Virus record (IMG/VR): IMGVR_UViG_3300035670_000078
Span: 37,256 to 101,255 of that record
DNA from: a virus
Length of the DNA: 64,000 nucleotides
Direction: 5' to 3' (one strand)
The notes beneath the pieces are model-generated. The model made no database searches, was not told where the DNA came from, and saw only the letters and a program-made list of their open reading frames with translations. How positions within the stretch are numbered: the stretch's first letter is position 1; each line of letters starts with the position of its first letter. A program made the translations under genes and the position numbers. Shown here piece by piece: positions 1-64,000 of this stretch.

Positions 1-13
1 AGGAGGCGGGTCC

Positions 14-235
14 GTGTGGAAGCTAGAGGAACTTGGCGTAATCCTAGAGAAGTTGGCCTCGGCCGAAGGTGAAGAACCCGCGATGTCCATGCACCTCAGG
101 GACATCGCTTGCACGTACCTCGCTGCGCTGATCGAGCATCGCAAGCTGTGCCGATTCACCGAGGAGCTTATGAAGAAGCTCGACGAGTTTAAGAAATCCG
201 AATTATTGCAGGGTGATCCTCGTTGTGACGTGTAA
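14..235 (+). CDS. hypothetical protein (73 aa)
   Basis: GTG start preceded by AGGAGG at 1-6; predicted helical; no motif recognised. Confidence 0.55.
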   Translation: MWKLEELGVILEKLASAEGEEPAMSMHLRDIACTYLAALIEHRKLCRFTEELMKKLDEFKKSELLQGDPRCDV

Positions 236-430
236 TCGCAACGCCTGACACCGTAAGGTCGGTCGGGTGCGGATGAACCGTAAAAGCCAGTGGCTGTCCC
301 TGCAGGGGTTCGTTGCCCCCATACACAGCAGCTACTCGCACTACACCGGCGGTCCGGCGTCGTTAGATCCCCTGCTTGAAGGGGGCCGGATACACAAATA
401 AGTAGACGCAAGAGCAATTCTTGCTGTACT
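230..430 (+). ncRNA. candidate structured non-coding RNA
   Basis: Nested stems 230-234/342-346, 267-272/336-341, 290-296/329-335, 305-308/316-319; GUAA-capped hairpin 244-267; stems 353-358/385-390 and 408-413/419-424; intergenic and followed by a terminator. Confidence 0.4.
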
Positions 431-434
431 AATA

Positions 435-477
435 AAGACGCCGCAGAGGTAAAAGACCTGCGGCGTCTTACTTTTTG
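435..477 (+). terminator. intrinsic terminator
   Basis: AAGACGCCGC(AG)AGGT-AAAAG-ACCT-GCGGCGTCTT stem followed by ACTTTTTG. Confidence 0.75.
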
Positions 478-498
478 TGTAAAAACCAAGGTGTGGCG

Positions 499-1872
499 AT
501 GTCATCGAAGCGCGGAGTGTCATTGACTGCTTGCCAACAAGCAGCGCTTGACTTGCTCAAAAGCGGAAAGAACGTGTTTCTGACCGGCGACGCAGGTACA
601 GGAAAGAGTACGTTGCTTGACGCCTGGAAGAGAAAGCTTAATCCGAAGCTCGTCGCTGTTACAGCGAGCACGGGTGTAGCTGCACTTCTTGTTGGCGGTC
701 GCACCGTGCACTCGTTCTTCAATATTGGTAAGGGTGAGGAGGACCTCAAAGACCTTCTCAGGAACCGATCCAATACCAGCCGAAGCGCTCAGGCCATCCG
801 GTCCATAAAGACCCTCGTTATCGACGAGGTCTCGATGATCGGCGCCTCGGTCTTCGATAAGATCGAGGCCATCGCGCGCCATGACCGAAAGTCGGACGAA
901 CCGTGGGGAGGTCTTCAGGTCGTTGTCGTCGGAGACGCTGGTCAGCTGCCTCCGGTCAACGACGACTGGTGCTTCATGTCCGAAGCGTGGAAGCGATCCA
1001 AGTTCTCGCCCGCGCTTCTTCGCACACAGGTGCGCACCGAGGACCGAGCGTTCGCTCAGATCCTCCGAGACGTGCGCAACGGGGACATCACCGACCGCGT
1101 GCGCGAGCTTCTCGTAGCCCACACCAACCCGGAGCCCGACGACTCATGGGTTCGATTGCTGCCGAGACGTGCAGACGTCGACCAGTGGAATAATCGCAAG
1201 CTTCACGCCCTAAGCTCACCCATCCAGAGCTACGCCGCAATCAAAGACGGGCACGAAGGGAGCCTCAAGTCCCTCGAGTCGGCCATGCCCGTCCCGATGA
1301 TGCTTCAGTTGGCCGAGGGGGCTTACGTCATGTTCCGGGTAAATCACCCGGAGGGACTGTGGGCTAACGGCACCACGGGCTACGTCGAGAAGCTCACCCC
1401 CTCGTCGGTGACAATTCGCCTCGCCGACGCGAACGGCAGGAAAAGCGACATCGTCTGCGGCGTCACCCGGCACTCATTTAACCTGAAAGGGTGGGACGGA
1501 AGTGTGCTGGCCGAGATCCGGCAATTTCCCGTGCAGCTAGCGTGGGCGGTGACCATTCACAAGAGCCAGGGCGCTACCCTCGAGAGGGCCGCCGTCGATC
1601 TGGCTGGGCTCTGGGAGCCGGGTCAGGCTTACGTGGCGCTATCCCGTCTCCGCAGGCCGGAAGGGCTCGCTGTACTGCGCTGGACCGAAAGCTCCATCGT
1701 GGCCGACGCTGACGTAAAAGCCCTCTACGCCGTCATCGAGAAGTTGCACGACAAGAGGGCTTCCAAGAAGACTGAGGCTTCTCAGGAAGCCGTGCTGTCT
1801 TTCCCAGCATTCGACGACGCTTTCAAAATTCCTGACCTCGGACTGTCCGTCCGAGTGAAGAACGTCGTCTAG
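499..1872 (+). CDS. PIF1/RecD-like SF1B DNA helicase
   Basis: Walker A GDAGTGKS, ASTG, DEVSMI, GDAGQLPPV, NGTTG, QFPVQLAWAVTIHKSQGATL, GQAYVALSR; ATG at 499 preferred over 475, which lies in the terminator. Confidence 0.92.
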   Translation: MSSKRGVSLTACQQAALDLLKSGKNVFLTGDAGTGKSTLLDAWKRKLNPKLVAVTASTGVAALLVGGRTVHSFFNIGKGEEDLKDLLRNRSNTSRSAQAIRSIKTLVIDEVSMIGASVFDKIEAIARHDRKSDEPWGGLQVVVVGDAGQLPPVNDDWCFMSEAWKRSKFSPALLRTQVRTEDRAFAQILRDVRNGDITDRVRELLVAHTNPEPDDSWVRLLPRRADVDQWNNRKLHALSSPIQSYAAIKDGHEGSLKSLESAMPVPMMLQLAEGAYVMFRVNHPEGLWANGTTGYVEKLTPSSVTIRLADANGRKSDIVCGVTRHSFNLKGWDGSVLAEIRQFPVQLAWAVTIHKSQGATLERAAVDLAGLWEPGQAYVALSRLRRPEGLAVLRWTESSIVADADVKALYAVIEKLHDKRASKKTEASQEAVLSFPAFDDAFKIPDLGLSVRVKNVV

Positions 1873-2627
1873 TGATTTTTCAGCTTAGTGTCGTCGCGTC
1901 CGAACTTAGCGAGGACGCCGGCGGCTTCAGTCTTCTCAACGTCTATGACGTTAGGTAGAGACGGAAGTGCTGGGAGCTTCCCGGCGTCCTTGAGCGAGAG
2001 GAGTGTGGTCATGATGCCGCTGATACGCTCCTCAGGGGTGCGCCCGTCGACAATCTTGACGGTGGCGTCAGCATCACCGAGGAATTTCCTCTCGATGGTC
2101 TGCGCTTTCTCCATCGCCTTCGTCAGCATATCCATGTTGGTCACCGCCCAGGTGATGACCTGCTGCATACGAGACAACGGCACCTCTTCATCGTTCATCA
2201 TCTCTTCGATGAGGGCGTTGATCTTCTTCTGCAGCTTCGGGAATACGGTGCTAAGCTGGAGCATCTGAGAGGCGAACGCGTCGACGGTCACCATGATGGA
2301 CCGCGCCGCCATTCCTTCGATGGCCCTCTGCTGAGCCGCATCATCCTGCGCAGCGTTCAGCATCTCAGCCTGCTTCTGCATCAGCGACTTAGTCGCCTTG
2401 GCTCGAGCAGCTCGAGCGGCAAAGACCTGCCGCTCGAACATATCCTTGATCGCCGGCATCGGCGGATCGGTGGGAATCTCAGAAGGCCATCCGGTAAGCC
2501 ACGCACGCTTGGCAATCGTCGGCACGGTGTTGGCCAAGCGCGCGGCCTGGGAATAATCGTTCTTCCCGATGATACGGAACGCCTTCACCAGCTCATCGTA
2601 GGTTTTGGGGGTGGGGCGCAGTCGCAT
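1869..2627 (-). CDS. hypothetical protein with N-terminal HTH and coiled coil; possible terminase small subunit-like
   Basis: HTH-like YSQAARLANTVPTIAKRAW, long helices, IERKFLGDADATVKI reminiscent of TerS-like proteins; the confidence is for the CDS, and the function is speculative. Confidence 0.6.
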   Translation of the reverse strand: MRLRPTPKTYDELVKAFRIIGKNDYSQAARLANTVPTIAKRAWLTGWPSEIPTDPPMPAIKDMFERQVFAARAARAKATKSLMQKQAEMLNAAQDDAAQQRAIEGMAARSIMVTVDAFASQMLQLSTVFPKLQKKINALIEEMMNDEEVPLSRMQQVITWAVTNMDMLTKAMEKAQTIERKFLGDADATVKIVDGRTPEERISGIMTTLLSLKDAGKLPALPSLPNVIDVEKTEAAGVLAKFGRDDTKLKNH

Positions 2628-2629
2628 AA

Positions 2630-3232
2630 TCAGCTCCAGCGGTTGCTACGGGATTTCTTCGGCTCGTCCTTACGAAGCATCTTCTCGAGGTCGGCCACGC
2701 GCTTGGCAACGTGCTTTCCCTTGAGCGTCTCCATGGCATGACCGACCTTGGCGTAGTACGTCAAGTCAGACTTCACTTCGCCCGGTCTGAGGTCTTGGCA
2801 GCGCTTGAAGCCTTTGTCGATCAGGTCGGGATCGGGCTCCACCTCGATCTTAGGCACAGCCGCACCGAGGCTCGCCACATAGGCGCTGATCTTCCAACGA
2901 GTCAGAGTGATCGAATGGTAGTTCAGGGCGTCCGCGATGACATTGACAGGGTAGCCAAGCTCGGCGAGTGCGAGAGCATGAACCCGCTCCCCATCGTGCG
3001 TACGAAGGTGACCGAAGAACACCGTCCGGCGCTTGATGTGGTCCTTCATGTCGAGGATATTGCGGCACTTATCGACGAGACGCTCGGGGAGCTGCGACTC
3101 GCTTCGATTATGCTGCCTGTGTGTCGGGGCGAACGTGACTTTCTTCGCCTCACCGAGAATCGAGATGACCTCCTCGGTTAGCTCAGGACCGAACACGTCG
3201 ACTGCGATGAGGTAGGACCGCTGCTTTTCCAT
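2630..3232 (-). CDS. hypothetical protein, possible HTH DNA-binding
   Basis: RBS GGAG before ATG; HTH-like LAELGYPVNVIADALNYHSITLTRW. Confidence 0.65.
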   Translation of the reverse strand: MEKQRSYLIAVDVFGPELTEEVISILGEAKKVTFAPTHRQHNRSESQLPERLVDKCRNILDMKDHIKRRTVFFGHLRTHDGERVHALALAELGYPVNVIADALNYHSITLTRWKISAYVASLGAAVPKIEVEPDPDLIDKGFKRCQDLRPGEVKSDLTYYAKVGHAMETLKGKHVAKRVADLEKMLRKDEPKKSRSNRWS

Positions 3233-3246
3233 GAATCACTCCTAAC

Positions 3247-3277
3247 AAAAACGGCCAGCACTGAGGCTGGCCGTTTT
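3247..3277 (-). terminator. intrinsic terminator
   Basis: Inverted repeat AAAACGGCCAGC/GCTGGCCGTTTT with T-run on - strand, downstream of 3301-3780. Confidence 0.7.
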
Positions 3278-3300
3278 CACGCCGGCGGCGAGGTTAAAGC

Positions 3301-3780
3301 TCAGGAGGGCTCGGCGTAGACGCCGTCCTTACCGAACTTACCACCGCGATCCAGCGTCGCAATGAAGGCCGCAACGGCCCCCTTGGGATGCCCGATGCCA
3401 ACAAGCTGCGAACCGAGCTGATCGCGCGTGACCTTGCCCTGAGCACTGAGCGTCTTGAGGACGTCAGCCATCTTGGGGCGATCAGACGACGCGGCAGCGC
3501 TGGCGGCCTTCTGCTCGGCGGTGAGCGGCTTACGGCCGCGCTTCTTCGGCGCCTCGTCAGAAGTTGCGACAACAGCGGCCTCAACGGCCTCGGCCTTGGT
3601 GGCGGGCTTAACAACGCCGGGCTTGCGACCCCGACGCTGCTTCTCCGCAACAACCTCCTGCGGCTGCTGCGAAGCGAACTGGAGGGCGCTCACGACCTGA
3701 GCGATGGAGGTCGTGGGAACGTTCACCTTCCAGTCATTGGTGGAGACGATAGTGAATCCGTTAACGTTCTTGATCTGCAC
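3301..3780 (-). CDS. basic histone-like protein with two AT-hook-like motifs
   Basis: QRRGRKP and KKRGRKP, Ala/Lys-rich linker, wHTH-like C-terminus; strong codon bias; own promoter and terminator. Confidence 0.7.
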   Translation of the reverse strand: MQIKNVNGFTIVSTNDWKVNVPTTSIAQVVSALQFASQQPQEVVAEKQRRGRKPGVVKPATKAEAVEAAVVATSDEAPKKRGRKPLTAEQKAASAAASSDRPKMADVLKTLSAQGKVTRDQLGSQLVGIGHPKGAVAAFIATLDRGGKFGKDGVYAEPS

Positions 3781-3851
3781 AGTGGGTTCCTTCGGCGTGT
3801 AAAAAGCCGTTCTTGGATTAGGTTAAGGCGTTCGCCTTGTTCCTGCTGCGG

Positions 3852-3880
3852 AAAATGCGACTGATAGCGTGTTCAGTCAA
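3852..3880 (-). promoter_or_regulatory. sigma70-like promoter with overlapping palindrome
   Basis: - strand TTGACT-17 nt-CATTTT; inverted repeat GACTGA-N8-TCAGTC at 3859-3878. Confidence 0.45.
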
Positions 3881-3890
3881 TAGAAAATCA

Positions 3891-5456
3891 CTAAAACGAC
3901 ATGCGAATGCCGTCCAAACTTTCTACGAGAGCCGGGTTGTGCGTGATGACAATCACTGGACGGGTCTGCCCGATCCTAGACAATAGATCGCAAGCGGCCT
4001 GCACACCGTCGGTATCGAGGGCGTCAAACGCCTCATCGAAAACCAACGTACCCTTTGAGCGGGACAGGGAGGCCAGGGCGAGGAGCAGGGAAAGATCAAC
4101 GCGACGGCGCTGCCCACCTGACAAAGCCTTGTACCCCTGACCACCGCCGTACCCGTCGATCTGGATCTCGATCTTGTCTTGGATCTTCCCGTTGCCGAGT
4201 TCTGTCTGAGCAGACAGACCGAGCTTCACCCCGGTGCACAACCAGCCAAGGTAGGTGTTGGCAAGCTCCTCAAGAGAGGACAGTGCCTTCGACAAAATAC
4301 GGGAGCGCACACCGCGCACGCCGAGGACCCTAATGGTGTGCTCGAGAACGGTCGCCTCGTCGGTCACGAACTCGAGGTCGAAGTTCAGGACGTTGATAGC
4401 CTCCTGCTCGACCTTGAACTGCTCACGAAGCTCGGCCAGCTTCTTACGGACACTCTCAGTCTGGGCGGACGTGGCCTTGGCGATCGTCGCCTGCAGCTCC
4501 CTCAGGCGCGCGTCTAGCTCCTCGACCTCCTTATTGGCTTCGAGCATCTCCGTGCGGCACTCGTCCTCAATGCGAACGAGCGTGTCTGAGGCTGCCTTGA
4601 GGTCGTCGTCCTGTTTCTTCAACAGGTCAGCAGGGATCGGCTGCTGGCAGGCATAGCAGGTGCCGTTCGTGTGCTTCAGCTTCGCCGTCGAGAGGAGACT
4701 GACCTGAGCCTTCGACTGGCTGATCTTCAGTAGCAGGTCATTATTTCTACGGCTGAGTTCAGTGCGGCGGCTCATCCTCTCAGAGACCTCTGCTTTGACG
4801 GCATCGAGGTCAACGTCGGCGTCGATGCCGCTCTTGGCGAGGATGTCCTTGAGGCTGATCGCCTGATGCTTCAAAGACTCGATCTTCTGCTGCGCGACGG
4901 CGATGTCGGTCCGCACACCGTTCATCCGAACCTGCACAGCCTGAAGCTCCTTCTTCGCATGGCTGGCGGCGTCATCGAAGACGGCGACGCCGATGAGCTT
5001 CTCGAGCAGACGCTTTCGCTCGGCGTCGGTCGCCCCAGAGAAAAGGGCGGCGTCGGAGCTTGAGAAGACATGCGTCCGCCTCCACGTCAGGAGGTCACCG
5101 ATCTCGACTTCGAGAGCGTCTTGTGCTTTGGTGTTCGTCTCGAATACGACCGGCGGCTTGCCGGTGTAGTTCCAGGTGAGCTTCTGGGATCGTTGAGATC
5201 CGCGAGTGACCTCCAGCTTGTCGGTCACGAGTCGGACCTCGCACCTCGTAGTCGTGGGCGCCGCGTCGCGTAGAGTCTTGCCCCAAGCTGCCCATGCAGG
5301 TGCTTCTAGACACCTTACAGTCTTTCCTGTACCATTCTTACCTGTGACGGTAACAATTCCTGTCTCCGGGAACTCAACCGAGGTCTCCGGGAAGTCAGCG
5401 AATCCTCTAAACCAGACCTTTTTTATAAGCATGAACTTTGAATCCTTCTTCGGCAT
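3891..5456 (-). CDS. sbcC: SbcC/Rad50/gp46-like SMC ATPase
   Basis: Walker A GKNGTGKT, coiled coils around CYAC zinc hook, signature LSGGQRRR, Walker B VFDE, ITH; start 5456 or 5432. Confidence 0.92.
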   Translation of the reverse strand: MPKKDSKFMLIKKVWFRGFADFPETSVEFPETGIVTVTGKNGTGKTVRCLEAPAWAAWGKTLRDAAPTTTRCEVRLVTDKLEVTRGSQRSQKLTWNYTGKPPVVFETNTKAQDALEVEIGDLLTWRRTHVFSSSDAALFSGATDAERKRLLEKLIGVAVFDDAASHAKKELQAVQVRMNGVRTDIAVAQQKIESLKHQAISLKDILAKSGIDADVDLDAVKAEVSERMSRRTELSRRNNDLLLKISQSKAQVSLLSTAKLKHTNGTCYACQQPIPADLLKKQDDDLKAASDTLVRIEDECRTEMLEANKEVEELDARLRELQATIAKATSAQTESVRKKLAELREQFKVEQEAINVLNFDLEFVTDEATVLEHTIRVLGVRGVRSRILSKALSSLEELANTYLGWLCTGVKLGLSAQTELGNGKIQDKIEIQIDGYGGGQGYKALSGGQRRRVDLSLLLALASLSRSKGTLVFDEAFDALDTDGVQAACDLLSRIGQTRPVIVITHNPALVESLDGIRMSF

Positions 5457-6267
5457 CAGCCCCGTGCGTGAAGGCCGAGCAACAACTTATACTGTAAATG
5501 TAGCTTTGGCTACAGGAACAGACCCCTACAAAGAGATAGCTGCGCTTAGCGTGAAGCTGCCTCCTTTGCCAAGCATTCCTGCTCAAGCTAAGGCCTGGTC
5601 CGGCGTCGCTCACCTACTTGAGATTTGGCAGCAAGCGGCCAAGTGGACCAACGTTCCAGAGGACAAACGGAAGAAGGCCGAGTGGGTGTGGAAGAACAGC
5701 CTCAAGCGAGAGAACACGCAGGCTGCCATGCTTGAGGCCGTCGAGCAGCTTCACAAGCTAAGGGAGGAGGGCAGCCAGCTCTGTCCCCTTCTATGGGCGT
5801 GGTGGAGAACCAACCAGCTCCTCGAAGAGGGAAAGAGCGGTCTCGAGTTCCTCTCGGTATGGTCGGCGGCCGCACTCAAGTCGCCGAAGGTGCGACGCTG
5901 GTTCTATCAAGAGGTGGACCAGGAGAACATCCTACGTCGTCAAGTGTGGCCGGACTCGGTGTCAACTCTACTTGACATAGTAAAAACATTTGAAGCTGAG
6001 GCTAAAAGACTGTCAGATCAAGCTGCGCATAAGCAACTTTGGTTAGAAAAGTACAGTCAACCTTACAAAGATACGCTTGAGTCAGCTCAGTTCATACAAA
6101 AGTCGGCTCAAAACCGTGTCAATGAGCGTGCTGCGCGGTACGATCTTGGTGTTTGGTTGTCAGCTAATCTTGTTGAGTATCTTGGTCTTGCAGGAACTAG
6201 CTCTAGCGTTGTTCAAAAGAGCTTGCAGTCCAGCACCCGGCTGCGTAAGACATCAAAGCGTCGCTGA
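5431..6267 (+). CDS. hypothetical protein upstream of replicative helicase
   Basis: Trp-rich helical ORF filling the gap before DnaB; start uncertain (ATG 5431 or GTG 5551); 5206 start rejected because it overlaps sbcC. Confidence 0.65.
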   Translation: MNFESFFGISPVREGRATTYTVNVALATGTDPYKEIAALSVKLPPLPSIPAQAKAWSGVAHLLEIWQQAAKWTNVPEDKRKKAEWVWKNSLKRENTQAAMLEAVEQLHKLREEGSQLCPLLWAWWRTNQLLEEGKSGLEFLSVWSAAALKSPKVRRWFYQEVDQENILRRQVWPDSVSTLLDIVKTFEAEAKRLSDQAAHKQLWLEKYSQPYKDTLESAQFIQKSAQNRVNERAARYDLGVWLSANLVEYLGLAGTSSSVVQKSLQSSTRLRKTSKRR

Positions 6268-6293
6268 GCTTCAACCCAGTCAGGAGAGTCTGA

Positions 6294-7673
6294 GTGGACT
6301 CGTATAACTTTCATCCGCAATTCGAGCAGGCGGTTCTTTATTACCTTTGCTCGGAAAAGAAGTTCTTTCATCTGTACCACAAGTACATCCAAGCGGATCT
6401 ACTTCAGACAGAGTCGGCAAAGCTGGCCCTATCGGCCGCCAAGTCCATCTACAAGGACATCTCTGATGCCCCCGGCAGCACCACGATGGTTCTGCAGCGC
6501 GTCAAGAGTAAGGTCATCAGCGGCGACGTCACCGTTGACGCATACAATGAACTGTCGTTCTACCTCGACGACGTGCCGAACATTTCGGACTGGCGGGCGG
6601 TGGGGAGCGAACTGACCCCGACCTTGAAGGAATCGCTCCGTCACGCCGCCGTTCTCAAAGCCATCGAGTCCCGTCAGGGCAAGAAGTCGATGGCCGATAC
6701 TGCTGCTTACATGCAGGAGATCGAGAACATCGGTCAGTACGTCGAGGGCAAAGCGCCCCTGTCATTCGATGACATCGACGGCCGTGACGCCTTTTCCGCC
6801 CTCGAGGAAATGATCGACATCGGCCGTATGCGGACAGGTATCGACGAACTCGACCTGACCCTGGGCGGCGGACCGCCGTGCGGCACGCTCTCGGTATTCG
6901 TTGCTCGCCCCGGCGGCGGTAAGAGCATGTGCCTGTCGCAAATCGGCGCCCATGCGTTTGCGGCTGAGGGCAAGCAGGTAGCGCACGTCACCATTTCCGA
7001 GGTACCCGCCCATATCATCATGGCGCGTGTGCTCGCCCCGATTCTCGGCACCAAGATTTCGGACATCACGCGCGAGCCGCCTGAGGCTCGCAGGCTGTGG
7101 CAGGCTTATAAGCAAAGGGCAGACGCGAACCTCGGCGGCTACAAGACCTTCGAGTTCACGTCAAAGACGCCGGTCAGCCAGATCCGCGCTGAGGTGATGG
7201 GCTTCTACCAGAAGAACTTCAAGTCCAAGCCGGACGTCATCATCTTCGATTATCTCGGCCTGTCTTCGTCGCTCAAGGCACCGAAGGGCGCCAATTCCTA
7301 CACGCAGGGCGAATATATCACCGGCGAGCTGCTCGACTGGGCGCAGTCGGAAAAGGTCTGGATCTTCACCGCCGCGCAGAGCCAGCGCATGAAGGCCAAG
7401 GGTGGCAAGGCGATTATCGGCCTCGATGATATCGCCGACAGCTACCATATCGTCCGCATCGCCGACATCGTCATCACGATCAACACGGACGAGGACGAGC
7501 CCGGAGTTTTTCAGGGCAGCTTCCATTTCGCGAAGAACCGCTTCGGACCGTCGGGCGGAACGACCAGCCGAAATCCCGTCAACTGGGATACCGGCCTCGT
7601 CGCGCCGTCGTCGTTCTTCCAAGCCAAGGCCACCCGTTACTGGGCAGACCAGCAGCCCTACTTCGTGAACTAG
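6294..7673 (+). CDS. dnaB: DnaB/gp41-like replicative helicase
   Basis: Walker A ARPGGGKS, ISE, IIFDYL, TAAQ, IADS, AKNRFG. Confidence 0.9.
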   Translation: MDSYNFHPQFEQAVLYYLCSEKKFFHLYHKYIQADLLQTESAKLALSAAKSIYKDISDAPGSTTMVLQRVKSKVISGDVTVDAYNELSFYLDDVPNISDWRAVGSELTPTLKESLRHAAVLKAIESRQGKKSMADTAAYMQEIENIGQYVEGKAPLSFDDIDGRDAFSALEEMIDIGRMRTGIDELDLTLGGGPPCGTLSVFVARPGGGKSMCLSQIGAHAFAAEGKQVAHVTISEVPAHIIMARVLAPILGTKISDITREPPEARRLWQAYKQRADANLGGYKTFEFTSKTPVSQIRAEVMGFYQKNFKSKPDVIIFDYLGLSSSLKAPKGANSYTQGEYITGELLDWAQSEKVWIFTAAQSQRMKAKGGKAIIGLDDIADSYHIVRIADIVITINTDEDEPGVFQGSFHFAKNRFGPSGGTTSRNPVNWDTGLVAPSSFFQAKATRYWADQQPYFVN

Positions 7674-7674
7674 C

Positions 7675-8568
7675 ATGTCGGGATATATTCGCGGCTCCTC
7701 CGAGGTACTCGAGGCGATCGCGGACATACGCCCCAGCCCATCAGGCTGGATTCGGGCGGTGTGTCCCTATTGCCTCGCGTCTGGACACGAAACCAACAAG
7801 AAGAAGCTCTCGGTCAGCCTTGAGACCGGGTTCTTTCAGTGCTGGCGCGCTGACTGCGGGGCGAAGGGATTTATCGAGGTCGATGAGAGGGCGCTGAAGA
7901 AATACAAGAAGGCACCGACCGAGGAGAAGCCGGACGACGGGCGCGTTCCTCTGCCTGCTGACTTCACCCCGCTGAACACGTTCAGCGATGCGATCTCGCT
8001 CAAGAAGTTCTACGCCTACCTCAAGACACGGTTCGTAAAGGACCAGACGATCGTCGAGGCAAACCTCGGGGCGTGCCTCGTTGGCGAGTACGCCAACAAG
8101 GTCGTCATCCCCGTCTATCATCGGGGAGAGGTGGCTGGGTTCACCTCACGATCAGTGGTGGGCAAGGATTTTATGAACCCACCGAAGTTCAAGCGAACGC
8201 ACTACATGCTCAACGGCGACGCCCTGCTCGAGGAGAGCACCGAGCCCGTGGTCATCGTAGAGGGGCCGTTTGACTGTCTGCGCCACTGGCCCTATGCCGT
8301 CGCCTGCTTTGGCAAGCCGACACACCACCATGAGAAATTGATCCGCGAGGCCAAGCGACCTGTGATAATTGGTCTCGACGCCGACGCCCAGATGGAGGGC
8401 TGGGGCCTCGCTATGAAGCTCGAACTTGAAGGCCGTGACGTCAGGTTCCTGAAAATTCGGCCGGGTACCGATCCGGGCAAAACCCCACACGAAGAATTCA
8501 TGGAATGGGCCTCGACAGCGCCGAGAGCTTCGTCTACTAATCCATCAACGTCTAGCATCCTGAAGTAA
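7675..8568 (+). CDS. DNA primase (Zn ribbon + TOPRIM)
   Basis: CPYC...CWRADC, VVIVEGPFD, GLDADA, DPG. Confidence 0.9.
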   Translation: MSGYIRGSSEVLEAIADIRPSPSGWIRAVCPYCLASGHETNKKKLSVSLETGFFQCWRADCGAKGFIEVDERALKKYKKAPTEEKPDDGRVPLPADFTPLNTFSDAISLKKFYAYLKTRFVKDQTIVEANLGACLVGEYANKVVIPVYHRGEVAGFTSRSVVGKDFMNPPKFKRTHYMLNGDALLEESTEPVVIVEGPFDCLRHWPYAVACFGKPTHHHEKLIREAKRPVIIGLDADAQMEGWGLAMKLELEGRDVRFLKIRPGTDPGKTPHEEFMEWASTAPRASSTNPSTSSILK

Positions 8569-8601
8569 TCAGGATGCAGCCTTCCCACAAAAGGAATAAC
8601 T

Positions 8602-9834
8602 GTGAAGTACAGTAGTGCAACAGGTTTTGTTCGTATCGACGGTGTCGAGTCGCTTTTCAACGTCTCCGAAGACGGAAGTATCTACCTCTCCGTGAAGCTC
8701 GACAATTTCGACAAGGCGATCGAGTGGCTCAAGAGCCTCGAGGGCGAGGTCGCTCAGCCAGTCGAGAAGGTTGAGAAGCCTAAGAAGGTCAAGCCGCCTG
8801 AGCCTGTAGTCGAGGCACCTGCGCCAGCCCCGGCACCCGAGCCTCCAAAAGAGACGGTCGAGATCCTCTTCAACGTCGTCGAAAAGGCCGTGCCCGAGCC
8901 CGTGAAGCTGCCCGAGCCTGTGGAGGTCGTCGCGGCGGTTGTCGAGCCTCAGCTTGATCTCTTCAAGCCTGCGCCAGAGCCCGAGCCAGTGGAGCCCGAG
9001 CCCGAAAAGTTCGAGGCGCCGTCCGAGACCTCTGACGCTCCCCAGCCGAAAAGGCGTGGTCGCCCTCCCGGATCCAAGAATAAGGTGCGCGAGGCTCAGG
9101 CGTCAGAAGACGCTCCGCTGAGGATTCCTGCTCCGGCAAAGCCTATCGAGAGCCTGCCCATTACTAAGCTGGTGACTCCGGCCAAGATCGAGGAGGTGCG
9201 GAAAGCCACCGAGGTTGGTCTCGTTATCCGCCGGGTCCTCAAGATGGAGAACACCTCTTTCCCGATTGAGGTCCGTCCTGCTGGCCTTGGTTGGTCGGCA
9301 AGCTGCCCGCAGCTGCCTGATCTCCAGGGCGTCGGCACGAACGAGACGGACGCGGTGAACGACCTCCGCATGGCTATCGCTGACTGGCACAGCGCTATGC
9401 AGAAGCAGGCCGCCAAGTCGGCGGCTGCTGCGGCCGCTGGCCTGCCTGTCGAGCCTGAGCCGGTCAAGCTCACCCCGAGGGAGAAGATGGTCACGATCCA
9501 TCCCACCCCCGAGGCAGCGCAGGCCATCCCGCCCGTGTACGATTCGCTCGAGGACCTCGGCGACGAGTGCGTGAAGTGTCAGAGCCCCGGTGAGGCTGTC
9601 CGTCTCGCCATCTTCTTCCACTTCGACAACAACGCTGAGCATCTCAGCAAGCCCTACGAGGCTCTGCTCAAGTACACCGCGACGTACATGACGAGCATCT
9701 GGCCCCGCGTTCCGGCGCTTCAGGGCAAGAAGATCCGCTCGCCAGAGAAGCAGCTCGACCTCGCGCGCACGTACCTCGACCAGTACCTCCGCGTTAAGAA
9801 CGGCAAGTCGCCTGTCGGCAACGACGAGGATTGA
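8602..9834 (+). CDS. Pro/Glu-rich protein with AT-hook and HicB-like domain
   Basis: KRRGRPPGSKNK at 9049-9084; FPIEV..GWSASCPQLPDLQGVGTNETDAVNDLRMAIADW at 9259-9390. Confidence 0.7.
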   Translation: MKYSSATGFVRIDGVESLFNVSEDGSIYLSVKLDNFDKAIEWLKSLEGEVAQPVEKVEKPKKVKPPEPVVEAPAPAPAPEPPKETVEILFNVVEKAVPEPVKLPEPVEVVAAVVEPQLDLFKPAPEPEPVEPEPEKFEAPSETSDAPQPKRRGRPPGSKNKVREAQASEDAPLRIPAPAKPIESLPITKLVTPAKIEEVRKATEVGLVIRRVLKMENTSFPIEVRPAGLGWSASCPQLPDLQGVGTNETDAVNDLRMAIADWHSAMQKQAAKSAAAAAAGLPVEPEPVKLTPREKMVTIHPTPEAAQAIPPVYDSLEDLGDECVKCQSPGEAVRLAIFFHFDNNAEHLSKPYEALLKYTATYMTSIWPRVPALQGKKIRSPEKQLDLARTYLDQYLRVKNGKSPVGNDED

Positions 9835-9837
9835 GAA

Positions 9838-12834
9838 ATGCGCACGGTCAACCTCTACCCGAACCACGTAGACACAGCGCCCATTCTTCAGGATGGCGCT
9901 TGGCCTCTCAACGAGCCTAAGAAATCAATCTTCAAGGTCACCGCCAAGGGGGGTGAGAAGCTGGTAGGGTTGATCGGCGACGGTTGCACCATGTGCAGCC
10001 GCTCGAAGAAGCGCATGGAAGACACGATCCAGAAGCCGCGCCTGCTCCGGGGTAAGAAGCCGGAGCAGGGCCGCGTTCTGTGTGTCTTCAGCTACCTGAC
10101 CTACGGCGCATCGGTCGACAGCATGGTCAACCTCATCAGGAGCCAAGGCTTCGAGGGTGACCTGCTGCTCGACCTCTGCATCCGTTGCGGGCCGGGTAAC
10201 GTCACAGACAGTCAGATAAATCAGTGCGGAAACTACTTGAGGATGTCCTACAAGCAGTTCAAGCCTGACAGGATTCTTTGCTTCGGAACGACCGCCGCCA
10301 AGACCGTCCTCGGTATGGCGGTGCCGTCGTGGACGAACCGTTGGTGCTGGACGACCATCCCCGCTGAGGCGGTCACGGACGACGATGGCGTCGTCTCCGA
10401 TAAGCGCGTGCCGGTCGTGTCCTTGATGGACCCCGCCAACTTCAATAAATCAAAGGTGCACCGGGAAATCATAAGCGCCGAGGTCGATTGGGCGCTCACC
10501 TCCAATTTCCCGGACCACCGCCCTGTAGGAATCGCCTACATCCTCGAGACCGAGGATGACCTGCCTCTTCTCGAGCAGTGGGTCGAGCGTGTCAGGCAGA
10601 CCACAGGATGGATTGCCTACGACGTCGAGACGAACGGGGTCATGCACAACCCCGACTTTTCCATCATCATGTGCTCGGTCGCGGCCACCTCTATCCCGCA
10701 CGTCATTCTGTGGGACCAAGAGTCTCTCAAGAACAAGGCGCTGCTCGACCGGCTCACCGAACTCCTGACCGACGGAACGATCAGGAAGCGTGGGGCGAAC
10801 GAGAAGTACGACGCCCTCTCGTGGCTCATCTGGAAAGGTATAGAGGTAACGCCCGTCGATGGTGACTGCCGCCTTGAGATGAAGCTCGCCAACGCCGATT
10901 CAAAGGCCGACCTCGAATCCATGGGCTTCTACGTGGGCGTAAATGCGCACAAGTCGGAAGCGAAAGAGTGGATGGAGATGGCCGTGGTGAAGGCCAAGGA
11001 GGACCTCGATCCTGACCTTGAGGGCGTCAACGCCAAGGCCTACGCCTACAAGTACCTGCCTTCCGAGGTTCTCGCCCGATATAACGGGCTGGACACGAAG
11101 GTCACCGCCGCTGTGTGCCAGCACGCACGGTCATCCCTCGGGCCGCTGGAAAATACGCTCCACCGCCTCGTCCTTCCCGCCTCTGAGCTATTTAAGCGGA
11201 TCGAGTACAAGGGGATGATGGTCGACACCAAGGGCATCGAGGCGGCCCGCCTTTTCCTCGAGACCGAGATCGCCAACCTCGCCCCGAGGTTCGCACGGGA
11301 AAACCTCGACCCCGACAAGCCCGAAACGATTCGAGCGTGGCTTGAGCACATGGGGATCGCGTCGCCCATCAAGACCGACACCGGGCTCGCCAGCACGAAC
11401 GCCAAAGCCCTCAAGCTCATCGAGGGCAAGAACGAGCTGATCGCGTCGATCCTGCATCACCGCAAGCTCGCTAAGCTGCTGTCGAGCTACGCCGATACCC
11501 TGCCCGGATATATTCGGGCCGACGGTCGGGTGCACCCGAGCTTCCTTCTGGATGGCGCCCGGTCGGGCCGATTGAGTTGCATCGCAGGCGACTGTGAGAT
11601 GCTTACAGAGCACGGCTGGATTCGCATGGCTGTGCTCAAAGAGCTTCTCGCCTGGAAGAAAGTACATACCGTCACACACCAGAATAAGTGGCAGCAAGTT
11701 GTTGATTGTTGGTCTAACGGTGTCCGGCCTACGGTGGTTGTCAAAACGTCAGGCGGAAAAGAGATCCGCGTTACGCCTGACCACAAGCTCTACACATACG
11801 GCTCCGGTGCAGGGTCGTGGGTAGAAGCTAAGGACGCCAAGGGTAAGCTGGTTCTGGTCAACAACATGGTAAACAAGTCGGCGGCCAGGGTTCCGGCCTA
11901 CGACAAAGTTGTCGATATAGTTGATGCGGGAGAGTGCGAAGTTTTCGACTTCACTGTCGAGAACGATCATTCGGCGTGCATCGAGGGCCTCTTCGCCCAC
12001 AACTGCACGTCGCCCGCCCTGCAGACAATACCTTCACGCGGAGACATGGCTAAGCTGATCAAGAACTGCTTCGTGGCCTCTTCCGGCTACAAGCTGGTCG
12101 CGCTCGACTTCTCCATCCTCGAGATCCGTATCGCAGCGGTCCTGTCAGAGGACCCTGACATGGCCCTCGCCGCGCAGACCGACTTCCACACGGAGACAGC
12201 CAAGTCGCTCGCCCACCTCGCTTGGAACATGACTGCGGAAGCTGTCGAAGCGGAGATCAAGGGCGGCAACAAGAGCAAGCGTGACGTGTCCAAGACCCTC
12301 GGCTTCGCGATCCTTTACGGCGCCGGTGCTCAGAGCATCGCCGAGCGGGTCGGCTGCTCTGAGGCTGCAGCCGACAAGCTCATCAACGGCTTCCTCACGA
12401 AGTACAAGCGGCTGAAGGCGTGGATGCGCGAGCAGGTGGACTTCGCCCGCAAGCACGCTGCGGTGGATATCCCGTGGCTCGATGGTTCCATCGGGCGCCG
12501 CCGCCCTCTGCTTAACATTCACTCAGCTGACAAGGGTGAGCGGGGTAATGCTGAGCGCGCTGCAGTAAATAGCCCTATTCAAAGCCTTGCTAGCGACATC
12601 TGTCTTAGCTCCGCTGTTAAGATTGATGCTTGGTATAGGGCTAATTCTATCCCTGCAAACATAGTTTGCTTGGTTCACGACTCAATTATTTCTGAGGTGC
12701 GCGAAGATTTTGTTGACGAGGTCACCAAAACTAAGGCACACATGATGACGTCCTGGCCGACAGGACTTGTCCCGCTCAAGGTTGAAGCTGAAATAGGCTA
12801 TGCCTGGGGCTCAATGAAGAAGGTGGATGTGTGA
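9838..12834 (+). CDS. polA: family A DNA polymerase with N-terminal UDG-like domain, 3'-5' exonuclease and intein
   Basis: ExoI AYDVET, ExoII NEKYD, ExoIII YNGLD, SGRLS, motif A DFSILEIR, motif B KRDVSKTLGFAILYG, NSPIQS, motif C VHDS. Confidence 0.95.
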   Translation: MRTVNLYPNHVDTAPILQDGAWPLNEPKKSIFKVTAKGGEKLVGLIGDGCTMCSRSKKRMEDTIQKPRLLRGKKPEQGRVLCVFSYLTYGASVDSMVNLIRSQGFEGDLLLDLCIRCGPGNVTDSQINQCGNYLRMSYKQFKPDRILCFGTTAAKTVLGMAVPSWTNRWCWTTIPAEAVTDDDGVVSDKRVPVVSLMDPANFNKSKVHREIISAEVDWALTSNFPDHRPVGIAYILETEDDLPLLEQWVERVRQTTGWIAYDVETNGVMHNPDFSIIMCSVAATSIPHVILWDQESLKNKALLDRLTELLTDGTIRKRGANEKYDALSWLIWKGIEVTPVDGDCRLEMKLANADSKADLESMGFYVGVNAHKSEAKEWMEMAVVKAKEDLDPDLEGVNAKAYAYKYLPSEVLARYNGLDTKVTAAVCQHARSSLGPLENTLHRLVLPASELFKRIEYKGMMVDTKGIEAARLFLETEIANLAPRFARENLDPDKPETIRAWLEHMGIASPIKTDTGLASTNAKALKLIEGKNELIASILHHRKLAKLLSSYADTLPGYIRADGRVHPSFLLDGARSGRLSCIAGDCEMLTEHGWIRMAVLKELLAWKKVHTVTHQNKWQQVVDCWSNGVRPTVVVKTSGGKEIRVTPDHKLYTYGSGAGSWVEAKDAKGKLVLVNNMVNKSAARVPAYDKVVDIVDAGECEVFDFTVENDHSACIEGLFAHNCTSPALQTIPSRGDMAKLIKNCFVASSGYKLVALDFSILEIRIAAVLSEDPDMALAAQTDFHTETAKSLAHLAWNMTAEAVEAEIKGGNKSKRDVSKTLGFAILYGAGAQSIAERVGCSEAAADKLINGFLTKYKRLKAWMREQVDFARKHAAVDIPWLDGSIGRRRPLLNIHSADKGERGNAERAAVNSPIQSLASDICLSSAVKIDAWYRANSIPANIVCLVHDSIISEVREDFVDEVTKTKAHMMTSWPTGLVPLKVEAEIGYAWGSMKKVDV
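11578..12003 (+). mobile_element. mini-intein (142 aa) in polA, no homing endonuclease
   Basis: Starts CIAGDCEML, block B VTPDHKL, block F VFDFTV, ends AHN followed by +1 Cys; removal restores GRLS-CTSPALQTIP. Confidence 0.93.
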
Positions 12835-13241
12835 GCAACCAATTTGTGGCAGTCATCGACAGCGAAAAGATCAAGCAAGAGATGGCTACTCTTCCAGGCG
12901 ACTACGCCTCGGTTGTAGAGGAGCTTGCCAAAGCGCGTGTTTCCCGTGCGCGTGCAGAGCAGGAGCTTAAGATGCTCCGCTTTGTTGTTGAAAAGCACGA
13001 GCGCGACCTGTACAAGAACGGCATCGTCGACAAGAAACCGACGGAAGATGCTATCAAGATGGAAGTTGCCTTGCACCCGAAGGTCAAGGTAGCTCAGGAA
13101 GTGCTTCTCGAAGCAGAGGAGAAGTGCTACCTGCTGGAGGCTAAGAAAGAAGCCTTCAACTGCAAGCGCGATATGTTGGTGTCCCTCTCGGCCCTTCAGC
13201 GCGCTGAACTCGATACTCTGCGTTTCTCTGGCGCCCGCTAA
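12831..13241 (+). CDS. UvsY-like recombination mediator
   Basis: All-helical 136 aa, KKPTEDAIK...EAFNCKRDMLVSLSALQRAE pattern, located directly before the SSB. Confidence 0.6.
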   Translation: MSNQFVAVIDSEKIKQEMATLPGDYASVVEELAKARVSRARAEQELKMLRFVVEKHERDLYKNGIVDKKPTEDAIKMEVALHPKVKVAQEVLLEAEEKCYLLEAKKEAFNCKRDMLVSLSALQRAELDTLRFSGAR

Positions 13242-13271
13242 CCAACACTGTCTCAACGAAAGGTGTGAACT

Positions 13272-14147
13272 ATGTCCTACGATTACTTTGGTGAACTCGA
13301 CGCTGCGACCCTCAAGAGCCAGGAGAAGGCCGACCGCTCCGCTTTCGGCAACTCCAAGTACCTGTCGTGGAAGGAAGGCCCTGCCTCCCGCCACCTGCGC
13401 TTCTACGCGCGCCGTGGTGAGGTTCCGTTCCTCCCGTCCAAGACCCACTGGTTCGATGACATGGGCGACGGCAAGGGCGGCTCGATGGTCTGCCGCACCC
13501 TCATTGGCGAGCACTGCCCGGTCTGCGACTTTGCGGCGAAGCTCTCGATGACTGGCAAGGCTGAGGACCAGAAGCTCGCTGACCGTATCAAGGCGGGCAG
13601 CGAATATCTGGCCAACGTCGAGGATGTCACCTGCGACCCCGGCTCGGTGAAGATCATGCGGGTCAAGCTGACCCTCTACAAGCTCCTCATCGGCACCGAC
13701 GAGAAGAGCCGCCTCACCAGCCTGCATCACCGCCTCGGTGACTTCACGCACCCGCAGAACGGCTACCTCATCGAGGTGTCCAAGTACGAGACCTCGCCGT
13801 GGTACACCGCTCAGGCCGCTATCAGCCGCGAGACCGGCGGCATTGTCCGCGCTCCCGCCAAGATTGAACTCGGTCCTAAGCTCCACGAGCTGAAGAACGA
13901 GGTCGTTGTGGGTGACGTCGATCTGGCTCTCGGCATGGTAGATTACCTCGAGGGCAAAGGCCCCGGTATCCGCACTAAGGACGGTGGCAACAGCAACCGT
14001 TCCGCCCCGCGCCTGGCTGGGAACCGTCCGAACCTCGGCGGTTCTCAGCTGGGGCTGGGCAATCAGCAGGCGCCTGCTTCTCGCGGACCCCGCGCGCAGG
14101 ATACCGTCAACGCCAAGATTGACGACTCATTCTTCTCTGAGGACTGA
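13272..14147 (+). CDS. gp32-like single-stranded DNA-binding protein
   Basis: Zn ligands THW..MVC..HCPVC, YLANV, DFTHPQNGY, acidic/aromatic tail DDSFFSED. Confidence 0.85.
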   Translation: MSYDYFGELDAATLKSQEKADRSAFGNSKYLSWKEGPASRHLRFYARRGEVPFLPSKTHWFDDMGDGKGGSMVCRTLIGEHCPVCDFAAKLSMTGKAEDQKLADRIKAGSEYLANVEDVTCDPGSVKIMRVKLTLYKLLIGTDEKSRLTSLHHRLGDFTHPQNGYLIEVSKYETSPWYTAQAAISRETGGIVRAPAKIELGPKLHELKNEVVVGDVDLALGMVDYLEGKGPGIRTKDGGNSNRSAPRLAGNRPNLGGSQLGLGNQQAPASRGPRAQDTVNAKIDDSFFSED

Positions 14148-14229
14148 GTCGTTTTCGGCTCCGACTGCTAACCGGCTTGCGAGATTGCTGAAGCGTGTGA
14201 CTGGGAGGCGGTAGCAGTCGGAAGTCTTA

Positions 14230-14270
14230 GCCCGCAGCTTGGAAGCTCTGTCCAAGCTGCCGGCTTTTTT
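14230..14270 (+). terminator. intrinsic terminator
   Basis: GCAGCTTGGA/TCCAAGCTGC stem, GCC/GGC flank, T6. Confidence 0.8.
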
Positions 14271-14281
14271 ATGGGGGACGC

Positions 14282-15334
14282 ATGATTATCGCAGTCGTAG
14301 CTGACGTTCACGTCGGCAACCACACAGCATTTTCAGGCGAGACTGTGGGGCGGATGAACGAGCGGTGCCGCTCGATTATCAAGACGCTCGACCTCGCTTT
14401 CGAGGCGGCTCACGAAGCGTTTGCCAGCGATTTTGTCATCGCAGGCGACCTGTTCGACACGGACCATCCCTACCCGGACATGATCGGTGCCGTCCTCGAG
14501 GTTTTCCTGAAGTGGAAGGCCAAGGGCATGAACATCCATCTGCTGGTCGGCAACCATGACCAGCACAGCTCCGCGCCGGGGGATAATGCGCTCACACCGT
14601 TCAAGTCGATTGCGGCTGTGTACGAAGAGCCGTTCGTTCTCGAGCGCGAACCGTGCATCCTGTTCCTTCCCTACGGTCACAAGCTACCGGACCGGGTCGA
14701 GGGCGTTGACTACGTGATCGCCCACCACGGCATCGCCGACGACGCCACGCACCCGATTAAGGCGAGCGCGCCGTTTGTCAGGAAGGCCAAGGACCTTCAA
14801 GCTTGGATGGATACCAACGAGGTGTCCGGCTACCTGTCGGGCGACTGGCACGAGCATCAGCGCTGGGGGAATATCATCCAGATAGGCGCCCTCGCTCCTG
14901 TGAACTGGACCAACCGAGCCTACGTCCCGAAGAAATACGATCCCTACGGGTCGGTCATCTTCGCCGATTTCGGTTCGCTCAAGCGGCAGGTCATCCACGG
15001 GCCGCGATTCATGCGCGCTGACACTAGCGCGGAAGCTCTGTTGCTTTACAATAAGGCTACGGCGGAAGGAATGTGGCCGTACATCGACCTTATTGCTGAG
15101 GCTGTTGACCTGCCAAAGCACGTGATGCAGCAGGTGCGGGTCAGCCCTTCCGCTGTGCAAAAGGAAGCTCAGGTCGCAAAGGTGGCTGAAGCCCTGCGGA
15201 CCGGCGCCTCCCTAGAGGATGAAATCAGAGAGTACGTGGACAACGACCCAGACACGCCCGCTGAACTGAAGGCGCAGGTTGTCGAGGCCACGATTAAATC
15301 TATCAGAAGGGCTAAAGCCCAGGATACGGGGTGA
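14282..15334 (+). CDS. sbcD: SbcD/Mre11/gp47-like metallophosphoesterase nuclease
   Basis: ADVHVG, AGDLFD, VGNHD, AHHG, GDWH motifs. Confidence 0.9.
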   Translation: MIIAVVADVHVGNHTAFSGETVGRMNERCRSIIKTLDLAFEAAHEAFASDFVIAGDLFDTDHPYPDMIGAVLEVFLKWKAKGMNIHLLVGNHDQHSSAPGDNALTPFKSIAAVYEEPFVLEREPCILFLPYGHKLPDRVEGVDYVIAHHGIADDATHPIKASAPFVRKAKDLQAWMDTNEVSGYLSGDWHEHQRWGNIIQIGALAPVNWTNRAYVPKKYDPYGSVIFADFGSLKRQVIHGPRFMRADTSAEALLLYNKATAEGMWPYIDLIAEAVDLPKHVMQQVRVSPSAVQKEAQVAKVAEALRTGASLEDEIREYVDNDPDTPAELKAQVVEATIKSIRRAKAQDTG

Positions 15335-15915
15335 ACATGTCTGACTTGTGGATCAGTGTTGACGCGGCGGCGAATACCGGTGTGTGCGTGTGGGACGGAA
15401 AGGAGCCTCTCTGTCTTTATGACGTGTGGGTGACCAAGGCCGGTAGGCCGATGTGCACCGCGCTCCCCATTCCCGGCAAAGAGAAGCACAAGTACAACAA
15501 GAGCGTCTCCGTTGACGCCTCTGCCTACCACAAGGTGGCCGGCGCCTCCCTTCGTGGGGTGTGGGAGCTAATCAGCTGCGACGGCGACATCAAGCATCTG
15601 GTCATGGAGCGCTCGAGCTTCAAGAGCCAGAAGTCGACGATGCTCATGGGCGAGATGCGCGGCAAGATCATCGCCTTTCTTGGAGCCGAGGAGCCCGGAG
15701 GACCGGAGCTTCACTTCGTAGATCCTAACACTTGGCATGACGCCTCGAAGCAGATCTACGAGGTCGTCTGGCCTAAGGGCGACAATGGCAAGCTCGGTAA
15801 GGAGGTCAGCGTGAAGCTCGCCGAGCGCGCCCTCAAGGTGCGCCCCACTTCCGACGATCAGGCCGATGCCTATCACGTCGGTCGATGGTTCCTTGAGTGC
15901 GGGGGTCTTCTGTGA
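15331..15915 (+). CDS. RuvC-like Holliday junction resolvase
   Basis: ISVDAAANTGVC, LVME, VDPNTWH, SDDQADAY. Confidence 0.75.
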   Translation: MNMSDLWISVDAAANTGVCVWDGKEPLCLYDVWVTKAGRPMCTALPIPGKEKHKYNKSVSVDASAYHKVAGASLRGVWELISCDGDIKHLVMERSSFKSQKSTMLMGEMRGKIIAFLGAEEPGGPELHFVDPNTWHDASKQIYEVVWPKGDNGKLGKEVSVKLAERALKVRPTSDDQADAYHVGRWFLECGGLL

Positions 15916-17303
15916 GGTTGGTACTTCACAACACCTACGCCGAGGTCGAGGGGTTTGATGACGATGAGGAGCCGACGCTGCTCCGCTCGATCCTCACCTT
16001 CGAGACGAAACAGTGGGTGCCGAGGATGCGACAGTTCGTCCCAGCCCGGCTGCCCATGCTCGATGAGCGCCGCATGACTTTCCCCATCGGCCACACGCCG
16101 ACCGTGCGGATGCTTTTCTCGCAGGAAGGCAAAACCGTGACGGTCACGAGTGCACGCACTCGTCCGGGCGGTGAGCTGAACCTCAAGGTGCTCGACGACC
16201 TCGGTAAGGTCCCCCGGCCTTTTCAGCGCGCCGCCATCGAAAAGGTGATGGCCAGATCCTATGGGATCGTGAAGGCGCCGCTCGGCTCGGGAAAAACGCT
16301 GTGCGCTGTCGGCTGCATGGCGGTCGCTGGTGATATCAACTGGGTCGTCTTCTGCCCGAAGGACACCCTCGTCGATCAGATGGCGGCTGAGTACGAAGCT
16401 GCGCTGGCCGAAAAGCCGGGGATGATCAAGCAGGGCTGCTTCAAGCCGAAGCGCGTCACGATCATCACCTTCAGCCAAGCCCGCTCGAAATGGGAGCAGG
16501 TGAAGCCGATCCTCGAGAAGGCGCAGGGAATTATCGTCGACGAGGTCCACACGGCCAGCGCGGCGAGCCATCTGCAGGCAATCAAAGCCTGCACCAACGC
16601 CTACTACCGGGTCGGCTTCTCAGCCACCCCGCTCGACCGCTCTGACGAAAAGAGCATCCTCGCCATCGGTGAGTTCGGTCCCATCGCTTACGAGATCAGC
16701 ACGACCGAGCTGATGGACCTCGGCTATGTCGCCAAGCCGAAGATCAAGTTCGTGAGCTTCTTCCACGCAGAGGACGGGAAAGCCGCGAGATATTCCGAGC
16801 CCGCTGCCCTTTACCGGCACTGCATCGTCAAGAACGACAAGCGGAACGAGCTGCTGGCGCGCATCGCTGTCAAGGCGCAGAAGCCCAGCATCCTTTTCGT
16901 TCTTCGCAACGAGCACGTCAGCATGGTGCACGAGAAGATCAGCGCCGCAGGAATATCCGCAGCGTCGGTCGACCAACGCACCCACCCGGAAAGGCGTCAG
17001 GAGATAATCGCCAAGACCCGCAAGGGTGAGTTCGACGTGATCGTGGCGTCGGCTGTGTTTAATGACGGCGTCAACATCCCTGAATTGGCGTCTGTCATCG
17101 TCGCCACCGGATATAAGTCCACCATCGCCACCCTTCAGCGTCTAGGGCGCGGGGCGCGCATCGCAGAGGGAAAGACCGAGTTCGAGGTGTGGGATATTGG
17201 TGACACGGGCGCCTTCGGAAGCCTTCACACTCAAGCCCGTGATAAGGCTTACAAGCGTGAGGGTTACGAGACGCAATTCATCCAAGCCGGAGACCTGAAA
17301 TGA
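15912..17303 (+). CDS. SF2 DExH helicase (UvsW-like)
   Basis: PRPFQ, APLGSGKT, VDEVH, SATP, DGVNIPEL, QRLGRGAR; GTGA overlap with upstream stop. Confidence 0.92.
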   Translation: MRLVLHNTYAEVEGFDDDEEPTLLRSILTFETKQWVPRMRQFVPARLPMLDERRMTFPIGHTPTVRMLFSQEGKTVTVTSARTRPGGELNLKVLDDLGKVPRPFQRAAIEKVMARSYGIVKAPLGSGKTLCAVGCMAVAGDINWVVFCPKDTLVDQMAAEYEAALAEKPGMIKQGCFKPKRVTIITFSQARSKWEQVKPILEKAQGIIVDEVHTASAASHLQAIKACTNAYYRVGFSATPLDRSDEKSILAIGEFGPIAYEISTTELMDLGYVAKPKIKFVSFFHAEDGKAARYSEPAALYRHCIVKNDKRNELLARIAVKAQKPSILFVLRNEHVSMVHEKISAAGISAASVDQRTHPERRQEIIAKTRKGEFDVIVASAVFNDGVNIPELASVIVATGYKSTIATLQRLGRGARIAEGKTEFEVWDIGDTGAFGSLHTQARDKAYKREGYETQFIQAGDLK

Positions 17304-17605
17304 TCGGACCTGAAGACGATGACGATATCGATCTCCCTGAGGACCTCGACGACATTGACGACGAGGACCTCCTCAAGTTCGAGTTCACCGAAGAGGAGTT
17401 CGACGACGAGTCAGTCTTCCAAGATGATGACGACTACTCGCCGCCAGACGAAGAGGACGACCTAGATTCCTTCTTCGAGGATGATGACGAGCCCGAAGAG
17501 GAAGCAGAGGACGAAGACGAGAATGAGCCCGACCTCGATGAAGACTCAGACCTCGAGGATGAAGAAGAGGACGAGGATGATGACGACGATGAAGACTACA
17601 ACTGA
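17300..17605 (+). CDS. extremely acidic protein (101 aa)
   Basis: About 64 of 101 residues are D/E with one Lys; ATGA overlap with the helicase stop. Confidence 0.75.
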   Translation: MIGPEDDDDIDLPEDLDDIDDEDLLKFEFTEEEFDDESVFQDDDDYSPPDEEDDLDSFFEDDDEPEEEAEDEDENEPDLDEDSDLEDEEEDEDDDDDEDYN

Positions 17606-17620
17606 TTGAGCATCCATGGC

Positions 17621-18013
17621 TCAATCAAGCCCGACGCCGCCCACGACCAGTAGTTTCCCTGGCGTTGTGGCGGCGTACCAGTCTCCGCTGACGTCAATCC
17701 AGATGTCGTAGAAGTAAGTACCTACCGAAAGAGGGGCACCTGAGCCCCTCGTGTCGTTTGGGCTCATGATAAAACGAACCGTGCCCTCTGTGGCATCGAC
17801 AAAGGTCGCCTCTGTCGGAACAGAAGTGTCCTTCGACAGGCGAACGTCATCAACACCGCTGGCCGGGTTGTAAACGTAGCCGATGTTCATGATGACACGC
17901 GACCCGCTGATGTCGTTTCCGCCCGCGTGGCTGATCTTAAACACCCAGTCCATGCGGGTTGACCCAGCCACGATCGAAAGGTCTGGTCCTGGTGATGGTG
18001 CCTTGGCCGACAT
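17621..18013 (-). CDS. BppU-N-like Ig-fold virion protein
   Basis: GTVRFIMSPNDT..GTYFYDIWI..GKLLV pattern. Confidence 0.6.
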   Translation of the reverse strand: MSAKAPSPGPDLSIVAGSTRMDWVFKISHAGGNDISGSRVIMNIGYVYNPASGVDDVRLSKDTSVPTEATFVDATEGTVRFIMSPNDTRGSGAPLSVGTYFYDIWIDVSGDWYAATTPGKLLVVGGVGLD

Positions 18014-18016
18014 ACC

Positions 18017-19384
18017 TTACCCCTTGCACTTGATCAGCGTTGCGTAAGTCCCCGGCTCGTTAACGAGCGTGGCCTGGTAGCCGGGTTCGTTAACGAGCCT
18101 GGTGTTGATGCACCTCAACACGTAAGAGCCGCCCCACGATGCGACGCATTCGAGGACCACGTTCCAGTCGACGGGCACAGGTCCGATGCCGAGCCCTTCC
18201 CATAGCACCGTGGCCGCATCGCTCGTGCTCATCGCCGAGCCAGCCGTTGCGCCAGAGACGGCGTCGCAGGTCAGGGCGAGGCTAGTCGCCATATCCGATG
18301 CGGCAAAGGTCAGCGAGCGGAAGGTCGGCGTCAGCGTCTGCGACGACGAGAGCGCCGAGCCCTTCGTCGCACCGCTGACGAACTGGTGATAGATGTCGAC
18401 GATGGTGTCGACGCGGACCGTGCACCCTGTGCCCGTCGAGCCTGTCAGGCGCGTCGTCGGATAGGTCACGCCGGCAGTGTACCCAGTGCCGGCTTGGTAA
18501 ATCTGCACGAAGTTGACGGATGTTCCGAATATGCCTTTGACTTGCACCTGGCCATCGTTATTTCCGCCGTCAATTCGCAAAATCTGGTCGAACGAATAAC
18601 CGGTCCCAGACGCCACGCGAGACACCGTGCGCATCGGGCCGGTAGGGTCATCGATGCTTACAGACCACATCGAGTCCACGACCGTCGAAAAGACCGAGTC
18701 CCAGCTCGTCGAGAGCGCGAGCGTGGTCGACATGTCCGCGCTCGATATCAGCTGTGCGATAACATCCCAGCTCGACGACAGAGTGAGTGCAGTGGACGCC
18801 TCCGATTCGACAACCGTGACTTCCTGCCCTTCAAAAGAAACGGACAAGGTCAGGGAGGCCGAGGCGTCTGCGCTAACCATCTGACGAGAGATGACGTCAA
18901 ACAGCGGGGTGAGCGTCGCCGACGTAGCGAAATCAGACTGGGCGATGGCCTGAGCGAGGAAGTCAGGCGTCGCGGTCAGCGCAGTTGTGGCTACGGATTG
19001 AGCCACTGCGGACGAATCGAACAGCGGCGACAGGGAGAGCGTCGTAGCACTGCTGGACTGAGCAAGCGCGGAACTGTCGAACTGTGCGGACGCCGCGAGG
19101 GTTGTAGACGACGGGGACGACGCTATGGCTGACGAGTCGAAGCTCGAAGAGAGTGCCGCACCTGCGGAGAGGTCGGACTCGACGACGGTCACCGTCTGCG
19201 AGTCGAAGCTGGGCGAGAGCGCCAGCGTGACCGTCGCATCGGCTGCGACCACCGTAACCGTCTCGCCGACGAAGGCCGAGGTCGCCGTGAGCGTCGTCGC
19301 AAACTCGGTGTCGGTCGTCGCCGCGCCACCGGCTGCAATGAGCGTAGCCAGGGGTCTAGTTGCTAATGGGTACGCGCCGAGCAT
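18017..19384 (-). CDS. Ser/Thr/Ala-rich repetitive fibre/virion protein
   Basis: Roughly 24-27 aa repeats (T-L-x-L-S-x-x-F-D) plus two GTGY repeats. Confidence 0.7.
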   Translation of the reverse strand: MLGAYPLATRPLATLIAAGGAATTDTEFATTLTATSAFVGETVTVVAADATVTLALSPSFDSQTVTVVESDLSAGAALSSSFDSSAIASSPSSTTLAASAQFDSSALAQSSSATTLSLSPLFDSSAVAQSVATTALTATPDFLAQAIAQSDFATSATLTPLFDVISRQMVSADASASLTLSVSFEGQEVTVVESEASTALTLSSSWDVIAQLISSADMSTTLALSTSWDSVFSTVVDSMWSVSIDDPTGPMRTVSRVASGTGYSFDQILRIDGGNNDGQVQVKGIFGTSVNFVQIYQAGTGYTAGVTYPTTRLTGSTGTGCTVRVDTIVDIYHQFVSGATKGSALSSSQTLTPTFRSLTFAASDMATSLALTCDAVSGATAGSAMSTSDAATVLWEGLGIGPVPVDWNVVLECVASWGGSYVLRCINTRLVNEPGYQATLVNEPGTYATLIKCKG

Positions 19385-19392
19385 GTGTCACC

Positions 19393-20280
19393 TCACCAGC
19401 ACTGAATGATTACTACGCCAGGACCGCCGTCGCCACCTCTGCCGCTGCTATTAGCGGCGACGAGGCTTCCACCCCCACCGCCACCGCCGGCCCCCCACGC
19501 ACTGCCCGCACCACCACCTATTCCATTGACCCCTGTAACAGCGCTCGCACCACCACCACAACCACCATATATCTTTAGAGGAAATATCGTGGCCCAGCTA
19601 AACCCATTATTTAATGGACGAGCACCTGAGCTTATTACAAACGGAGTACCTGCCAGGCCCGAAATGGAACCACCCGAACTACCCGCGCCTCCGGCGCCGG
19701 AGGCGCCGCCGTATATCTGAGACGATGTGCTTTGAGTAATACCGTTACCGCTAGCCGAGTTGGTAGGTGCGGTGGCCCCTGCGTTACCAGCGATTGATAA
19801 GAACGAACCTAGGAGGGCGAACGGTCGCGCGCTGGCGATGGTACCGCCAGCTCCACCAGCGGTGTAGGCGCCACCGCTACCCGCATTAGCTTCAAGGTAT
19901 AGATATTGAGCTGTGGTAGACGGCGCCATCGAGACGACGGTGGCGGTCGGCGCGTAGGTCACATTTCCAGCGTTACCAGTAGTATTACTAACAGGCGCCC
20001 CACCACTACCGCCAGGAGACACTTGGATATACAGAGAATCTGGCAGCATAAAGATTGGGATGGTGAGACGCGACACTGCGCCAGACCCCCCTCCGCCACC
20101 ACCGCCAAAGTTTGCTCCAGTAGCACCAGAGGCGCCGCCTCCACCTGGCCCGATGGCGTAAATCGACACCATGACAAATCCGCGCGGCTTATTCCATATC
20201 TGCCATGAATCGGTTGATGTGCCTTGCGGCAGGAAGACCGACAGACCTGGAATCTCTGGAACGTGCGATAGGTCAATCAT
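19393..20280 (-). CDS. glycine-rich virion protein, paralogue 3
   Basis: MIDLSHVP..WNKP..GGGG..GDGGPGVVIIQCW. Confidence 0.8.
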   Translation of the reverse strand: MIDLSHVPEIPGLSVFLPQGTSTDSWQIWNKPRGFVMVSIYAIGPGGGGASGATGANFGGGGGGGSGAVSRLTIPIFMLPDSLYIQVSPGGSGGAPVSNTTGNAGNVTYAPTATVVSMAPSTTAQYLYLEANAGSGGAYTAGGAGGTIASARPFALLGSFLSIAGNAGATAPTNSASGNGITQSTSSQIYGGASGAGGAGSSGGSISGLAGTPFVISSGARPLNNGFSWATIFPLKIYGGCGGGASAVTGVNGIGGGAGSAWGAGGGGGGGSLVAANSSGRGGDGGPGVVIIQCW

Positions 20281-20283
20281 GGG

Positions 20284-21174
20284 TCACCACGCAATGATGC
20301 AGGCATAAGCTGGTCCGCCTTGTCCGCCTGAGGAAGTACTGCCATTTCCAGAACCTCCGCCCCCACCACCAGCCCCATAACCCACCGCAGAGCCGCCCGC
20401 GCCACCGATGGTAGGGCCACCCGTTCCACTACTACTGCCACCGATACCGCCTACGGATAGGAATAGCGGCGGGATGAACATTCCGTTGGACCCCGGATTC
20501 GCTTTAGGAAGAGCACCGCTAATAGAAGGTACTATTAACGGAATCTCAGAAGTGAAACCTCCGCTTGAACTGCCAGAGCTGCCGCCTGCACCACCGCCGC
20601 CGCAACCGCCCAGGATGGGCAATCCTGTCGCTATGGTAATAGCGCTAGATGCACCTTGAGGCCCAGAGGTGCCTGCGCGGCCTGCTTGCAGGTTAAAAAA
20701 CAGCGCAGAGGATATCAATCTAGCGTTGGTACTGCTTATGGCGGCCCCACCGCTACCACCAGAACCAGCCACCGAGCTGGTGCCGTTACCCCCAGCGTTA
20801 CCACCGTTTGCATCGAGGTACAAAGAAGGTGGTGCCGAGCTACCTGACCCATAGTTGCCTATTTTAGCCTTAGCTCCAGCAGTTGCGGAACCGCCTATGG
20901 GAGCCCCTGAACCAGACAAGCCAGAGAATATCACATAAAGCGTGTTCGGTATGAAGCTGGCTAAGAAAAGGCCCTGTGAAAGCCCTCCGCTACCACCGCC
21001 ACCGCCACCGCCACCACCTGCGTTTGAGGAGCCCGAGCCACCACCTCCACCACCTCCAAGACACATCATAAAAACAAGCGTTGTGTTAGGAGGCTTTTGC
21101 CATACGCGGATTCCGCTTGGCCCTATGAACTCAGTCACCGTTGCATTTTGCGGTAGGTGTGAAAAGTCGAACAT
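20284..21174 (-). CDS. glycine-rich virion protein, paralogue 2
   Basis: MFDFSHLP..WQKP..GGGG..GQGGPAYACIIAW. Confidence 0.8.
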   Translation of the reverse strand: MFDFSHLPQNATVTEFIGPSGIRVWQKPPNTTLVFMMCLGGGGGGGSGSSNAGGGGGGGGGSGGLSQGLFLASFIPNTLYVIFSGLSGSGAPIGGSATAGAKAKIGNYGSGSSAPPSLYLDANGGNAGGNGTSSVAGSGGSGGAAISSTNARLISSALFFNLQAGRAGTSGPQGASSAITIATGLPILGGCGGGGAGGSSGSSSGGFTSEIPLIVPSISGALPKANPGSNGMFIPPLFLSVGGIGGSSSGTGGPTIGGAGGSAVGYGAGGGGGGSGNGSTSSGGQGGPAYACIIAW

Positions 21175-21177
21175 AGC

Positions 21178-22128
21178 TCACCAGCTCGCAATGATGACTA
21201 GGCCAGGCCCGCCATCGCCACCGTTGCCGGCGCGGAGCGTAGTCGAGGTGTGAGCACCTCCGCCACCGCCACCCGCACCCCAGACAGCTCCATGCCCACC
21301 GCTCTGCGCATCGTTTAGTGAGCTCTTGCTTGCACCACCGCCAACACCACCGTAAAAGTACCCAGCGTAAACGAACCCTGATGAGGCGTAGTCAGTTGAG
21401 TCAATGTCTCCACCACTGACAGCGCTCAGCAGTGTATTAGCGACAGCGTTGTAACCGCCACCGCTATACGAAACGTCGGAAGTGCCCTTGATCGCGCCGC
21501 CGCCAGCAGGTCCAGATAATATCAAGCTAGTGAAAGGCGTAATGGAGGACCCTATAGAAATACCGCCAGTTGCACCAGCAACACCACTTGTAAACGCACG
21601 GTTTAGTGCCATTTGCCCAAGAGGTGCTGACGTAGCGATGGCGCTCGATCCTGCGGTGCCGCCAGTCGCGATACCACGGCCAGAGACACCACCACCAGGT
21701 GCGGCCGTACCAGATACGCCTATCAAGTTTCCGACGGTCGTCGACGGGTACACGGCGACGTAAGACAGAGCCCCCGCTGCACCATTTGTTGCCGAAGTAG
21801 ATCCGGTAGCAGAGCCCGTACCACCGCGTCCACCAACACCACCAGAGCGACTGAGGACATATAGCTTGTCTGGTAGCACCCACGCTGGAAACAGGTAACG
21901 CGAAATTCCACTACTCCCGCCACCGCCACCGCCATACAAGCCGCTAGCCCAGAAGCCAGTATCACCACCCCCTCCACCACCGCCAGAAGAGATGAGCAAC
22001 ATCGCTACCATGGTGACGCCGCGTGGCTTATTCCACACGCGCCAACAGGTAAGGGTGGTGCTTGAATCCTCACCAGGAAACCACACCACGCGCTCGCTCG
22101 GCTCTGGCAGGTGGAGGAGGTCAATCAT
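21178..22128 (-). CDS. glycine-rich virion protein, paralogue 1
   Basis: MIDLLHLP..WNKP..GGGG..GDGGPGLVIIASW. Confidence 0.8.
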   Translation of the reverse strand: MIDLLHLPEPSERVVWFPGEDSSTTLTCWRVWNKPRGVTMVAMLLISSGGGGGGGDTGFWASGLYGGGGGGSSGISRYLFPAWVLPDKLYVLSRSGGVGGRGGTGSATGSTSATNGAAGALSYVAVYPSTTVGNLIGVSGTAAPGGGVSGRGIATGGTAGSSAIATSAPLGQMALNRAFTSGVAGATGGISIGSSITPFTSLILSGPAGGGAIKGTSDVSYSGGGYNAVANTLLSAVSGGDIDSTDYASSGFVYAGYFYGGVGGGASKSSLNDAQSGGHGAVWGAGGGGGGAHTSTTLRAGNGGDGGPGLVIIASW

Positions 22129-22562
22129 CAGTACTTCCCACCGAAGATGGTGACGGTCAGCTCGCAGCTACCACCCGGCGCAGTGCCAACTGTGACGTAA
22201 ATGGCATAACCTGGTGGAAGTGCCATATTTAAGCCGTAATCAAAATCCGGCAGCGGAGCGGTGGCCGATGTCGTCGTGGACGGCAGGCCAAGCTCGCCGA
22301 TGAGGGCAGAGTTCGATGCCGTTCCGACCGCGCTACCGTTGTTGAGCCAGAAACGCACGACCGTCGCGGCGCTGTTGTTGGCTGGATTGACCTTCACGCG
22401 CGCATTGCGCACGAAACCACCATTAGTCGCATCAGCAGTGAACGCGAGGTAGCTCGTGCCGCTGGTGAGGTCGATGGTGTTGTTCGCGGTATCAATGCTC
22501 TCAGCCCACTGAATATCAGCGACGCGCGAGAAGATGGGCTCACTGTTTGGCGCTGCCATCAC
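22128..22562 (-). CDS. beta-rich virion/fibre-associated protein
   Basis: PNSEPIFS...NMALPPGYAIYV...GGKY; coupled to neighbours. Confidence 0.65.
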   Translation of the reverse strand: MMAAPNSEPIFSRVADIQWAESIDTANNTIDLTSGTSYLAFTADATNGGFVRNARVKVNPANNSAATVVRFWLNNGSAVGTASNSALIGELGLPSTTTSATAPLPDFDYGLNMALPPGYAIYVTVGTAPGGSCELTVTIFGGKY

Positions 22563-22846
22563 TCACCCCCTTCAGGTACAGGCGTCGGCTCAGGCGGCGT
22601 CGGCTGATACGGTGCTAGGTACATTGAAACCACGAGCGTCGCCTTCTTGGGGCGCTCGATGACGCACGCGCAGCGCATCCCATTGATCTCAACCCACGCG
22701 CGCAGGTCTTCGGCTTGAGAGAATGGCACGACGATTTCGCAGACGGTTTGACCAGCGGCGAGCGCCGCGCTGATAGCCGCCTCCACGCTGGCCTTGCTCT
22801 CATCGAGAGTCGGCTCAACAGGCGGTGTGGGTACGGGGAAAGGCAT
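22559..22846 (-). CDS. hypothetical protein
   Basis: RBS GAGGA; fills the operon gap. Confidence 0.6.
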   Translation of the reverse strand: MPFPVPTPPVEPTLDESKASVEAAISAALAAGQTVCEIVVPFSQAEDLRAWVEINGMRCACVIERPKKATLVVSMYLAPYQPTPPEPTPVPEGGE

Positions 22847-22854
22847 ATATCCTC

Positions 22855-23229
22855 TCAGGGTAGGAAGTTGCGTTGCGAAAGCAGGATGGCGCGGCCTGCG
22901 CCAATCATCCGCTCGGCCTGATAACCAAGCAACGACGCGAAGACTTTCTTCGTGCCAGCCGAGAACGTGACGGCGTTATTGCTGTTGCTCGACTGAATGA
23001 CGGTCTCGCGAACGAGGGTCGTCGACGCGGACAGGTAGCCGATGCCCGTCTCCCATTCCGACTCATCATCGTTCTGGATGACGTATGAAAAACGCTTGGA
23101 CTCGATGCCGCCATTGCCGAAGGCCGTGTTGAACGTCACGCGGCCCGTCGGAGCGGTGCCTGAGAGCGTCATGTCGGACGAGCCGGTCGTCGTGGTCGTG
23201 TCCTCGACGCGGTCATAAAAGCTGGGCAT
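22855..23229 (-). CDS. tail-fibre N-terminal-like protein
   Basis: DRVEDTTTTTGS...WETGIG...SSNSNNAVTFSAGTKKVF pattern, common at phage fibre N-termini. Confidence 0.7.
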   Translation of the reverse strand: MPSFYDRVEDTTTTTGSSDMTLSGTAPTGRVTFNTAFGNGGIESKRFSYVIQNDDESEWETGIGYLSASTTLVRETVIQSSNSNNAVTFSAGTKKVFASLLGYQAERMIGAGRAILLSQRNFLP

Positions 23230-23240
23230 CGCTTACCTCA

Positions 23241-23678
23241 TCAGTCGAGCGTGATGGTCGACGTCGTCTTGACGCGCGGGATGACGCCCGTGGTCACCGA
23301 GATTGACGGCGAGAGCGCGCCGTAAAGCACCAGCTTGCCAGTGCCAGAGGAGGCCGTGCCGAGACCGACGTGCGTGATGGTTGCAGTGCCGCCGGTGGCT
23401 TCGGGGAAGTCCACATTGGCCGTCGGCGAGGCCGAGTTGCCAGTGACGGTCCATCCGCCTGCAGTACGCGCCACAGCAACGCGAGCGTAGCTCGTGTAGC
23501 TCGTCTCGTTCGTGCTCTGCGTGCCGGTCTCGCCAGGCGACGAGGTGTGAAGCGAGAGATAGAACGAGCCTGCTGTCGTGCTACCGCGCAGCCCCGTCGC
23601 GTCGCCGATGTCGGCGATGTCGGAGTTGTTGAGCAGGTGAAGCAGCATTTCATTTTCGAGGGTATTGCTGAACGACAT
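23241..23678 (-). CDS. conserved small tail/fibre-associated protein
   Basis: YLSLHTSSPGE..NETSYTSYARVAV..VDFPEATGG..ITHVGLG pattern. Confidence 0.75.
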   Translation of the reverse strand: MSFSNTLENEMLLHLLNNSDIADIGDATGLRGSTTAGSFYLSLHTSSPGETGTQSTNETSYTSYARVAVARTAGGWTVTGNSASPTANVDFPEATGGTATITHVGLGTASSGTGKLVLYGALSPSISVTTGVIPRVKTTSTITLD

Positions 23679-23782
23679 CGGAGTTTCTCCTTGGAGACCG
23701 TAAAGCCTCTTGGAAGAGGCATCGCCTGCGACAGACGATGCCGCGCGGGGGCGCTGTGGCGCACGGCGCGGCGTTGACTACT

Positions 23783-24223
23783 CTAGTTGGCAGCCATGAC
23801 TGCGAAAGCCGCCGCCGTACCACCGACTACGACCCCGACTGTTAGCATGAACCAAGGCCGCTCGTAAAACGGAACGGGCTTGATAACCTCAACGGTCAGC
23901 GGAGGACGGCGCTCACAGGCCAAGCGAGCGTCATCGAGCAGCTTGACTTCTTGGGTGTGCTTTTCCTCAAGCAACGTCAGCTTACGGCCGCAGGTGAAAA
24001 TCTCGAGATGCTCATCGTCGCACTCGGCATCGATGAGCAGATCAATCAGGTCATCCGGGTCAACGAGGTCACCGTCGAACGGAGCGCGCTCACCCTTCTT
24101 GAGGTGGACAGCATTGTAGGCTGGCTCAGGCTCGGCGGCTCTGGCGTAAAAGCAAGCTTTCGTACTTAGCAGCCCAAAAGCAAAAGCCAATACCACGACG
24201 GCTGCAATCTTAGCAGGTTTCAT
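23783..24223 (-). CDS. exported protein with C-terminal TM helix (spanin-like?)
   Basis: N-terminal signal peptide, APFDG, coiled coil, PWF + C-terminal hydrophobic helix. Confidence 0.7.
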   Translation of the reverse strand: MKPAKIAAVVVLAFAFGLLSTKACFYARAAEPEPAYNAVHLKKGERAPFDGDLVDPDDLIDLLIDAECDDEHLEIFTCGRKLTLLEEKHTQEVKLLDDARLACERRPPLTVEVIKPVPFYERPWFMLTVGVVVGGTAAAFAVMAAN

Positions 24224-24438
24224 CGCTTGAGCCCTTTTAATGCAGCGCGAACGGCCGCGTCTTTGGCCATAAGCAAGTACTCAAGACAAATAGCTCGCTG
24301 CCTGCAGTCAGGCAGCGAGCTATAGGCTTGATAGGCAAGGTTGGAGAAGTGCATACTTATAGAGCGCATAGGCTCTGTCAGATGACCGTAAGAGAAGTAA
24401 GCAAGCTCTTCAGGCGGCGCTACGGGGTCAGGAGTCAT
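24220..24438 (-). CDS. small helical-hairpin protein, Acb2/Tad1-hairpin-like candidate
   Basis: YFSYGHL...SLPDCRQRAICLEYLLMAKDAAVRA; ATGA overlaps at both ends. Confidence 0.7.
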   Translation of the reverse strand: MTPDPVAPPEELAYFSYGHLTEPMRSISMHFSNLAYQAYSSLPDCRQRAICLEYLLMAKDAAVRAALKGLKR

Positions 24439-24821
24439 TTACGCCTCTTTTGCTTCCAGGCGTTGAACTTATCAACGGCGGTGCCTGACCGTACCACCGC
24501 ATCTTTAGCCTCGGAAGTCTTAGAATCATTAGCTTTATTTAACAAATCTCGGTCTTGGTCAATTTTCTTAAGCTCGGCTTTGACCTCGGCAGAGATCGCT
24601 GCGCGCTTTGCGCTAAGCTCTCGTTCTCGTTCAGCTGCTGCGGCAGCTTCTCGAGCCCTAGCTTCAGCTTCAGACTTTTGCCTAAGCGCATCCTCCAACT
24701 TTTCGGAGGTAGCATCCAAGAGATTCATCGCTCTTTTCCACTGCCAGATTGCGCAGAGCAAAATTGCGAGTAAAGAGACGAGAGTCCAAACGATCCATCT
24801 TGGTAGATTGAAGAACTTCAT
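24435..24821 (-). CDS. i-spanin (Rz)-like protein
   Basis: Single N-terminal TM followed by a long coiled coil, downstream of the endolysin. Confidence 0.6.
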   Translation of the reverse strand: MKFFNLPRWIVWTLVSLLAILLCAIWQWKRAMNLLDATSEKLEDALRQKSEAEARAREAAAAAERERELSAKRAAISAEVKAELKKIDQDRDLLNKANDSKTSEAKDAVVRSGTAVDKFNAWKQKRRK

Positions 24822-25111
24822 GTGTACGTCTCCTCTCTCACATCGCCGTCGAAATACTCAAACTTGTAACTTTGAAGCTTGCCGCACTTCTTACAGGCCG
24901 TGTCCGTTCGCCAACCCATAAGCATTTGAGTTTCAGGTTTGGTTACGAACACATGCTCGCAAGACTCTTCACTGACGATCTTTCGCTGCCTTTCGATAAA
25001 GCCAGCCATCATGTGATAGCCCGGCCAGTGCGTACCGAAACGCTTCACGGCATCCATCTGTGTGCTGATCAGCCAGTCGAGAAGCTCGACTTTATCGGCC
25101 TGATCGTTCAT
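24818..25111 (-). CDS. hypothetical protein (97 aa), C/H..CxxC motif
   Basis: Start re-called to ATG 25111 (ATGA overlap with endolysin stop); CEH...CKKC. Confidence 0.6.
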   Translation of the reverse strand: MNDQADKVELLDWLISTQMDAVKRFGTHWPGYHMMAGFIERQRKIVSEESCEHVFVTKPETQMLMGWRTDTACKKCGKLQSYKFEYFDGDVREETYT

Positions 25112-25809
25112 TCCGGCCACCGCATAATATCGGCGAAGCCGGGGCGGTAGAGATGCTTGCAGACGGCGATGGGCCGAGTCTGGCGGATGACGCCCTGGAA
25201 CCGCTGACCTTTCGGACCACGTCCGGTGGCGTTCCCCTCGACGGTGTCGAAGGTCTTGGCGACGGGGTCCCACGAGTCGACGACGGTGATGTGCTGGCCG
25301 AACCGATCGGTGCCGTTGACGATGAGGATGTCGCCCATCTGCGGCTCGAACTTCTCGACGAGCGCGATCTTGGCCGCGTCGTTTCCGAGAAGCTCAGCGA
25401 ACTTTCGCTCGACCGTGCCCTCGGGGGCCTTCTTCATGTAGCTGACGAACTTGTTGGGCGGGCTCTGGTAACGAGCGTACCGGAAAAGCCGGTAGGTCGA
25501 TGCGAGGTAGTGCTTGCGGATATCGGGGTCGAGCGCCTGCCAAGCGTGCGAGGCGAATGCGCCGCACCACTCGAAGTCACCATCCCAGCGATAATCCTTG
25601 GTGGTCATGCTGACAGAGGGCCAGCCAAGACCCTGAGAGGGGGACTTGATGCAGAGGTTGATGAAGGCGCGGTCATCGTCAAAGGACGGGTCTCCCCACG
25701 CCTTGCGCGTGGGGTCCATGATGCCCTTGTTCCACGCCACGACCGCGAGCCGTAGGGCTTCCTGCCCTGCCTTCTTGATGGCTTCCTTCTGCTGCTCAAT
25801 CGTCATCAT
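25108..25809 (-). CDS. CHAP-like cysteine amidase/peptidase, putative endolysin
   Basis: WCGAFAS, GDILIV, HITVV, TVEGN catalytic motifs; located in the lysis cassette. Confidence 0.8.
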   Translation of the reverse strand: MMTIEQQKEAIKKAGQEALRLAVVAWNKGIMDPTRKAWGDPSFDDDRAFINLCIKSPSQGLGWPSVSMTTKDYRWDGDFEWCGAFASHAWQALDPDIRKHYLASTYRLFRYARYQSPPNKFVSYMKKAPEGTVERKFAELLGNDAAKIALVEKFEPQMGDILIVNGTDRFGQHITVVDSWDPVAKTFDTVEGNATGRGPKGQRFQGVIRQTRPIAVCKHLYRPGFADIMRWPE

Positions 25810-25812
25810 AGA

Positions 25813-25986
25813 TCACCACCTCTTAGACAGGGTCTCTTCGCCCTGGTTGTCAGACTTGAACGTATCCACCTCTGCGGATGCGCGGCCTTTCCTCACGCTG
25901 TTTAGCAGCGCCTTACATTTCGCGCAGCGGTTGTCGTCGCGCGGCTCGTGAATGTGCGGGGTCGTCTCGTCAGTCAGCTGAGCCAT
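25813..25986 (-). CDS. small hypothetical protein (57 aa) absent from the ORF track
   Basis: GAGAGG RBS, ATG, MAQLTDETTPHIHEPRDDNRCAKCKALL...KRW; fills the gap between HNH and endolysin. Confidence 0.55.
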   Translation of the reverse strand: MAQLTDETTPHIHEPRDDNRCAKCKALLNSVRKGRASAEVDTFKSDNQGEETLSKRW

Positions 25987-26632
25987 TGAAGTACCTCTCT
26001 GGGACGCGGTCGCGCTGCAGGAATCTTTGGTGCCAAACCTGAACGGTCTTCACAGACACGTCAAAGGCGGTGGCGATCTTCTTGACGCTCTCCCCCTTCA
26101 GGAGGAGCAGGTGCATCTGATATCGGTCATCCCACTCGGTCTTGGAAAAGGACGAGTGGTTGGAGATCGACAGGTCCCGCATGTTCTCTTCGTGAGTACC
26201 TGCGTAGAGGTGCTCCGGGTTGATGCACAGGCGGTTGTCGCACTTGTGACAGATCATTAATCCGTCTGGGATCTCACCATGGAAAAGGCGATAGCTGGTC
26301 CGGTGAGCGGTCACCATCTTGTCGCCGTCACGGATGGTGCCGTAGCCGCCGATGTTCAGGCGCCCTTTCCATTCCCAGCAGCCCGAAGGCTTTTCCTCAT
26401 AGAGACGGCAAAGGCGGTGAAACATCGGAACGGCTCGACCGGCGTCAGCGCAGGTGGTCGAGCAGTATTTCCGGTCGCTGGCCGTCTTCTCGGTGAGGAT
26501 GAAGACCTTGCCGCACTCATCGCAGGCGAACTTGACCTTAGGCTTCTTCCGCTTGTCTTTCTTCGGGCGCGGCGCGTCGTCCCATCGCTTGAAGACCTTC
26601 TTTACCTCAACGACCTTTTCAACGATCGGCAT
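25970..26632 (-). CDS. HNH homing endonuclease with Zn finger and C-terminal HTH
   Basis: CDECG..KYCSTTC, GCWEWKG, AHRTSY, CHKCDNRLCINPEHLYAGTHEENMRD; start re-called to ATG 26632 (RBS GGGGAGGG). Confidence 0.9.
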   Translation of the reverse strand: MPIVEKVVEVKKVFKRWDDAPRPKKDKRKKPKVKFACDECGKVFILTEKTASDRKYCSTTCADAGRAVPMFHRLCRLYEEKPSGCWEWKGRLNIGGYGTIRDGDKMVTAHRTSYRLFHGEIPDGLMICHKCDNRLCINPEHLYAGTHEENMRDLSISNHSSFSKTEWDDRYQMHLLLLKGESVKKIATAFDVSVKTVQVWHQRFLQRDRVPERYFNGSAD

Positions 26633-26879
26633 GGTCGCCCTCCCCGTGGACATGCCAGTGCGTGCCCGTCCATATACAAAGCTTTCTCGTTCTAGGGTTG
26701 AACCAAAGCTTTCCCTTTGGAACAGGAAGCTCTATCCACGCACGGCCCTCCCATCGAAAAAGGAGGCCTTGGTCCACCCTAAAACAAACACAGCCCGTAT
26801 TCGGGCTGCGAGGGAAAGCGATGGTTTCGCAATCGGCGACTGCGGTTTTGAACGGGCTGCGCACTATTGGTTGAACCAA
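26619..26879 (-). CDS. small beta-repeat protein
   Basis: GGAGG RBS + TTG; two FxxD/NxxxLxxWxGxxW repeats typical of fibre domains. Confidence 0.6.
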   Translation of the reverse strand: MVQPIVRSPFKTAVADCETIAFPRSPNTGCVCFRVDQGLLFRWEGRAWIELPVPKGKLWFNPRTRKLCIWTGTHWHVHGEGDHADR

Positions 26880-26926
26880 GGGATCCTCCGAAGAGGGTCT
26901 AACCTTTTCGTGGCGCGTTCAGGAAG

Positions 26927-27217
26927 TCAATCCTTCTCAACTTTGCTGTCACCTTTACGGCGGACAAAGCGCTTGGCTACTCCAGAAACCACAGGACCAA
27001 GCTCAACCATACCGAGACCGAGCGCGATGCCGAACGCCCAATAATCAGGCGCTACAAGCTGCTCGACGATAAGTGCGCCAAGCGTGGCCGCGACGATCAG
27101 CACGACAAGACGGCCGATACGCTCTTTGCTACCAGGAATAGCAACAAGCGAGCGCACCGACTGAGCGGCGAGAGCGAGGGCAACGACCACGGCTGCGACG
27201 ATTGCTTCAGTGCTCAT
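26927..27217 (-). CDS. putative holin
   Basis: Three hydrophobic segments and a charged C-terminal tail; upstream of the endolysin. Confidence 0.6.
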   Translation of the reverse strand: MSTEAIVAAVVVALALAAQSVRSLVAIPGSKERIGRLVVLIVAATLGALIVEQLVAPDYWAFGIALGLGMVELGPVVSGVAKRFVRRKGDSKVEKD

Positions 27218-27534
27218 TTGTCTGACCTCATCAACTGAAGCTTGATCACGTCGAGGGAGCCCTCGACCTTCTCAAGCTTGCCAAGGATGACCTGCTGAAA
27301 CTTGATCGTGTCAGCGTTGGACGTTTCGAGTTCTTGAAGGCGCCGGTCGTGCTCAGCCCACTTCGCTTCAAATGTTGCGCGAGCGGCTCCCTCACCGAGG
27401 AGGAAGCCAACACCCGTACCGACACCACCGGAGCCGAGTACGATCGCAATCCATGCGAGGCGCCCCCAGGTCACAAGACGGTTAATACGCTCAACAGCCC
27501 GTGTGGTGGGTCCGGTGGGTTCAGAGTCGGACAT
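27214..27534 (-). CDS. single-TM coiled-coil membrane protein (holin/antiholin-like)
   Basis: TM segment followed by coiled coil; ATGA-coupled to the holin. Confidence 0.6.
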   Translation of the reverse strand: MSDSEPTGPTTRAVERINRLVTWGRLAWIAIVLGSGGVGTGVGFLLGEGAARATFEAKWAEHDRRLQELETSNADTIKFQQVILGKLEKVEGSLDVIKLQLMRSDK

Positions 27535-27567
27535 GTCTTTGTCTCCCGCAAAAATTCAAAGAGCGTG

Positions 27568-27903
27568 TCAGGGCGAAACGAGCCAAGCCTGCCAATCAAG
27601 GTCGCCCTTGGCGTAAACAGGATCAGAGGTCGTGACCTTCAGGGCTTTCCAGCGGCCGCGAATCACCTTCAGGGTGCCGGACGCGAGCGAGCCCGGATAC
27701 GCAATCCAGGTTGACTCGTCGAGGCCGAGGACCTCAACAGTGGCCGAGGCGTTGCACTGGAGGATCAGAACAGGAAATAGCTCCGGCGACCAGCCGAGCG
27801 TTCCATAGGTCAACACAACCGCGCCGCTGACAGGGGAAATAGGCCCTGTCAGCGCGGACTTGTGGTTGTTCAAAGACGGGGGCAGAATCGTGTAGTCGGC
27901 CAT
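27568..27903 (-). CDS. hypothetical virion protein
   Basis: RBS GAGGTG; beta-rich. Confidence 0.6.
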   Translation of the reverse strand: MADYTILPPSLNNHKSALTGPISPVSGAVVLTYGTLGWSPELFPVLILQCNASATVEVLGLDESTWIAYPGSLASGTLKVIRGRWKALKVTTSDPVYAKGDLDWQAWLVSP

Positions 27904-27961
27904 CTTGCACCTCTTAGGTCAGAGGTGCCTTTGTACCGCTAGCTCAGGCAAGCCTCAACGT

Positions 27962-29116
27962 TCAAACAACTGAAGCTCTCAAGAGAACGTGCGATCCGGC
28001 GGGGCACAACTTGTTCAACTGGTCCTCGATCTCGGGCGCCACGTGACCGTCGTACAGATAAATCGGCTGCGCGTCGTCGACGGAAATACTCGTGACCGAG
28101 CGCGTCACCCTGAACGTGGGCGTACCGCTGTCCACATACGCGACAGGGCTGCCTTCCGACGTCGTAGCAATCTTAAACGTCGTCGAAGACAGCGGCAGGC
28201 AGTAGTAGTCCGTGCTCGAGGACAGGCCAGACGGTAGCGCACCACCTGTGTCAGCAGAAAACCGTATACCTGTGTTCTTGTAGTAGTTGTGCGCAATCGA
28301 AGTCGTGAAGACGATCGTGTTGTCGTCCAAGTCTTCGCTCGCGGTCACCTCGTAGGTATTTCCGGCGATCTCGTCTGCGGTATCGGTGTCGATCAAGAAC
28401 CCGGTGTTGGGGAAGTCATCCGTCGTGCAGATCGGCGTGTCGCCTGGACCTTGAGGTCCATCGGCCGTCGGGCACGCCCCTGGGGTGGCGTTGGTATAAT
28501 CGGTCGGGTTGACGATGAACGTCTCAGGCACGTCGGTGACGTAGGAGAGGAACACGAACTCGACCGTGCACTCGACACCACCGGAGTAGGTTCGACCGTT
28601 CCATGTCGGATAGCTCGGTCCCGCCTGCCGCTCGTACACTCGGAACGGGAGCAGGTGAACGTCCTCGCCGACAGGCTCGAGATCGACGTACTCTTCCCAG
28701 CTCGGCTGATCCCAGTAGGCCGACTTGTACGGGGTGAGCCGGAGGTACTTGTCACCGTCCTCGCGATCGATGCTCCAGTACAGCTTCGTACCAATGCGAA
28801 CAAACCTGTAGACGTGAGAGCGGTCCCACCCGTCTTCTCGGTACAGCCGTTTATCGGCGCCGTCCGCATAGTAGATGTCTTTGAAGACCTCGTTGTAGCC
28901 CTGGAAAATACCCTCGACCGCACCGAACAAGGTCGGGAAAAGGTCACGCGGCCCGAGAGCTACGAGCTTGAGCGCCTTGCGCCAGCTATTTTCCGGGATG
29001 GCCTTGGCCCAGGTAAACGAGTAGAGGTTCGCGATCTTATCGAAGGCGGACTTCTCTGCCTTGTGAACCAGCGTATCCCGCCAGCATTCTTCAGTCTGAG
29101 GCCACGAGAAGTGCAT
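27962..29116 (-). CDS. baseplate/tail-associated protein
   Basis: C-terminal LNKLCPAG motif typical of wedge proteins; inserted LPSGLSSSTDYY..TFKIATT module. Confidence 0.6.
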   Translation of the reverse strand: MHFSWPQTEECWRDTLVHKAEKSAFDKIANLYSFTWAKAIPENSWRKALKLVALGPRDLFPTLFGAVEGIFQGYNEVFKDIYYADGADKRLYREDGWDRSHVYRFVRIGTKLYWSIDREDGDKYLRLTPYKSAYWDQPSWEEYVDLEPVGEDVHLLPFRVYERQAGPSYPTWNGRTYSGGVECTVEFVFLSYVTDVPETFIVNPTDYTNATPGACPTADGPQGPGDTPICTTDDFPNTGFLIDTDTADEIAGNTYEVTASEDLDDNTIVFTTSIAHNYYKNTGIRFSADTGGALPSGLSSSTDYYCLPLSSTTFKIATTSEGSPVAYVDSGTPTFRVTRSVTSISVDDAQPIYLYDGHVAPEIEDQLNKLCPAGSHVLLRASVV

Positions 29117-29130
29117 GGTCTACCTCACGC

Positions 29131-29892
29131 TCACGGGAATGACGCCGTGACGATAATCCCTGGGGTGTAATCTGACGGCTCGACGGACTTCGAATCGAAG
29201 GTGACCTTCGAGCCGCTCGGGATGTTGTCGTAGACGTCATCGCCCTCTAGCTCGAGGAGAGCGGTCTGCGTCTTCGATCCGTAGTAGAACTTCCGACCGG
29301 CGACGTAGAAATAGCCGGACCGCTGGAAGCCGAGGGTGCTCTTCACCATCATGTAGGTGCCGAGCGCGGTGTAGTTCTGAGTGAGGTGGGTGACCGGCAC
29401 GCCACCGAGGTACTGAAGCTCCTTTCCGAACATGTAGGTGACGGACTCGAGGAGCTTCATCGGGAACGGCAGCGGGTAGGCGTTGTAGTTGATCCACGAC
29501 GGATTGGTCGGGATCGAGAACGCCACGAGGCCGCTGTTGCCCACCGAATAAAACGCCCGGACGTAATAGGTTCGTCCGGGGCGCAGGAGGTCTGTCGTCA
29601 GCCGAAACTCGGTCGAACTCAACGCCTCAACCGACACCAGCGCGGACACACCGTCGAGGAGAAACTCCCAGCCGGTGACGGTCACGGCCGTACTCAGCTC
29701 GACGTCGACGTGATTGATATCCACCAGCGTCGGCGTGATCGTCGCGAAATTCGGCGTGATCGCGACGAACGGGGCGCCTCTCCAGTCATAGGAGAGGTCC
29801 GAGGTGTCGGTCCCATTACTGACAGGAACCCTGACAAAGGGCGCTCCCCTGTAGTCGTAGTTCAGGGCGACACTGTTGGTGGTGGTCGTCAC
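29131..29892 (-). CDS. tail-associated protein
   Basis: N-terminal duplicated L-x-YD-[YW]-RGAPFV; beta-rich. Confidence 0.6.
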   Translation of the reverse strand: MTTTTNSVALNYDYRGAPFVRVPVSNGTDTSDLSYDWRGAPFVAITPNFATITPTLVDINHVDVELSTAVTVTGWEFLLDGVSALVSVEALSSTEFRLTTDLLRPGRTYYVRAFYSVGNSGLVAFSIPTNPSWINYNAYPLPFPMKLLESVTYMFGKELQYLGGVPVTHLTQNYTALGTYMMVKSTLGFQRSGYFYVAGRKFYYGSKTQTALLELEGDDVYDNIPSGSKVTFDSKSVEPSDYTPGIIVTASFP

Positions 29893-29893
29893 G

Positions 29894-32800
29894 TCACACC
29901 GCCTGGCTGATGGAGATGTCGTCGATATAGACGGTCTGCGGGGCGCTGGTCACGAACCAGACCTTGACACCAAGCTCCACGACACCGCGCGCGGTTGGGG
30001 TGAAAGTGATGGTCACGTTTTCCCAGCTGGTGTCAGCGGCCTTCACGGTCTCGACGTCGAGAGGCACGCCCGCGACTTGGTCACCCTTGCAGATAAATGA
30101 CCCCTCGATGTCGGCAGCATCGCTCTTCTGCATCCACAGCGATGCGGTAACGAGGAGGTTCGCTTCGACCGGCACCTGCGCGACGGGCAGGTAGTACGGC
30201 CAGCCCTCGTCGCGATATGGACCCATCGGCGAGGTGAGGGTGATACCCCACATCAAACCGCTACCACCGGATCGAGTCGTTGCTTGGCTGACAACCTCAA
30301 CACCCTGGTCGAAGAGGTAGTTCTGACCAGTGCCGTCGTGGCTCTTAGAGTCGAACTTGGCAGACTTCAAAGATGGGTACGGGTAGACGTCGTAGGTGCA
30401 GCTGGTGAACGTCAGGCCGCGACCGTAATTGTGACCGCCGAGCATGAAGACTCCTGCGGTGCAGTTGCTGAACGTGCCTGCCTTGATCTCGTTATCGGAC
30501 GACGCGGCCATGTACGCACCATAAGAGCAGTACTGGCAGGCAATATCCTCGATAACGTTGTCGGCCGCGCCTGCAGAAAAGGTCACGCCGTTGACGCAGT
30601 TAGTGAGATTATCGATGTCAGCTGTATTATTGGTGCATCCAGCCATCGACAGGCCAGTGACGCAGTAGTTCGCACGCAAAGACTCAATGGTGTTCAGCTC
30701 GCAGTTATTGAGAACAACACCTTGTGTGAGACAGTGCGTCGCGACCACGTCAGTAATCGTATTTCTAAACGCAGCTGAATCTTCAATTCTCAGCCCGGTG
30801 TCGTAGCGCGAAAACTGAAAACGCTCGACGGTATTGTACGCCTTGGAGGTATAAAACCCTGTACCCGTGCCGGCATGTCCGTCGAAGATGGTCGTGCCGT
30901 TCTGTGTACCGCCTACGGGGTCCCAGCCACCGGAGTATAGGATGTTGTTTCCGTAAGCACCGTTGTCAGTGGCTCGATTAGCGTAGCCGCTGGTCTGAAT
31001 AGAGATGATCGGCTTACGGATGTAGGTTGTCACGTTAGCAGTCGTGCCGATATAGCCGCGTCGCGCTGATCCCTTAGGAACAAAGTTAGACGTCGGAAAA
31101 GACCCGAGCATGACCACACGACCGCTGATCGACTCAATCGAGTAGGCGTACTCGCTACCACCGTGGGCAGCGCTGTTCTTTGTGATCAGCGACTGCAGAT
31201 TCAAACCGCTAGCTGTGCAGGCGATGATGTTGTCTATTTCGATCGTCGCGTTAAGCGCCGTGGCGGTATCCGAGTAGAGCGCGATTGACTGGATGGAAGC
31301 CCCGAAATTACCGCCGCCAACACGAGCTAGGGTAAGCGGATACCACTTCTGAGACGCCGGAAGGGCGGTCAGCTTGATGGTATCGACGACTGTCTGGCCC
31401 GAGCTGTCGGAGCACAGGCAAAGCTTCCACTCGTTCGCTGCTGGCGCGTCGCCGTTTGCGTAAGCCCAGAAAGAGAGCTTGCTGTAGCTGCTGAGGTCGA
31501 GCGTGGATGGGAGAGCGCGGTAACACAGGCGCGCAGGGATTCCGCCAGCCACCAGATTGCTACCGATCTGAAACTCGATGTGCTTGTCACCCTGCGGTGA
31601 TTCCCAGCCAGAGGCGTTGTCTTTCAGAGTGAAGTTACCCGCCGAAACAGCTGCGATATCCAAGGTACAGCCCGTACCAGAGCCGTTCAGCGTAGCGACT
31701 CCAGAGCCCGCCGTGTACCCACCGAGAGCCGACTGGTCTTCGAGGTCAACGGTGAGGACGTCACCGTCATCGACGGTCAGGACGTCGAGCAGGCAGTTGG
31801 TGATACCCGTTCCGCCAGTGGTGCTCAGACCAGAAGCCACCGAGTAGCCAGTACCGCCAGTCAGGACAGTCACAGCGGTCACCGCATTATCGGGCAGCCC
31901 TGAGGTCGCCGTCACTGAGACGGAGGCCGCGTTATCGCCAGCCTGGATAAAGAGGGTGTCACCAATAGTGTACCCCGTGCCGCCATCGTTGATTGCTACG
32001 GTGAGGACAGGGCCGGTGGTCGCAACCGTGAGTACACGAACAGTGGCGTCTGAAGGGCCGTCGTCGATCGTCAGGATGTCGTCGACCTGATAACCTTTAC
32101 CACCCGCCGTAACGGTAATGACGTCAGAAACGTACCCAGTAACCCCCGTCCATGCGACCTCACAGTTATCGACTGTGGCGGTCTGTGCGGCATCGAGGTA
32201 AACGACCTGCGCCGTGATATTCCGAGCAGTCCCGCCGGAACCAGCACCCGCACCATTTCCAGCGCGGTTAGCTCCTGTCTCTGGGTCTACAAGCTCGAAC
32301 GTGTTTGGCGTCTTGTTAGCCACACGCCACACGCCGTTAGCGTTGGTGTTCGTCGCATGGTCATAGATGCGTACATAGTCGCCGTCGATGAAGCCGTGGC
32401 TCGTAGCGGTGACGACGATCGGGGTCGCGTCGGTGCTCGACGTGATGGCCTTCTCGTCTCCAAGAACACCGCCCGTCCACTGAGCGCCGCCGACAGAAGC
32501 AGGGTCACCGCTCTTGGCGTGACGGATGGTGTCGCCGGGCTGGATTCGAGCTGACGTAGCTCCGTACTGCGTCGTCAGCCACGCATCGGCCCACGAGCTT
32601 CCCCCGCGCGGCGTGACGGTGCCGCTGGCGTCACCAGTGGTCTGCCACGTCGCGCCGACGAGGTCAAAGTTGTCGTTGTCGATCTTCGTGATCTTCCAAG
32701 CGTTGTTCAGCCACGAATCGAAGTCGGTGAGATCGACGACCGCTCCGGTGACAAGCCCGTGACTGACTTTCGTGATTCGGGTGATGGTCCCGCTCGGGTT

Positions 32801-32902
32801 GCTGGCCGTGCAGCTGGTCAGAGGCGTGCGGGCCGAATCGCTCCCTGGGGTGCCTGAAACGGAGCCGTCATCGACAAAGAAGATAGCGTTGGAGTAGGCC
32901 AT
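29894..32902 (-). CDS. large tail fibre/spike with parallel beta-helix region
   Basis: GGSSWADAW, FCCH-like repeats (HGL/HGF..G), GGxGY repeats, Cys/Asn-rich beta-helix repeats, C-terminal CBM-like VYIDDI. Confidence 0.75.
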   Translation of the reverse strand: MAYSNAIFFVDDGSVSGTPGSDSARTPLTSCTASNPSGTITRITKVSHGLVTGAVVDLTDFDSWLNNAWKITKIDNDNFDLVGATWQTTGDASGTVTPRGGSSWADAWLTTQYGATSARIQPGDTIRHAKSGDPASVGGAQWTGGVLGDEKAITSSTDATPIVVTATSHGFIDGDYVRIYDHATNTNANGVWRVANKTPNTFELVDPETGANRAGNGAGAGSGGTARNITAQVVYLDAAQTATVDNCEVAWTGVTGYVSDVITVTAGGKGYQVDDILTIDDGPSDATVRVLTVATTGPVLTVAINDGGTGYTIGDTLFIQAGDNAASVSVTATSGLPDNAVTAVTVLTGGTGYSVASGLSTTGGTGITNCLLDVLTVDDGDVLTVDLEDQSALGGYTAGSGVATLNGSGTGCTLDIAAVSAGNFTLKDNASGWESPQGDKHIEFQIGSNLVAGGIPARLCYRALPSTLDLSSYSKLSFWAYANGDAPAANEWKLCLCSDSSGQTVVDTIKLTALPASQKWYPLTLARVGGGNFGASIQSIALYSDTATALNATIEIDNIIACTASGLNLQSLITKNSAAHGGSEYAYSIESISGRVVMLGSFPTSNFVPKGSARRGYIGTTANVTTYIRKPIISIQTSGYANRATDNGAYGNNILYSGGWDPVGGTQNGTTIFDGHAGTGTGFYTSKAYNTVERFQFSRYDTGLRIEDSAAFRNTITDVVATHCLTQGVVLNNCELNTIESLRANYCVTGLSMAGCTNNTADIDNLTNCVNGVTFSAGAADNVIEDIACQYCSYGAYMAASSDNEIKAGTFSNCTAGVFMLGGHNYGRGLTFTSCTYDVYPYPSLKSAKFDSKSHDGTGQNYLFDQGVEVVSQATTRSGGSGLMWGITLTSPMGPYRDEGWPYYLPVAQVPVEANLLVTASLWMQKSDAADIEGSFICKGDQVAGVPLDVETVKAADTSWENVTITFTPTARGVVELGVKVWFVTSAPQTVYIDDISISQAV

Positions 32903-32919
32903 GCTCGGCTCCGAAGCGA

Positions 32920-33546
32920 TTAGTCGCTCTTGTCAGGGTAAGCGTGAACAAACACAGTGTTGGGGAGGCCAGACCGGATACCGCTGACCTCGTTGCTGTC
33001 GGGCACGGGGACAGCGAGGAGCGTCTCGGGGACGTACACAGCGATGTCGAACTTGTCGGACACGCGGATCGTGTACTCGCCGAGTGGTGTCGGCGGCGAG
33101 CCGAAGACGAGGCTCGTGCCGTTCGGCTCGGGCTGGATCTCCGTGCCGCCGTCCTGCACCCCGCCATAGCATCCGGGCTCGAGGATCGGATGCGACTGTC
33201 CGGCAGCGTCGATCAGGTCAACCCGGTATGGGCCGTCGTAGAGGACCTGACCGGCAGAGTGCAGCTCCACCGTGTAGCCGCCCTCCTGAGAAAGCCAGTA
33301 CGGGTCGGGGTTCCGTAGCGGGCTGTACTCAGGGCTGTTGTAGGACCAGTACCCGCCGAAATTGAACGACACGATGAACGTAACGTCAGCGGTGGAAAAT
33401 GGGTCCCCTGAACCGAGCGCGGGGAAATAGTCCCCAGGAAAGTCAGGGTACTCCAGTGGAGCACCAGCCCCAGCACTTCCGTAGGGGCCAGAGAACCCAG
33501 GGTAAGAAGTAGGGTCACCCGCGCCGGTAAAGGGGAAGCTGCTCAT
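32920..33546 (-). CDS. hypothetical virion protein
   Basis: Operon context; Pro/Gly-rich N-terminus, Ig-like C-terminus. Confidence 0.6.
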   Translation of the reverse strand: MSSFPFTGAGDPTSYPGFSGPYGSAGAGAPLEYPDFPGDYFPALGSGDPFSTADVTFIVSFNFGGYWSYNSPEYSPLRNPDPYWLSQEGGYTVELHSAGQVLYDGPYRVDLIDAAGQSHPILEPGCYGGVQDGGTEIQPEPNGTSLVFGSPPTPLGEYTIRVSDKFDIAVYVPETLLAVPVPDSNEVSGIRSGLPNTVFVHAYPDKSD

Positions 33547-35282
33547 GGAAGGGTGTCCGAGTGCCAGAACTCAATGTGAACTGTCTTGAGCGTGACGTCA
33601 CCAGCGCCCGACGCTGTGGTCGCCTTTATAGCGAAGGGAATCGCAGCGGTGTCTGTGACAGACGAGGTGCTCAAGCTGCCCGCGCCGTAGACCCCGTCAC
33701 TGTCGCGTGACTCGCTCCAATAGACCTGGGTGGATGAGCCGGTGCGCTGAAGCACAAAGTCTAGCTTGATCCAGCCATTGTTAGCCGCCGAGGTGCGGGT
33801 CGCGATGGTGACCGGAGTCGAATTAATCGTGACGGTTACCGTCTTAGAGTGGTTGTTGGCCGCCGTCGCGAACAGTGCCCATCCGACAATCTTGTCCCCG
33901 TTCACATGAAGCATGTTGGCAGGGAGATTGATGGGTCCCCAGAGTGTCTGCTCAGACGTACCCGTTGTCGTGGTGTTTGAGTACTGGCTGGCGATGCAAA
34001 CAGGCACACTGTTGTAGTTAGCGCTGCCACCGAGATTGGTCTCAAGACCAGCCATCTGAATAGCGCTACCAGCGGTCAGCGTGATAGCGGTTGCAGCTTG
34101 GATCTGAATGGCGCCGACAGTATTCGTGAGCGTCATCGCGCCGACGACATCACTGGTGACCGAGTTGGTCTTGATGATGTCCGCTTGAAGGTCGTAGCTG
34201 TGCGTACCTTTACCAAGTACGGTGACACCCCCACCGGTCGTGTCCGCTTCGATGATGTCGACATCGAGGTCGGCGGTGTGCGTGCCGCGACCACGCGCGA
34301 TAACTGAAGTGTTGTTAGAGTAAGGCTCAAGGTACGTGGACCTGACCTCGCAGTTGCAGTCGAGGCTGTTGGACCGAACTAGGGTGTCACCCGTGGCATA
34401 AAGCATCAGGTCGTTACTGCCGCCCGCGACTGACCCAGCCTCTACGCGGTTGGTATAGACTCTGTCAGATGAGGTCGCTACGGTGACATCGCCGTCCTTC
34501 ACAAGGACACCTTCAACAGTCACCCCCGAGTTCGTGGTGTACTCGTTGATTGTGTTCATGGCCGTAAGGCCGCTGCATCCAAAGTTACCTATCACAGTGG
34601 TCGGTGACGCATAGACGATGAGGCTCGAGCTACCGCCAGCTGCGGACCCGCCGATAAGGATATTGGTGTAGAGAGCATCGCTGGAGGTGGCGGCCTTTAC
34701 ATCACCGTCCTTCAGCAGCACCCCGTCGACGTACACGCCATTGGCCGAGGTGTACTCCTGAATGGTGTTAGCCTTGATGACACCAGGCGATACCCAGATG
34801 TCATCAAGCTTGCCCTCATGCGCATCGACCGCATCGACGAGAGGCCAGAGGCCATCCTCGAGCCAATCTCGCTCGCCGTAGGCGACCTTCTTCAGACCGG
34901 CGAACTCGGTCAGCACCCGGATCTCGAAAAAGGCCGAGGCGGGCGGCACTGCAAACGAGTAGGGCGAGGACAGGCTCTGGATGGGCACAGGTGCCGAGTG
35001 GCTGCTGTCACTCAGGTCGTTCGTCACGACGAGGAAGACGCGATAGGTACCGGCCCTGTCGAGCGGCCCGAGGGTGGGCGACGCCAGCGTGTCATCGTTG
35101 AACGTCGCAGCCGATCCGGTCGGGGCGCTGAGCAAGTACCACTGATAGGTGGAAATGCTCGAGCCGCTGCCCGGCGTCGAAGACGTGCCGCTCAAGGTTC
35201 GCAACGGCGGGGTGGGCGAGAGGTCCGAGTAATTGATCTCGGACGTGCCCGTGATTGTGATGACGGCGATTGGATCAGCCAT
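33543..35282 (-). CDS. tail fibre protein with PKD-like N-terminus and internal repeats
   Basis: ISTYQWYLLSAPTGS..DRAGTYRVFLVVT; duplicated NTIxEYT..GVxVxGVLxKDGDV..TSSD. Confidence 0.7.
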   Translation of the reverse strand: MADPIAVITITGTSEINYSDLSPTPPLRTLSGTSSTPGSGSSISTYQWYLLSAPTGSAATFNDDTLASPTLGPLDRAGTYRVFLVVTNDLSDSSHSAPVPIQSLSSPYSFAVPPASAFFEIRVLTEFAGLKKVAYGERDWLEDGLWPLVDAVDAHEGKLDDIWVSPGVIKANTIQEYTSANGVYVDGVLLKDGDVKAATSSDALYTNILIGGSAAGGSSSLIVYASPTTVIGNFGCSGLTAMNTINEYTTNSGVTVEGVLVKDGDVTVATSSDRVYTNRVEAGSVAGGSNDLMLYATGDTLVRSNSLDCNCEVRSTYLEPYSNNTSVIARGRGTHTADLDVDIIEADTTGGGVTVLGKGTHSYDLQADIIKTNSVTSDVVGAMTLTNTVGAIQIQAATAITLTAGSAIQMAGLETNLGGSANYNSVPVCIASQYSNTTTTGTSEQTLWGPINLPANMLHVNGDKIVGWALFATAANNHSKTVTVTINSTPVTIATRTSAANNGWIKLDFVLQRTGSSTQVYWSESRDSDGVYGAGSLSTSSVTDTAAIPFAIKATTASGAGDVTLKTVHIEFWHSDTLP

Positions 35283-35312
35283 TGATATTACCCACCCTTC
35301 ACAATGATTTTA

Positions 35313-36599
35313 TTAGGTGCTGAGGTAGTTCCACGGATTGCCCGTCTTGTTGATCAGGCACATTGAGAACTTGCCCTCGATAGCGCTACCAGCCGAATCT
35401 TTGATTCGAATGGTGAGTTGATGCGTGCTTGTCCACTCATAGTGAACAAATCGTATGCTACCCGTACCACCAGTACCCTCAGCACTTAGCAACACAGCGA
35501 CGGTGTTGTAAGAGATGTAGGAGCTGCCGTCAGAATAGAAGTCAAAAACCGTGACCCCTGTGGTACCGTACGTGATCGATATGAGGGGGTCGGCCAAGAG
35601 CGCGGAGGTGTAGGTGTGTTCCTCCGCGTCGGTATCCACCTCGGCCACGAATAGCGTGGCAGTCTTCGGGTATGAAGACTTCAGGGTGTCAGTGTCCTCC
35701 ACGGTCGTGGAGACAATGTTGTTAACATCTGACTCAATCGAGGTGAGTGTGGTCTCAGCTGTAGCCAAGTCAGCATTGAGCTGCTTTATACCACGGGGAA
35801 GCGCGTAGCCTGTCCAGCGATACGCCTGCTCAGAAATTCCTGATGTGATGGATCCCTGCGAATCCAGCGCAAAATCGCTGTCGTAAGCGTGCTGGATGCT
35901 TCCGAGCGCCTCACGAAAAAGGCGAGCGATGCCCACGTAGCCTTCGTCCCAGTCGACACCGAGACCGACGTCACCGCCAAACGCTCTAGCCAGACCCGCG
36001 TTGTCAACGCCGCCGCCAAAACCATCGAAGGCCGAGATCTTATAGATCGAAGGTACCCCGCTGGGGTTGGTGAACTTCACGTAAAGAAAAGGGAACCAAC
36101 CCTCGGAACGGAGCAGTCCATCGTAGGTCAGGGCGGTGCCGAACTCAGCGATCTCACGCGATCGGGTGTTCGCGACGCCGACCTTCTTTTCTTGAGCAAG
36201 CGCGTCGTAATAGGCGCGGTTGTCCTCGTCGTGCTCAAGCTCAGACCGCCTGAAGAAGATGTACCCGTCATCCCCTTCGGCAGTACCGAACGAACTGATG
36301 TCGACGACGTCACCACCAGCCACGTAGGCGGGGTCCCACCGGACCACACCGCCGTCGATCACGACGTTCGAGTCTGTGGCCAAGGCTGCATAACCAAGCC
36401 GGCAGGCGCCGATAGTCACAGTCCCGACCGTGCTATCATAGGTTGCGACGACATCGCTGAGCAGCCCGCCACAGGGGCCGAGCAATGCACCAACCGTCCG
36501 CATGATATTTTCGCCGACGAGGTCGCTGATCGCTTCAAGGTCAGCTTTATCAAGGCGCTGGTTGGTCAGCGGGAAAATGGGCCGGTCACCTGTGGCCAT
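35313..36599 (-). CDS. baseplate/fibre-associated protein
   Basis: Follows baseplate J; N-terminal NQRLDKADL, coiled coil, beta-rich C-terminus. Confidence 0.6.
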   Translation of the reverse strand: MATGDRPIFPLTNQRLDKADLEAISDLVGENIMRTVGALLGPCGGLLSDVVATYDSTVGTVTIGACRLGYAALATDSNVVIDGGVVRWDPAYVAGGDVVDISSFGTAEGDDGYIFFRRSELEHDEDNRAYYDALAQEKKVGVANTRSREIAEFGTALTYDGLLRSEGWFPFLYVKFTNPSGVPSIYKISAFDGFGGGVDNAGLARAFGGDVGLGVDWDEGYVGIARLFREALGSIQHAYDSDFALDSQGSITSGISEQAYRWTGYALPRGIKQLNADLATAETTLTSIESDVNNIVSTTVEDTDTLKSSYPKTATLFVAEVDTDAEEHTYTSALLADPLISITYGTTGVTVFDFYSDGSSYISYNTVAVLLSAEGTGGTGSIRFVHYEWTSTHQLTIRIKDSAGSAIEGKFSMCLINKTGNPWNYLST

Positions 36600-36602
36600 A
36601 GA

Positions 36603-36884
36603 TCACCCCTTCTTGCGCTTCTTCTTACTTACAGGTCTTTCATCTGGCTCTTCTTCTGGTTGAGAGCGCCAGATCTCTTCACTAGGTCTGACGACATCCA
36701 CACAGATCCAAGCTGCTCTGTCAACATCATCCATCAAAGGGTTCTCCGGGAACTTCTCACAGATAGCGGCGCTTGCAATCCCGGAGCTGCTTCTTATCCA
36801 GACGTATGCTTCAGTATCAGTATCAAAATCCTCTTCCGTTGGCCTTCCGTCTTCCCACCGCACGAAGACTCGGATCACGGTCAC
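36603..36884 (-). CDS. hypothetical protein
   Basis: GTGA overlap with baseplate J stop; basic C-terminus. Confidence 0.5.
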   Translation of the reverse strand: MTVIRVFVRWEDGRPTEEDFDTDTEAYVWIRSSSGIASAAICEKFPENPLMDDVDRAAWICVDVVRPSEEIWRSQPEEEPDERPVSKKKRKKG

Positions 36885-38233
36885 CTCAATGTGATGTCGT
36901 TGTAGTAGCAGACGAACTTTGTTCGTGGCGTCGCTGGGTACCGGTCAGTCTGGTCAAACTTGATGTTGCGTACGCCAGGGATGTTGATCAGCTCACCGCA
37001 GAGGCGGAAAATGAGGAGTGGTGATCCTGGGAGGACGCGAGACACGTACTCGGACGTGGCTCGTTTCACCGTGTCGAACACATCGCTGATATCGTAGCCC
37101 GGATAGACCGTAACATTGGCACTAAGCTTGAGGCTCGTAACAGTCGGAACGACGACGCGAACTCGAGAGCCTGCGGCTCGGCAGTTCGCTTCGACGTACG
37201 CTTGAAGCTCGGCGGGAAGCCCGGTGTAAACCTGATGCCCGCCTGTAGACCACTCGTCGCCTGCAGCGAGGGGCAACGACGTGGAGTTAGGCTTCGCCAG
37301 CATCACACCCCGCTCCTCGACAACAAGGAAGTCCGAGGTCGGAGCGGTGTAGGTGACACCGCTCACCGTTAGATTTGGAGCCGTTGCGGCGGGTGATTCA
37401 AAGGTGAACTGATGCCTGGCTGATGTGGAGTCGATGTCAGGAACCACACCACTTTGAGTATTAGCCGCTCGCGTGCTGCCAATAAAACCAAAGCCGTCGT
37501 CGATCAGAAGCTCGCAATATCCGCGCGTGTCTGGGTCTTCCCAGACACGCGCGTATCGGACACGTTGATCTGTGCTGGTCGGGATGTAGTTGACGGCCAG
37601 CGCCTCGATCGCTGTGTTGGTGGTGCGCGTCAGGGCATTGAGCCAAAGCTCGGCGCGTCCGCGAAGCTCATCATCAGACTCGCGCTCGGAGCCGCCACCA
37701 ACACCCACCAGATTGCGCACCTGATAAACATCAGAGGGTGCCGACAGGAGGACGTTGATAGCCCCCGGAGGGGCGTTCGTTAGCGTGCCGACGGCAACAC
37801 TTCGGACACTGATGCCCGTGGCCGTAAGGCTTGCAGCATCGAAGGTGATGGTGTCGGTGTTGACGTACCTAAGGTCAGGGGCGTCTTCTCGGCTGAACGA
37901 CAGCTCGCCAGGACCGTAGCTGACAGTGGTCCCGGACGTACTTCTCCAGAGCGTGACATTTCCACCTCGAGCAGGTCGAGGCTCACGACGCCGCTCAAAG
38001 CCTGTGGGGAGCTGAGCGATACGGTCGTCCAGCAGCTGTCCACGCGCATTAAACAGATGCGACTGGTGGAAGTCGGAGAGTTTGAACTGAACGCTCGACA
38101 TCTCGTCCGAGACCACGCCGAGAATCGAACCGAACTCGCTGCCCTCGCTGAGGTCAATCAGCCGGGACGTGGCGATGAGGCGCGTGAGCATCCGGCGCCG
38201 GATCTCATCGGGGTACTCAGGGGTGAACGGCAT
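36881..38233 (-). CDS. baseplate J/gp47-like wedge protein
   Basis: DLSEGS, GGGSERESDDELRGR, RAAG. Confidence 0.85.
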   Translation of the reverse strand: MPFTPEYPDEIRRRMLTRLIATSRLIDLSEGSEFGSILGVVSDEMSSVQFKLSDFHQSHLFNARGQLLDDRIAQLPTGFERRREPRPARGGNVTLWRSTSGTTVSYGPGELSFSREDAPDLRYVNTDTITFDAASLTATGISVRSVAVGTLTNAPPGAINVLLSAPSDVYQVRNLVGVGGGSERESDDELRGRAELWLNALTRTTNTAIEALAVNYIPTSTDQRVRYARVWEDPDTRGYCELLIDDGFGFIGSTRAANTQSGVVPDIDSTSARHQFTFESPAATAPNLTVSGVTYTAPTSDFLVVEERGVMLAKPNSTSLPLAAGDEWSTGGHQVYTGLPAELQAYVEANCRAAGSRVRVVVPTVTSLKLSANVTVYPGYDISDVFDTVKRATSEYVSRVLPGSPLLIFRLCGELINIPGVRNIKFDQTDRYPATPRTKFVCYYNDITLR

Positions 38234-38242
38234 CGTCGCCTC

Positions 38243-40030
38243 TCAGAAGGGGTAGGAGACACCGGTTCTGGTCTTCTCCTGCAGCGCCGTGATGATGGCC
38301 ATCTTCACGTCGATGTTGCCAGCCTCGGTGGTCATGTTCATCTCAGTCACGCGAGAAACACGGTGGTCCGACAGGGTCTGGTTTAGGATGTTGCTGTACA
38401 CTTGGCCAGCAAGATCGCTGCCCTCACTATCACCGACGAGCTTCGGCAGTCCGAAGTCAGGGTAGCTTCGATTCTCGCCGACGACGGTCAGCATCCGATG
38501 CCTGAAGTTCTGGTAGAAATTGGCCAGACCAGAAACCGTAGCGATGTCGGTGCCGTCGCCGACGGCGACAAGGTCACCGTCTCGGAAGAGAAGGTTCCGA
38601 CCATAGAAGGTGTCCGGGTCGATATTCTTGACACCGTTAATCGACGGCACGAGGAGGCGATCACCGGGTACGAGCGGCGTGCCGTCGTTCTTTGTGCGCG
38701 CGTCCTGCATCCTGTTCAGCTCGACAATTCGAGCCCAGTAGTTCCGTCCCCCGAGGTATTGAGCGGCGATGTCAAAGACGTTGGACTGGCTCTGCGTCAC
38801 GACAATGGAGATGACCGGATTACCGTTGTTGGGCAAAGGCCTAGGCGCCGTACTATTGGCAGCATTAGGCGGCACGTCTCCGATACGGAGGATCGGCACG
38901 CCGAGGTTGAGGCTTCCGATGAAGACCTCACACTGAATACTGAGGTCAAGCACCCACCTCAAAAACGAGTCGAGCAGGCCCTTCCAAGCAGCGAGCTGAG
39001 AGAACGTCAGTCGTTTCCGATAGGACGTTATCGCTTCCATCGTCTCTAGGCATAGGTAGTAGAGACGATACCAAAAATACCAGTCGTAGATGGTCGGATT
39101 GGGTATCGTCCTGACGTACTTCATTACTTTTAGCACGTGATTTGGTATGTTTCGTTCCAAATCAGGCGGCGCTTCGAGAACTCCTTTTGTCGCGAAATAA
39201 TAGCAATCGTGCGCAGGATCGGTATGATCTTGATCGACAGCCTCGCCGCCTTTGCTAGAGGCAAAGGCGTTGTCAGGATTCCAGGCTCTGCTGGGGACTC
39301 CATTAGTTACAAGCATCAGTTCGTAACTATAGCTGACACGAGACGAGCCGGAGTCACGTTGGTATCGGAAGGACGTGACGGTGGTTTCCCAGGCTTCTCC
39401 CTCCCACAAAGCTCTGAACACAAGCTTCGTCACCTTTTTTGCGTTGGCGCGGTAGAAGGCGTTCATCGTGTTGGACGCCGCGTGCGCGTAACTTTCTAGG
39501 AGGTTGCGAAGTTTAGCGAACCTCTGAAGCTGAGAGTTAGTGAAACCGCTTCGCCCTCTTATTCTGAAAGTCCTTTGCTTAAACCCGGAGTGCTCCTCGT
39601 ATGGAGTGCCGCCCAGGGTCCACGTTCTCGTGACCGCATTAGGCTGATCCATCTCGATAGAGGTCACGAACGGGAGCGACAGCACTGTGTTGGGGTTATC
39701 ACCACCTTCTTTAAACAACTGCAGTATGTAGTTGTGAGGGTGATTGCCGATTGTATAAAACCCCTCCTTTTGGGGAGGCGTCTTACTGTCCTCTGAACCA
39801 CTAGCTCCACTAGGTCGTGAACTAGCTCGGTCTGCTCGTGTAGTGTTGTTAGTTTCGATAAACTGCCTGTTTAGGCAAGCAGCTTCATCCTCACTGTTCT
39901 CTAGCGCGTAGCAATCTTCCATAGAAGATGGTGCGGTGGGCGCATCAGTAGCTTTCGTCTTAAGCCTCGACTTACTCGCAGATGCGGCCTGAACGGCGGA
40001 CCTGCGCGCGGGATCTGTAAAAAAGCCCAC
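38243..40030 (-). CDS. baseplate protein: tube-initiator-like + LysM + gp25-like wedge domains
   Basis: VFDIAAQYLGGRNYWARIVELN..LVPGDRLLVP (LysM-like); GDL..SGLANFYQ..YPDFG..LSDHRV (gp25-like). Confidence 0.7.
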   Translation of the reverse strand: MGFFTDPARRSAVQAASASKSRLKTKATDAPTAPSSMEDCYALENSEDEAACLNRQFIETNNTTRADRASSRPSGASGSEDSKTPPQKEGFYTIGNHPHNYILQLFKEGGDNPNTVLSLPFVTSIEMDQPNAVTRTWTLGGTPYEEHSGFKQRTFRIRGRSGFTNSQLQRFAKLRNLLESYAHAASNTMNAFYRANAKKVTKLVFRALWEGEAWETTVTSFRYQRDSGSSRVSYSYELMLVTNGVPSRAWNPDNAFASSKGGEAVDQDHTDPAHDCYYFATKGVLEAPPDLERNIPNHVLKVMKYVRTIPNPTIYDWYFWYRLYYLCLETMEAITSYRKRLTFSQLAAWKGLLDSFLRWVLDLSIQCEVFIGSLNLGVPILRIGDVPPNAANSTAPRPLPNNGNPVISIVVTQSQSNVFDIAAQYLGGRNYWARIVELNRMQDARTKNDGTPLVPGDRLLVPSINGVKNIDPDTFYGRNLLFRDGDLVAVGDGTDIATVSGLANFYQNFRHRMLTVVGENRSYPDFGLPKLVGDSEGSDLAGQVYSNILNQTLSDHRVSRVTEMNMTTEAGNIDVKMAIITALQEKTRTGVSYPF

Positions 40031-40051
40031 AGCTACCCTCCATCGGGACGG

Positions 40052-40882
40052 TTATGTCCCTGCCTCTACGTGAGATGCTAAGCGAAGCACTGCGCTACGG
40101 ACGGTGGTTGGGTCCAGCTCCGTAGGAGGCTCTGGCGGTGACGAAACGACCGTGCTGACGGGGATCGCAGCCGTAGGTCCAGCCGGTCCCGTGACCAGGA
40201 ACAACTGAGACGCCCATTGATAGAGTGAGTTGGCCCATTCCGTCATCGCAGCGCAGTACGCGATGATAGTGTCATCACGCTCTTTAAACGGAGTGGCGAG
40301 AACCGGGCCATCGCTCGCGTCTGTACCCTTAGGCACCATCACCCTACCACTGTCAGCGATAAGCTCGATGTTGCGTGCGGACACAATGACGGCGTCGTTG
40401 CCGGCCGTCTCGTCTCTGATAACGATCTTCGTGTTGTCGTTCTGAATGATGACGTCGTTGATTGTCACGGACGGCGGATTGCCACTCGCTTCTGTCTTTG
40501 GTGGATCTGGTGGCGGTGTCGGTGGTGGTGGCGGGGTTCCGGGGCCGGTGGCTGTGGGCTCATAGTAGATACTTGGGTTGTCAATCCGACCGAGGATCAC
40601 AGGACCACGACCACCGCTGCGGGTCAGAGCGATCACGAGGGGGTAGGTGCCGTCGTTCAGGTCCTCACCGTTCCAAGGTGTAGAAGGAGCCCCGATTCGA
40701 TTCGTGTTGCCGTTGAAGACTGGGCAGTTGAAGTGAAGTACACCACCCTCTGGACTAAACACGTCGCAGCGATGGTCCCCGCTGTCGTTGGCGTAGCTTC
40801 GAATGGCGTACATGATCTCGCAGCCGCCGGCACCGAGAACGCGGCCAATGGGAGAAGGTCTGAACTTGCTGACCATTACCAT
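40052..40882 (-). CDS. baseplate spike (gpV/gp45-like)
   Basis: Position after the hub; OB-like N-terminus ending PVILG, then beta-strand repeats. Confidence 0.55.
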   Translation of the reverse strand: MVMVSKFRPSPIGRVLGAGGCEIMYAIRSYANDSGDHRCDVFSPEGGVLHFNCPVFNGNTNRIGAPSTPWNGEDLNDGTYPLVIALTRSGGRGPVILGRIDNPSIYYEPTATGPGTPPPPPTPPPDPPKTEASGNPPSVTINDVIIQNDNTKIVIRDETAGNDAVIVSARNIELIADSGRVMVPKGTDASDGPVLATPFKERDDTIIAYCAAMTEWANSLYQWASQLFLVTGPAGPTAAIPVSTVVSSPPEPPTELDPTTVRSAVLRLASHVEAGT

Positions 40883-40890
40883 CCCCTCAG

Positions 40891-43626
40891 TTACTTGTAG
40901 TTCTTAGCGCGGTTAACGACGTCATACAGGTCAGTGCCGAGAGCGTCGTACCTGTTGGAGTATATCTGCCTGTGATGATACACGCCACCTTTACCCAACT
41001 TACCGCTGGCACCTTTCTCTTTAAAGATCTCTTTCATCTCACTGTCTTTAAGCACAATCATGTTGTACCGGGTATCGTAGCCGTCGACCTTGGTCGCTAT
41101 GAGAGGGAACCCCACGTGCCTGTTAAGAGACCCTAGTAGAATAGCTAGCGCATTCAGCTGGACTTGGCTCGGTACCCACAGAGCGGACTTAGTGGTCTCG
41201 TTCACGTACTTTGATCCTGACCACTTCCAAACTTTAAACCCAGTAGAAGCAACACCACCTACTGTGTTCACTGGATTCTCAACAAGTACCCAGCCTCGCT
41301 CTTTGGCCTTAGCTACCTTTTCAGGTGTATCTACAAACTTTATTTCTGGGCAGATAAGATCGATACCAACGGACACTGCGTTAGTAGGATAACCAGGTAC
41401 ACCGCCATGGTATACGACTTTATCCAAGTCGGCGTACTGGTAAATGGCTCCGTTAGGATCGATACCGAAGTGTGACGAGACGTAGCTGGTGCCGTCTTTA
41501 GGCTTCAAGTCGTCTATGGATTTTTGAAAGAAATCTTTAAGTGAAACAGCCGTCGAATACACGCTGCCCGCGTCATAATGAATGATGGCGGCGTTGAAAT
41601 CGCTAGACTTTCTGTTGTAGTAGCCAGAAGTTCCAACTTCGTCGTAATTTATCAGGTACCTGAATGCCCCGCCCGGTGGTGAAGCAGTGTAGCCGTAGTC
41701 GTTACCAGCAATCAAAATACTGCCAGTCGAGACAGGAGTCTGCTTACCATCGAACTTGGATCCTCGAGCGTTCTGGGTCCTCGGCTTCGGAGCGACCGGC
41801 TCTCTGAGGGGAACGAGGGTGTCTCGGGAGAGTGCATCCGCAGAGACACCTACGTGCCCTCGGCTGTACTCAATCGTGGTGGAGGCCGCTTCGATACCAC
41901 CATCGCGAATCGAGAACGTGTGACCGATCGTTTCGCAGTACCCGTAGATGACATCGAGCTTGCGGTCCAAGGACATCGCAAAGCCCTCCCCGTGCCTAAG
42001 CATGAGGACCTTATCGACGACGGGAGAAATGCCTTCGTTGGTGATCGCCTCGGTCAGGTTCAGACTGATCGTACCCTTCAGGTACATGTGATTGTTTTTG
42101 TAGAACTGCATGAACTGCGCACAGATGGTGCGCATGAAGGTGACCCAGTCACCGCCCTCAGCACTCGTAGCCGGATCAATCGGAAGCGGTTTCTGCCCTT
42201 CTGCGGCGCGCTTTTTGTTCTCAAGCGCGCGCTCGCGTAGCTTCTTAGAGATGTTGAGGTTGTACGTCCATGTAGGCTTAGAGAGACGAAGGCCGTGGCG
42301 AGCGATCTCCTCGTCATAGGTGATCGGCAACCCCGCGCCAAGCACACCCTCGATGCCGGACTTCTCATCGAAAGAGAGCTTGATTGAGCTGCAATTGATT
42401 CGGTTCCGGTCGTCCCGAGACCAGGTCATCGAGCGGACCAAGCTGGTGTCGATATTGGTCAGTGTGGTGTAGTCCCAGGTGACCTGCTCAAACGCATTGT
42501 CAAGAAGCTCAGTGGCCTTGGCGTTAGCGGCGGTCTTCAGGTAATCGATGCGTGCGGCGGCTTCTTGGGCTCTTACATTAGCCGCCGCCTTGGTGGCCTC
42601 GTCGGGGTTGCTGTTGCCATCAGCTGCTAGCTGGCTCAGCTCCCACTGATACGCTCTCTCCACCTCATCGTGCTTGTAAGCGACGTGGGCTACAGCCGCT
42701 TCCCTGAGAGGCTTATCCCGGAACGGCTTCATCCTGAGGATCAGCGTGTGATGACCTCCGAAATATTCGTTGGTAACTCCCCAATTTTGTGAGCTACTTT
42801 GAGACCCTTGAACACCGCTAGCACCTGGTGCTGTCTGTGGTGCCAAGGGCTCAAAAGACGGAAACAACTCAATCAACATCGGCTCAGGTACAAAAGTACC
42901 TGTGAAAAAATCAACGACTGAGTTCTCGTAAGCACCCATAGCGGATTGAATCCGTGTTGGGGAACCTCCACCGATGTCAATCGACTCTACAGGCCGATAT
43001 TTCCAGGCAGCATTAAAAAGCGCATCGTCGGTAACGACCCATATCCGATCAGCTAAGATGTTCGAAATGGCTTGCCCGTTAAAAGTTCCATTTAACGGCA
43101 GCTTGATCTTACTGACGATCTGTTTAAATAAGTCCGTGAACGCCTTACCGAGCGCACCGGCCGTGTATTCGGTGACGACGGTGCTGATGAGCTTTGACCA
43201 TGTGGGCATCGAGAAGACCGTACCCACGTCCTCTGTCCACCCGAGGACAGAGTAGATGTTGACGGTCGACAGGAAGTTCCACCAGCTGGTGGCCTTGAAG
43301 ACACACGGCTGTGTAGAGACTCCACCGATCGGCGACACGCCGATGCCGCCGCTGGTGGAGTCAACATGAAGAAGGCCGGCGCTGAGCACGCCGGTGTTCT
43401 GTGCCGAGGCTGACGTGATTCGAAAATCGATCCAGTCACCCTCCATGACACGTGTAAAGGAGTCTCCCACCGTAGCCTTCCAAGTAACGGTGAGAGACTG
43501 CCAGGGGGCCGAGATGGATTGAAACCACTCGACCTTTAGGACATCGTCAGTGAGGTCGTCTACTTCCGTACGACCATGCCTAAGCACTTTAACAGTTATT
43601 CTTGGAAGGTTAGGCATTGGACGCAT
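40891..43626 (-). CDS. baseplate hub fused to N-acetylmuramoyl-L-alanine amidase (Amidase_2-like)
   Basis: Hub-like N-terminus; C-terminal IIHYD, VSSHFGIDPNGAIYQY, YHGG, NAVSVGID, YHHRQI..RYD. Confidence 0.75.
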   Translation of the reverse strand: MRPMPNLPRITVKVLRHGRTEVDDLTDDVLKVEWFQSISAPWQSLTVTWKATVGDSFTRVMEGDWIDFRITSASAQNTGVLSAGLLHVDSTSGGIGVSPIGGVSTQPCVFKATSWWNFLSTVNIYSVLGWTEDVGTVFSMPTWSKLISTVVTEYTAGALGKAFTDLFKQIVSKIKLPLNGTFNGQAISNILADRIWVVTDDALFNAAWKYRPVESIDIGGGSPTRIQSAMGAYENSVVDFFTGTFVPEPMLIELFPSFEPLAPQTAPGASGVQGSQSSSQNWGVTNEYFGGHHTLILRMKPFRDKPLREAAVAHVAYKHDEVERAYQWELSQLAADGNSNPDEATKAAANVRAQEAAARIDYLKTAANAKATELLDNAFEQVTWDYTTLTNIDTSLVRSMTWSRDDRNRINCSSIKLSFDEKSGIEGVLGAGLPITYDEEIARHGLRLSKPTWTYNLNISKKLRERALENKKRAAEGQKPLPIDPATSAEGGDWVTFMRTICAQFMQFYKNNHMYLKGTISLNLTEAITNEGISPVVDKVLMLRHGEGFAMSLDRKLDVIYGYCETIGHTFSIRDGGIEAASTTIEYSRGHVGVSADALSRDTLVPLREPVAPKPRTQNARGSKFDGKQTPVSTGSILIAGNDYGYTASPPGGAFRYLINYDEVGTSGYYNRKSSDFNAAIIHYDAGSVYSTAVSLKDFFQKSIDDLKPKDGTSYVSSHFGIDPNGAIYQYADLDKVVYHGGVPGYPTNAVSVGIDLICPEIKFVDTPEKVAKAKERGWVLVENPVNTVGGVASTGFKVWKWSGSKYVNETTKSALWVPSQVQLNALAILLGSLNRHVGFPLIATKVDGYDTRYNMIVLKDSEMKEIFKEKGASGKLGKGGVYHHRQIYSNRYDALGTDLYDVVNRAKNYK

Positions 43627-43648
43627 CTACGGACTCCTTGGAAGGCTG

Positions 43649-46600
43649 TCAGAAACCAACAAGCGCGCCTAGCGAATTTGCAATTCGGTCCAGCTTAACT
43701 GCAATGTCGTCCAAGGAGGCTTGTCTAGAAGCAGCACGCTCTTCCTCCGAAACCGACTTGTCTGCCTTGGATCTCTCGATGTCCAGCCTATTAGCAATTT
43801 CGCCTGGCTTAGTGGTCGAAAGGAACGGAAAGAGCTTGTACAGCTCATTTTCAATGCCTTCCATGAAGGTCATCTCTTTAGGTCTCGCGGCCATGAACTT
43901 ACCTACATCAGACCGGGCCAAGTTACCTGTGGCTTGGATACCGTATCCCGCCAGCTCTGGACCAAGACGAGACCGAGTGAACTCGATGAACTCGGGGGAG
44001 CTTGTGTCCATGGTTCTAGCCATTTCCATGGCTTTACCAGGATCACCTCCCGATCTCTCTAAGGCGTACAAGAAAGCCATAGAGTTGGTAAGCGACCGGT
44101 AGGGGGCTGACAGTGTCTGATAAGCCCCCCGGCTTAGCTGCATCATGTTAGACTTAGCCATGCCGATGACACCAGGCGTAATACCCGCCTCACTCAATCC
44201 TCGAGTATGTGCTGCGAGGCTCGTGAGGTCCGTAAACATTCCCTCTCGATTCATGGCGAGGGCTGTGCCCATGACCTGGGACGCTGCTGAAACAGGCAAT
44301 CCGCCGCGTATCGCCGCCGCAAAGTTGCTGAGCGCCGTGGAGCTGACTCCTCCGGTGAGCTTGTTTACGCCGAGGCCGATATTAGACAGCCCCATTCCCT
44401 GCATGGCGATCGCGGATTGCACGGCGTTCATGCCGAGGCCGCTACTCTTAGCGATGGCGGTCGCGTAGGCTCCGATAGCAAGCTCGCTAACGCCTGCTTG
44501 ATAAGGCACGTTTCCGTAGCCGCCGGTACCCATAGAGGGTTGGAACCTGCCACCAGGCCCGACAAAAGACAGCTCTTTTCCGTATAAGGACCGAGCTAGC
44601 CTCTGAATAGGAATGCCCTCGGCACTGATAGCACTTGCAGCCTTAAGCATCTCAGAGCCGGAGACAGCGCCGCCGTAGCCAAATCGATCCATGGCCGTGT
44701 TAAGAACGCCTTCAAGAAAGTCGCGTTCTTTATTCATGACAGCCATTCGAGCGCCCGCTGTCAGGAACTTCGCTTGCTCAGTTGTTAAGTTTAATACGCC
44801 TGGTTTGTACTTTGTGGTAAGCGCAAAGGCGCTATTTTTTGAGCTTATCTCTCCGACTTCAGAATTGTATCTTTTAGCACCATCTCTTATCGCAGAGATA
44901 GCCTCTATGCCATACTTTTCATAAAAGTAATCAAGGTCTACTGGACCAGTTTTAAATGTCTCAAATCCAGTATTAAAAGCAGCTGCTACAGGGCTAGGGT
45001 TAAGAATCTGAGCAAGCTCCAGATGGCGCTCAGTGCGAAGCTGACCGACCTCCTGCCTAATTTTAGCCCCGCGCTCTGCGAAGCTTCCAAATACATTTGT
45101 GGCAGCGCTGAGGATGGTAGCTCCGATAAGTCCGCCAAAGGCTCCAAGCGTACCCTTTTGTATAAAGTTATTTGTAGCTAGGTCTTGAAGAGCACCTGCT
45201 CCCCCCATAAGACCTCTAGTCGCTACGTAACTAGGAAGCTCTGCACCAGACACTCCCGCCATGCCGCCAAAAAATCCAGCAGCACGGCCGCCGAGACCTC
45301 GAACAAGATAAGTAAGACCGAGTGCTTCTCTTGAAGTAAAATCGGCCTGCTGTTTGGTGGCGTCCTTTGTGGCCTTGGTGTTGTTCACCAGCTCTCTGGT
45401 GACCTGCGCCCGCGCCTCGTTGCCCTTCGCAACGAGGTCGAGGGCTTCTTGAAGCTCAGGCTTAAGGATGTCCGTGGCCGACAGCATCTCCTTGCCACGA
45501 GCGATATCCCGGTCCGCCTGTGCAAGTCGAGCGCGCTGCTCTTCAGTCATTGTGGGGGCGGCGCGCTTGCCGGGCGCGGTGACGTCGACCGGGCCGAGCA
45601 TGGCCTCTTTGAGTTTCGCCGCCGACACTGTCTCACGCTTGGCGATTGCCTCGCGAGCCTTTCTAATCTCGCGCTCTGTCGCGGGCTTGTACTCCTTAAA
45701 TCCAGCTCGCAGGCCCGACATCTCAATGTCGTATTCTGTCTCGTAGCGAGCCCTGGCGACGGGATCTAGGTCCGGGTCCTGAATCCGCCTGAAGAGGTCC
45801 TGAGTTCTCATCAGGCCTTCTTCAAACATCGCGGCCAGACGCGGGCTGCGTGAAATGGCCTGCAGTACACGCTCTGAGCGCGCCCCCCGCTTCATCTGAG
45901 CCAGCTCAGGCGACTGCTCACGCCTACGGCGCCTTACGTCGCGCTCTCCAGAAGCAATTGTGGCGCGCTCAGAGTTGTACTTCGCCGAAAAGTCATTGAA
46001 CAGATCGTTGGCCTGCTGCAGGGCAATACCCTGTATTTCTCCCCCTAGCGCCTCATTGCTAGACAGATCAAATAGATCTTCAAGCCTAGTAGCCGTAGGA
46101 TCGAAATACCCCGGTCTGTAGCCGAGGTCAGCTTCTCTGAGTGATTTTAGACGCGCCTTGAGCTGAGAAACCGGAAGGGCTTTGACCTTAGCTAGCGTGC
46201 CCTTGCCACCCGCCGTCTTAATTTCAGCTTCAGCGACCTGGCCCGTCGTGGCTGCGCGAATAAAGACGTCACGGCGCGCGTGGGCTAGCTGTATCTGAGC
46301 AGCAGAAAGGTCCTGCATCGTCGCCGGGTCGATGACACCGGACTCAAACCCAGCTTGCGCGATGTTACGGATGACGCCGGCTCGGCCCGCCATGAAGGGG
46401 GCCACGTACCGCATCGAATTGATGCCGGCCATTGCGGCCCAGTACTGGGGGGAGGACTTCGCCGGCGGCTGAAACACACCCTCTTTATTATAGAGGGGCG
46501 CCAGATACTTGGGGGCCAGCTGCTCTATCGCCTGATGCGCTTGGGCTCTGGCCGTGTCAGGGTCAACGCCCAAGCGCTCTAGGCTAGCTTGCGTGGCTTG

Positions 46601-46669
46601 GCGAGTCTGGGTTATGTGCTCTCTGATGTTTAAAAGGATATCGAGTGTGTGTTGATTCGAACTCGCCAC
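43649..46669 (-). CDS. tail tape measure protein
   Basis: 1006 aa, helical, Ala/Gly-rich; lies between tail chaperone and hub. Confidence 0.75.
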   Translation of the reverse strand: MASSNQHTLDILLNIREHITQTRQATQASLERLGVDPDTARAQAHQAIEQLAPKYLAPLYNKEGVFQPPAKSSPQYWAAMAGINSMRYVAPFMAGRAGVIRNIAQAGFESGVIDPATMQDLSAAQIQLAHARRDVFIRAATTGQVAEAEIKTAGGKGTLAKVKALPVSQLKARLKSLREADLGYRPGYFDPTATRLEDLFDLSSNEALGGEIQGIALQQANDLFNDFSAKYNSERATIASGERDVRRRRREQSPELAQMKRGARSERVLQAISRSPRLAAMFEEGLMRTQDLFRRIQDPDLDPVARARYETEYDIEMSGLRAGFKEYKPATEREIRKAREAIAKRETVSAAKLKEAMLGPVDVTAPGKRAAPTMTEEQRARLAQADRDIARGKEMLSATDILKPELQEALDLVAKGNEARAQVTRELVNNTKATKDATKQQADFTSREALGLTYLVRGLGGRAAGFFGGMAGVSGAELPSYVATRGLMGGAGALQDLATNNFIQKGTLGAFGGLIGATILSAATNVFGSFAERGAKIRQEVGQLRTERHLELAQILNPSPVAAAFNTGFETFKTGPVDLDYFYEKYGIEAISAIRDGAKRYNSEVGEISSKNSAFALTTKYKPGVLNLTTEQAKFLTAGARMAVMNKERDFLEGVLNTAMDRFGYGGAVSGSEMLKAASAISAEGIPIQRLARSLYGKELSFVGPGGRFQPSMGTGGYGNVPYQAGVSELAIGAYATAIAKSSGLGMNAVQSAIAMQGMGLSNIGLGVNKLTGGVSSTALSNFAAAIRGGLPVSAASQVMGTALAMNREGMFTDLTSLAAHTRGLSEAGITPGVIGMAKSNMMQLSRGAYQTLSAPYRSLTNSMAFLYALERSGGDPGKAMEMARTMDTSSPEFIEFTRSRLGPELAGYGIQATGNLARSDVGKFMAARPKEMTFMEGIENELYKLFPFLSTTKPGEIANRLDIERSKADKSVSEEERAASRQASLDDIAVKLDRIANSLGALVGF

Positions 46670-46670
46670 T

Positions 46671-46982
46671 TCACGTCTCCTTTAAAACATACTTTTTGTA
46701 GAACTGCGCTTCTAGCTGATCGATCTGGTAGTCCCCTGTAGTTATGGGGCCTTCCTGCTTATCAGGGGTCTCTGCGGCCTTGGCATCGAGCCACCTGCCG
46801 TAGATTTGATTCCAGATATCGTCATCGCACCGCATCAGCGCATGCTCAAAATACTCCTCCTCCGCGACGCAGAGTTGCGTAGGGGAGTATTTACTGGCCG
46901 GTAACGGGGGGAGGCTTGATTTGAGTAAGTACCATTCCCCCCGGCTTCTTATCTTCGCCACCCGTTCGATAGTCTCCGCGAA
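46671..46982 (-). CDS. tail assembly chaperone extension (probable +1 frameshift product)
   Basis: Open +1 frame from TTT-C at 46983-46980; ITTGDYQIDQLE C-terminus; no convincing own RBS. Confidence 0.55.
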   Translation of the reverse strand, partial: FAETIERVAKIRSRGEWYLLKSSLPPLPASKYSPTQLCVAEEEYFEHALMRCDDDIWNQIYGRWLDAKAAETPDKQEGPITTGDYQIDQLEAQFYKKYVLKET

Positions 46983-47388
46983 ACCAGGCAGCCCGGTGGC
47001 TGGTAACCGCTTCGTAAACTTGCAACGAAATAGTTTCGTCAAGTTCGAACGCGGTCTTAAGCCACTCGGGTACCTCTTTCCCCCACATCACAAGGACCGT
47101 GGCGCGAGCCAGGCAAATACGCTTGCCGTACTCGGGGAGATAATCGAAGTCGACGCCAGCGAACATCGCGGACAGCTGCGTCACGCGCATAAGCTCGTCT
47201 TGCGTAAAGATTCGCACATCGAGCGACGCCTCGTACTCTTCGCCTTCAGGGTCGACGTACTCAACCTTGAAAGTAGCCACCGGAGGAACCAGGGCGCGCT
47301 TGGTAGCCTTGGCAGGCTTGGACTTCAACTCGCGCTCATAGCGGAGCTGCTCAAGCTCATCGAGCTTGTCATCGTAGGAAGGCTTCAT
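46891..47388 (-). CDS. tail assembly chaperone
   Basis: Lies between tube and tape measure; VPEWL...AAWFRG. Confidence 0.75.
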   Translation of the reverse strand: MKPSYDDKLDELEQLRYERELKSKPAKATKRALVPPVATFKVEYVDPEGEEYEASLDVRIFTQDELMRVTQLSAMFAGVDFDYLPEYGKRICLARATVLVMWGKEVPEWLKTAFELDETISLQVYEAVTSHRAAWFRGDYRTGGEDKKPGGMVLTQIKPPPVTGQ

Positions 47389-47409
47389 TTTTAGGCACCT
47401 TACAAAGAT

Positions 47410-47448
47410 GCTGAAAACCCCGCCTGACTATCAGGCGGGGTTTTCAGC
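47410..47448. terminator. perfect 18-bp inverted repeat, terminator after tail tube
   Basis: GCTGAAAACCCCGCCTGA-CTA-TCAGGCGGGGTTTTCAGC. Confidence 0.75.
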
Positions 47449-47454
47449 GAGGGA

Positions 47455-47949
47455 TCAAGTGGACGCTTGCTCCACCCTGCTCTCGATGATGCGGATCGCA
47501 ACCCAAGAGCAAGACTCCATCAACACCGACCCGTTGTTGTACGTGATCGAGCGGCTAGAAGGCTTCCAGCCGATAATCGTGTACACGGGTGCGGGATTCA
47601 CGCCGCTAGTGGTGACTCCGGCCGTGTCCTCAAGCGTGAACTCCTTCTCAAGGAGCTTGATGAGGTCGGGAGTGTCGTTCGCCTGGTTGTACCAAAGCGG
47701 CTGACCGCCGCTAGTGGTTTGATGGGCAAGCGGCTCACTGTAGACGCGGAAACGGTCGAACGACCCGGAGACCTTCACGCCGACCAGCTCATGGGTCTGC
47801 GTGTAGACGTCACCGAGAACGTCGATCGGGAATTGGGAGTACGCCTCCTCAGCGCGGAAACCCGTGGCCCATCCGATCGGCACGCCGCCGACCTTAATGA
47901 TACCGCGAGCGGCTGAGAATGCCTGCTTAACAAGATTAGGTGCAGCCAT
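47455..47949 (-). CDS. tail tube protein
   Basis: Follows the sheath; IKVGGVPIGWATG..PIDVLGD pattern. Confidence 0.85.
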   Translation of the reverse strand: MAAPNLVKQAFSAARGIIKVGGVPIGWATGFRAEEAYSQFPIDVLGDVYTQTHELVGVKVSGSFDRFRVYSEPLAHQTTSGGQPLWYNQANDTPDLIKLLEKEFTLEDTAGVTTSGVNPAPVYTIIGWKPSSRSITYNNGSVLMESCSWVAIRIIESRVEQAST

Positions 47950-47959
47950 CGCTTACCTC

Positions 47960-50071
47960 TCAGAAGGTCTGGGTCACCGGCGCCGAAACCTTGGCGCGGA
48001 TAACGATGAAGTTGACGGGGTAGACCGGCGTGAACTCGTAGTCGACCTCGAAGCGGTCAGCGTACGACCTGATCGAAACCTTCGTCTGGTCGAAGGTCTT
48101 GATGATGCCATAGCGCTTCTGGCGGTCAAGCTCGCCAATCACAGCCGCGCGAACATCGGCGCCAGTGGCGACCGCGCCGTTGTCGAGGGTCATCAGGCCA
48201 CGGAGCGCGCGACGCATGCTCTTCAGCGAAAGCATGAGCGAGCGGACCGAGGTGCGCTCCGTGCGGCGGACGTCCTGGTCAGCCGTGTAGGAGGTGATGT
48301 CGCGCTGAACCTGCGGGGACTGGCCCGGCGGATCAATGAGGAACACGAAGCCACTCTTGATGAGGGCCTCGCGGGACTCACGCGAGTAGAGCGCCGAGTT
48401 ACGGCGGTAGGCCGTGACGCGAGGCGAGCGGTAGGTCAGGGGGACCAGACCGGACGTGGACGCATCGAAGGCCGCCATCAGCACCGCATTCCAGTAGGGG
48501 AGCATCTCCTCAACCTGGTTGTTGTACTGGACGAGCGAGACCGCGTCGATCGGCATCGAGACGTACTCGCTGCCGAGCGTGACCTGACGAGCGGTGAGCT
48601 GCGCGTAGGTCTCGTCGTCGCCGACCGGAAGCCACAGGATGCGCTCGTTGGCGCCGACGCCCCACATACGCTGAACGTGAGCGATGAACTTCGGCAGGAT
48701 CGTGTCCGAAGCCGCCGCCGTGCCCGTGGGGTCGTAGAGCGGGGCGACGATGTCGATGTCGTACCACTCAAGCTCACCGAGAGCATTTTCCCAGTCAGTG
48801 GCCGTCGCAGAGACCTGCGAGCCACCGGCGAGGTAGAAGGCCGTCGGGGTCGTCGTGATATTCGGCTCGTTGTCACCAACGCGCTCGACCTCGACGAGTA
48901 GAGACTGGGCCGCGATCGTGCTCGCGATTTTCCAGAGGTTGGCCGTCAGGTCGACATCGAGCACCGTCACGGCGAGGTCGTCGAGTTCCGCGATCTTGAC
49001 CGAGGTCGTGCGGGTCGACGAGGTCGTGACCACAAAGCCCGTGCTCGCGAAGCCCGAGATGTAGCTGATCACGTCGGCGACGTAGGTCTGGCCGGCGGCC
49101 TCGTTGAAGGTCGGGAAGACCGCGCCGGTGATGGTGATCTCACCGTTGAAGCTGACCGAGGTCGCCTCTTGGAAACGAACGTAGACGGGGCCGGTCCACG
49201 ACTTGGTGGAGACCTTGGCGGTCTGCGCCTCGATATCGGTCTTGGTCCAGCTGAGGGTCTCGGTCTCAGCCGCGCCGGTGTCTTTGTTGATACCGGAGAT
49301 GACAATTCCGAGGGGGCCGGTCGTGATGGTGGCCGCAGCGTCCGAGTTGAAGGTGAGGACACCGTCAACCGGGGCGTAGCTGTACCAAGACCAAGCCGAC
49401 GAGCCGGTGACCTTGACGCAGCCCTCATCGACAACGCGCGAGAACGTGACGTCGATGTCCGAGCCGGACTTCTCGAGGCTAACAGCGCCGGACACCGAGC
49501 CGGTGACGCCGGCATTGTCCTCGAAACCAGTCGGGATGGTGACCGCCGGGCTGTAGGTGGGATTGTAGTCGAGCGTGAGCAGCGTCGGCTCAGCCGCAAC
49601 GCGGAAGTTCTCGACGTACGAGCCATTGCGGATCGAGACGTCCCAGCCACCGAGGGTGGCGTTCTCGACAATCTGGAAACGGGTACGGTTACCCTCGGTG
49701 CCCCACTGCTTGGCCGAAAGCTTCAGAACGTTGGCCGAGCCGCTGTCCTGAAGGTAGCCGAAAGCCTGCGTGGTCGCAGTCGGGGAGATGAGGTACACGC
49801 CCGCCGGGCTGTTCTGCGCCGCCGGGTCGTTAGAGGCGTCGAAGATGATGTTCGACAGCTTCTTGAGAGTGGTGTTGGACGGCGAAAGCGCGTCAAACGT
49901 GGCCTGATCGGTCGAGAGGTAGGGCGTATTCTGCTCGAGGAACGGGAACTCGCCGACAACGGCGAGGACGCTCGTGAGCGGAGCCCTACTCTGGAGCTTC
50001 AGGAATTCAGGGATGGCGTAGACACCGGGGATCCCGGTCTCCTGCCCATTGATAACAATGCTACCAGCCAT
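47960..50071 (-). CDS. contractile tail sheath protein
   Basis: IPGVY N-terminus, AKQWGTEGN, LAGG..DWENAL, PLTY, QRDITSY, PVYPVNFI. Confidence 0.9.
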   Translation of the reverse strand: MAGSIVINGQETGIPGVYAIPEFLKLQSRAPLTSVLAVVGEFPFLEQNTPYLSTDQATFDALSPSNTTLKKLSNIIFDASNDPAAQNSPAGVYLISPTATTQAFGYLQDSGSANVLKLSAKQWGTEGNRTRFQIVENATLGGWDVSIRNGSYVENFRVAAEPTLLTLDYNPTYSPAVTIPTGFEDNAGVTGSVSGAVSLEKSGSDIDVTFSRVVDEGCVKVTGSSAWSWYSYAPVDGVLTFNSDAAATITTGPLGIVISGINKDTGAAETETLSWTKTDIEAQTAKVSTKSWTGPVYVRFQEATSVSFNGEITITGAVFPTFNEAAGQTYVADVISYISGFASTGFVVTTSSTRTTSVKIAELDDLAVTVLDVDLTANLWKIASTIAAQSLLVEVERVGDNEPNITTTPTAFYLAGGSQVSATATDWENALGELEWYDIDIVAPLYDPTGTAAASDTILPKFIAHVQRMWGVGANERILWLPVGDDETYAQLTARQVTLGSEYVSMPIDAVSLVQYNNQVEEMLPYWNAVLMAAFDASTSGLVPLTYRSPRVTAYRRNSALYSRESREALIKSGFVFLIDPPGQSPQVQRDITSYTADQDVRRTERTSVRSLMLSLKSMRRALRGLMTLDNGAVATGADVRAAVIGELDRQKRYGIIKTFDQTKVSIRSYADRFEVDYEFTPVYPVNFIVIRAKVSAPVTQTF

Positions 50072-50081
50072 TGGTCAGCTC

Positions 50082-50810
50082 CTAGTCGTCAGGCGTGGGG
50101 GTGACCCCGCCAGCAGTTGTGCCGTTCAGCTCTTCGTACGTTCGAGTCTCTGGGTTCGGCACGGAGTTCACGAAAGTGCCGGACCTGTGTACGAGAATCT
50201 TTTTCGGTGAGACGATCTGACCACCGAAAGGTCTAAGGGCGAAGACACTGTCTACACCCCAAGTTTGTTTGCGCACGTACTTCAGTACCGTCTCATTTCC
50301 GGCTGCGACTTCTACCGGAGCCAGATCAGATGTTCGTATCCACAGGGGGCGGTTGATGCCCTTTTCGATGAACCAGTCCTGATCGAAAATCAGCGTGCTC
50401 TTGATGAACAAGTCAAGCAGACGAAGAACTTCTCGGTTTGGCGCCATGATGTAAACGCCGATCGATTCAGTCTGCGGAGTTGATGCTTCCAGCTCTCTGA
50501 CGTCGGGCGAGACGCTCGTCAGCGTAGGTCCGACGGAATATCCTACGGGCAGTTGGGGCTCGCAGTTCTCACAGACGATGCTGATGATAATGTGGCTGTC
50601 TTTGTAGACGACGGGCGAGAACGCAGCCTCGACGCGGAATCCGTCGGGTCCCCAGGAGTTGATCTGATCCCACACCATCTCAATGAGTTCGGGAGAAATG
50701 GTGGCGCCGAAGACCGCCTCAAAGTCCGCTAGGTCACCTTCAAAAAATCGAATCCTAGCGTTCTCGATAGACGTCTCAAAAAGGAGGTCACTGAGTATGT
50801 CGTAGGCCAT
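50082..50810 (-). CDS. tail terminator/completion protein
   Basis: Position immediately upstream of the sheath; size and alpha/beta pattern. Confidence 0.55.
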   Translation of the reverse strand: MAYDILSDLLFETSIENARIRFFEGDLADFEAVFGATISPELIEMVWDQINSWGPDGFRVEAAFSPVVYKDSHIIISIVCENCEPQLPVGYSVGPTLTSVSPDVRELEASTPQTESIGVYIMAPNREVLRLLDLFIKSTLIFDQDWFIEKGINRPLWIRTSDLAPVEVAAGNETVLKYVRKQTWGVDSVFALRPFGGQIVSPKKILVHRSGTFVNSVPNPETRTYEELNGTTAGGVTPTPDD

Positions 50811-50820
50811 GTATACCCTC

Positions 50821-52326
50821 TCAGCTACCGGACCAGTTCGCAGACTTTCCTCGCCGCGACTCGTTCAGAGCGTCAGCCACCATGTTAGCTTTTTCAATTT
50901 CTGCGTTGTCTCCGACTTTATCTTTGAACACGTAGCGCTCTTTATTGACGATCGCTTTGGCGTTCTCAAGATACATGCTCCGATACTGCTCCCACTTCTG
51001 CTCAGGGTTCTTCGGGAAGTCGCGGGCAATCAGTTCACGGGCCTTGGCCTCAACGCGCGAGTCGTAGCTCATCTCCTTGGTCGGAGACGCTTGAACGACC
51101 TGAGCTGCAGGAGGTGTCACGACGGCTGGCGCGGGCGATTGCGTTTGAGACCTAGCCGCCATGCTAGCAACAACCGGATCAACGGCGGCGGGAGCAGCGG
51201 ACGTGGAGCTCTTTGCAGCGAACGTAGGGGTTGTAGACGCGATTGGAGCTGAGACCGGAGCGGACGTTGAACGAGACGGTCCTTCTGTTACGGTACCGAG
51301 GTTGATCGGAGCGGCACGCGAATACTTCGGGATGAGGTTGGTGTTGGACCGGAGTACGTTACGGAATCCCTTGTCGACCAGGATGGTAGCGATGCGACGC
51401 ACCAGATCGTCACCGTTAGGGTCGCCAGAAATAATGTTAGCGGGCGGGATACCAACAGCGCGCCAGCGGTTTCTCTGCTTCGGACTGTCACTGATAGTTC
51501 TGAACGTAGCGAACGAGACCTTTCGACCAGCAGCCCGTACGCGCATATTCGCGAATATATGCTGTCGGTGTTGAATCTCCTCACTCTTCTGCAAAGTCTC
51601 AGACCAGAGAATGGTTTTCGTATTTCCAAGCCGAGCAATCGCTTTCTTTTCCAAGTTGGCGCGACCATCGCTAACGCCCGTACGGCGTCGCACACGATCT
51701 CTGCTTGCTTTAGCAGCCTTTACAGCCTTAGCAAGACCAAGCTTGAATGCTTTATCGGCCTTCTGAGCAAATTCACCGGCAAGGTTACCCTCGTTGTCGG
51801 TCTCGAATTTCTGCTTCATCCAGTCGGTAACAACTGTCTCGATGGCACTTTGGCTATTACCAAGGTCAAACTTTATGACCTTCCAGTGCCTTGACTCAGA
51901 TTGCCAAGTAGTGGCAACGTTAGCAGGCTTTCCGCTATAGAGCAGCAGCGGCCTGAGGTCTTTCGGTGTGCCGTCGTAGGTGCCGATACCATCGTTGATG
52001 GTAGACCCATTACTCTGCGGTGGTGCCCAGCCCGCCTCAATCTTTGCAGCGTCGGCGGTGCCGAGCGAGAGGATGATGCTGTCCCCCTTGAGGACAACAG
52101 GCTCGATACCTTGGAGGTATCGAGCGAGGTACTTGGCTCGCGAGCCTGTAAGCTTTTTCGTGGCGAGTGCTCGCCACTCAGCGTCTATGAGCTTAACGAT
52201 CTCTTTACGAAGTCGCTGGGTAATGTCAGCGAGGTAGCGCTGCTTTATCTCGTTAACCAGCTTACCAACTTGCTGATTTGTAGCCTCATCAAGCTTTATC
52301 TGCGCGTTGGAGCGTTTTATTCTCAT
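50821..52326 (-). CDS. neck/virion morphogenesis protein
   Basis: YLQGI..DLRPLLL..TFRTISDS..W pattern as in SPO1/K-like neck genes; basic; Ala/Pro linker. Confidence 0.6.
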   Translation of the reverse strand: MRIKRSNAQIKLDEATNQQVGKLVNEIKQRYLADITQRLRKEIVKLIDAEWRALATKKLTGSRAKYLARYLQGIEPVVLKGDSIILSLGTADAAKIEAGWAPPQSNGSTINDGIGTYDGTPKDLRPLLLYSGKPANVATTWQSESRHWKVIKFDLGNSQSAIETVVTDWMKQKFETDNEGNLAGEFAQKADKAFKLGLAKAVKAAKASRDRVRRRTGVSDGRANLEKKAIARLGNTKTILWSETLQKSEEIQHRQHIFANMRVRAAGRKVSFATFRTISDSPKQRNRWRAVGIPPANIISGDPNGDDLVRRIATILVDKGFRNVLRSNTNLIPKYSRAAPINLGTVTEGPSRSTSAPVSAPIASTTPTFAAKSSTSAAPAAVDPVVASMAARSQTQSPAPAVVTPPAAQVVQASPTKEMSYDSRVEAKARELIARDFPKNPEQKWEQYRSMYLENAKAIVNKERYVFKDKVGDNAEIEKANMVADALNESRRGKSANWSGS

Positions 52327-53198
52327 GGAAGCTCATCAGAAGGCGATGCCTCTGCCCCCGTGACATCACCGACAACAGGCGGATTCCTGGCGCCGAAGAA
52401 CTCAGGTACGCAAACCACCTTGACGGGATGAAGCCCTAGCTGCCGGTCATCCATGGTGGCAGCGTCATTCTGGTAGAGGTCGCGCTGGGCGTACGGAAAA
52501 CCTCTGACCACGAAGGACGGCCGGCCGTAATACCTGATCGCGAGCCTGGAGCCGATGGGAGGTGCCCCAGCACCAGCGATCGACCAATCAAGGTCGCCGT
52601 CGTCGTTGACGGTGAAATGCTCGTTCTCGGTGTACTCCGTCGCGAGCAACTCACCGTTCAGCCCTGCAGCCCGGCAATAAAGCACGCCGATCTCGGCCCG
52701 CTCGGGTTCGGTCTGGTCGCCCTCGGAGCCGAGGTACATGAGACGCTTCACGATCGGGAAGCGCGGACGCTCGATAGTCGCGGAGTGTCTGAAGCCCGTC
52801 TCCTCGTAAACGACCACACCCCGAGTTAGAGTGAACCGGTCGTTCATTGCAGGTAGGTGCTCGGGCAAAAGCGTAATGAAGACCGAGCCTTCAGAGTACC
52901 TTCCGTAGAGGTTGAAGAACTTCTGGTCGAACATCGCGTCCGTCAGCATCCCGATGGTGGTCTGACGGTTCGAATAGATGACGCCGCTACCCTTGCAGCC
53001 CGGACAGTCGATTCTGTTCTGCGAGATGAGTGTGGTTCTGGTGGACGACGTGACGCGCGCTTGGCACGGGCAGGACATCGCCCAGTCCCAGGTGAGTTCT
53101 CGCCCTTTCTGGAAAAGGGCACGCCTGAACTCCTCGAGATCGAAATCGACGGTATCGGGCTCGATGTACTTCGGGAGGACGAGGCGTAGTTGCGGCAT
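52323..53198 (-). CDS. head-tail/neck protein
   Basis: W..AMSCPC...CPGCKGSG and DRFT, as in SPO1/K-like neck proteins. Confidence 0.7.
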   Translation of the reverse strand: MPQLRLVLPKYIEPDTVDFDLEEFRRALFQKGRELTWDWAMSCPCQARVTSSTRTTLISQNRIDCPGCKGSGVIYSNRQTTIGMLTDAMFDQKFFNLYGRYSEGSVFITLLPEHLPAMNDRFTLTRGVVVYEETGFRHSATIERPRFPIVKRLMYLGSEGDQTEPERAEIGVLYCRAAGLNGELLATEYTENEHFTVNDDGDLDWSIAGAGAPPIGSRLAIRYYGRPSFVVRGFPYAQRDLYQNDAATMDDRQLGLHPVKVVCVPEFFGARNPPVVGDVTGAEASPSDELP

Positions 53199-53206
53199 GT
53201 GTCACC

Positions 53207-54151
53207 TCAGACAGAGAATCCGCGAACCGGGGTGTAGTCGGAGTGAAGGGCGCGCATGGCACTCTCAGCCGCGAGCCTGAGTTCCTTCTGCCAGTTGGCA
53301 TACGGTCCTCGAGGATCGATGCTCTTGGCCTGGCGCATACCGTCGATCTGCAGGTGTTTATCGGTGACGCCGGCCCCGTAAATCAGAGTACCGGCCAAGC
53401 TTAGCATCGGGATGGCGGCGAGCGCCGAGACGGCCGAAAGAGCCGAACCTGGGTAAGCGAGATGAATGGCTTCACCTGAGTACGTCGCGGGAAAGGTACC
53501 GCTGACCTTGTAGGTCGACCCATTGACAACAGCGGCGATGCGACGCGGGTGCCCGCCAATCTTGACCCACTGACCAGACTCAAGACCGTAAGCAGCGTTG
53601 GTCGTGTCGTCGGTAATGGTGACTGTGTTGGAATTGGCGACGGTGTTATGCGTGCCGACCAGCAGAGAGTCGAAGCCGGCATAGAAATCGATCTTAATGA
53701 GACCGGGCATATACTCAGGGCGGTCATTCCATCCGACACCCCAGTAGGTAAGGAAGAATGGATGTGTGCTGAGTGTGGGTCCGGGCACGATCTGCACCTG
53801 CCCGTATTTGTTCGATCGAAGCAGCGTTCGGTCAGGCTCAAGGTCGTAGCCTGGGAAATTAGCCCAGACGATCGAGATCTTATCGACCTTTCGCAGAGGG
53901 CGACGGAGCGTCTTCTTCAGGTAGAAGGTCTCGTCGTGCCACTCGAGCGAATCGTGCCGCTCTTCGTGAAGCTTGCGGTGGTCGGTACGCAGGGTGAGGC
54001 CGGTCATCTCCTCGACCTCAGCCACTGCGTTATCAATCGACCGGTAGAAATAGTCGTCCGACACCGGGGTACCATCACGCCCGACAAACTTCACCGTCGG
54101 GAGGACGGCATTCTTGATGTACTCTGGCGTGATGATATCGGTGATCGGCAT
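53207..54151 (-). CDS. head-tail adaptor/neck protein
   Basis: IDNAVAEVE, RPL, PGLIKIDFYAG, LQIDGMRQ. Confidence 0.7.
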   Translation of the reverse strand: MPITDIITPEYIKNAVLPTVKFVGRDGTPVSDDYFYRSIDNAVAEVEEMTGLTLRTDHRKLHEERHDSLEWHDETFYLKKTLRRPLRKVDKISIVWANFPGYDLEPDRTLLRSNKYGQVQIVPGPTLSTHPFFLTYWGVGWNDRPEYMPGLIKIDFYAGFDSLLVGTHNTVANSNTVTITDDTTNAAYGLESGQWVKIGGHPRRIAAVVNGSTYKVSGTFPATYSGEAIHLAYPGSALSAVSALAAIPMLSLAGTLIYGAGVTDKHLQIDGMRQAKSIDPRGPYANWQKELRLAAESAMRALHSDYTPVRGFSV

Positions 54152-54154
54152 GAC

Positions 54155-54628
54155 TCAGGCTCCCTTCAAAAGCTCGACGAGCTTGGCCTTGGTGGCATTT
54201 GACGGGTACTTGATCTCAAAGGCGTCGCAGAGGTCGCGAAGTTCCGCTGCAGTCAACTTTGAGTAGTCTTCAGTCGCAGCCTTCGATGCAACTACCGGCG
54301 CTGGCGCGGGGGCAATTTCCGCCGGGAGGATATCAACGAACACGTTATCGTCGTCCTCGTCTTCATCCTCGACCGGAACGATGAGGTTCGGGGTCTTAGG
54401 CTCGCTGGGCTTCACAGCGAAATTGAAGACAGGCAGGTCGGGCTTCTTTTCAGGCTCAGCGACATCGGCCCGCTCAACCCATTTCAGGTAGACCTCGAGC
54501 TTCATAGAAGAAACCTGAAGGTCCGTAGGTTGGGGGTCGAGGACGCCGTCAGCGTCGACAGAAAAGAGAAGAGGTCCGAAGGCGATCTTCCCGTTGGAAG
54601 GAATTTCACGAAGAGCGCGCAGCCGCAT
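54155..54628 (-). CDS. hypothetical protein with C-terminal HeH/SAP/Rho-N-like motif
   Basis: YSKLTAAELRDLCDAFEIKYPSNATKAKLVELL. Confidence 0.7.
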   Translation of the reverse strand: MRLRALREIPSNGKIAFGPLLFSVDADGVLDPQPTDLQVSSMKLEVYLKWVERADVAEPEKKPDLPVFNFAVKPSEPKTPNLIVPVEDEDEDDDNVFVDILPAEIAPAPAPVVASKAATEDYSKLTAAELRDLCDAFEIKYPSNATKAKLVELLKGA

Positions 54629-54642
54629 ATTTGTTCTCCTTG

Positions 54643-54682
54643 AAACAAGAAGGGGGAGGCGGCGTGGGCCTCCTCCCCCTTC
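54643..54682 (-). terminator. terminator after major capsid gene
   Basis: GAAGGGGGAG/CTCCCCCTTC stem followed by TTGTTT on - strand. Confidence 0.65.
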
Positions 54683-54711
54683 AAGTTAGCCGATCAGGCC
54701 GTTATCAGCTA

Positions 54712-56205
54712 TCAAGCGTAGCCGACGTTGTCCAGGATCCAGTGCTTCTGGGGAACGCCCATTTTGAGCGCGCCGAAGAGCATGATCATGAACTGGGTCG
54801 TGGCGCTGCGCGACACGGTGATCGGGCGGCGGGTGAGGTCAAGGAAGTTGACCCACTCCATGCAGTCGCGGCGGTTGGTGAGGATGTACACCGGCGACTT
54901 CTGCGGGCGGTGCTCGTTGATCTCGTCGAAGCGGGTGTGGGTACCCGAGGCAACGAGGTTGCGAGCAAAGCGGCCGACGAACCAGTACTCGTTCTGGTCA
55001 GCCGGGGCGCCAGCGCCCGTCGCAACGTCAGCGCGGAAGACGTTGTAGTAACGGATCGAGTTCGTGCCGTAGGAGGGCACGCCCGCGTCGTTGATGGTGA
55101 AGCGGCTGGAACCGCCCGCCGCCGAGTGCGAAACCGCCGCCGAAGCCGCGAAGTTGACCGCGCCCTCGTCGCCGATGCCTTCGACGATGTAGTGGAAGTC
55201 CTTGCCCGTCACGTCGGCGGTCTTGAACTTCGAGCCGGTGACCGACGCCTGGTAGGCGATGGACGGCGCGATGACAGCCGGAGCGCCGTCGCCCTCGGGG
55301 CGCGAGATCGGGTGCTCGCGGTGCGAGAGGAAGGGGATCGACAGGATGGGGATATTCCCGTGAGCCGTCGAGACGAAGAGCTTGCCGACGCCGCCGTAGA
55401 TGTCGCGCTGCTGCGAGATCTCCATACGGCCGTACTTGCTGAGCATCTGGTTCTGGAGGTTCGTCCACACGCGGTGGTCGCACCAGATCTCAGTGGGCTT
55501 CGCGTAGTACGGAGGATTGGTCATACGACCAATGATCTCCTGAAGCTCCTCGAGGGAGGTCACGGAGCCTTCGGCATCGCGGAAGTTCGACGGAGCGCCG
55601 GAGCGGATCGACTTGTAGATACCGTCGTACTCGAGCGGGTTGATGGACGAGTCGCCGTGGAAGAGGAAGGACTCCATCTTCTGGACGAGTTCCATCATGC
55701 CGTCCATCGAGGCGATCGAGATCGCCTGGGGCGACGGGTGCATCATGCCGGTCATCGACGCGACGTCGGTGATCTGGCGGAAGGTCGCGGCGTACTTGAC
55801 GCGGACAACCTTACGCTCGAACGACGACTCGCTGATGGCGGGGACGCCACCTTCGCGGACGAACGGGTTCAGCGCTGCCGAGCCGTAGCTGCGGCGAACG
55901 TTGTACTCGTGCATCGGGGACGAAGCCGAGGTCTTGGCGAGGAGCTTCCAAGCGACAATGTGCTCATCGTCGAAGGTCGCGTTGTCCAGCATGGGCTGGA
56001 TGGACTGGGGAACGAGCGGGGCGAACTCGCCGCCGGGGAGCGTGCCACTGTCGTAGCCAACGCCCTGGAGCGGGTAGTTCACACCACCCTTACGGAGGCC
56101 AAGCATCGCCGCCGAGCGGAGAGCCTGGTTGAGCTTACGAAGCTCGCCGACGCTGGCGTCAAAGCCTTCCGGCGGCAGCCCTGCGAGAAGATCCTGAGGA
56201 ATCAT
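54712..56205 (-). CDS. major capsid protein (SPO1/A511-like)
   Basis: 497 aa, strongest codon bias, PQSI..HEYN..FVREGG..VKY..E..LFHGD..LEYDGI; follows protease and scaffold. Confidence 0.9.
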   Translation of the reverse strand: MIPQDLLAGLPPEGFDASVGELRKLNQALRSAAMLGLRKGGVNYPLQGVGYDSGTLPGGEFAPLVPQSIQPMLDNATFDDEHIVAWKLLAKTSASSPMHEYNVRRSYGSAALNPFVREGGVPAISESSFERKVVRVKYAATFRQITDVASMTGMMHPSPQAISIASMDGMMELVQKMESFLFHGDSSINPLEYDGIYKSIRSGAPSNFRDAEGSVTSLEELQEIIGRMTNPPYYAKPTEIWCDHRVWTNLQNQMLSKYGRMEISQQRDIYGGVGKLFVSTAHGNIPILSIPFLSHREHPISRPEGDGAPAVIAPSIAYQASVTGSKFKTADVTGKDFHYIVEGIGDEGAVNFAASAAVSHSAAGGSSRFTINDAGVPSYGTNSIRYYNVFRADVATGAGAPADQNEYWFVGRFARNLVASGTHTRFDEINEHRPQKSPVYILTNRRDCMEWVNFLDLTRRPITVSRSATTQFMIMLFGALKMGVPQKHWILDNVGYA

Positions 56206-56236
56206 GCGTTAGTCTCCTGTGTCAGAGGCCGTCAGA

Positions 56237-56989
56237 TCAGGCCTGAAGCCCGAGGTTGTAGCGGGTGTTGACGTCGCTCGGGAGCGCGCCGGAGAAGATC
56301 TCACCAAGCGCGAAGCGAAGCTCCTGCTTGCGGTCCTCAGCGGTGCCACCCTTGGCGATGTTCTCGTTGCAGAACTGCTCGACCTTGGTGAAGAGAGCAA
56401 GCTCGCGGTCAACTTCGATGTTGCCGGTGGCCTGCGCAACGACACCGTCAGCCGCGCCGCGAGCCGCCTCAGCGGGGTGCGGGACGACGGCGGTCGCCTG
56501 GGTCGACTTCGGGCCGCCCTTCGTGATGGCCTCAAGGCCCTTACGAAGCTCGGCAACAGTGTTGGTCAGCTCTGCATTGCGGCGGTCCATCTCGGCGAGG
56601 GTCGTGAGGACCGTCTTCTCGATGTTGCCGAGGGCGGTGAGACCCTTGACGAGCTGGGTGTAGTGGCGGTCCGACTGAGCCGAGAGCGCCGAGACCGAAG
56701 CCTCAATGTCAACGAGAGCCGACGCGCTGTCGACGTCCTCGTTGCCAACGAAGCGGGAGCCGCCCTTGACGATCTTGGCCGGGGCTGCGGGGGCAACCTC
56801 AGCGACAAAGGACTTGGCCAGTTCGTCGATGAGCTTGCTCATCTCGGCCTGACCGATAATGGGAGCCGCGCCGAGGTCGTCCTCGAGCTGGCCCTTGTGG
56901 ATCTTCTCGACGCAGATGGCTCGGGCTTCATCGTCGCCGAGCGTCGGAAGGAGCTTCTGAAACAGCTCGCTCGCCTTTCCCTTGATCAT
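56237..56989 (-). CDS. scaffolding-like protein
   Basis: Lies between protease and MCP; coiled coil; many hydrophobic-x-K-[GS] motifs. Confidence 0.7.
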   Translation of the reverse strand: MIKGKASELFQKLLPTLGDDEARAICVEKIHKGQLEDDLGAAPIIGQAEMSKLIDELAKSFVAEVAPAAPAKIVKGGSRFVGNEDVDSASALVDIEASVSALSAQSDRHYTQLVKGLTALGNIEKTVLTTLAEMDRRNAELTNTVAELRKGLEAITKGGPKSTQATAVVPHPAEAARGAADGVVAQATGNIEVDRELALFTKVEQFCNENIAKGGTAEDRKQELRFALGEIFSGALPSDVNTRYNLGLQA

Positions 56990-57861
56990 GGTTTTCCTGC
57001 CTTGTTTTGGGGTCCGACGCGAAGGCCCTTCGCCGTCAGGGACTGAACGATATAATCGAAAACACTTTCTGCCTGTGACCAGGTAAGTTCCTGCGACCAG
57101 GTCTTGGCGATTTGCATCACCAATTTCTCGCGATCAATTGATTGGGCACCTTGAAGAGACTGCGCAACCAATGGAGCAATCTCACCAACGTAGCCGGCAC
57201 CCTGCATGGGATAACCAACCTGCGCTTTGGTGATGGTTGCACCATTAGCTGACATCATCATGGGCTCCCACCAAGAGTCATGATTTCTTGGAGCAGCGGT
57301 AACCGCAAGCCACTTTACGCGGCCTTTTGCGATACGCTTCCCGACGCGCTGCTTGACGCCGCCCTCGATGGAAAATCCAATCGAGCGCTGGGCACCAGCC
57401 CGCTTCATAACTCTGGCTTTCTTGTAAGTGACGCGGCCCATCTTATCTTCAAGATAGAGGTCAGCGACGACCTTAGTCGCCTTGACCATCTGCCCCGTGA
57501 TCGCCGACTTGATCTCAGTCAGCTCAATGCCCACCGGGTAGCCGATGGTATTGACCACTCCGACGGGATGCTCAAGCAAAATCAGCCCGTGGCCCTTTTG
57601 CCCGCCCTTACCGATGAAGTAATCCCACTCGAGACCTTCCTGATCGACGATGTCACCATCCTCGTCAGGCGCCTCAGACGTGGCGATTCCAGAAATGCGG
57701 CCAAGCCTCGGCTTGGTCTTAGTCCCCTTGGAAAAACCTTCGATCGTTACCGAGGCCGGCGTCCAAAGACGGAACCGGTCCTCGTCAAGAAAGATCGAAG
57801 AGTCAAACCCGGAGGAAAGACCGCCGAAGCTAACAAGCTGTGGTTGTGCAGCAGTGTTCAC
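56986..57861 (-). CDS. prohead maturation protease
   Basis: GIATSEAPDEDGDIVDQEGL, LLEH, GFSIEG, AVTAAPRN. Confidence 0.85.
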   Translation of the reverse strand: MNTAAQPQLVSFGGLSSGFDSSIFLDEDRFRLWTPASVTIEGFSKGTKTKPRLGRISGIATSEAPDEDGDIVDQEGLEWDYFIGKGGQKGHGLILLEHPVGVVNTIGYPVGIELTEIKSAITGQMVKATKVVADLYLEDKMGRVTYKKARVMKRAGAQRSIGFSIEGGVKQRVGKRIAKGRVKWLAVTAAPRNHDSWWEPMMMSANGATITKAQVGYPMQGAGYVGEIAPLVAQSLQGAQSIDREKLVMQIAKTWSQELTWSQAESVFDYIVQSLTAKGLRVGPQNKAGKP

Positions 57862-57908
57862 GATTGGAAAACTCCTCTCGTGAACAATGCCCTAGCAATC
57901 ACAGGAGT

Positions 57909-59366
57909 TCAATTACCAACTACAGCCTTAGCGTCATCTTCCGTATCAGCTTGCTGGTTGGCGAGCTGATCTTGGATGTAGGCGGTGTAGAGGGCATTGA
58001 GAGGACGCTTCGAGACCGGGTCATCCCAGGGCTCGAGGCCGCGCTCAAGACGAAGCTCGTTCGGTGAGAGGAACGAGGAGACCGCCTTGAGGTCCAGCTC
58101 GATCTTCTTCTCTTCCGTGACCGCATCAAAGCCTCGGAAGGTGAGCCGGTATCCAGGCCAGTGAGGAGCAATGAGGAACTCATTGATCCAGCGCTGGATA
58201 GTCCGCATGAGCGGACGAAGGCCACGCTCCTTAGAGGCGATAATCCGATCAGTCGGAGAAGCCGAGCCAACCTGCGTCCTCTGGTTCTCCGTTCCGAAGA
58301 TGTCGCCCAGCTCGGCGGGGTCCATCTGGAACAGAGAGCACAGCTGCTTCTTCAGGAAGTTAATCCACTCGGAGAACTCCATCTCCTTGTTGGTCGATCC
58401 GAGAGGGTGGACCTTCAAGTATTCTTGGAGCGCCGGATTAACCTGGAAGAGCGGCGTGCGACGCGAATGTCGGATACCGGAGGTGGAGACCTCGATAACC
58501 CGCTGAAGCGTCGACATGCGGTCATCGGAGCCGATGATACCGGCCTCGATCAGGTTCTGGGAGTGGATACCCGTCGTGTAGTTGACGGTGTTGTGCGTGA
58601 TGGCGTTGACGAGGGCGGCCACGATGGAGACCGCCTTCTCAAGCTCAGGAGCGCCGTAGCCATTCCGATACATGAAGGTCTCGCGGTTGCGGATCCACCA
58701 TGACATCGTGTCGGGCGAGAACTCATTGACGATGCGGTTGTTGAGGACCTGGATATATCCGGTGTCCCGGATATCCCAGCGCATGTCTTTGATCTGGCTA
58801 CGGTCGGGAGCCTTCCGTCGCATCGTGGTCGGATCGGCGGGAACGAAGGCGCCGGGCTTGCCGGTCGTCACGTTCATCACCTTTTCCACGTTGACCTGAT
58901 CATACACGAGCGTGTCGTGAACGATCGCTCGGAGGAACGACTCGAACCCACCGGGGAAATAGGTGCCACCGCCGTTCAGGATGAACTCCTGAATCTCAGC
59001 GATGGTGGACCTATCCCGGCGAGTCAGGACGCGCTTCTTGTCATCGGGAGTGATGACATGGCCGAGGCTGTACGGATCAGGCTGCTGAACAGCGAAGTCA
59101 GAAGCCTGATTCATACGGGTCAGCAGGATCGCCGCGATATACGGGATGCGGGACATCGCCCGCAGCGTCGTATACGAGAGGATGCCCGTACCTTGATGGA
59201 TGTCCGACGGGAACATCGACTGGGCGGTGAGCCACATTGAGCTCATCGGGTCGAGGTTCGCCGCCTTAGGCGACGCCAAGCGCACTTCCCCGCCGGGCTT
59301 CAGTAGCTCCTTAGGGAGATCGCCCTTGGCGATGGTCTCAGAGCTGTCGGCGGTTTTGTCTGTCAC
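57909..59366 (-). CDS. portal protein
   Basis: DTLVYDQ, DPTTMR, NGYGAPELE, KEMEFSEW..LFQMDPAELG, SKERGLRPL, PNELR. Confidence 0.92.
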   Translation of the reverse strand: MTDKTADSSETIAKGDLPKELLKPGGEVRLASPKAANLDPMSSMWLTAQSMFPSDIHQGTGILSYTTLRAMSRIPYIAAILLTRMNQASDFAVQQPDPYSLGHVITPDDKKRVLTRRDRSTIAEIQEFILNGGGTYFPGGFESFLRAIVHDTLVYDQVNVEKVMNVTTGKPGAFVPADPTTMRRKAPDRSQIKDMRWDIRDTGYIQVLNNRIVNEFSPDTMSWWIRNRETFMYRNGYGAPELEKAVSIVAALVNAITHNTVNYTTGIHSQNLIEAGIIGSDDRMSTLQRVIEVSTSGIRHSRRTPLFQVNPALQEYLKVHPLGSTNKEMEFSEWINFLKKQLCSLFQMDPAELGDIFGTENQRTQVGSASPTDRIIASKERGLRPLMRTIQRWINEFLIAPHWPGYRLTFRGFDAVTEEKKIELDLKAVSSFLSPNELRLERGLEPWDDPVSKRPLNALYTAYIQDQLANQQADTEDDAKAVVGN

Positions 59367-62300
59367 GAGAGCTTACCTTTGACGTCCACGTAGCGAGCGC
59401 GGAGAGCGAGGGGTCCCTTCGCCATGCGAAGGTAGTGGGCTTGGCTTCGGACTGAGGCGGGGGCGAAGGCTAGGTCCTCGGCGAAGTCTGAGAAGTCACC
59501 AACTGACTCCTTGATATATTCATCAAGTTCGTTGGTCGGCACAAGACCTTTCGCAAGCCAAGCGTCGAGAGGGTCGATCGCCGACTTACCGGTCTCGACG
59601 AGACCGGCGACAGCCATGTTGGCCTTCTTGATCTCGTCCTTGCTCACCTCGGGCTCAGCCTTCTCCACCTTCTTGCCCGTGGCATCGGCAAGCATGGACT
59701 GAGCGCGCTTCCTAATCCCAGCCTTCACCGAGTCGGGGATCTGGGTACCCTCGAGGCGGGCGAGAGCGTTGCGGAGGTGAGGGAGGTCAACCTTTCCGTT
59801 CTTGTCCTTATAAGGAAGGTGACGGAGCGACCGGGGCGTGGTCTTGCCCTCACCATCCTTCTTTCCGCCGGACTCGACGTAGAGGAAGGCAGAGTCGGGC
59901 AGGTCGTTGACATAGGCGGTCGTCCAGACAGCCTTGCGCACCGGCTCGATCTCGTTGTCCTCCTCGGCAAGCTTGAGGACCTCGTTGTAGTCGCGGTTGA
60001 GAACCGCAACGCTCATGGCCTTCATCACGTCGTCGCTAAGCTCGCCAGCCTTCGACCGGCGAAGAGCGTTGACGTAAGCAGCCTGAGCCTGCGCACGGAT
60101 AAGCTCGTGCTCGGGCTGCTTGGTTCCCCAGTCAGCAAGCTCGACGGAGGACTTCACGACCTTTTCCTTATGGCGCCACTGCTTACACGACCAGTACTTG
60201 GCGGTGAGGATGTCCTTGCCCGCTGCCGTGTCGCAGCCGTGGCGGCTGCGGAAATTCTTGCGGCGCTCGGGATCGTCGCGGCGGATTTCCATGTTGGCGT
60301 CGCCAAACCGGATCACGCGCGTCTTGCCCTGAGCGTTGCGAGCGTTGACGACAAACTTCTTCTTGCCGTAGCCGGGCTCACCCTGACGGATGCGGCGGGG
60401 CTTGTTGTAGTCGTCGGGGATGCTGTCAGCCTTCACGACATCGACGTGGGTCGTCATGTCGGTGGCCTTGATGATCGACGGCTCGTTGACCGAATCGTCC
60501 TCCCACTCCTCGCAATCCTCGCAGCCTTCGCACTCAGCGCAGTCACCTTCCGTCTCAAGGAAGGGCTGGTGGTACTCGAGGAGCATCTTCTGGAGCTGAT
60601 CGATACCGAGGCTGCCACGGCGGCCGGTCCCATCGTGCGCGACGTGAAGCATCTGCCCGACGCGATCCTCGATGGAGACAAAGCCGTCGACGAACTTCTC
60701 GCCCGTGTGGATCGGGCAGTGGAACTTCACGCCCGGCGTCACGATGTTGGCGAAGTGGTCGCTCTCGACAAGCGAGAGGAACGCCGTCTTGTCGTAGACG
60801 TAGCGCGCCCGATTATCCCCGCGAGCCGGGGACAGCCGTGCGAGGAACTGGCCGCCCTTCTCGATCGCGTCGTCCAGCACCGCTGCCTTTGAAGACAGCG
60901 AGTTCTGGCCAGGCGTGGTCGACTTCTGTACAGCAGTCGCCGTCGTGAAGCTTGACGTCGGCAGATCGCTTGAAGTTGTAAGAGTCTGAACAGGAGAGGA
61001 TTTCTCGGCCTCGGTCGGAGAGCATGTCTGGGTTCCTTTATTGATCTTGTGCTTCTTTGACTGAAGCGTCTGAAGGATGCGCTGGATATCTGACTCGCGG
61101 CCCTCGATCGTGCCGTAAGCCTTTCGAACGGTCATCTCAGCGCGCTTGAGGTCCTCGGGGTCCGTCACGTCGCGCTCATCCCGCTTGATCTCAGCGCGGA
61201 TCTGCTCCTTCGGGTTTGCGGTCGAGTACGGGTCGGCGGCGCGCTTGAGGTCCTCGAAAGCCTTCGGGAACGCCTTGGCAGCCCCGAGATTCTCGAGGTA
61301 ACCCATCGCGATGCCAGGCGGGCAGTACGACATACCCTCAGGGCAGGGAGGATGGCCGAACTGGCGGGCGACCTTATCGGAGGCCTTGCGCACGCAAGCA
61401 GCTGCCTTGGCCATACCGTCGTTGGCGATGTCGAACTTAGGCGTCTTCGACAGATAATCGGCGCACATGATGGCCGCATTGGCGTGCATCATGGTCTCGC
61501 CATCGAAATGACCGACGCCGGCCTTCTTGATGAGCTTCTTAACCTGCGAGGGCTTGGCGTTGAAGAGCCTTCCCTCACCGGATTGACGCCGAGAAGCGAC
61601 GTGCTCAGCGACAACGGGCTCATGAACCGAGGCCATGTAGGCGTGCCCACGAGGGTGGGCGAACATGAAGTGGGCTTTGTCAGGGTGCTCGACGTCTTCC
61701 GTCGAGCCTCCCTTCTGCAACCCGGCCGTCGAACGGAGGAACCAAGCCGCTTTGTCGTGGTCAGCGGCCCGCTTGCCGAGGATATCGACCGTTCCGGCGT
61801 CATTTTCGGCCTCAGCGGCCTCGACACCCTGCTCGCAAAGCTCACAAAGCTGCTCATGGGCCGCGATCAGCTCGACCAACATGCCCTGAGCGTCGGCCGG
61901 CATGGCTCGAGGCTCGATCGAAACCTCATCGACGACGATTTGGAAGCCGCGAATGCGCTCGGCGAGCAGGTCAACGGCGTCAGCGAGGTCATCGTACTGG
62001 TCGCCGAAGAGCACATGGAGCTGCGGGAAGGTCGGGCCGGTCACGTTCCAGTGGAAAGACTGGGTGCGGTCGCGCAGAGCGATCGACGCGGTGAGGATTT
62101 CGCGCAGCTTGTCGGTCGTCTGGCCCTTAAAGAGGTCAGGATTGCCCGACTTCTTCATCTTACGGGCAACGTGGGTGGCCTCGGGGTGCAGCGCCAGCAC
62201 GTTATTGACGGGGTGACCGGTCTTCAGATGCACCAGCGCGGCCATGGCGGCTTCGCGGTCGGGGCTATCGGACTTGCAGCACTCAGCGAGGTACTCCTGA

Positions 62301-62704
62301 GCCTTCGCCATGGCGTCAGCGGCGCCCTTGGTGTCGTCATGGACCTTGGAATAACGGTTCCAATGGAACCGCTTGGTGTAGGAGCGGCGATCGCTGCCCT
62401 TATCATCCTTCCACATCAGCACGGGCTTCTTATCGATATCGCCCTCGGCGTCGATATCCACATGCTGGGGATGGGTTTCCTTCGACGGCTTATGGCCATC
62501 GAGGTCGTATTGAGCCTGCGCCTTCATCCAGGCATCGCCATCCTGACCTTTTTCAAAGTCGGGGGCGGCGCCTTTGGGGGCGGCAGTACCAACGGAGTTT
62601 ACGCCGTCCTTCACCTGGGTCCACTCCTTAGATGTGGAGGTGGGTTTCTCCCAGACGGAGCCATCGGCGCGCTGACGAACTGTACCTGCGGGATCTGCTT
62701 TCAT
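59363..62704 (-). CDS. 1113-aa multidomain putative capsid-internal polyprotein (degenerate TopoIB-like, Dps, DUF6321-like, DLPDSAF modules)
   Basis: Single ORF, GTGA-coupled to the portal; domain motifs recognised by eye (see findings). Confidence 0.8.
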   Translation of the reverse strand: MKADPAGTVRQRADGSVWEKPTSTSKEWTQVKDGVNSVGTAAPKGAAPDFEKGQDGDAWMKAQAQYDLDGHKPSKETHPQHVDIDAEGDIDKKPVLMWKDDKGSDRRSYTKRFHWNRYSKVHDDTKGAADAMAKAQEYLAECCKSDSPDREAAMAALVHLKTGHPVNNVLALHPEATHVARKMKKSGNPDLFKGQTTDKLREILTASIALRDRTQSFHWNVTGPTFPQLHVLFGDQYDDLADAVDLLAERIRGFQIVVDEVSIEPRAMPADAQGMLVELIAAHEQLCELCEQGVEAAEAENDAGTVDILGKRAADHDKAAWFLRSTAGLQKGGSTEDVEHPDKAHFMFAHPRGHAYMASVHEPVVAEHVASRRQSGEGRLFNAKPSQVKKLIKKAGVGHFDGETMMHANAAIMCADYLSKTPKFDIANDGMAKAAACVRKASDKVARQFGHPPCPEGMSYCPPGIAMGYLENLGAAKAFPKAFEDLKRAADPYSTANPKEQIRAEIKRDERDVTDPEDLKRAEMTVRKAYGTIEGRESDIQRILQTLQSKKHKINKGTQTCSPTEAEKSSPVQTLTTSSDLPTSSFTTATAVQKSTTPGQNSLSSKAAVLDDAIEKGGQFLARLSPARGDNRARYVYDKTAFLSLVESDHFANIVTPGVKFHCPIHTGEKFVDGFVSIEDRVGQMLHVAHDGTGRRGSLGIDQLQKMLLEYHQPFLETEGDCAECEGCEDCEEWEDDSVNEPSIIKATDMTTHVDVVKADSIPDDYNKPRRIRQGEPGYGKKKFVVNARNAQGKTRVIRFGDANMEIRRDDPERRKNFRSRHGCDTAAGKDILTAKYWSCKQWRHKEKVVKSSVELADWGTKQPEHELIRAQAQAAYVNALRRSKAGELSDDVMKAMSVAVLNRDYNEVLKLAEEDNEIEPVRKAVWTTAYVNDLPDSAFLYVESGGKKDGEGKTTPRSLRHLPYKDKNGKVDLPHLRNALARLEGTQIPDSVKAGIRKRAQSMLADATGKKVEKAEPEVSKDEIKKANMAVAGLVETGKSAIDPLDAWLAKGLVPTNELDEYIKESVGDFSDFAEDLAFAPASVRSQAHYLRMAKGPLALRARYVDVKGKLS
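61712..62125 (-). other. dps: Dps/ferritin-like domain within the polyprotein (aa 194-331)
   Basis: FHWNVTGPTFPQLHVLF...VDLLAERI...DAGTVD...HDKAAWFLRS. Confidence 0.9.
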
Positions 62705-62732
62705 GCCCGCATAAATGCCACAGCGCGGGAGG

Positions 62733-63524
62733 TTAGTCCACCTGTTGCGCCTGAACGATTTGAAAAACGTCCCAGATCAGTTTGAAAATATCAACCTGAT
62801 ATTCAAAGACTGTAACAGCGTCGGGACCATTTTCGCACAGCTCGATCGTGGCGGCCGGACCATTCATCGGACCGTTGACGGCGAGGGAGTCAAACCCGCT
62901 CACCCAGACCAGCGTCCAGCTATCATTAAGAAGCATGAGGCGCGGCTGCGGCAGCTGCGGGAAAACCTCGCGCAGCTGCCGCATCAGGGGGCGGATGATA
63001 TTCACCAGCAAAGCATCCCGGACCGGATCGGTGCGCGCCCGGCGGCGCTTCTTGGGCAGCGGCTTTTTGGCGGGCGGGACCAGGGCGGCCGGCTCGCGCT
63101 CATCATGCGGGGCATGGGCGGCCCAAACCACATCCTCATATGAAGATACCTGGATGGGATCGAGATAGACCTTCTCCCCATACCAACGGCAAACGGCCAC
63201 ATGAACGATCCGCCACGCCTCAAGCTCATGCAGATGCGGGGGGATATCCTTCAGATGCGTTTGCCCCACATGCTGGCGAAGCCACCGAAGGGGATTGGAC
63301 GCCAACCGCCGAAGCTCCCCATCGGTGAGCATCGTGGGGGTATTGGGCCATTTATGCTTCCGGCCCTCCCGCCGCTCCTCGCGATGGCAAATATTGCAGA
63401 GCCCCCGGCTGTTGTAAAAACGCCCCGGCTTCCCCAGACCGCATTTGCGGCAAACGGGGCAATAGACGGGGAAAGGCCGACCGCCCAGATACGCGCCGCT
63501 CTTCCTCGCCTTCGAAACGCCCAT
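62733..63524 (-). CDS. hypothetical Zn-finger-containing basic protein
   Basis: CPVCRKC...GLCNIC; start uncertain (ATG 63524 or GTG 63560). Confidence 0.55.
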   Translation of the reverse strand: MGVSKARKSGAYLGGRPFPVYCPVCRKCGLGKPGRFYNSRGLCNICHREERREGRKHKWPNTPTMLTDGELRRLASNPLRWLRQHVGQTHLKDIPPHLHELEAWRIVHVAVCRWYGEKVYLDPIQVSSYEDVVWAAHAPHDEREPAALVPPAKKPLPKKRRRARTDPVRDALLVNIIRPLMRQLREVFPQLPQPRLMLLNDSWTLVWVSGFDSLAVNGPMNGPAATIELCENGPDAVTVFEYQVDIFKLIWDVFQIVQAQQVD

Positions 63525-63632
63525 GGGCGTTAGGGTGGCACGGGCGGGCGGAAAGCACAAGGAAACGGAAACAAGGCACCCCCACTAGGGCGAAGCCAAA
63601 AACGCGCACCCGCCCGGAGGGCAGGTGACCCG

Positions 63633-63998
63633 AAATAATCGGACCAGGGATAATCGGTCCATGGATAATCCCCCCCCCCCCCCAGGGATAATCGGACCGG
63701 GGATAACCGCTCACGGATAATCAAGCCGTGGATTATCCGACCGGCGACCGGGGATAATCGATCCGTGGCCCAAATAATCGGGGCGAGGATAATCGGACCG
63801 GGGTGCCGCGACCAAATAATCGGGGACCGTGGGGTAGGGGGTGGGGGGTGGGGCGTATCATTATATATGAACGTGGGTGCCGTGTGCCGGTGTGCGGGGA
63901 TCGGTGTGTGTGTGTGTGTGTGTGTAGGGGGCCGGGGATAATGGGACCGGTGGTGCGGGAAGAAATGGGGCCGATGCCTGGGGGCCGGGGATAATGGA
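63633..63998. repeat. array of about 13 (G/A)(G/A)ATAAT(C/G)G-like motifs with C14, G-tracts and (GT)11
   Basis: Copies near 63633, 63648, 63663, 63686, 63701 (variant), 63715, 63730 (inverted), 63752, 63772, 63787, 63813, 63936, 63989. Confidence 0.85.
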
Positions 63999-64000
63999 TT

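What the first reader, a model, noticed from the sequence alone, without database searches (positions are those of the whole stretch)
59363..62704. Candidate capsid-cargo polyprotein cut by the prohead protease at hydrophobic-x-K|[AGS] sites
Seen: this 1113-aa ORF sits in the head operon, coupled to the portal, and is a string of unrelated small domains. Their boundaries coincide with one motif: LFK|G and LQK|G bracket the Dps domain, VVK|A and VVK|S bracket the DUF6321-like module, VRK|A and VEK|A bracket the DLPDSAF module. Further copies (INK|G, VQK|S, IEK|G, IIK|A, VMK|A, IKK|A, LAK|G) lie in linkers. The same motif occurs at the portal N-terminus (IAK|G), around the protease core (FSK|G, ITK|A), about seven times in the scaffold and at MCP LRK39|G. 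Known: the A511-type major capsid protein is matured by cleavage after Lys (K|S). Inference: the phage packages one polyprotein through the head-assembly pathway and the protease releases several cargo proteins inside the virion, forming an expandable cassette of protective or injected functions. Caveat: some motifs also fall inside the TopoIB-like part.
Basis: partly seen in the sequence, partly recalled or inferred. Interest (0 to 1): 0.92.

Follow-up and report, generated by a model that had tools for sequence, protein, structure and literature searches.

The report
Phage head cargo polyprotein with cut-sites
An uncultured 101-kb phage encodes, just upstream of its portal gene, a 1113-residue chain of swappable protein modules (including an iron-binding Dps domain) whose joints carry the same short Lys motif that is over-represented in its scaffold and capsid protease; it is therefore probably loaded into the capsid and cut into pieces there, though no cut has been measured.

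Summary
[VILMF]-x-K-[AGS] occurs 22 times in the 1113-aa ORF (5 expected), 8 times in the scaffold (1.3) and 5 times in the prohead protease (1.6). About 75 other proteins of the genome sit at expectation (77 vs 66). Reversed, shifted or R/E/D/Q versions of the motif are not enriched.

The pattern recurs in about ten related metagenomic loci and in most of 24 distant homologues. One GC-rich relative has switched to h-x-R|[AGS] together in polyprotein, portal, protease, scaffold and the capsid maturation site. That fits one protease reading one code.

Modules are lost, moved or exchanged at these sites. Dps or an InPase domain occupies one loop, and the small modules relocate with flanking sites. 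In three relatives Dps is fused to the protease itself, which places it inside the prohead.

One correction: residues ~57-190 and ~340-490 are not separate domains. Together they form a topoisomerase-IB/tyrosine-recombinase-like fold, split by the Dps insertion and probably inactive here.

The closest published concepts are polyvalent proteins (Iyer 2017) and T4/phiKZ-type head proteolysis. This is a new variant of them. This scan has noted similar cargo polyproteins with other motifs in other phages. Cleavage and packaging are inferred, not shown.

The parts
59363..62704 (-). Polyprotein ORF, 1113 aa (P0001), with 22 h-x-K|[AGS] sites
62549..62704 (-). Residues 1-52: conserved N-terminal beta-hairpin element (RADGSVWxK...W) plus a disordered linker ending at FEK52|G. 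This site is not conserved in relatives.
62126..62548 (-). Residues 53-193: N-terminal half of the topoisomerase-IB/tyrosine-recombinase-like fold. It ends in a disordered loop with MKK185|S and LFK193|G.
61712..62125 (-). Residues 194-331: Dps mini-ferritin module with ferroxidase ligands H218, H230, D245 and E249, bracketed by LFK193|G and LQK331|G. It is absent in P0008-10 and replaced by InPase in P0060.
61037..61711 (-). Residues 332-556: C-terminal half of the TopoIB-like fold (343-487), then helices 516-555, ending at INK556|G. The family consensus R406/H408 is M/A in this protein.
60857..61036 (-). Residues 557-616: disordered Ser/Thr-rich linker with VQK594|S and the widely conserved IEK616|G
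60467..60856 (-). Residues 617-746: beta-rich domain of unknown function, then an acidic Cys-rich element (C-x2-C-x2-C-x2-C, residues 722-737) and IIK746|A
60152..60430 (-). Residues 759-851: basic DUF6321-like module (phrog_7595), bracketed by VVK758|A and VVK851|S. In P0006 it has moved to a position after Dps and is again bracketed by sites.
59933..60151 (-). Residues 852-924: small helical module (VMK895|A lies inside a predicted helix), ending at VRK924|A
59660..59932 (-). Residues 925-1015: DLPDSAF module, bracketed by VRK924|A and VEK1015|A. In other phages this module is usually fused to prohead proteases.
59366..59659 (-). Residues 1016-1113: C-terminal helical region with IKK1027|A, LAK1052|G and MAK1096|G (the last two are conserved). 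It has a weak scaffold-like stretch around K1096.
57909..59366 (-). Portal protein, whose start overlaps the polyprotein stop (GTGA). It carries an N-terminal IAK14|G site.
56986..57861 (-). Prohead (head maturation) protease, a distant relative of Herelleviridae proteases, with 5 motif sites including K45|G and K212|A
56237..56989 (-). Scaffold-position protein, 250 aa, with 8 sites (7 are K|G). The predicted fragments are 3-56 aa.
54712..56205 (-). Major capsid protein (phrog_752, SPO1/A511 type). The candidate propeptide is residues 1-39 (window 56089-56205), ending at LRK39|G.
62733..63560 (-). Conserved 275-aa gene of unknown function, always found just upstream of the polyprotein in relatives

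Best explanation
The ORF encodes a capsid-internal polyprotein, a phage 'polyvalent protein'. It is made together with the portal, built into the prohead, and then cut by the adjacent Herelleviridae-type prohead serine protease after Lys in hydrophobic-x-K|[G/A/S] sites. The same code marks the scaffold (cut into short peptides), the protease itself, the portal N-terminus and the capsid protein N-arm (K39|G).

Cutting at exposed inter-module linkers would free these pieces:
- a Dps mini-ferritin with an intact ferroxidase site;
- the two halves of a probably inactive TopoIB-like DNA-binding fold, into whose loop Dps is inserted;
- a beta-rich domain;
- a basic DUF6321-like module;
- a DLPDSAF module;
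- helical end pieces.

The folded pieces (8-25 kDa) would stay with the DNA, to protect or organise it or to be delivered with it. The sites also act as joints of an evolutionary cassette.

Shown here: the motif statistics, their conservation, the co-variation of P1, module shuffling at the sites, and the folds. Inferred: incorporation into the prohead, the cleavage itself, which sites are used, and what each piece does.
For: - Motif specificity. Enrichment is limited to polyprotein, scaffold and protease.
- Replication. The same pattern appears in related loci L001, L030, L033, L034, L035, L040, L042 and L045, with the same gene order, and in homologues P0002-P0012 and 13 of 16 more distant family members.
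- Site conservation. The sites at K193, K331, K528, K556, K616, K851, K1052 and K1096 are kept at 30-40% identity. The site in the loop before the HPD hairpin is present in all 24 aligned family members.
- Co-variation. L032 uses h-x-R|[AGS] in polyprotein (11 vs 4.0), portal (7 vs 2.3), protease-Dps (7 vs 2.3), scaffold (6 vs 1.1) and at the MCP site ITR|SGVNYPLQG. Its neck and tail proteins do not.
- Modularity. Dps is excised exactly between the sites in P0008-10. InPase sits in the same slot in P0060 (IEK191|S to IAK334|S). The DUF6321-like and DLPDSAF modules have relocated with flanking sites in P0006, P0011 and P0012. The junction test gives 6 of 7, P about 0.002-0.01.
- Prohead location. 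Dps is fused to the protease core in L031, L032 and L042. The DLPDSAF module is fused to S78, S78_2, Mu-I, ClpP or SDH head proteases in 38 of 100 representatives. InPase is a domain of virion-packaged polyvalent proteins (PMC5512222).
- Protease specificity. The protease is homologous to Herelleviridae proteases. A511 MCP is annotated as cut after K23|S, and the aligned offset puts this near K39 here. The protease tail after K212 resembles the MCP N-arm after K39 (E=7e-6).
- Module identities. Dps fold and ligands; TopoIB-like fold.
Against: - There is no experimental evidence of any kind. All relatives are metagenomic, and none was found in 50,697 phage records beyond single modules.
- About nine sites lie in predicted helices or inside the TopoIB-like fold. 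Sites are not enriched in low-pLDDT segments: 10 of 22 sites against 41 of 96 lysines.
- No capsid-targeting element was identified.
- A511's own scaffold-position protein shows no enrichment (2 vs 1.4), and its known site has Ala, not a large hydrophobic residue, at P3. The link to A511 therefore rests on P1 = Lys only.
- In the protease-Dps fusions no canonical site separates the protease core from Dps, so release of Dps is not universal.
- A Dps dodecamer could not pass through a tail tube, so 'injected' is doubtful for that module.
Confidence: 0.68

Rival explanations
1. Sacrificial assembly protein. The polyprotein is a second scaffold or core component. It helps nucleate or size the prohead at the portal, is then chopped at the same sites as the scaffold, and is expelled. 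On this reading its modules are not functional cargo in the virion.
For: The site density is like that of the scaffold. Sites occur inside the TopoIB-like fold, and K394 is conserved. In giant phages long propeptides are cut at several motif sites and mostly leave the head (PMC10052503). There is a weak scaffold-like stretch at K1096.
Against: The Dps module keeps all four ferroxidase ligands and a full four-helix bundle. Modules such as Dps, InPase, DUF6321-like and DLPDSAF are exchanged as intact, conserved units at 50-80% identity across very different phages. That points to selection on their own activities. The predicted folded pieces of 90-225 aa are larger than the scaffold fragments of 3-56 aa.
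Confidence: 0.12
2. Uncleaved polyvalent ejection protein. The chain is packaged and delivered whole, like N4 vRNAP. On this reading the motif enrichment reflects linker composition or recombination scars left by cassette exchange, not proteolysis.
For: Many polyvalent proteins are transferred unprocessed (PMC5512222). Module exchange by recombination at short shared linkers could itself spread a common junction peptide.
Against: This does not explain the same motif in the scaffold, the protease, the portal N-terminus and the MCP N-arm of the same genome. It does not explain the concerted K-to-R change in all of these in L032. It does not explain why the reversed and shifted motifs are not enriched.
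Confidence: 0.1
3. The motif is a cleavage code, but it is read by a different protease (a host enzyme or another phage enzyme) rather than by the adjacent prohead protease.
For: Some phages use host proteases to process head proteins (own knowledge: staphylococcal phage 80alpha and PrsP). The specificity of this protease was not measured.
Against: The protease gene is syntenic in every relative. It carries the sites itself, including one directly before its MCP-like tail. Its Herelleviridae homologues accompany a capsid protein cut after Lys. P1 changes within a phage lineage, which is easier to explain with a phage-encoded enzyme.
Confidence: 0.07

Closest known systems
Polyvalent proteins of phages and conjugative elements (Iyer, Burroughs, Anand, de Souza, Aravind 2017, PMC5512222)
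   Same: It has many unrelated domains in one polypeptide, is encoded among portal/terminase-type head genes, and is predicted to be packaged. It shows extensive domain mosaicism. The InPase domain of that class occurs in 5 of 25 members of this family.
   Different: This protein matches none of the class's catalogued domains (MPTase, LPD and others) at E<=0.01, and it has no embedded peptidase. Release is proposed to be in trans, by the prohead protease, at a defined motif shared with the scaffold and MCP. The content (Dps, TopoIB-like fold, DLPDSAF, DUF6321-like) is not described there: 'Dps' and 'ferritin' occur 0 times in the paper.
T4 gp21 and phiKZ/SPN3US gp175/gp245 processing of internal and ejection head proteins
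   Same: One prohead protease reads one short motif in the scaffold, the capsid protein, the portal, itself and the internal proteins. Several motif copies occur within one substrate (PMC10052503; PMC9026906).
   Different: Those proteases cut after Glu and mostly remove N-terminal propeptides from separately encoded proteins. Here P1 is Lys (Arg in one lineage), and a single chain carries about 10 modules whose joints are the sites. The head module is SPO1/A511-like, not T4-like.
Herelleviridae (A511) and HK97-type capsid maturation after Lys
   Same: The protease and MCP are homologous to those of A511. A511 Cps is annotated as mature from Ser24 after ALK23. HK97 gp5 is cut at K103|S104 (own knowledge).
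   Different: A511's scaffold-position protein shows no motif enrichment, and A511 has no polyprotein before its portal.
Retroviral Gag-Pol and other eukaryotic viral polyproteins
   Same: Functional analogy only. Several functions are loaded into the particle as one chain and separated inside it by the viral protease during maturation. Iyer et al. draw the same analogy.
   Different: There is no homology. This is a dsDNA tailed phage with an HK97-fold capsid and an assemblin-type serine protease.
Encapsulin shells with encapsulated ferritin-like cargo (PMC11202242)
   Same: An HK97-fold shell that would enclose a ferritin-superfamily iron-binding protein.
   Different: Encapsulin cargo is docked by a C-terminal targeting peptide and is not proteolytically released. 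Here the module is a Dps-type domain carried by a polyprotein or by the protease. No relationship was tested.

Membership tests
Polyvalent proteins (Iyer et al. 2017) | Several unrelated domains in one polypeptide of a phage or conjugative element | tested here: met
   Dps, TopoIB-like fold, phrog_7595 module, DLPDSAF module, and further folded segments
Polyvalent proteins (Iyer et al. 2017) | Encoded among virion or packaging genes (portal context) | tested here: met
   The stop overlaps the portal start. Portal, protease, scaffold and MCP follow. The synteny holds in about 10 loci.
Polyvalent proteins (Iyer et al. 2017) | Carries domains catalogued for the class (MPTase, InPase, LPD and others) | tested here: inconclusive
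   None in this protein at E<=0.01. InPase PF18823 occurs in 5 of 25 family members, once in the Dps slot.
Substrates of a prohead maturation protease | Shares a short site motif with the scaffold, the capsid protein N-terminus and the protease of the same phage | tested here: met
Substrates of a prohead maturation protease | The site motif co-varies between substrates across lineages | tested here: met
   K changes to R in all head-internal proteins of L032. There is a possible Q code in P0052 (6 vs 2.0, P=0.017 uncorrected).
Substrates of a prohead maturation protease | Mapped neo-N-termini and presence in proheads or virions | not testable with these tools
   The phage is uncultured, and all relatives are metagenomic.
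Dps / ferritin-like (PF00210) | Profile match above the curated cut-off, and a four-helix bundle | tested here: met
   67.3 bits against a cut-off of 24.5. Foldseek to Dps structures gives E 3e-6 and TM about 0.8 on the target.
Dps / ferritin-like (PF00210) | Ferroxidase-centre ligands (E. coli H51, H63, D78, E82) | tested here: met
   H218, H230, D245 and E249 sit in the FHW, LHV and DLLAE contexts. The mapping to E. coli numbering is by motif, from own knowledge.
Dps / ferritin-like (PF00210) | Dodecameric shell | not tested
   No oligomer prediction was run.
Type IB topoisomerase / tyrosine recombinase | Two-domain clamp fold with the catalytic-domain topology | tested here: met
   Model of the Dps-less relative P0057 (pLDDT 82.5). 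VIA Z 15.4 (2b9s_A), Z 15.3 (3m4a_A, rmsd 3.0 over 186) and Z 12.4 (variola 2h7f_X). Foldseek E 1.5e-4.
Type IB topoisomerase / tyrosine recombinase | Catalytic Arg-Lys-Arg-His-Tyr set | tested here: inconclusive
   The family consensus is TGH(164), H350, VR(406)HH and GH(451)-x8-Y(460). This protein has M406 and A408, and Y460 is F or H in 8 of 25 members. The mapping is by motif resemblance, not by superposition. The domain is probably inactive here.
Type IB topoisomerase / tyrosine recombinase | Sequence-profile membership | tested here: not met
   No Pfam or NCBIfam topoisomerase or integrase hit. The profile search against PDB sequences found none.
MuF / SPP1 gp7 minor head proteins | Phage_Mu_F domain | tested here: not met
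   No Pfam or PHROG hit in the protein or in 25 relatives.

The most novel reading that the evidence does not exclude
A family of uncultured phages with SPO1/A511-like heads runs a protease-addressed cargo cassette system. Any module flanked by the lineage's own P1 code (Lys, Arg, perhaps Gln) can be plugged into a portal-coupled carrier built on a TopoIB-like DNA clamp, or into the protease itself. It is then freed inside the capsid. Through this route the virion carries a working Dps mini-ferritin next to its DNA, which would be the first natural ferritin-type cargo of a phage capsid and a functional parallel to encapsulins.
Probability: 0.35. Interest if true: 0.88.

Novelty: new variant of a known kind. 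Interest (0 to 1): 0.72.

Why it matters
If the cuts are real, three things follow.

1. Tailed phages would use a true polyprotein strategy: load once, then cut inside the particle. The rule is simple and readable, so capsid cargo could be predicted from sequence alone. It also suggests how foreign proteins could be addressed into phage heads.
2. It would add Lys/Arg-specific codes to the Glu-specific ones known from T4 and phiKZ-like phages. It would also give a natural example of protease and substrates changing code together.
3. A Dps domain and a TopoIB-like clamp inside a phage head are not described in the literature searched. They raise testable questions about oxidative protection and the handling of packaged DNA.

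Tried and rejected
Contexts came from the search for related loci instead.
- Pfam on five segments at E<=1 gave nothing credible beyond Ferritin. NCBIfam gave only Dps.
- PDB sequence searches with segments and with the family profile found nothing.
- ESM Atlas on residues 600-745 gave no usable hit.
- Foldseek with the whole 1113-aa model returned only Dps.
- Disorder test: sites are not enriched in pLDDT<50 segments (10 of 22 against 41 of 96 lysines). This is uninformative, because two real modules fall in those segments.
- Pseudomonas phage Dolphis, a distant MCP relative, has no such gene. A511's scaffold-position protein is not enriched.
- No relatives were found in one genome per GTDB species, so there is no host clue.
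- Scans for the loci of P0056 (R-type) and P0052 (possible Q-type) found nothing useful. The K-to-R co-variation therefore rests on one lineage with full context.
- Complex prediction was not run. No single partner or region for capsid targeting was well enough motivated.
- Chance was rejected as an explanation on the statistics above.
Full report
**What is there.** The window is the right-hand 64 kb of a single 101,255-bp contig with 58.5% G+C. On the minus strand, 59363-62704 is an unbroken 1113-codon frame with the high third-position G+C of the neighbouring genes. Its TGA overlaps the GTG of the next gene (GTGA). That gene is a portal (PF04860, phrog_12). It is followed by a head maturation protease (phrog_1028), a 250-aa protein in the scaffold position and a major capsid protein of the SPO1/A511 kind (phrog_752). 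Portal, protease and capsid protein find Herelleviridae proteins at 21-31% identity and nothing closer among 50,697 phage records. A 275-aa gene of unknown function always precedes the long ORF in relatives.

**The motif is real and specific.** I called genes across the whole contig and counted [VILMF]-x-K-[AGS] against residue shuffles of each protein.
- The long ORF has 22 (5.06 expected), the scaffold 8 (1.27) and the protease 5 (1.59).
- No other protein of 100 aa or more departs from expectation, including Lys-rich ones.
- Shuffling only within 20-, 40- or 80-residue windows leaves z near 8 and 6, so local composition is not the cause.
- The reversed motif, Arg/Glu/Asp/Gln at P1, a shifted hydrophobic position and a non-hydrophobic P3 are all at expectation in these three proteins. 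The other 75 proteins pooled give 77 against 66.
- Given K[AGS], P3 is hydrophobic in 35 of 56 cases here and in 77 of 269 elsewhere (Fisher p=4e-6).
- Over the 36 sites tallied (34 of the 35 sites in these three proteins plus MCP K39 and portal K14), P3 is I/V/L/M/F and P1' is G 18, A 14, S 4.

They include portal IAK14|G, protease FSK45|G and ITK212|A, and capsid LRK39|G.

**It replicates, and the code co-varies.** Close homologues (74-76% identity, 1119-1244 aa) and distant ones (23-52%) keep the enrichment. So do 13 of 16 further family representatives found by an exhaustive profile-free search. Nine loci with flanks (L001, L030, L033, L034, L035, L040, L042, L045 and, more weakly, L031) have the same gene order. 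In them the enrichment is confined to the polyprotein, the scaffold and the protease, and sometimes the portal. Many sites are conserved in position down to 30-40% identity. The site in the loop that precedes the conserved HPD hairpin is present in all 24 aligned family members.

The most telling case is L032 (69% G+C).
- There the Lys motif is at expectation, but h-x-R-[AGS] is enriched in the polyprotein (11 vs 4.0), portal (7 vs 2.3), protease (7 vs 2.3) and scaffold (6 vs 1.1).
- Its capsid protein reads ITR|SGVNYPLQG where this phage reads LRK|GGVNYPLQG.
- Its neck and tail proteins show nothing.
- Two family representatives are of this Arg type: P0055, which has the same length as the L032 polyprotein and is probably that protein (12 vs 4.0, p<0.001), and P0056 (9 vs 4.9, p=0.066). 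A third, P0052, may use Gln (6 vs 2.0, P=0.017 uncorrected).

A concerted change of P1 in every head-internal protein of a lineage is what one protease reading one code predicts.

**The sites are the joints of a cassette.** BLAST segments against rearranged homologues define module borders independently of the motif.
- Dps (194-331) is missing from P0008-10, with breakpoints at 181 and 328.
- In P0006 the DUF6321-like module (759-851, 81% identical) has moved to a position behind Dps, where VAK352|G and VAK444|G bracket it.
- In P0011 the DLPDSAF module (72% identical) sits between LEK219|A and IEK310|A.
- In P0060 an InPase domain fills the Dps position between IEK191|S and IAK334|S.

Six of seven such junctions in this protein have a site within 3 residues. 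The chance of that is about 0.002 for random positions and 0.01 among lysines.

**What the modules are.**
- Residues 194-331 are a Dps domain. Pfam Ferritin scores 67 bits, Foldseek to Dps crystal structures gives TM about 0.8, and the ligands H218, H230, D245 and E249 are in place.
- Following an earlier scan note (e1-5988638), I folded a relative that lacks Dps (P0057; pLDDT 82.5, pTM 0.71). It is a type IB topoisomerase/tyrosine-recombinase fold: VIA Z 15.4, 15.3 and 12.4 to Leishmania, bacterial and variola topoisomerases, with recombinases below them, and Foldseek E 1.5e-4.
- So residues ~57-190 and ~340-490 of this protein are one fold, and Dps is inserted in a disordered loop of it. The family consensus resembles the recombinase boxes (TGH, VRHH, GH-x8-Y). 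This protein, however, has Met and Ala where most members have Arg406 and His408. I take it to be a DNA-binding relic rather than an enzyme. That mapping is by motif only.
- The DLPDSAF module is very widespread. Of 100 representatives, 38 carry it on a prohead protease (S78, S78_2, Mu-I, ClpP, SDH), one on a capsid protein and one on a scaffold. A basic residue precedes its conserved Ala-x-Trp start in 69 of 98. In THSA-485A it lies between the portal-position and capsid-position genes.
- The DUF6321-like module (phrog_7595) is a small stand-alone or N-terminal unit in pelagiphages and roseophages. In CRP-6 it lies just upstream of the capsid gene.
- Residues 617-746 and the helical C-terminal pieces remain unassigned.

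**Why inside the head.**
- A prohead protease acts within the assembled prohead. Sharing its code with the scaffold and the capsid N-arm makes sense only for a protein that is in there too.
- In L031, L032 and L042 the Dps domain is not in the polyprotein. It is fused between the protease core and its C-terminal tail. Dps is thus carried by two different prohead-internal vehicles.
- The partners of the DLPDSAF module, and the InPase domain of virion-packaged polyvalent proteins, point the same way (PMC5512222).
- The A511 record annotates its capsid protein as mature after ALK23|S. The alignment offset puts that within a few residues of K39 here.
- The protease's tail after K212 resembles the capsid N-arm after K39 (E=7e-6). 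That fixes the register of both sites.

**Limits.**
- Nothing here shows a cut, a particle or a copy number.
- Nine or so sites lie in predicted helices, and some probably are never used.
- Sites are not enriched in low-confidence segments of the model.
- A511's scaffold-position protein is not enriched, and its known site has Ala at P3.
- In the protease fusions Dps has a site only on its C-terminal side.
- I could not identify what targets the chain to the prohead.
- Whether the pieces stay with the DNA, are injected or leave the head is open. A Dps dodecamer could hardly travel through a tail.

**Comparison with what is known.** Multi-domain 'polyvalent proteins' packaged by phages were described by Iyer et al. 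in 2017. They proposed release by embedded zincin or C-terminal assemblin-like peptidases and drew the analogy to viral polyproteins. Processing of internal head proteins at one motif by the prohead protease is established for T4 and for phiKZ/SPN3US, after Glu, mostly as propeptide removal.

The present case combines the two. It has a portal-coupled chain with no peptidase of its own, and a Lys (or Arg) code shared with the scaffold, the protease, the portal and the capsid. Its sites double as recombination joints, and its module set (Dps, TopoIB-like fold) does not appear in that literature. I rate it a new variant of a known kind.

This scan's own notes report similar 'cargo polyproteins' with other motifs in other uncultured phages. 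I did not check those notes. If they hold, the theme is recurrent and this is its Lys-code, Herelleviridae-type instance.

Noticed in passing
window 57142-57225 (protease residues 213-240) vs 55996-56088 (MCP residues 40-70): The protease tail immediately after ITK212|A resembles the capsid N-arm immediately after LRK39|G (20 of 48 identical, E=7e-6). L032 and L045 show the same pattern. It is possibly an N-arm mimic that docks the protease in the procapsid.
   Followed up: partly
L031:10449-11633, L032:9755-11014, L042:9006-10205: In three relatives the Dps domain is fused into the prohead protease gene, in the order protease core, Dps, C-terminal tail, instead of into the polyprotein.
   Followed up: yes
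L032 (whole head module) and protein P0052: The cleavage-type motif uses Arg instead of Lys at P1 throughout the head-internal proteins of L032. P0052 may use Gln (VAQ|S and ITQ|S; 6 vs 2.0 expected; marginal).
   Followed up: partly
window 60494-60541 (residues 722-737); also P0006 333-346, P0011 194-207, P0012 194-207: An acidic Cys-rich element (C-x(1-2)-C-x2-C-x2-C followed by Glu/Asp runs) precedes the relocated small modules in several homologues. It may be a portable metal-binding linker. Its function is unknown.
   Followed up: no
window 62645-62671 (residues 12-20) and the C-terminal parts of many relatives: The N-terminal RADGSxWxK...W hairpin motif recurs a second time near the C-terminus in about half of the family members (for example P0011 residue 822 and P0006 residue 948), but not in this protein.
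   Followed up: no
L040:5616-8312: The portal gene of the 96-kb relative is 898 aa. Residues 1-343 and 741-897 match this portal at 94% and 78% identity, around an insertion of about 400 aa that may be an intein.
   Followed up: no
window 62733-63560 (-): A 275-aa protein with no Pfam, PHROG or NCBIfam match is conserved directly upstream of the polyprotein in all relatives. It shows no motif enrichment.
   Followed up: partly
alignment A5 (100 DLPDSAF-module proteins from other phages): Lys or Arg sits immediately before the module's conserved Ala-x-Trp start in 69 of 98 proteins. This suggests the module is released at its N-terminus by head proteases in many unrelated phages.
   Followed up: partly

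Follow-up and report, generated by a model that had tools for sequence, protein, structure and literature searches.

We analysed a stretch of 64,000 nucleotides (positions 37,256 to 101,255 of IMG/VR record IMGVR_UViG_3300035670_000078; hereafter referred to as the window) from the genome of an uncultured ~101-kb groundwater phage. On the minus strand it carries a block of structural genes, the first large gene of which encodes a modular polyprotein of 1113 amino acids, designated the carrier in the following. This gene is located upstream of the portal gene, and the genes for the head protease and the major head protein (MCP) come after it:

59363-62704, minus strand: modular polyprotein (carrier), 1113 aa; homologues exist with and without the Dps cassette described below
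57909-59366, minus strand: portal protein (PHROG 12, E 2.6e-27)
56986-57861, minus strand: head maturation (prohead) protease, the presumed processing enzyme (PHROG 1028, E 3.2e-15)
56237-56989, minus strand: scaffold candidate, 250 aa, with seven hydrophobic-x-K-G motifs (0 of 2000 shuffles reach seven)
54712-56205, minus strand: MCP (PHROG 752, E 1.3e-47, match from aa 54)

The TGA of the carrier gene overlaps the GTG of the portal gene by 4 nt (GTGA). The first-pass annotation of this DNA had spoken of a head-operon protein; membership in the structural block is borne out, but the gene sits upstream of the portal gene rather than downstream among the head genes. A terminase gene was not found beside the portal gene, and PF03237 has no match in the genome; TerL is interrupted and lies ~72 kb from the portal gene.

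The carrier is composed of at least five modules, which vary between homologues. The following parts could be delimited, with ↓ marking predicted cleavage positions:

62135-62527, minus strand: N-terminal half of a fold resembling type IB topoisomerases (TopIB), aa ~60-190 (Foldseek of the model of a Dps-less homologue; alignments)
62123-62134, minus strand: LFKG (LFK↓G), aa 191-194, predicted prohead-protease site at the N-terminal edge of the Dps domain (x-K-G in 7/7 Dps-bearing homologues)
61712-62125, minus strand: Dps (mini-ferritin) domain, aa 194-331, 138 aa (PF00210, AF2, Foldseek, dN/dS)
61706-61720, minus strand: LQKGG (LQK↓GG), aa 329-333, predicted prohead-protease site at the C-terminal edge of the Dps domain (strict motif; 7 of its 8 genome-wide copies lie in head genes)
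61235-61705, minus strand: C-terminal half of the TopIB-like fold, aa ~334-490, with GH451...SY460 (Foldseek of the Dps-less homologue; alignments)
60152-60430, minus strand: small module, aa ~759-851, bounded by VVK↓A and VVK↓S (PHROG 7595, weak DUF5754)
59660-59935, minus strand: 'DLPDSAF' module, aa ~924-1015, bounded by VRK↓A and VEK↓A (sequence matches in other phages)

The 'DLPDSAF' module recurs in other phages as a fusion partner of methylases, XkdF/Mu-I proteases and MCP N-termini; modules of the carrier other than Dps are thus known in combination with MCP N-termini and prohead proteases. Full-length relatives of the carrier were not detected in cultured phages, which yielded matches to single modules only. 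The Dps cassette is optional, being absent from five homologues (P0009-P0013) and from the related phage L004. An assembly artefact or a false gene fusion can be ruled out, as the same architecture recurs in at least seven independent assemblies. A nested internal start yielding free Dps was also rejected, because no in-frame stop codon follows the domain. No RNA datasets are listed among the public runs carrying the sequence.

To begin with the Dps domain itself, an intact mini-ferritin had been proposed from the letters alone, and profile searches confirmed this assignment. The domain scores 67.3 bits against Pfam PF00210 (Ferritin; E 1.8e-18, profile positions 2-135 of 142), well above the curated cut-off of 24.5 bits, and in isolation it matches PF00210 with E 3.6e-20. 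PHROG 3636 is matched with E 1.3e-20. Comparison with PDB sequences returned 50 Dps sequences, the best being 8ff9 (E 1.8e-17). AF2 predicted a Dps fold at a pLDDT of 97.7, with helices at domain residues 2-27, 33-59, 79-106 and 110-134 forming a four-helix bundle, and Foldseek aligned this model to Pseudomonas aeruginosa Dps (8ff9) with a TM of 0.90 and to many Dps structures with TMq values of 0.88-0.91. The four ligands proposed for the ferroxidase centre could be verified as well: H218, H230, D245 and E249 show the 12/15/4 spacing, and the match to E. coli Dps (1dps; offset 26, query 14 corresponding to chain position 40) places them on H51, H63, D78 and E82:

62051-62053, minus strand: H218 codon, ferroxidase ligand (E. 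coli H51 equivalent), invariant column
62015-62017, minus strand: H230 codon, ferroxidase ligand (H63 equivalent), invariant column
61970-61972, minus strand: D245 codon, ferroxidase ligand (D78 equivalent), invariant column, in the predicted dimer interface
61958-61960, minus strand: E249 codon, ferroxidase ligand (E82 equivalent), invariant column, in the predicted dimer interface

The columns termed invariant refer to an alignment of 65 Dps sequences, in which F226, Y237, A248 and W321 are likewise invariant and the adjacent Trp, W219, is invariant or nearly so. None of the 20 Dps copies found embedded in larger phage proteins, down to ~45% identity, has lost the ligands, the adjacent Trp or the pore aspartates. 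The residue four positions after H230 is Gly in the subclade of the window protein, whereas many Dps have Glu or Asp there; Gly occupies this position in 19 of the 65 Dps. Comparison of the window with the homologue L003 gave a dN/dS of 0.057 for the Dps domain; the ORF as a whole reached 0.19 and the S/T linker ~1.0. The Dps domain is thus the most constrained module of the carrier and under strong purifying selection. Family membership, fold, ligands, pore aspartates and selection all agree that residues 194-331 are a true and intact Dps domain, which, judged by its residues, is catalytically equipped with all ferroxidase ligands.

With cellular Dps proteins (P. aeruginosa PA0962, 8ff9; Bacillus anthracis Dlp-1, 1ji5; E. 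coli Dps, 1dps) the phage domain shares the four-helix bundle (TM ~0.9), the H/H/D/E ligands at the two-fold, the adjacent Trp, the pore aspartates and the HxK..W motif of helix D. However, cellular Dps are free-standing, whereas the phage domain is embedded in a 1113-aa polyprotein, has a B-C loop shorter by eight residues and devoid of the BC helix, and has no N-terminal Lys-rich tail. The B-C linker comprises 22 residues, in comparison to a mode of 30-31 in the Dps alignment (8 gap positions relative to 8ff9), and the AF2 model contains no BC helix between residues 60 and 78, where it would stand at the Dps two-fold. This short loop is common to nearly all embedded copies and to a minority of free Dps. 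As the short helix that packs at the two-fold is missing, assembly into a 12-mer is uncertain, which justifies the caution voiced earlier about a dodecamer. Dimer prediction by ESMFold2 yielded an ipSAE of 0.44 versus 0.01 for the best control, a mark reached by 20 of 30 solved homodimers and by 1 of 23 single chains, albeit a score that may mirror likeness to, or memory of, the Dps dimers already solved. At least 95% of the contacts agreed between runs, with partner pLDDT values of at least 93. The predicted interface involves domain residues 19-27, 48-59 and 64-75, that is the ferroxidase two-fold, and includes W219, D245 and E249. A Lys-rich terminal tail serves DNA binding in some Dps only; it is absent here, the predicted released fragment beginning with GQTTDKLRE and helix A starting at residue 2, and direct DNA binding is therefore unsupported.

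These properties bear on a role in which the domain would be mainly an assembly module, that is a dimeric or 12-meric hub that bundles polyproteins, e.g. twelve around the portal, or organizes the scaffold core, with iron chemistry being secondary. Dps assembles by itself into 12-mers, and the portal to whose gene the carrier gene is coupled has 12-fold symmetry; the predicted dimer and the optional nature of the cassette would fit as well. However, a mere hub does not account for four metal ligands, Trp and pore aspartates that are invariant throughout the embedded copies, nor for the lowest dN/dS in the carrier protein, and cleavage on both sides would free the hub from the very partners it bundles. 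We consider such a role quite improbable.

The cassette occupies a surface loop of the two-domain TopIB-like fold in the N-terminal part of the carrier. Assignment of this fold relies on a Dps-less homologue rather than on the window protein: Foldseek searches with its model (pLDDT 70.8) returned TopIB enzymes as all of the top 22 matches with E-values down to 1.7e-5, at low TM values of 0.33-0.48. The TopIB-like part has no Pfam or PDB sequence match, and when the carrier backbone was compared with PDB sequences by profile, nothing significant emerged, the best match being OmpA-like with E 0.12. The likeness to the TopIBs of variola/vaccinia virus and Deinococcus radiodurans is one of fold, and the copy in the carrier is split by the Dps insert. 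When the catalytic pentad (Arg-Lys-Arg-His-Tyr) is traced by alignment, GH451 and Y460 are present in the window protein, whereas TGR reads TGH and xRHH reads MMH. As these two positions, which are Arg in most relatives, are His and Met, the module of the window protein is probably not an active enzyme. The pentad Tyr is replaced by Phe or His in some homologues. Poxviruses package TopIB in their virions.

The first-pass annotation had further stated that putative cleavage motifs bound the Dps domain exactly, and LFK↓G at residues 191-194 and LQK↓GG at residues 329-333 do so. The LQKGG column is conserved among homologues, including the Dps-less ones. Motifs of the hydrophobic-x-K-G type reach a density of 7.2 per 1000 aa in head proteins of this phage as compared to 0.94 elsewhere: [LIVMF]xKG occurs 19 times in head proteins and 27 times elsewhere (p 1.5e-9), and the head proteins, 2636 aa in all, contain seven copies of [LIVMF]xKGG as against a single one in the 28827 aa elsewhere (p 2e-7). 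The control motif [LIVMF]xR[GAS] is not enriched in head proteins. In the MCP, LRK↓GG is found at residues 37-41, ahead of the conserved core. Moreover, the motif covaries among three related phages, reading x-K-G in the window (19 copies), x-K-S in L005 (17 copies) and x-R-S in L006 (22 copies), and each phage has its own version in three places: where the MCP propeptide ends (aa 37-38), within the TopIB loop and at the C-terminal border of the Dps domain. Some copies of the motif lie inside folded regions and are probably left uncut; presence of the motif does not equal cleavage. In sum, there is good indirect evidence that the flanking motifs are prohead-protease sites. The earlier notion of a releasable domain draws good, if indirect, support from the enrichment of the motif in head proteins, from its position at the MCP propeptide boundary and from its K-G/K-S/R-S covariation, while the cleavage as such is a prediction. 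A possible lead on capsid targeting is a weakly similar 18-aa stretch shared by the polyprotein C-terminus and the scaffold (8/18 identical, E 0.009 in one comparison); the C-terminus has no similarity to the tail of the protease.

Dps domains of the same clade occur in other carriers. In L005 a 394-aa protein consists of prohead protease and Dps, and a 419-aa protein of L006 containing Dps occupies the same gene slot. Both phages have their motif on the C-terminal side of Dps only, and Dps may thus stay joined to the protease domain. Four further proteins are fusions of InPase and Dps (P0050, P0052, P0055 and P0061), P0061 also containing LPD1, and InPase is found in the L005 orthologue of the carrier. 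In a quick tree of moderate support, 19 of 25 embedded copies fall into one subtree in which all carriers are mixed (aLRT 82). The idea that the domain is packaged in the virion draws its support by association, i.e. from gene position and from the fusion of this Dps clade to prohead protease and InPase/LPD1 polyvalent proteins.

Free-standing Dps proteins of phages (Proteus phage Privateer, Synechococcus phage S-SRM01, Lactobacillus plantarum myophages, 'Gratiaviridae') belong to the same Pfam family and to PHROG 3636. They are encoded by separate genes in DNA-metabolism regions, in cultured phages often beside ribonucleotide reductase (PMC6669764, PMC8008677), and are thought to act in the cell, whereas the Dps of the window is a motif-flanked cassette with ~31-34% identity to them. 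By analogy, the polyprotein might work unpackaged in the infected cell, as proposed for the free-standing genes: Dps made late, cut or uncut, would lower cytoplasmic Fe(II) and H2O2 during DNA replication and packaging, or would feed iron to phage enzymes. This appears unlikely to us, as it leaves unexplained why a single Dps clade was repeatedly fused to head-internal carriers (prohead protease, InPase/LPD1 proteins and a portal-coupled polyprotein), and why a head-protease motif that covaries between phages marks the domain edges.

It appears somewhat probable to us that Dps is protease-released capsid cargo, carried as a cassette of a head-module polyprotein. As the gene is translationally coupled to the portal gene, we infer that the polyprotein would be co-assembled into the procapsid. 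The prohead protease would then cut it at hydrophobic-x-K↓G/A/S sites, as for removal of the MCP propeptide, and would thereby liberate the 138-aa Dps (G194-K331) inside the head, from which it could not escape once folded or oligomerized. More speculatively, packaged Dps would oxidize and store Fe(II) using H2O2 or O2, thereby keeping Fenton chemistry off the packed genome in iron-rich subsurface water, and entering DNA would perhaps be shielded, too, if monomers were ejected alongside.

The latter step could even be the main function, with Dps being an early effector whose monomers exit with the DNA (cf. T4 IPI*, P1 Dar) and, within the cell just infected, shield it or blunt an iron- or ROS-dependent host response. 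In principle, a single four-helix bundle is small enough for the tail channel (cf. T4 IPI*). The class to which such carriers belong (polyvalent, InPase, LPD1) is proposed to be injected (PMC5512222), and in Bordetella phage PHB04, the cultured phage whose MCP is closest, DarB-like and Ulx-like anti-restriction genes lie immediately ahead of the head-protease gene. However, a ~9 nm 12-mer is too big for the tail tube and would have to assemble after ejection, and the DNA-binding tail is absent. We see little likelihood that ejection is the main role.

Protease-released cargo, as favoured here, has parallels in T4 (IPI-III and Alt, with gp21 and the CTS) and in the ejection proteins of phiKZ and SPN3US (PMC10052503, PMC7411985), which enter the procapsid and are then processed at a short, phage-specific motif shared with MCP and scaffold; in our case, processing is deduced from the motifs. 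The window phage differs by the motif itself (hydrophobic-x-K↓G/A/S), by cargo strung together as one polyprotein and by the lack of a recognized targeting sequence, and Dps is not reported among the cargo of those systems. Polyvalent proteins (Iyer et al. 2017, PMC5512222) are likewise large multi-domain proteins encoded with virion genes in portal-terminase phages, and their signature domains InPase and LPD1 are present in relatives of the carrier and of the Dps clade. Unlike them, the window protein has no MuF, MPTase, InPase or LPD domain according to Pfam, and its processing is predicted to occur via the prohead protease; the paper on polyvalent proteins mentions neither Dps nor ferritin. 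Encapsulin iron compartments (PMC6668986) also combine a ferroxidase of the ferritin superfamily with a shell of the HK97 lineage, but there the cargo bears a C-terminal targeting peptide and the shell is genome-free, whereas here loading of a DNA-filled virion by a polyprotein is proposed. The parallel is thus one of analogy and not of homology of the loading systems. We found no paper describing Dps as capsid cargo; new here are the TopIB-like polyprotein carrier and the covariation of cleavage sites.

On a broader scale, several lineages of tailed phages may furnish their DNA-filled capsids with a working Dps ferroxidase via interchangeable carriers, namely the TopIB-like polyprotein, InPase polyvalent proteins and the prohead protease. 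Such a virion would buffer iron and peroxide in its interior and would be the viral equivalent of an encapsulin-ferritin organelle, built with the same HK97-lineage shell; its enzyme would guard the genome in the extracellular phase and perhaps during entry. We offer this generalization tentatively and with some doubt. Dps and a TopIB-like module are to be added to the domains known from phage polyvalent or capsid-cargo proteins. With three motif variants at the same positions in three related phages, the locus provides an unusually clear in silico read-out of prohead-protease specificity, and such variants could help to predict which proteins are capsid cargo in uncultured phages. Until now, the Dps genes of phages have been interpreted as coding for enzymes that act in the infected cell. 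If the head does contain Dps, each virion would bring along an antioxidant and a sink for iron of its own. This would matter for the survival of phages in groundwater and sediments rich in Fe(II), for the iron that viral particles transport and for the evolutionary relation of phage capsids to iron-storing encapsulins.

Residues 194-331 of the 1113-aa polyprotein (window 59363-62704, minus strand) match the Pfam family PF00210 (Ferritin-like) with 67.3 bits and an E-value of 1.8e-18 over nearly the full profile length, and PHROG 3636 represents a second family match of this stretch. In addition, 50 solved Dps sequences match the domain, the best of which is P. aeruginosa PA0962 (8ff9, E 1.8e-17). 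The first-pass annotation had recognized an intact Dps by its ferroxidase ligands, and this assignment is borne out: H218, H230, D245 and E249 are spaced 12/15/4 and correspond to E. coli H51/H63/D78/E82, because the offset in the match to 1dps is constant at 26. These four residues, as well as F226, Y237, A248 and W321, are invariant columns in an alignment of 65 Dps sequences. A Dps fold is also predicted, as the AF2 model of the domain (pLDDT 97.7) comprises four helices and superimposes on Dps structures with a TM of about 0.9. The B-C linker, previously suspected to be short, is indeed so: it has 22 residues as compared to the Dps mode of 30-31, the alignment with 8ff9 has 8 gap positions here, and the BC helix is absent from the linker in the AF2 model.

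61712-62125, minus strand: Dps domain, polyprotein residues 194-331, from translation of the 1113-aa ORF
60857-61036, minus strand: S/T-rich linker, flanked by INK|G and IEK|G (the bar marks the predicted cut point), polyprotein aa 557-616, dN/dS about 1.0

None of the 20 embedded Dps copies has lost any of the four ligands, the Trp or the pore aspartates. Comparison with the orthologous polyprotein at locus L003 (75% identical overall, 93% within Dps) yielded a dN/dS of 0.057 for Dps, the lowest among all modules, and of 0.19 for the whole ORF. All other modules are well below 0.5 apart from the S/T-rich linker, which is likely a disordered spacer. The predicted Dps homodimer scored an ipSAE of 0.44 as compared to 0.01 for the best control. 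Among solved homodimers, 20 of 30 reach this mark, as compared to 1 of 23 single chains; since Dps dimers are already present in the PDB, the result for Dps indicates likeness rather than proof of binding. Contacts agreed to at least 95% between runs with pLDDT values of at least 93, and the interface (Dps-domain residues 19-27, 48-59 and 64-75) is the ferroxidase two-fold.

The Dps domain has LFK|G on its N-terminal and LQK|GG on its C-terminal side, which confirms putative cleavage motifs at its exact edges; a cut after K would free precisely G194-K331. Genome-wide, seven of the eight copies of [LIVMF]xKGG reside within four head genes, including LRK|GG at MCP residues 37-41, just before the conserved capsid core. 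Head proteins have 7.2 copies of [LIVMF]xKG per 1000 aa versus 0.94 elsewhere (p 1.5e-9) and show no enrichment of an Arg control motif. A 250-aa scaffold candidate carries seven motif copies versus 0.38 expected. In two related phages, the head-protein motif is x-K-S (L005, 17 copies) and x-R-S (L006, 22 copies), respectively. Each of them has its own variant at the MCP propeptide boundary (aa 37-38), in the TopIB loop where Dps is inserted in the window phage, and at the C-terminal border of the Dps domain that it encodes. This three-phage comparison is the strongest argument for protease sites: because the variants covary at matching places, there is good indirect evidence that the Dps-flanking motifs are prohead-protease sites, albeit predicted from sequence. 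The data further suggest that the Dps cassette was inserted at a site that already existed and is now present on both sides of the cassette.

The predicted mature MCP start and the stretch that follows the protease domain have a further motif in common, YP[LM]QG.GY...APLV.QS. It is preceded by a cleavage motif in both proteins, recurs in L005 and L006, and may be a common docking element.

about 55996-56079, minus strand: MCP copy of this motif, aa 43-70
about 57142-57222, minus strand: protease copy of this motif, aa 214-240

Near its C-terminus, polyprotein aa 1081-1098 (window 59411-59464, minus strand) resemble aa 103-120 of the scaffold candidate (S.[RQ]S..HY..[ML].KG..AL; 8 of 18 residues identical, E 0.009 for one comparison), a weak lead towards a shared capsid-binding or cleavage element.

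The polyprotein backbone is common to homologues of 843-1244 aa. Among 12 aligned carrier sequences, that of the window included, seven contain the Dps cassette, and in the other five it is cleanly absent at one and the same point. Further modules are likewise gained or lost, namely a DUF5754/PHROG 7595-like module and 'DLPDSAF', the latter elsewhere fused to MCP N-termini, XkdF or Mu-I type proteases and DNA methylases. In the L005 orthologue (L005:5971-8868), the place of other modules of the window carrier is taken by an InPase domain (PF18823, E 3.8e-35). For the N-terminal 427 aa, an orthologue lacking Dps was modelled (pLDDT 70.8), and its best 22 Foldseek matches are all type IB topoisomerases (variola, human, D. 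radiodurans), a likeness missed by Pfam and PDB sequence searches.

61235-62527, minus strand: TopIB-like part of the polyprotein, Dps insert excluded, from the fold of the Dps-less orthologue model

By alignment, the Dps insertion point is a loop modelled with low confidence, which joins the first and second strands of the TopIB-like catalytic domain. The window module looks degenerate, because it has His and Met at two positions where most relatives have Arg; two catalytic arginines are probably missing, both of which are kept by Dps-less relatives. A capsid-associated TopIB-like phage protein would merit separate study. The N-terminal motif PAGT..QRADGS.W.K....W (aa 5-30; window 62614-62692, minus strand; homologues P0003, P0004 and P0007-P0013) recurs near the C-terminus of many homologues as G.P.G.Q..R.DG.Y.K.....W.R. 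This second copy precedes a predicted coiled coil, which the window protein lacks.

The L005 and L006 polyproteins carry no Dps, which is instead encoded between portal and scaffold, located between a protease domain and a C-terminal tail (L005, 394 aa: PHROG 1028 protease at 18-183, PF00210 at 197-322; L006, 419 aa: PF00210 at 206-332). In a search of 1.84 billion representatives, the nearest relatives of the window Dps are mostly embedded in long proteins. Since 19 of 25 embedded copies share one 21-row subtree of a quick tree (aLRT 82), in which all carriers are mixed, it is suggested that one lineage of phage Dps was exchanged between carriers associated with the head; nearly all members have the short B-C loop. 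Four proteins bear InPase and Dps side by side, one of them also LPD1. InPase and LPD1 are signature domains of phage 'polyvalent proteins', proposed to be packaged and injected (PMC5512222, which mentions neither Dps nor ferritin). Dps as an ejected effector is a rival explanation, and a role after ejection is possible for unassembled subunits only.

The window is the final 64 kb of a 101,255-bp IMG/VR contig recorded as 'linear, 68% complete'. The final 149 nt of this contig are almost a repeat of its first 149 nt, so that it probably represents a complete genome that is circular or terminally redundant. A possible origin or packaging site is a non-coding stretch (window 63615-63997 and genome start) that contains a (GT)n run and a GGATAATCG core repeated at least 10 times in iteron-like fashion. 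The minus-strand order is 275-aa ORF, polyprotein, portal, head maturation protease (PHROG 1028), scaffold candidate and major head protein (PHROG 752), followed by further structural genes up to the tail sheath; the portal start overlaps the polyprotein stop as GTGA. About 72 kb separate the portal gene from the large terminase, which is interrupted: its split PHROG matches (aa 32-257 and 730-1178) would fit one or more inteins.

genome 21816-25394 (L002:1816-5394), outside the window, minus strand: large terminase ORF, 1192 aa, from PHROG matches

The phage is a myovirus, and its MCP is 21-24% identical to those of cultured phages, e.g. Bordetella phage PHB04 and SPO1-like phages. Four runs from a single subsurface-metagenome study, which is the likely source, contain the complete contig, and runs of two further studies, labelled 'metagenome' and 'freshwater metagenome', contain parts of it. 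Directly after the MCP gene, a 157-aa ORF (window 54155-54628, minus strand) has a C-terminal HeH/SAP-like DNA-binding motif (PF12949, E 3.3e-6, slightly below cut-off). PHB04, the nearest cultured relative by MCP (L010; NC_047861.1 8465-27913), has an annotated giant DNA methyltransferase, an Ulx-like anti-restriction protein and a 1518-aa helicase directly upstream of its head protease, an arrangement reminiscent of a set of P1 Dar-like capsid cargo at this same genomic position.

Taken together, Dps is best explained as protease-released capsid cargo, with a cytoplasmic late function and a role as assembly hub as rival explanations. As cargo, the polyprotein would enter the procapsid and be cut at hydrophobic-x-K|G/A/S sites, so that free Dps would remain in the head. 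Stand-alone Dps genes of phages are already known, as are protease-processed capsid cargo in T4 and the phiKZ/SPN3US group and ferritin-like cargo in HK97-fold encapsulins; our literature search found no paper joining Dps to capsid cargo or to InPase. New are the TopIB-like, portal-coupled polyprotein as Dps carrier, the cassette with predicted sites on both flanks, and the motif covariation across three phages. Most likely, Dps would scavenge Fe(II) and H2O2 in the vicinity of the packed genome.

Follow-up and report, generated by a model that had tools for sequence, protein, structure and literature searches.

The DNA analysed here (the window) is a 64,000-nucleotide stretch from a virus, and all of the features described below lie on its minus strand. 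At 59363–62704 it encodes a multidomain polyprotein of 1113 amino acids (P0001). The gene lies directly upstream of the portal protein gene (57909–59366; phrog_12, E 2.6e-27), and the genes for the portal, a 291-residue head maturation protease (56986–57861; phrog_1028, E 3.2e-15), which is presumably the processing enzyme, and the major capsid protein (MCP) follow immediately downstream. An open reading frame (ORF) of 250 codons occupies the scaffold position (56237–56989). The position directly upstream of the portal gene is kept in all five loci examined, and synteny with the window is seen in L001, L002, L004, and L005. The polyprotein begins with a leader (aa 1–51; 62552–62704) that is conserved across the clade, with invariant columns in our alignment A1. 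It continues with the two halves of a module resembling type IB topoisomerases (TopoIBs), aa 52–194 (62123–62551) and aa 328–490 (61235–61723), between which a Dps (mini-ferritin) domain of 133 residues is inserted (aa 195–327; 61724–62122). The first half holds what remains of the N domain, with the conserved strand R106-R107-S-Y109, TGHP as the motif corresponding to the Arg-I site, and strand beta1; the second half contributes the beta2-beta3 hairpin together with the catalytic domain's C-terminal helices. Further along the chain, aa 764–843 (60176–60415) form a phrog_7595/DUF5754-like module. Many unrelated domains are thus carried in a single chain beside portal and head genes, which is the architecture of polyvalent-type proteins. 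From its gene position and motif content we infer that the polyprotein is packaged in the virion. In six members of the clade, the only existing annotation is "hypothetical protein".

The identity of the inserted domain is clear from sequence and structure alike: it matches PF00210 (E 1.8e-18; 67.3 bits against a cut-off of 24.5), Dps sequences in the PDB (E 9e-16), and Dps structures (VIA Z 15–19). The ferroxidase ligands H218, H230, D245, and E249 are intact, align with the corresponding residues of PDB Dps proteins, and are conserved in all Dps-bearing homologues; their 12/15/4 spacing is canonical for Dps. When aa 52–490 were searched against 50,697 phage records (tblastn), the Dps part alone gave matches, solely to stand-alone Dps genes, which are 29–34% identical to the inserted domain; no cultured-phage relative of the TopoIB-like module was found in these records. 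In locus L003, a Dps domain is embedded in a prohead-protease homologue beside the portal gene, an instance of Dps as head cargo elsewhere.

The earlier note had read aa 75–470 (61295–62482) as a TopoIB-like fold split in two by the Dps insertion, on the basis of the order of its motifs. The strings that it quoted are all present, where it placed them, in the translation of 59363–62704. The domain limits that we find, 52–194 and 328–490 around Dps at 195–327, are slightly wider. Direct Pfam searches are silent: PF01028 (Topoisom_I) has no match in the whole protein at E≤1, the flanks alone match no Pfam family even at E≤10, and a PF01028 search of the phage record returned nothing. A profile built from naturally Dps-less homologues (A2) matched 281 proteins at E≤1e-3 among 1.84e9. 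All ten of the matches scanned from about E 1e-24 downwards carry PF01028 above its cut-off, and the HMMER alignments to PF01028-positive proteins, with E values from 1e-24 to 1e-7, run unbroken through the two flanks. Profile–profile comparison of A2 with 13 PF01028-type proteins gave Prob 99.9 and E 4.2e-31 over 270 columns (hhalign).

Structure prediction agrees. The AF2 model of aa 52–490 (pLDDT 88.2) superimposes on Deinococcus radiodurans TopIB (3m4a_A) with Z 15.3 and an rmsd of 3.3 over 189 residues (VIA), and the alignment runs over 66..422 of the model and so bridges the Dps insert, as expected of one domain continuing across it. The model of a Dps-less homologue (L004:5307-6164; pLDDT 93.8) has only TopoIBs among its best 22 Foldseek matches in the PDB (E 2.4e-7 to 2.4e-4) and among its best 20 VIA matches (Z 12.3–15.3, with 15.3 to 3m4a). 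The outcome that would have refuted the earlier note, joined flanks unlike the TopoIB fold, did not occur. The flanks might instead have been two unrelated domains or the relic of a tyrosine recombinase, with a coincidental TopoIB motif order; the blank Pfam result is in keeping with this, as is an hmmsearch of PDB sequences with A2, which returned no TopoIB and only a chance stathmin match (E 3.4), and tyrosine recombinases do match the fold as well. Yet the recombinases rank under every full-length TopoIB structure in both structural aligners (Z≤11.6; Foldseek E≥3.6e-3), and the hhalign score and the uninterrupted A2 matches to PF01028 proteins join both flanks to one family. The A2 search, hhalign, Foldseek, VIA, and the single AF2 domain together refute this alternative, for which we see practically no chance. 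The motif order noticed earlier reflects true homology, and it is virtually certain that aa 52–194 and 328–490 are the two halves of one TopoIB fold.

The point of insertion recurs across the clade. In the Dps-less relatives P0008, L002, and L004 the flanks are joined directly, and all large inserts enter after HMM node 137, in the beta1-beta2 turn, adjoining the hairpin on which the catalytic Lys was formerly located; active TopoIBs have 27–32 residues in the same loop region (match columns 120–142). Both linkers of the window protein, aa 185–190 and aa 331–334, have low pLDDT in the AF2 model. These observations uphold the earlier placement of Dps in a surface loop. The same loop holds an InPase domain (PF18823) in P0021 and P0023, a phrog_7595 module in P0019, and Dps together with a phrog_7595 module in P0006. 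The tree contains one Dps clade, with the InPase and phrog_7595 events separate, and indicates that loop insertions stem from at least three independent events. We consider it quite likely that the beta1-beta2 loop is a site for cargo insertion. A scan of genome contigs with the A1 profile found no prophage copy. As regards the context of active phage TopoIBs, a single-protein scan found nothing; a scan with a five-sequence alignment found six loci in which TopoIB is part of different architectures, such as an SNF2 helicase that contains it; they are uninformative on virion placement.

The catalytic pentad of TopoIBs, R-K-R-H/N-Y, reads P165-P351-M406-H451-Y460 in the window. The Arg-I position is P165 (62210–62212; TGLR to TGHP), the Lys position is P351 (61652–61654; F-x-G-K to F-A-H-P), and the Arg-II position is M406 (61487–61489; K-D-F-R-T to E-T-M-M-H). 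H451 (61352–61354), at the His/Asn position, and Y460 (61325–61327), at that of the nucleophile, are retained, exactly as first described. Of the 29 clade members, 8 have Phe or His in place of this Tyr, among them P0004 and P0005, which are close relatives of the window protein. Because its pentad reads P-P-M-H-Y, the module should be classed as a TopoIB homologue and not as a functional member of the enzyme family. Degenerate pentads are found in 29/29 of the closest clade members, and R-K-R-N-Y in 72 of 155 aligned domain hits; judged by these residues, degeneracy extends to the entire clade (about 30 representatives), which is new here. Arg-II is retained in 23/29 of the closest members, and in some members the Lys alone is missing (R-P-R-H-Y). 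It is this last pattern, together with the kept Y460 and H451, that could speak for a topoisomerase or recombinase that still works through an unconventional active site; with Pro, Pro, and Met at three of the five catalytic positions, and with the nucleophile itself lost in nearby relatives, such activity is highly improbable. The pentad and the Tyr replacements support the proposal made beforehand that the module is catalytically dead, and we hold this to be very probable.

A non-catalytic module might still act as a DNA clamp or scaffold, as the earlier note proposed. In one alternative to excision, Dps would stay tethered, the dead TopoIB would hold DNA non-covalently, and the Dps, or its 12-mer, would shield the genome from oxidation or nucleases, in the capsid or on entry. 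By transitive alignment R106, R107, and Y109 of the window correspond to Q69, Y70, and Y72 of variola TopIB, and N116-R117 to N79-R80, positions that we take to contact the major groove in the poxvirus enzyme; all five window residues are invariant in A1. The module of the window subclade is moreover basic (pI 9.06, net +8), and the frequent retention of Arg-II in the clade would also fit. Against this, the residues that hold the scissile phosphate (Arg-I, Lys, and Arg-II) are missing in the window, the insert is flanked by flexible linkers with an enriched motif, and the clade is mostly acidic to neutral: its median module pI is 6.6 versus 9.75 for active TopoIBs, which speaks against a generic clamp role in most members. 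In most of the clade the charge data point to a carrier more than to a generic DNA clamp, although the window subclade is basic, and we regard the clamp as unlikely.

The modules are also rich in histidine, with a median of 20 per roughly 275 residues in the clade versus 5 in active TopoIBs. H350, which replaces the Gly of G-K, is present in 100% of the clade, H451 in 93%, and H164, H354, and H407 in 66–76%. A clade-specific motif, H-P-x-[RK]-x-H-x4-H (aa 340–350; 61655–61687), leads into beta2 and occurs in 20/29 clade members versus 0/124 active TopoIBs. Histidines that took the place of residues next to the old catalytic ones could form a metal-binding or catalytic site, possibly one cooperating with Dps in iron handling. 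Clade members are, however, His-rich both with and without Dps, and such a new function seems to us distinctly doubtful.

Evidence on the fate of the insert comes from a short motif, hydrophobic-x-K-[GAS], which the beta1-beta2 turn bears in this clade. Dps is bracketed by two copies, L-F-K-G on its N side (aa 191–194; 62123–62134), which adjoins the linker 185–190 and is present in all Dps-bearing homologues, and the conserved L-Q-K-G on its C side (aa 329–332; 61709–61720), which overlaps the linker 331–334; both are candidate sites for the prohead protease. The Dps-less P0008 keeps the C-side site as I-Q-K, and every insert in the clade is flanked by two copies of the candidate motif. The polyprotein has 22 copies versus 5.1 expected, a number reached in 0/5000 shuffles, and the scaffold-position ORF has 8 versus 1.4 expected (0/1000 shuffles). 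The protease is also enriched, and the MCP has LRKG at aa 37; no such excess is seen in the portal, the sheath, or six further large ORFs. A broader form, [LIVMFA]-x-[KR]-[GASN], is found in the loop of 26/29 clade members versus 10/126 active TopoIBs. Several copies of hydrophobic-x-K-[GAS] lie inside predicted helices. Because the motif is enriched only in head-interior proteins, it is probably the site of the prohead protease, a reading based on enrichment alone. The bracketing copies are circumstantial evidence for excision of Dps by the protease, proteolytic excision having been raised as a possibility in the earlier note, and we lean slightly towards this outcome. Cleavage within the beta1-beta2 turn might make the TopoIB remnant less stable.

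We propose the following model. Residues 52–490 would be one TopoIB module of the poxvirus/bacterial type, retaining an N-domain remnant and the catalytic domain but having lost catalysis, and would serve as the N-terminal carrier of a head-interior polyprotein. If hydrophobic-x-K-[GAS] is the cleavage site of the phage prohead protease, then cuts at LFK-G and LQK-G during head maturation would release into the capsid interior a Dps of about 138 aa, which could assemble and remove Fe(II) and peroxide beside the packaged genome. The TopoIB remnant, though nicked, would keep its fold and act as a carrier without catalysis, perhaps still able to bind DNA or metal. The cleaved Dps would lack a Lys-rich tail, which makes DNA binding by Dps itself doubtful. 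We have moderate confidence in the overall scheme of a catalysis-dead TopoIB carrier in a head-interior polyprotein with Dps released inside the capsid, and treat the antioxidant role there as a possibility somewhat short of an even chance. More tentative still is the idea that the dead TopoIB of the clade is a programmable cargo holder, with protease-released loop cassettes (at least three insertions) and a His-relined pocket acting as a metal or catalytic centre.

These results extend the TopoIB superfamily by a branch that is inactive but structurally intact. The nesting of domains in a single carrier loop, between two copies of a candidate protease site, suggests a way in which phages may package unrelated enzymes in the capsid, and the carrier-plus-cassette arrangement could be reused for bringing foreign proteins into phage capsids. 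Were Dps released in the head, the virion would contain its own antioxidant and scavenger of iron, with a bearing on how virions survive oxidative decay. What is new here is the clade-wide degeneracy, the portal-adjacent position, the single insertion loop, the bracketing motif, and the His-rich, less basic module.

The closest known system is that of the poxvirus and bacterial TopoIBs (PF01028; 2h7f from variola, 3m4a/2f4q from D. radiodurans), which have the same two-domain fold (Z 12.5–15.3; 244–249 residues aligned over both domains for the variola enzyme), the same motif order, profile homology, and the same last two pentad positions, His and Tyr. The window module differs in having P, P, and M at Arg-I, Lys, and Arg-II, in its lack of a direct Pfam match, in its richness in His, and in the 133-aa Dps in its beta1-beta2 turn; and whereas a TopoIB is a free enzyme of about 320 aa, the module is the N terminus of a 1113-aa head-operon polyprotein. 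Phage-type polyvalent proteins are large and multidomain, are encoded beside portal and head genes, and are thought to be packaged (Iyer et al. 2017, J Bacteriol, PMC5512222); the main text of that paper does not mention Dps or ferritin, and "topoisomerase" appears solely in its reference list. The window protein likewise is a large multidomain chain beside such genes, but its modules are nested in a loop between repeated motif copies and not merely placed end to end. We found no paper that connects polyvalent or virion proteins with either Dps or TopoIB.

The internal proteins of T4 (IPs and Alt, with gp21 sites) and the inner-body proteins of phiKZ are located inside the capsid and processed by the prohead protease. 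As in the window, the scaffold and internal proteins are enriched in a short motif and the tail proteins are not; in T4 and phiKZ the cargo enters the prohead and is cleaved inside it, whereas here cleavage is predicted from the motif, which is hydrophobic-x-K-[GAS] and not L/I-x-E, and the carrier is a dead enzyme fold. In the ferritin-like cargo of encapsulins and in stand-alone phage Dps proteins, a member of the ferritin superfamily is likewise linked to a shell of the HK97 type or to the genome of a phage. Release of Dps, if it occurs, would parallel the encapsulin case, the HK97 shell fold being common to both, but encapsulin cargo has a C-terminal targeting peptide whereas Dps here is nested in another domain. 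Stand-alone phage Dps genes (phrog_3636; Proteus phage Privateer, Synechococcus phage S-SRM01) lie beside nucleotide-metabolism genes and not in the head module. Finally, SPbeta MrpR/YopR (8a0a, 8bj6), which is among the weaker fold matches, shows that an inactive protein of this superfold can be retained for something other than catalysis; these proteins belong to the recombinase branch and are free-standing repressors without a domain insertion, unlike the window module, which carries its Dps within the fold.

The TopoIB/Dps feature is housed in a 1113-residue polyprotein (P0001; window 59363-62704, minus strand), with a portal gene directly downstream (57909-59366, minus), followed by genes for the head maturation protease, a 250-residue protein in the scaffold position, the MCP and, further on, the tail sheath. 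The window makes up the final 64 kb of an IMG/VR virus record 101 kb long. The close homologues P0002-P0007 share the architecture of P0001; P0008 lacks Dps, its N flank running straight into the C flank. Scanning viral contigs revealed two further Dps-less homologues (L002, 5971-8868; L004/L005, 5130-7598), both with a portal gene directly downstream, and locus L001 is also syntenic with the window. Upstream of the polyprotein, a 275-residue ORF (62733-63560, minus), whose position is kept in L002 and L004, has a zinc-ribbon-like N terminus (C-x-x-C ... C-x-x-C-H) and no PHROG match; possible roles are those of a small terminase or a regulator. The polyprotein itself begins (residues 1-45; 62570-62704) with the motif P-A-G-T-x-x-x-R-A-D-G-S-V-W-x-K ... 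W, and several homologues (P0003-P0008) carry a similar form of it, G-x-Q-x-x-R-K-D-G-x-Y-x-K ... W, close to their C-terminal part; the motif may represent a small binding module that is repeated.

Pfam recognizes only the ferritin/Dps domain of the polyprotein (residues 198-326) and finds no match in either Dps flank even at E<=10; the PHROGs profiles additionally match phrog_3636 (Dps) and, at residues 764-843, a phrog_7595 module. An earlier note had proposed from sequence that the flanks are the two halves of a TopoIB-like fold, and the strings it quoted all occur in the translation where it placed them. We aligned two natural Dps-less domains with the two window flanks and searched the resulting profile (A2) against 1.84 billion representative proteins, which gave 281 proteins at E<=1e-3; most of the matches listed form a single stretch across both flanks. 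All ten of the matches that were scanned, from the range E 1e-24 to 1e-7, contain PF01028 (Topoisom_I) above its cut-off, and two of them also match Top1B_N_bact, one above the cut-off of that model. By hhalign, A2 aligns with 13 PF01028-type proteins over 270 columns (Prob 99.9, E 4.2e-31).

Structure prediction gives the same answer. For the Dps-less L004 domain (pLDDT 93.8), the 22 top-ranking PDB structures in Foldseek are TopoIBs without exception (human, variola, vaccinia, Leishmania and D. radiodurans; E 2.4e-7 to 2.4e-4), with tyrosine recombinases only below these. The best 20 rows in VIA are likewise all TopoIBs (Z 12.3-15.3) versus at most 11.6 for recombinases, and 244-249 aligned residues cover both domains of the variola enzyme. 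In the model of window residues 52-490 (pLDDT 88.2), model residues 136-284 match Dps/ferritin at Z 15-19, and the match to D. radiodurans TopIB (3m4a_A; Z 15.3, rmsd 3.3, 189 residues) takes in model residues 66..422 and so crosses the insert. Taken together, the profile and structural evidence establishes that the two flanks are one TopoIB fold split by Dps, as the note had proposed, and that the resemblance is homology and not chance.

The same note had read the catalytic Arg, Lys and Arg as replaced and the His and Tyr as kept. Aligning 155 domain hits to A2, with columns anchored on canonical sequences tied to 2f4q and 2h7f, bears this out: the window pentad reads P165, P351, M406, H451 and Y460, whereas R-K-R-N-Y is found in 72 of the 155. 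The closest relatives are degenerate without exception (29/29), the Lys being lost in 27 and the Tyr changed to Phe or His in eight, including P0004 and P0005. Judged by these residues, enzymatic activity of the window module is very unlikely.

The evidence on what the remnant does is mixed. In favor of DNA binding are window R106, R107 and Y109, which align with variola Q69, Y70 and Y72, and N116-R117, which aligns with N79-R80, all invariant among close homologues, together with the basic character of the module in the window subclade (pI 9.06, net +8). Against it count the clade medians of pI 6.6 and net -5, compared to 9.75 and +14 for active TopoIBs. Unexpectedly, the clade is rich in histidine (median 20 versus 5 in active TopoIBs), with histidines replacing neighbors of the former catalytic residues: H350 is present in 100% of members, H451 in 93%, and H164, H354 and H407 in 66-76%. 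Specific to the clade is the motif H-P-x-[RK]-x-H-x4-H, seen in 20/29 members and 0/124 active TopoIBs, and these histidines could possibly form a new metal site. The invariant signature of the clade shows purifying selection, which means that the module is functional and not decaying.

All large inserts in the clade follow HMM node 137, the turn between β1 (window T177-V179) and β2 (K343-A349), which leads to the hairpin of the former catalytic Lys; in active TopoIBs the same loop is a tight 27-32 residues over match columns 120-142. The insert is Dps in P0001-P0005, P0007, P0013 and P0016, Dps plus a phrog_7595-type module in P0006, the phrog_7595 module alone in P0019, and InPase (PF18823) in P0021 and P0023. 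A FastTree phylogeny of the match columns places the degenerate clade as monophyletic relative to active outgroups. In this tree the Dps-bearing members form a single clade, the InPase-bearing members form another, and P0019 stands for a further separate event; insertions into the loop thus probably arose independently at least three times. The phrog_7595/DUF5754-like module (window 60176-60415, minus) behaves as a mobile cassette: its place in the window protein is well downstream, whereas in P0019 and P0006 it occupies the TopoIB loop, and each time it is preceded by an acidic C-x-x-C-rich stretch (in the window, Cys/acid-rich at about residues 716-735).

The motif [LIVMF]-x-K-[GAS], which looks like a prohead-protease recognition sequence, occurs 22 times in the polyprotein versus 5.1 expected (reached in 0/5000 shuffles), eight times versus 1.4 in the scaffold-position ORF (56237-56989, minus; 0/1000 shuffles) and five times versus 1.6 in the protease (56986-57861, minus), and the MCP (54712-56205, minus) carries LRKG at residue 37. 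Neither the portal nor the sheath nor any of six further large ORFs is enriched in it, and the same goes for tail-region ORFs. Dps is bracketed by two conserved copies, LFKG (191-194) and LQKG (329-332), located where the model has its two low-confidence linkers (185-190 and 331-334). The broader motif [LIVMFA]-x-[KR]-[GASN] is present in the loop of 26/29 clade members versus 10/126 active TopoIBs, with one copy on either side of each domain insert and three in P0006, where they separate the two inserts. This pattern fits cassettes having been inserted at a putative cleavage site, with duplication of that site. Conserved hydrophobic-x-K-[GAS] copies also mark what look like the boundaries of the remaining polyprotein modules (residues 554, 614, 744, 756, 849, 922, 1013 and 1025), the [IL]-E-K-G at 614 being found in 8/8 homologues, and suggest that the whole chain may be cut into modules.

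The Dps ferroxidase ligands H218, H230, D245 and E249 are present, align with those of solved Dps proteins in the canonical 12/15/4 spacing, and are kept in homologues. Because the ferroxidase site of Dps sits between subunits, function requires at least a dimer. In the related head module of L003, Dps is embedded in a prohead-protease homologue adjoining the portal, and thus a second fusion has probably routed Dps to the head interior. This 419-residue ORF (L003:9755-11014, plus), immediately after the portal gene, matches the window protease over residues 25-171 and a C-terminal tail (BLASTP E 1e-4 and 0.01), with PF00210 at residues 206-332 in between.

Domain nesting that involves TopoIB is also seen elsewhere in viral contigs, at L007:4384-6936 (plus), where an 850-residue protein carries PF01028 (residues 540-682) between N-terminal (SNF2/ResIII) and C-terminal (Helicase_C) helicase lobes. 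At L009, two large proteins adjoin a 710-residue TopoIB-bearing protein: one of 1071 residues (39-3254, plus), whose match to a zincin domain of the anthrax lethal factor type is weak and below threshold (25.4 bits versus a cut-off of 27.4), and one of 569 residues (3254-4963, plus) with a PI3/PI4-kinase-like match. As a block, these proteins resemble polyvalent effectors.

We found the TopoIB-like flanks in no cultured phage (50,697 phage records searched), no prophage copy in the species-representative bacterial and archaeal genomes of the GTDB set, and, for six clade members, no source name other than "hypothetical protein". The closest enzymes to the window module are the poxvirus and bacterial TopoIBs; conceptually, it comes nearest to the phage-type polyvalent proteins of Iyer et al. 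2017 (PMC5512222). InPase is described there in polyvalent proteins; the main text of that paper contains neither Dps nor ferritin, and "topoisomerase" appears in its reference list only. We read the clade as inactive TopoIBs that serve as a cargo-bearing module of head polyproteins.
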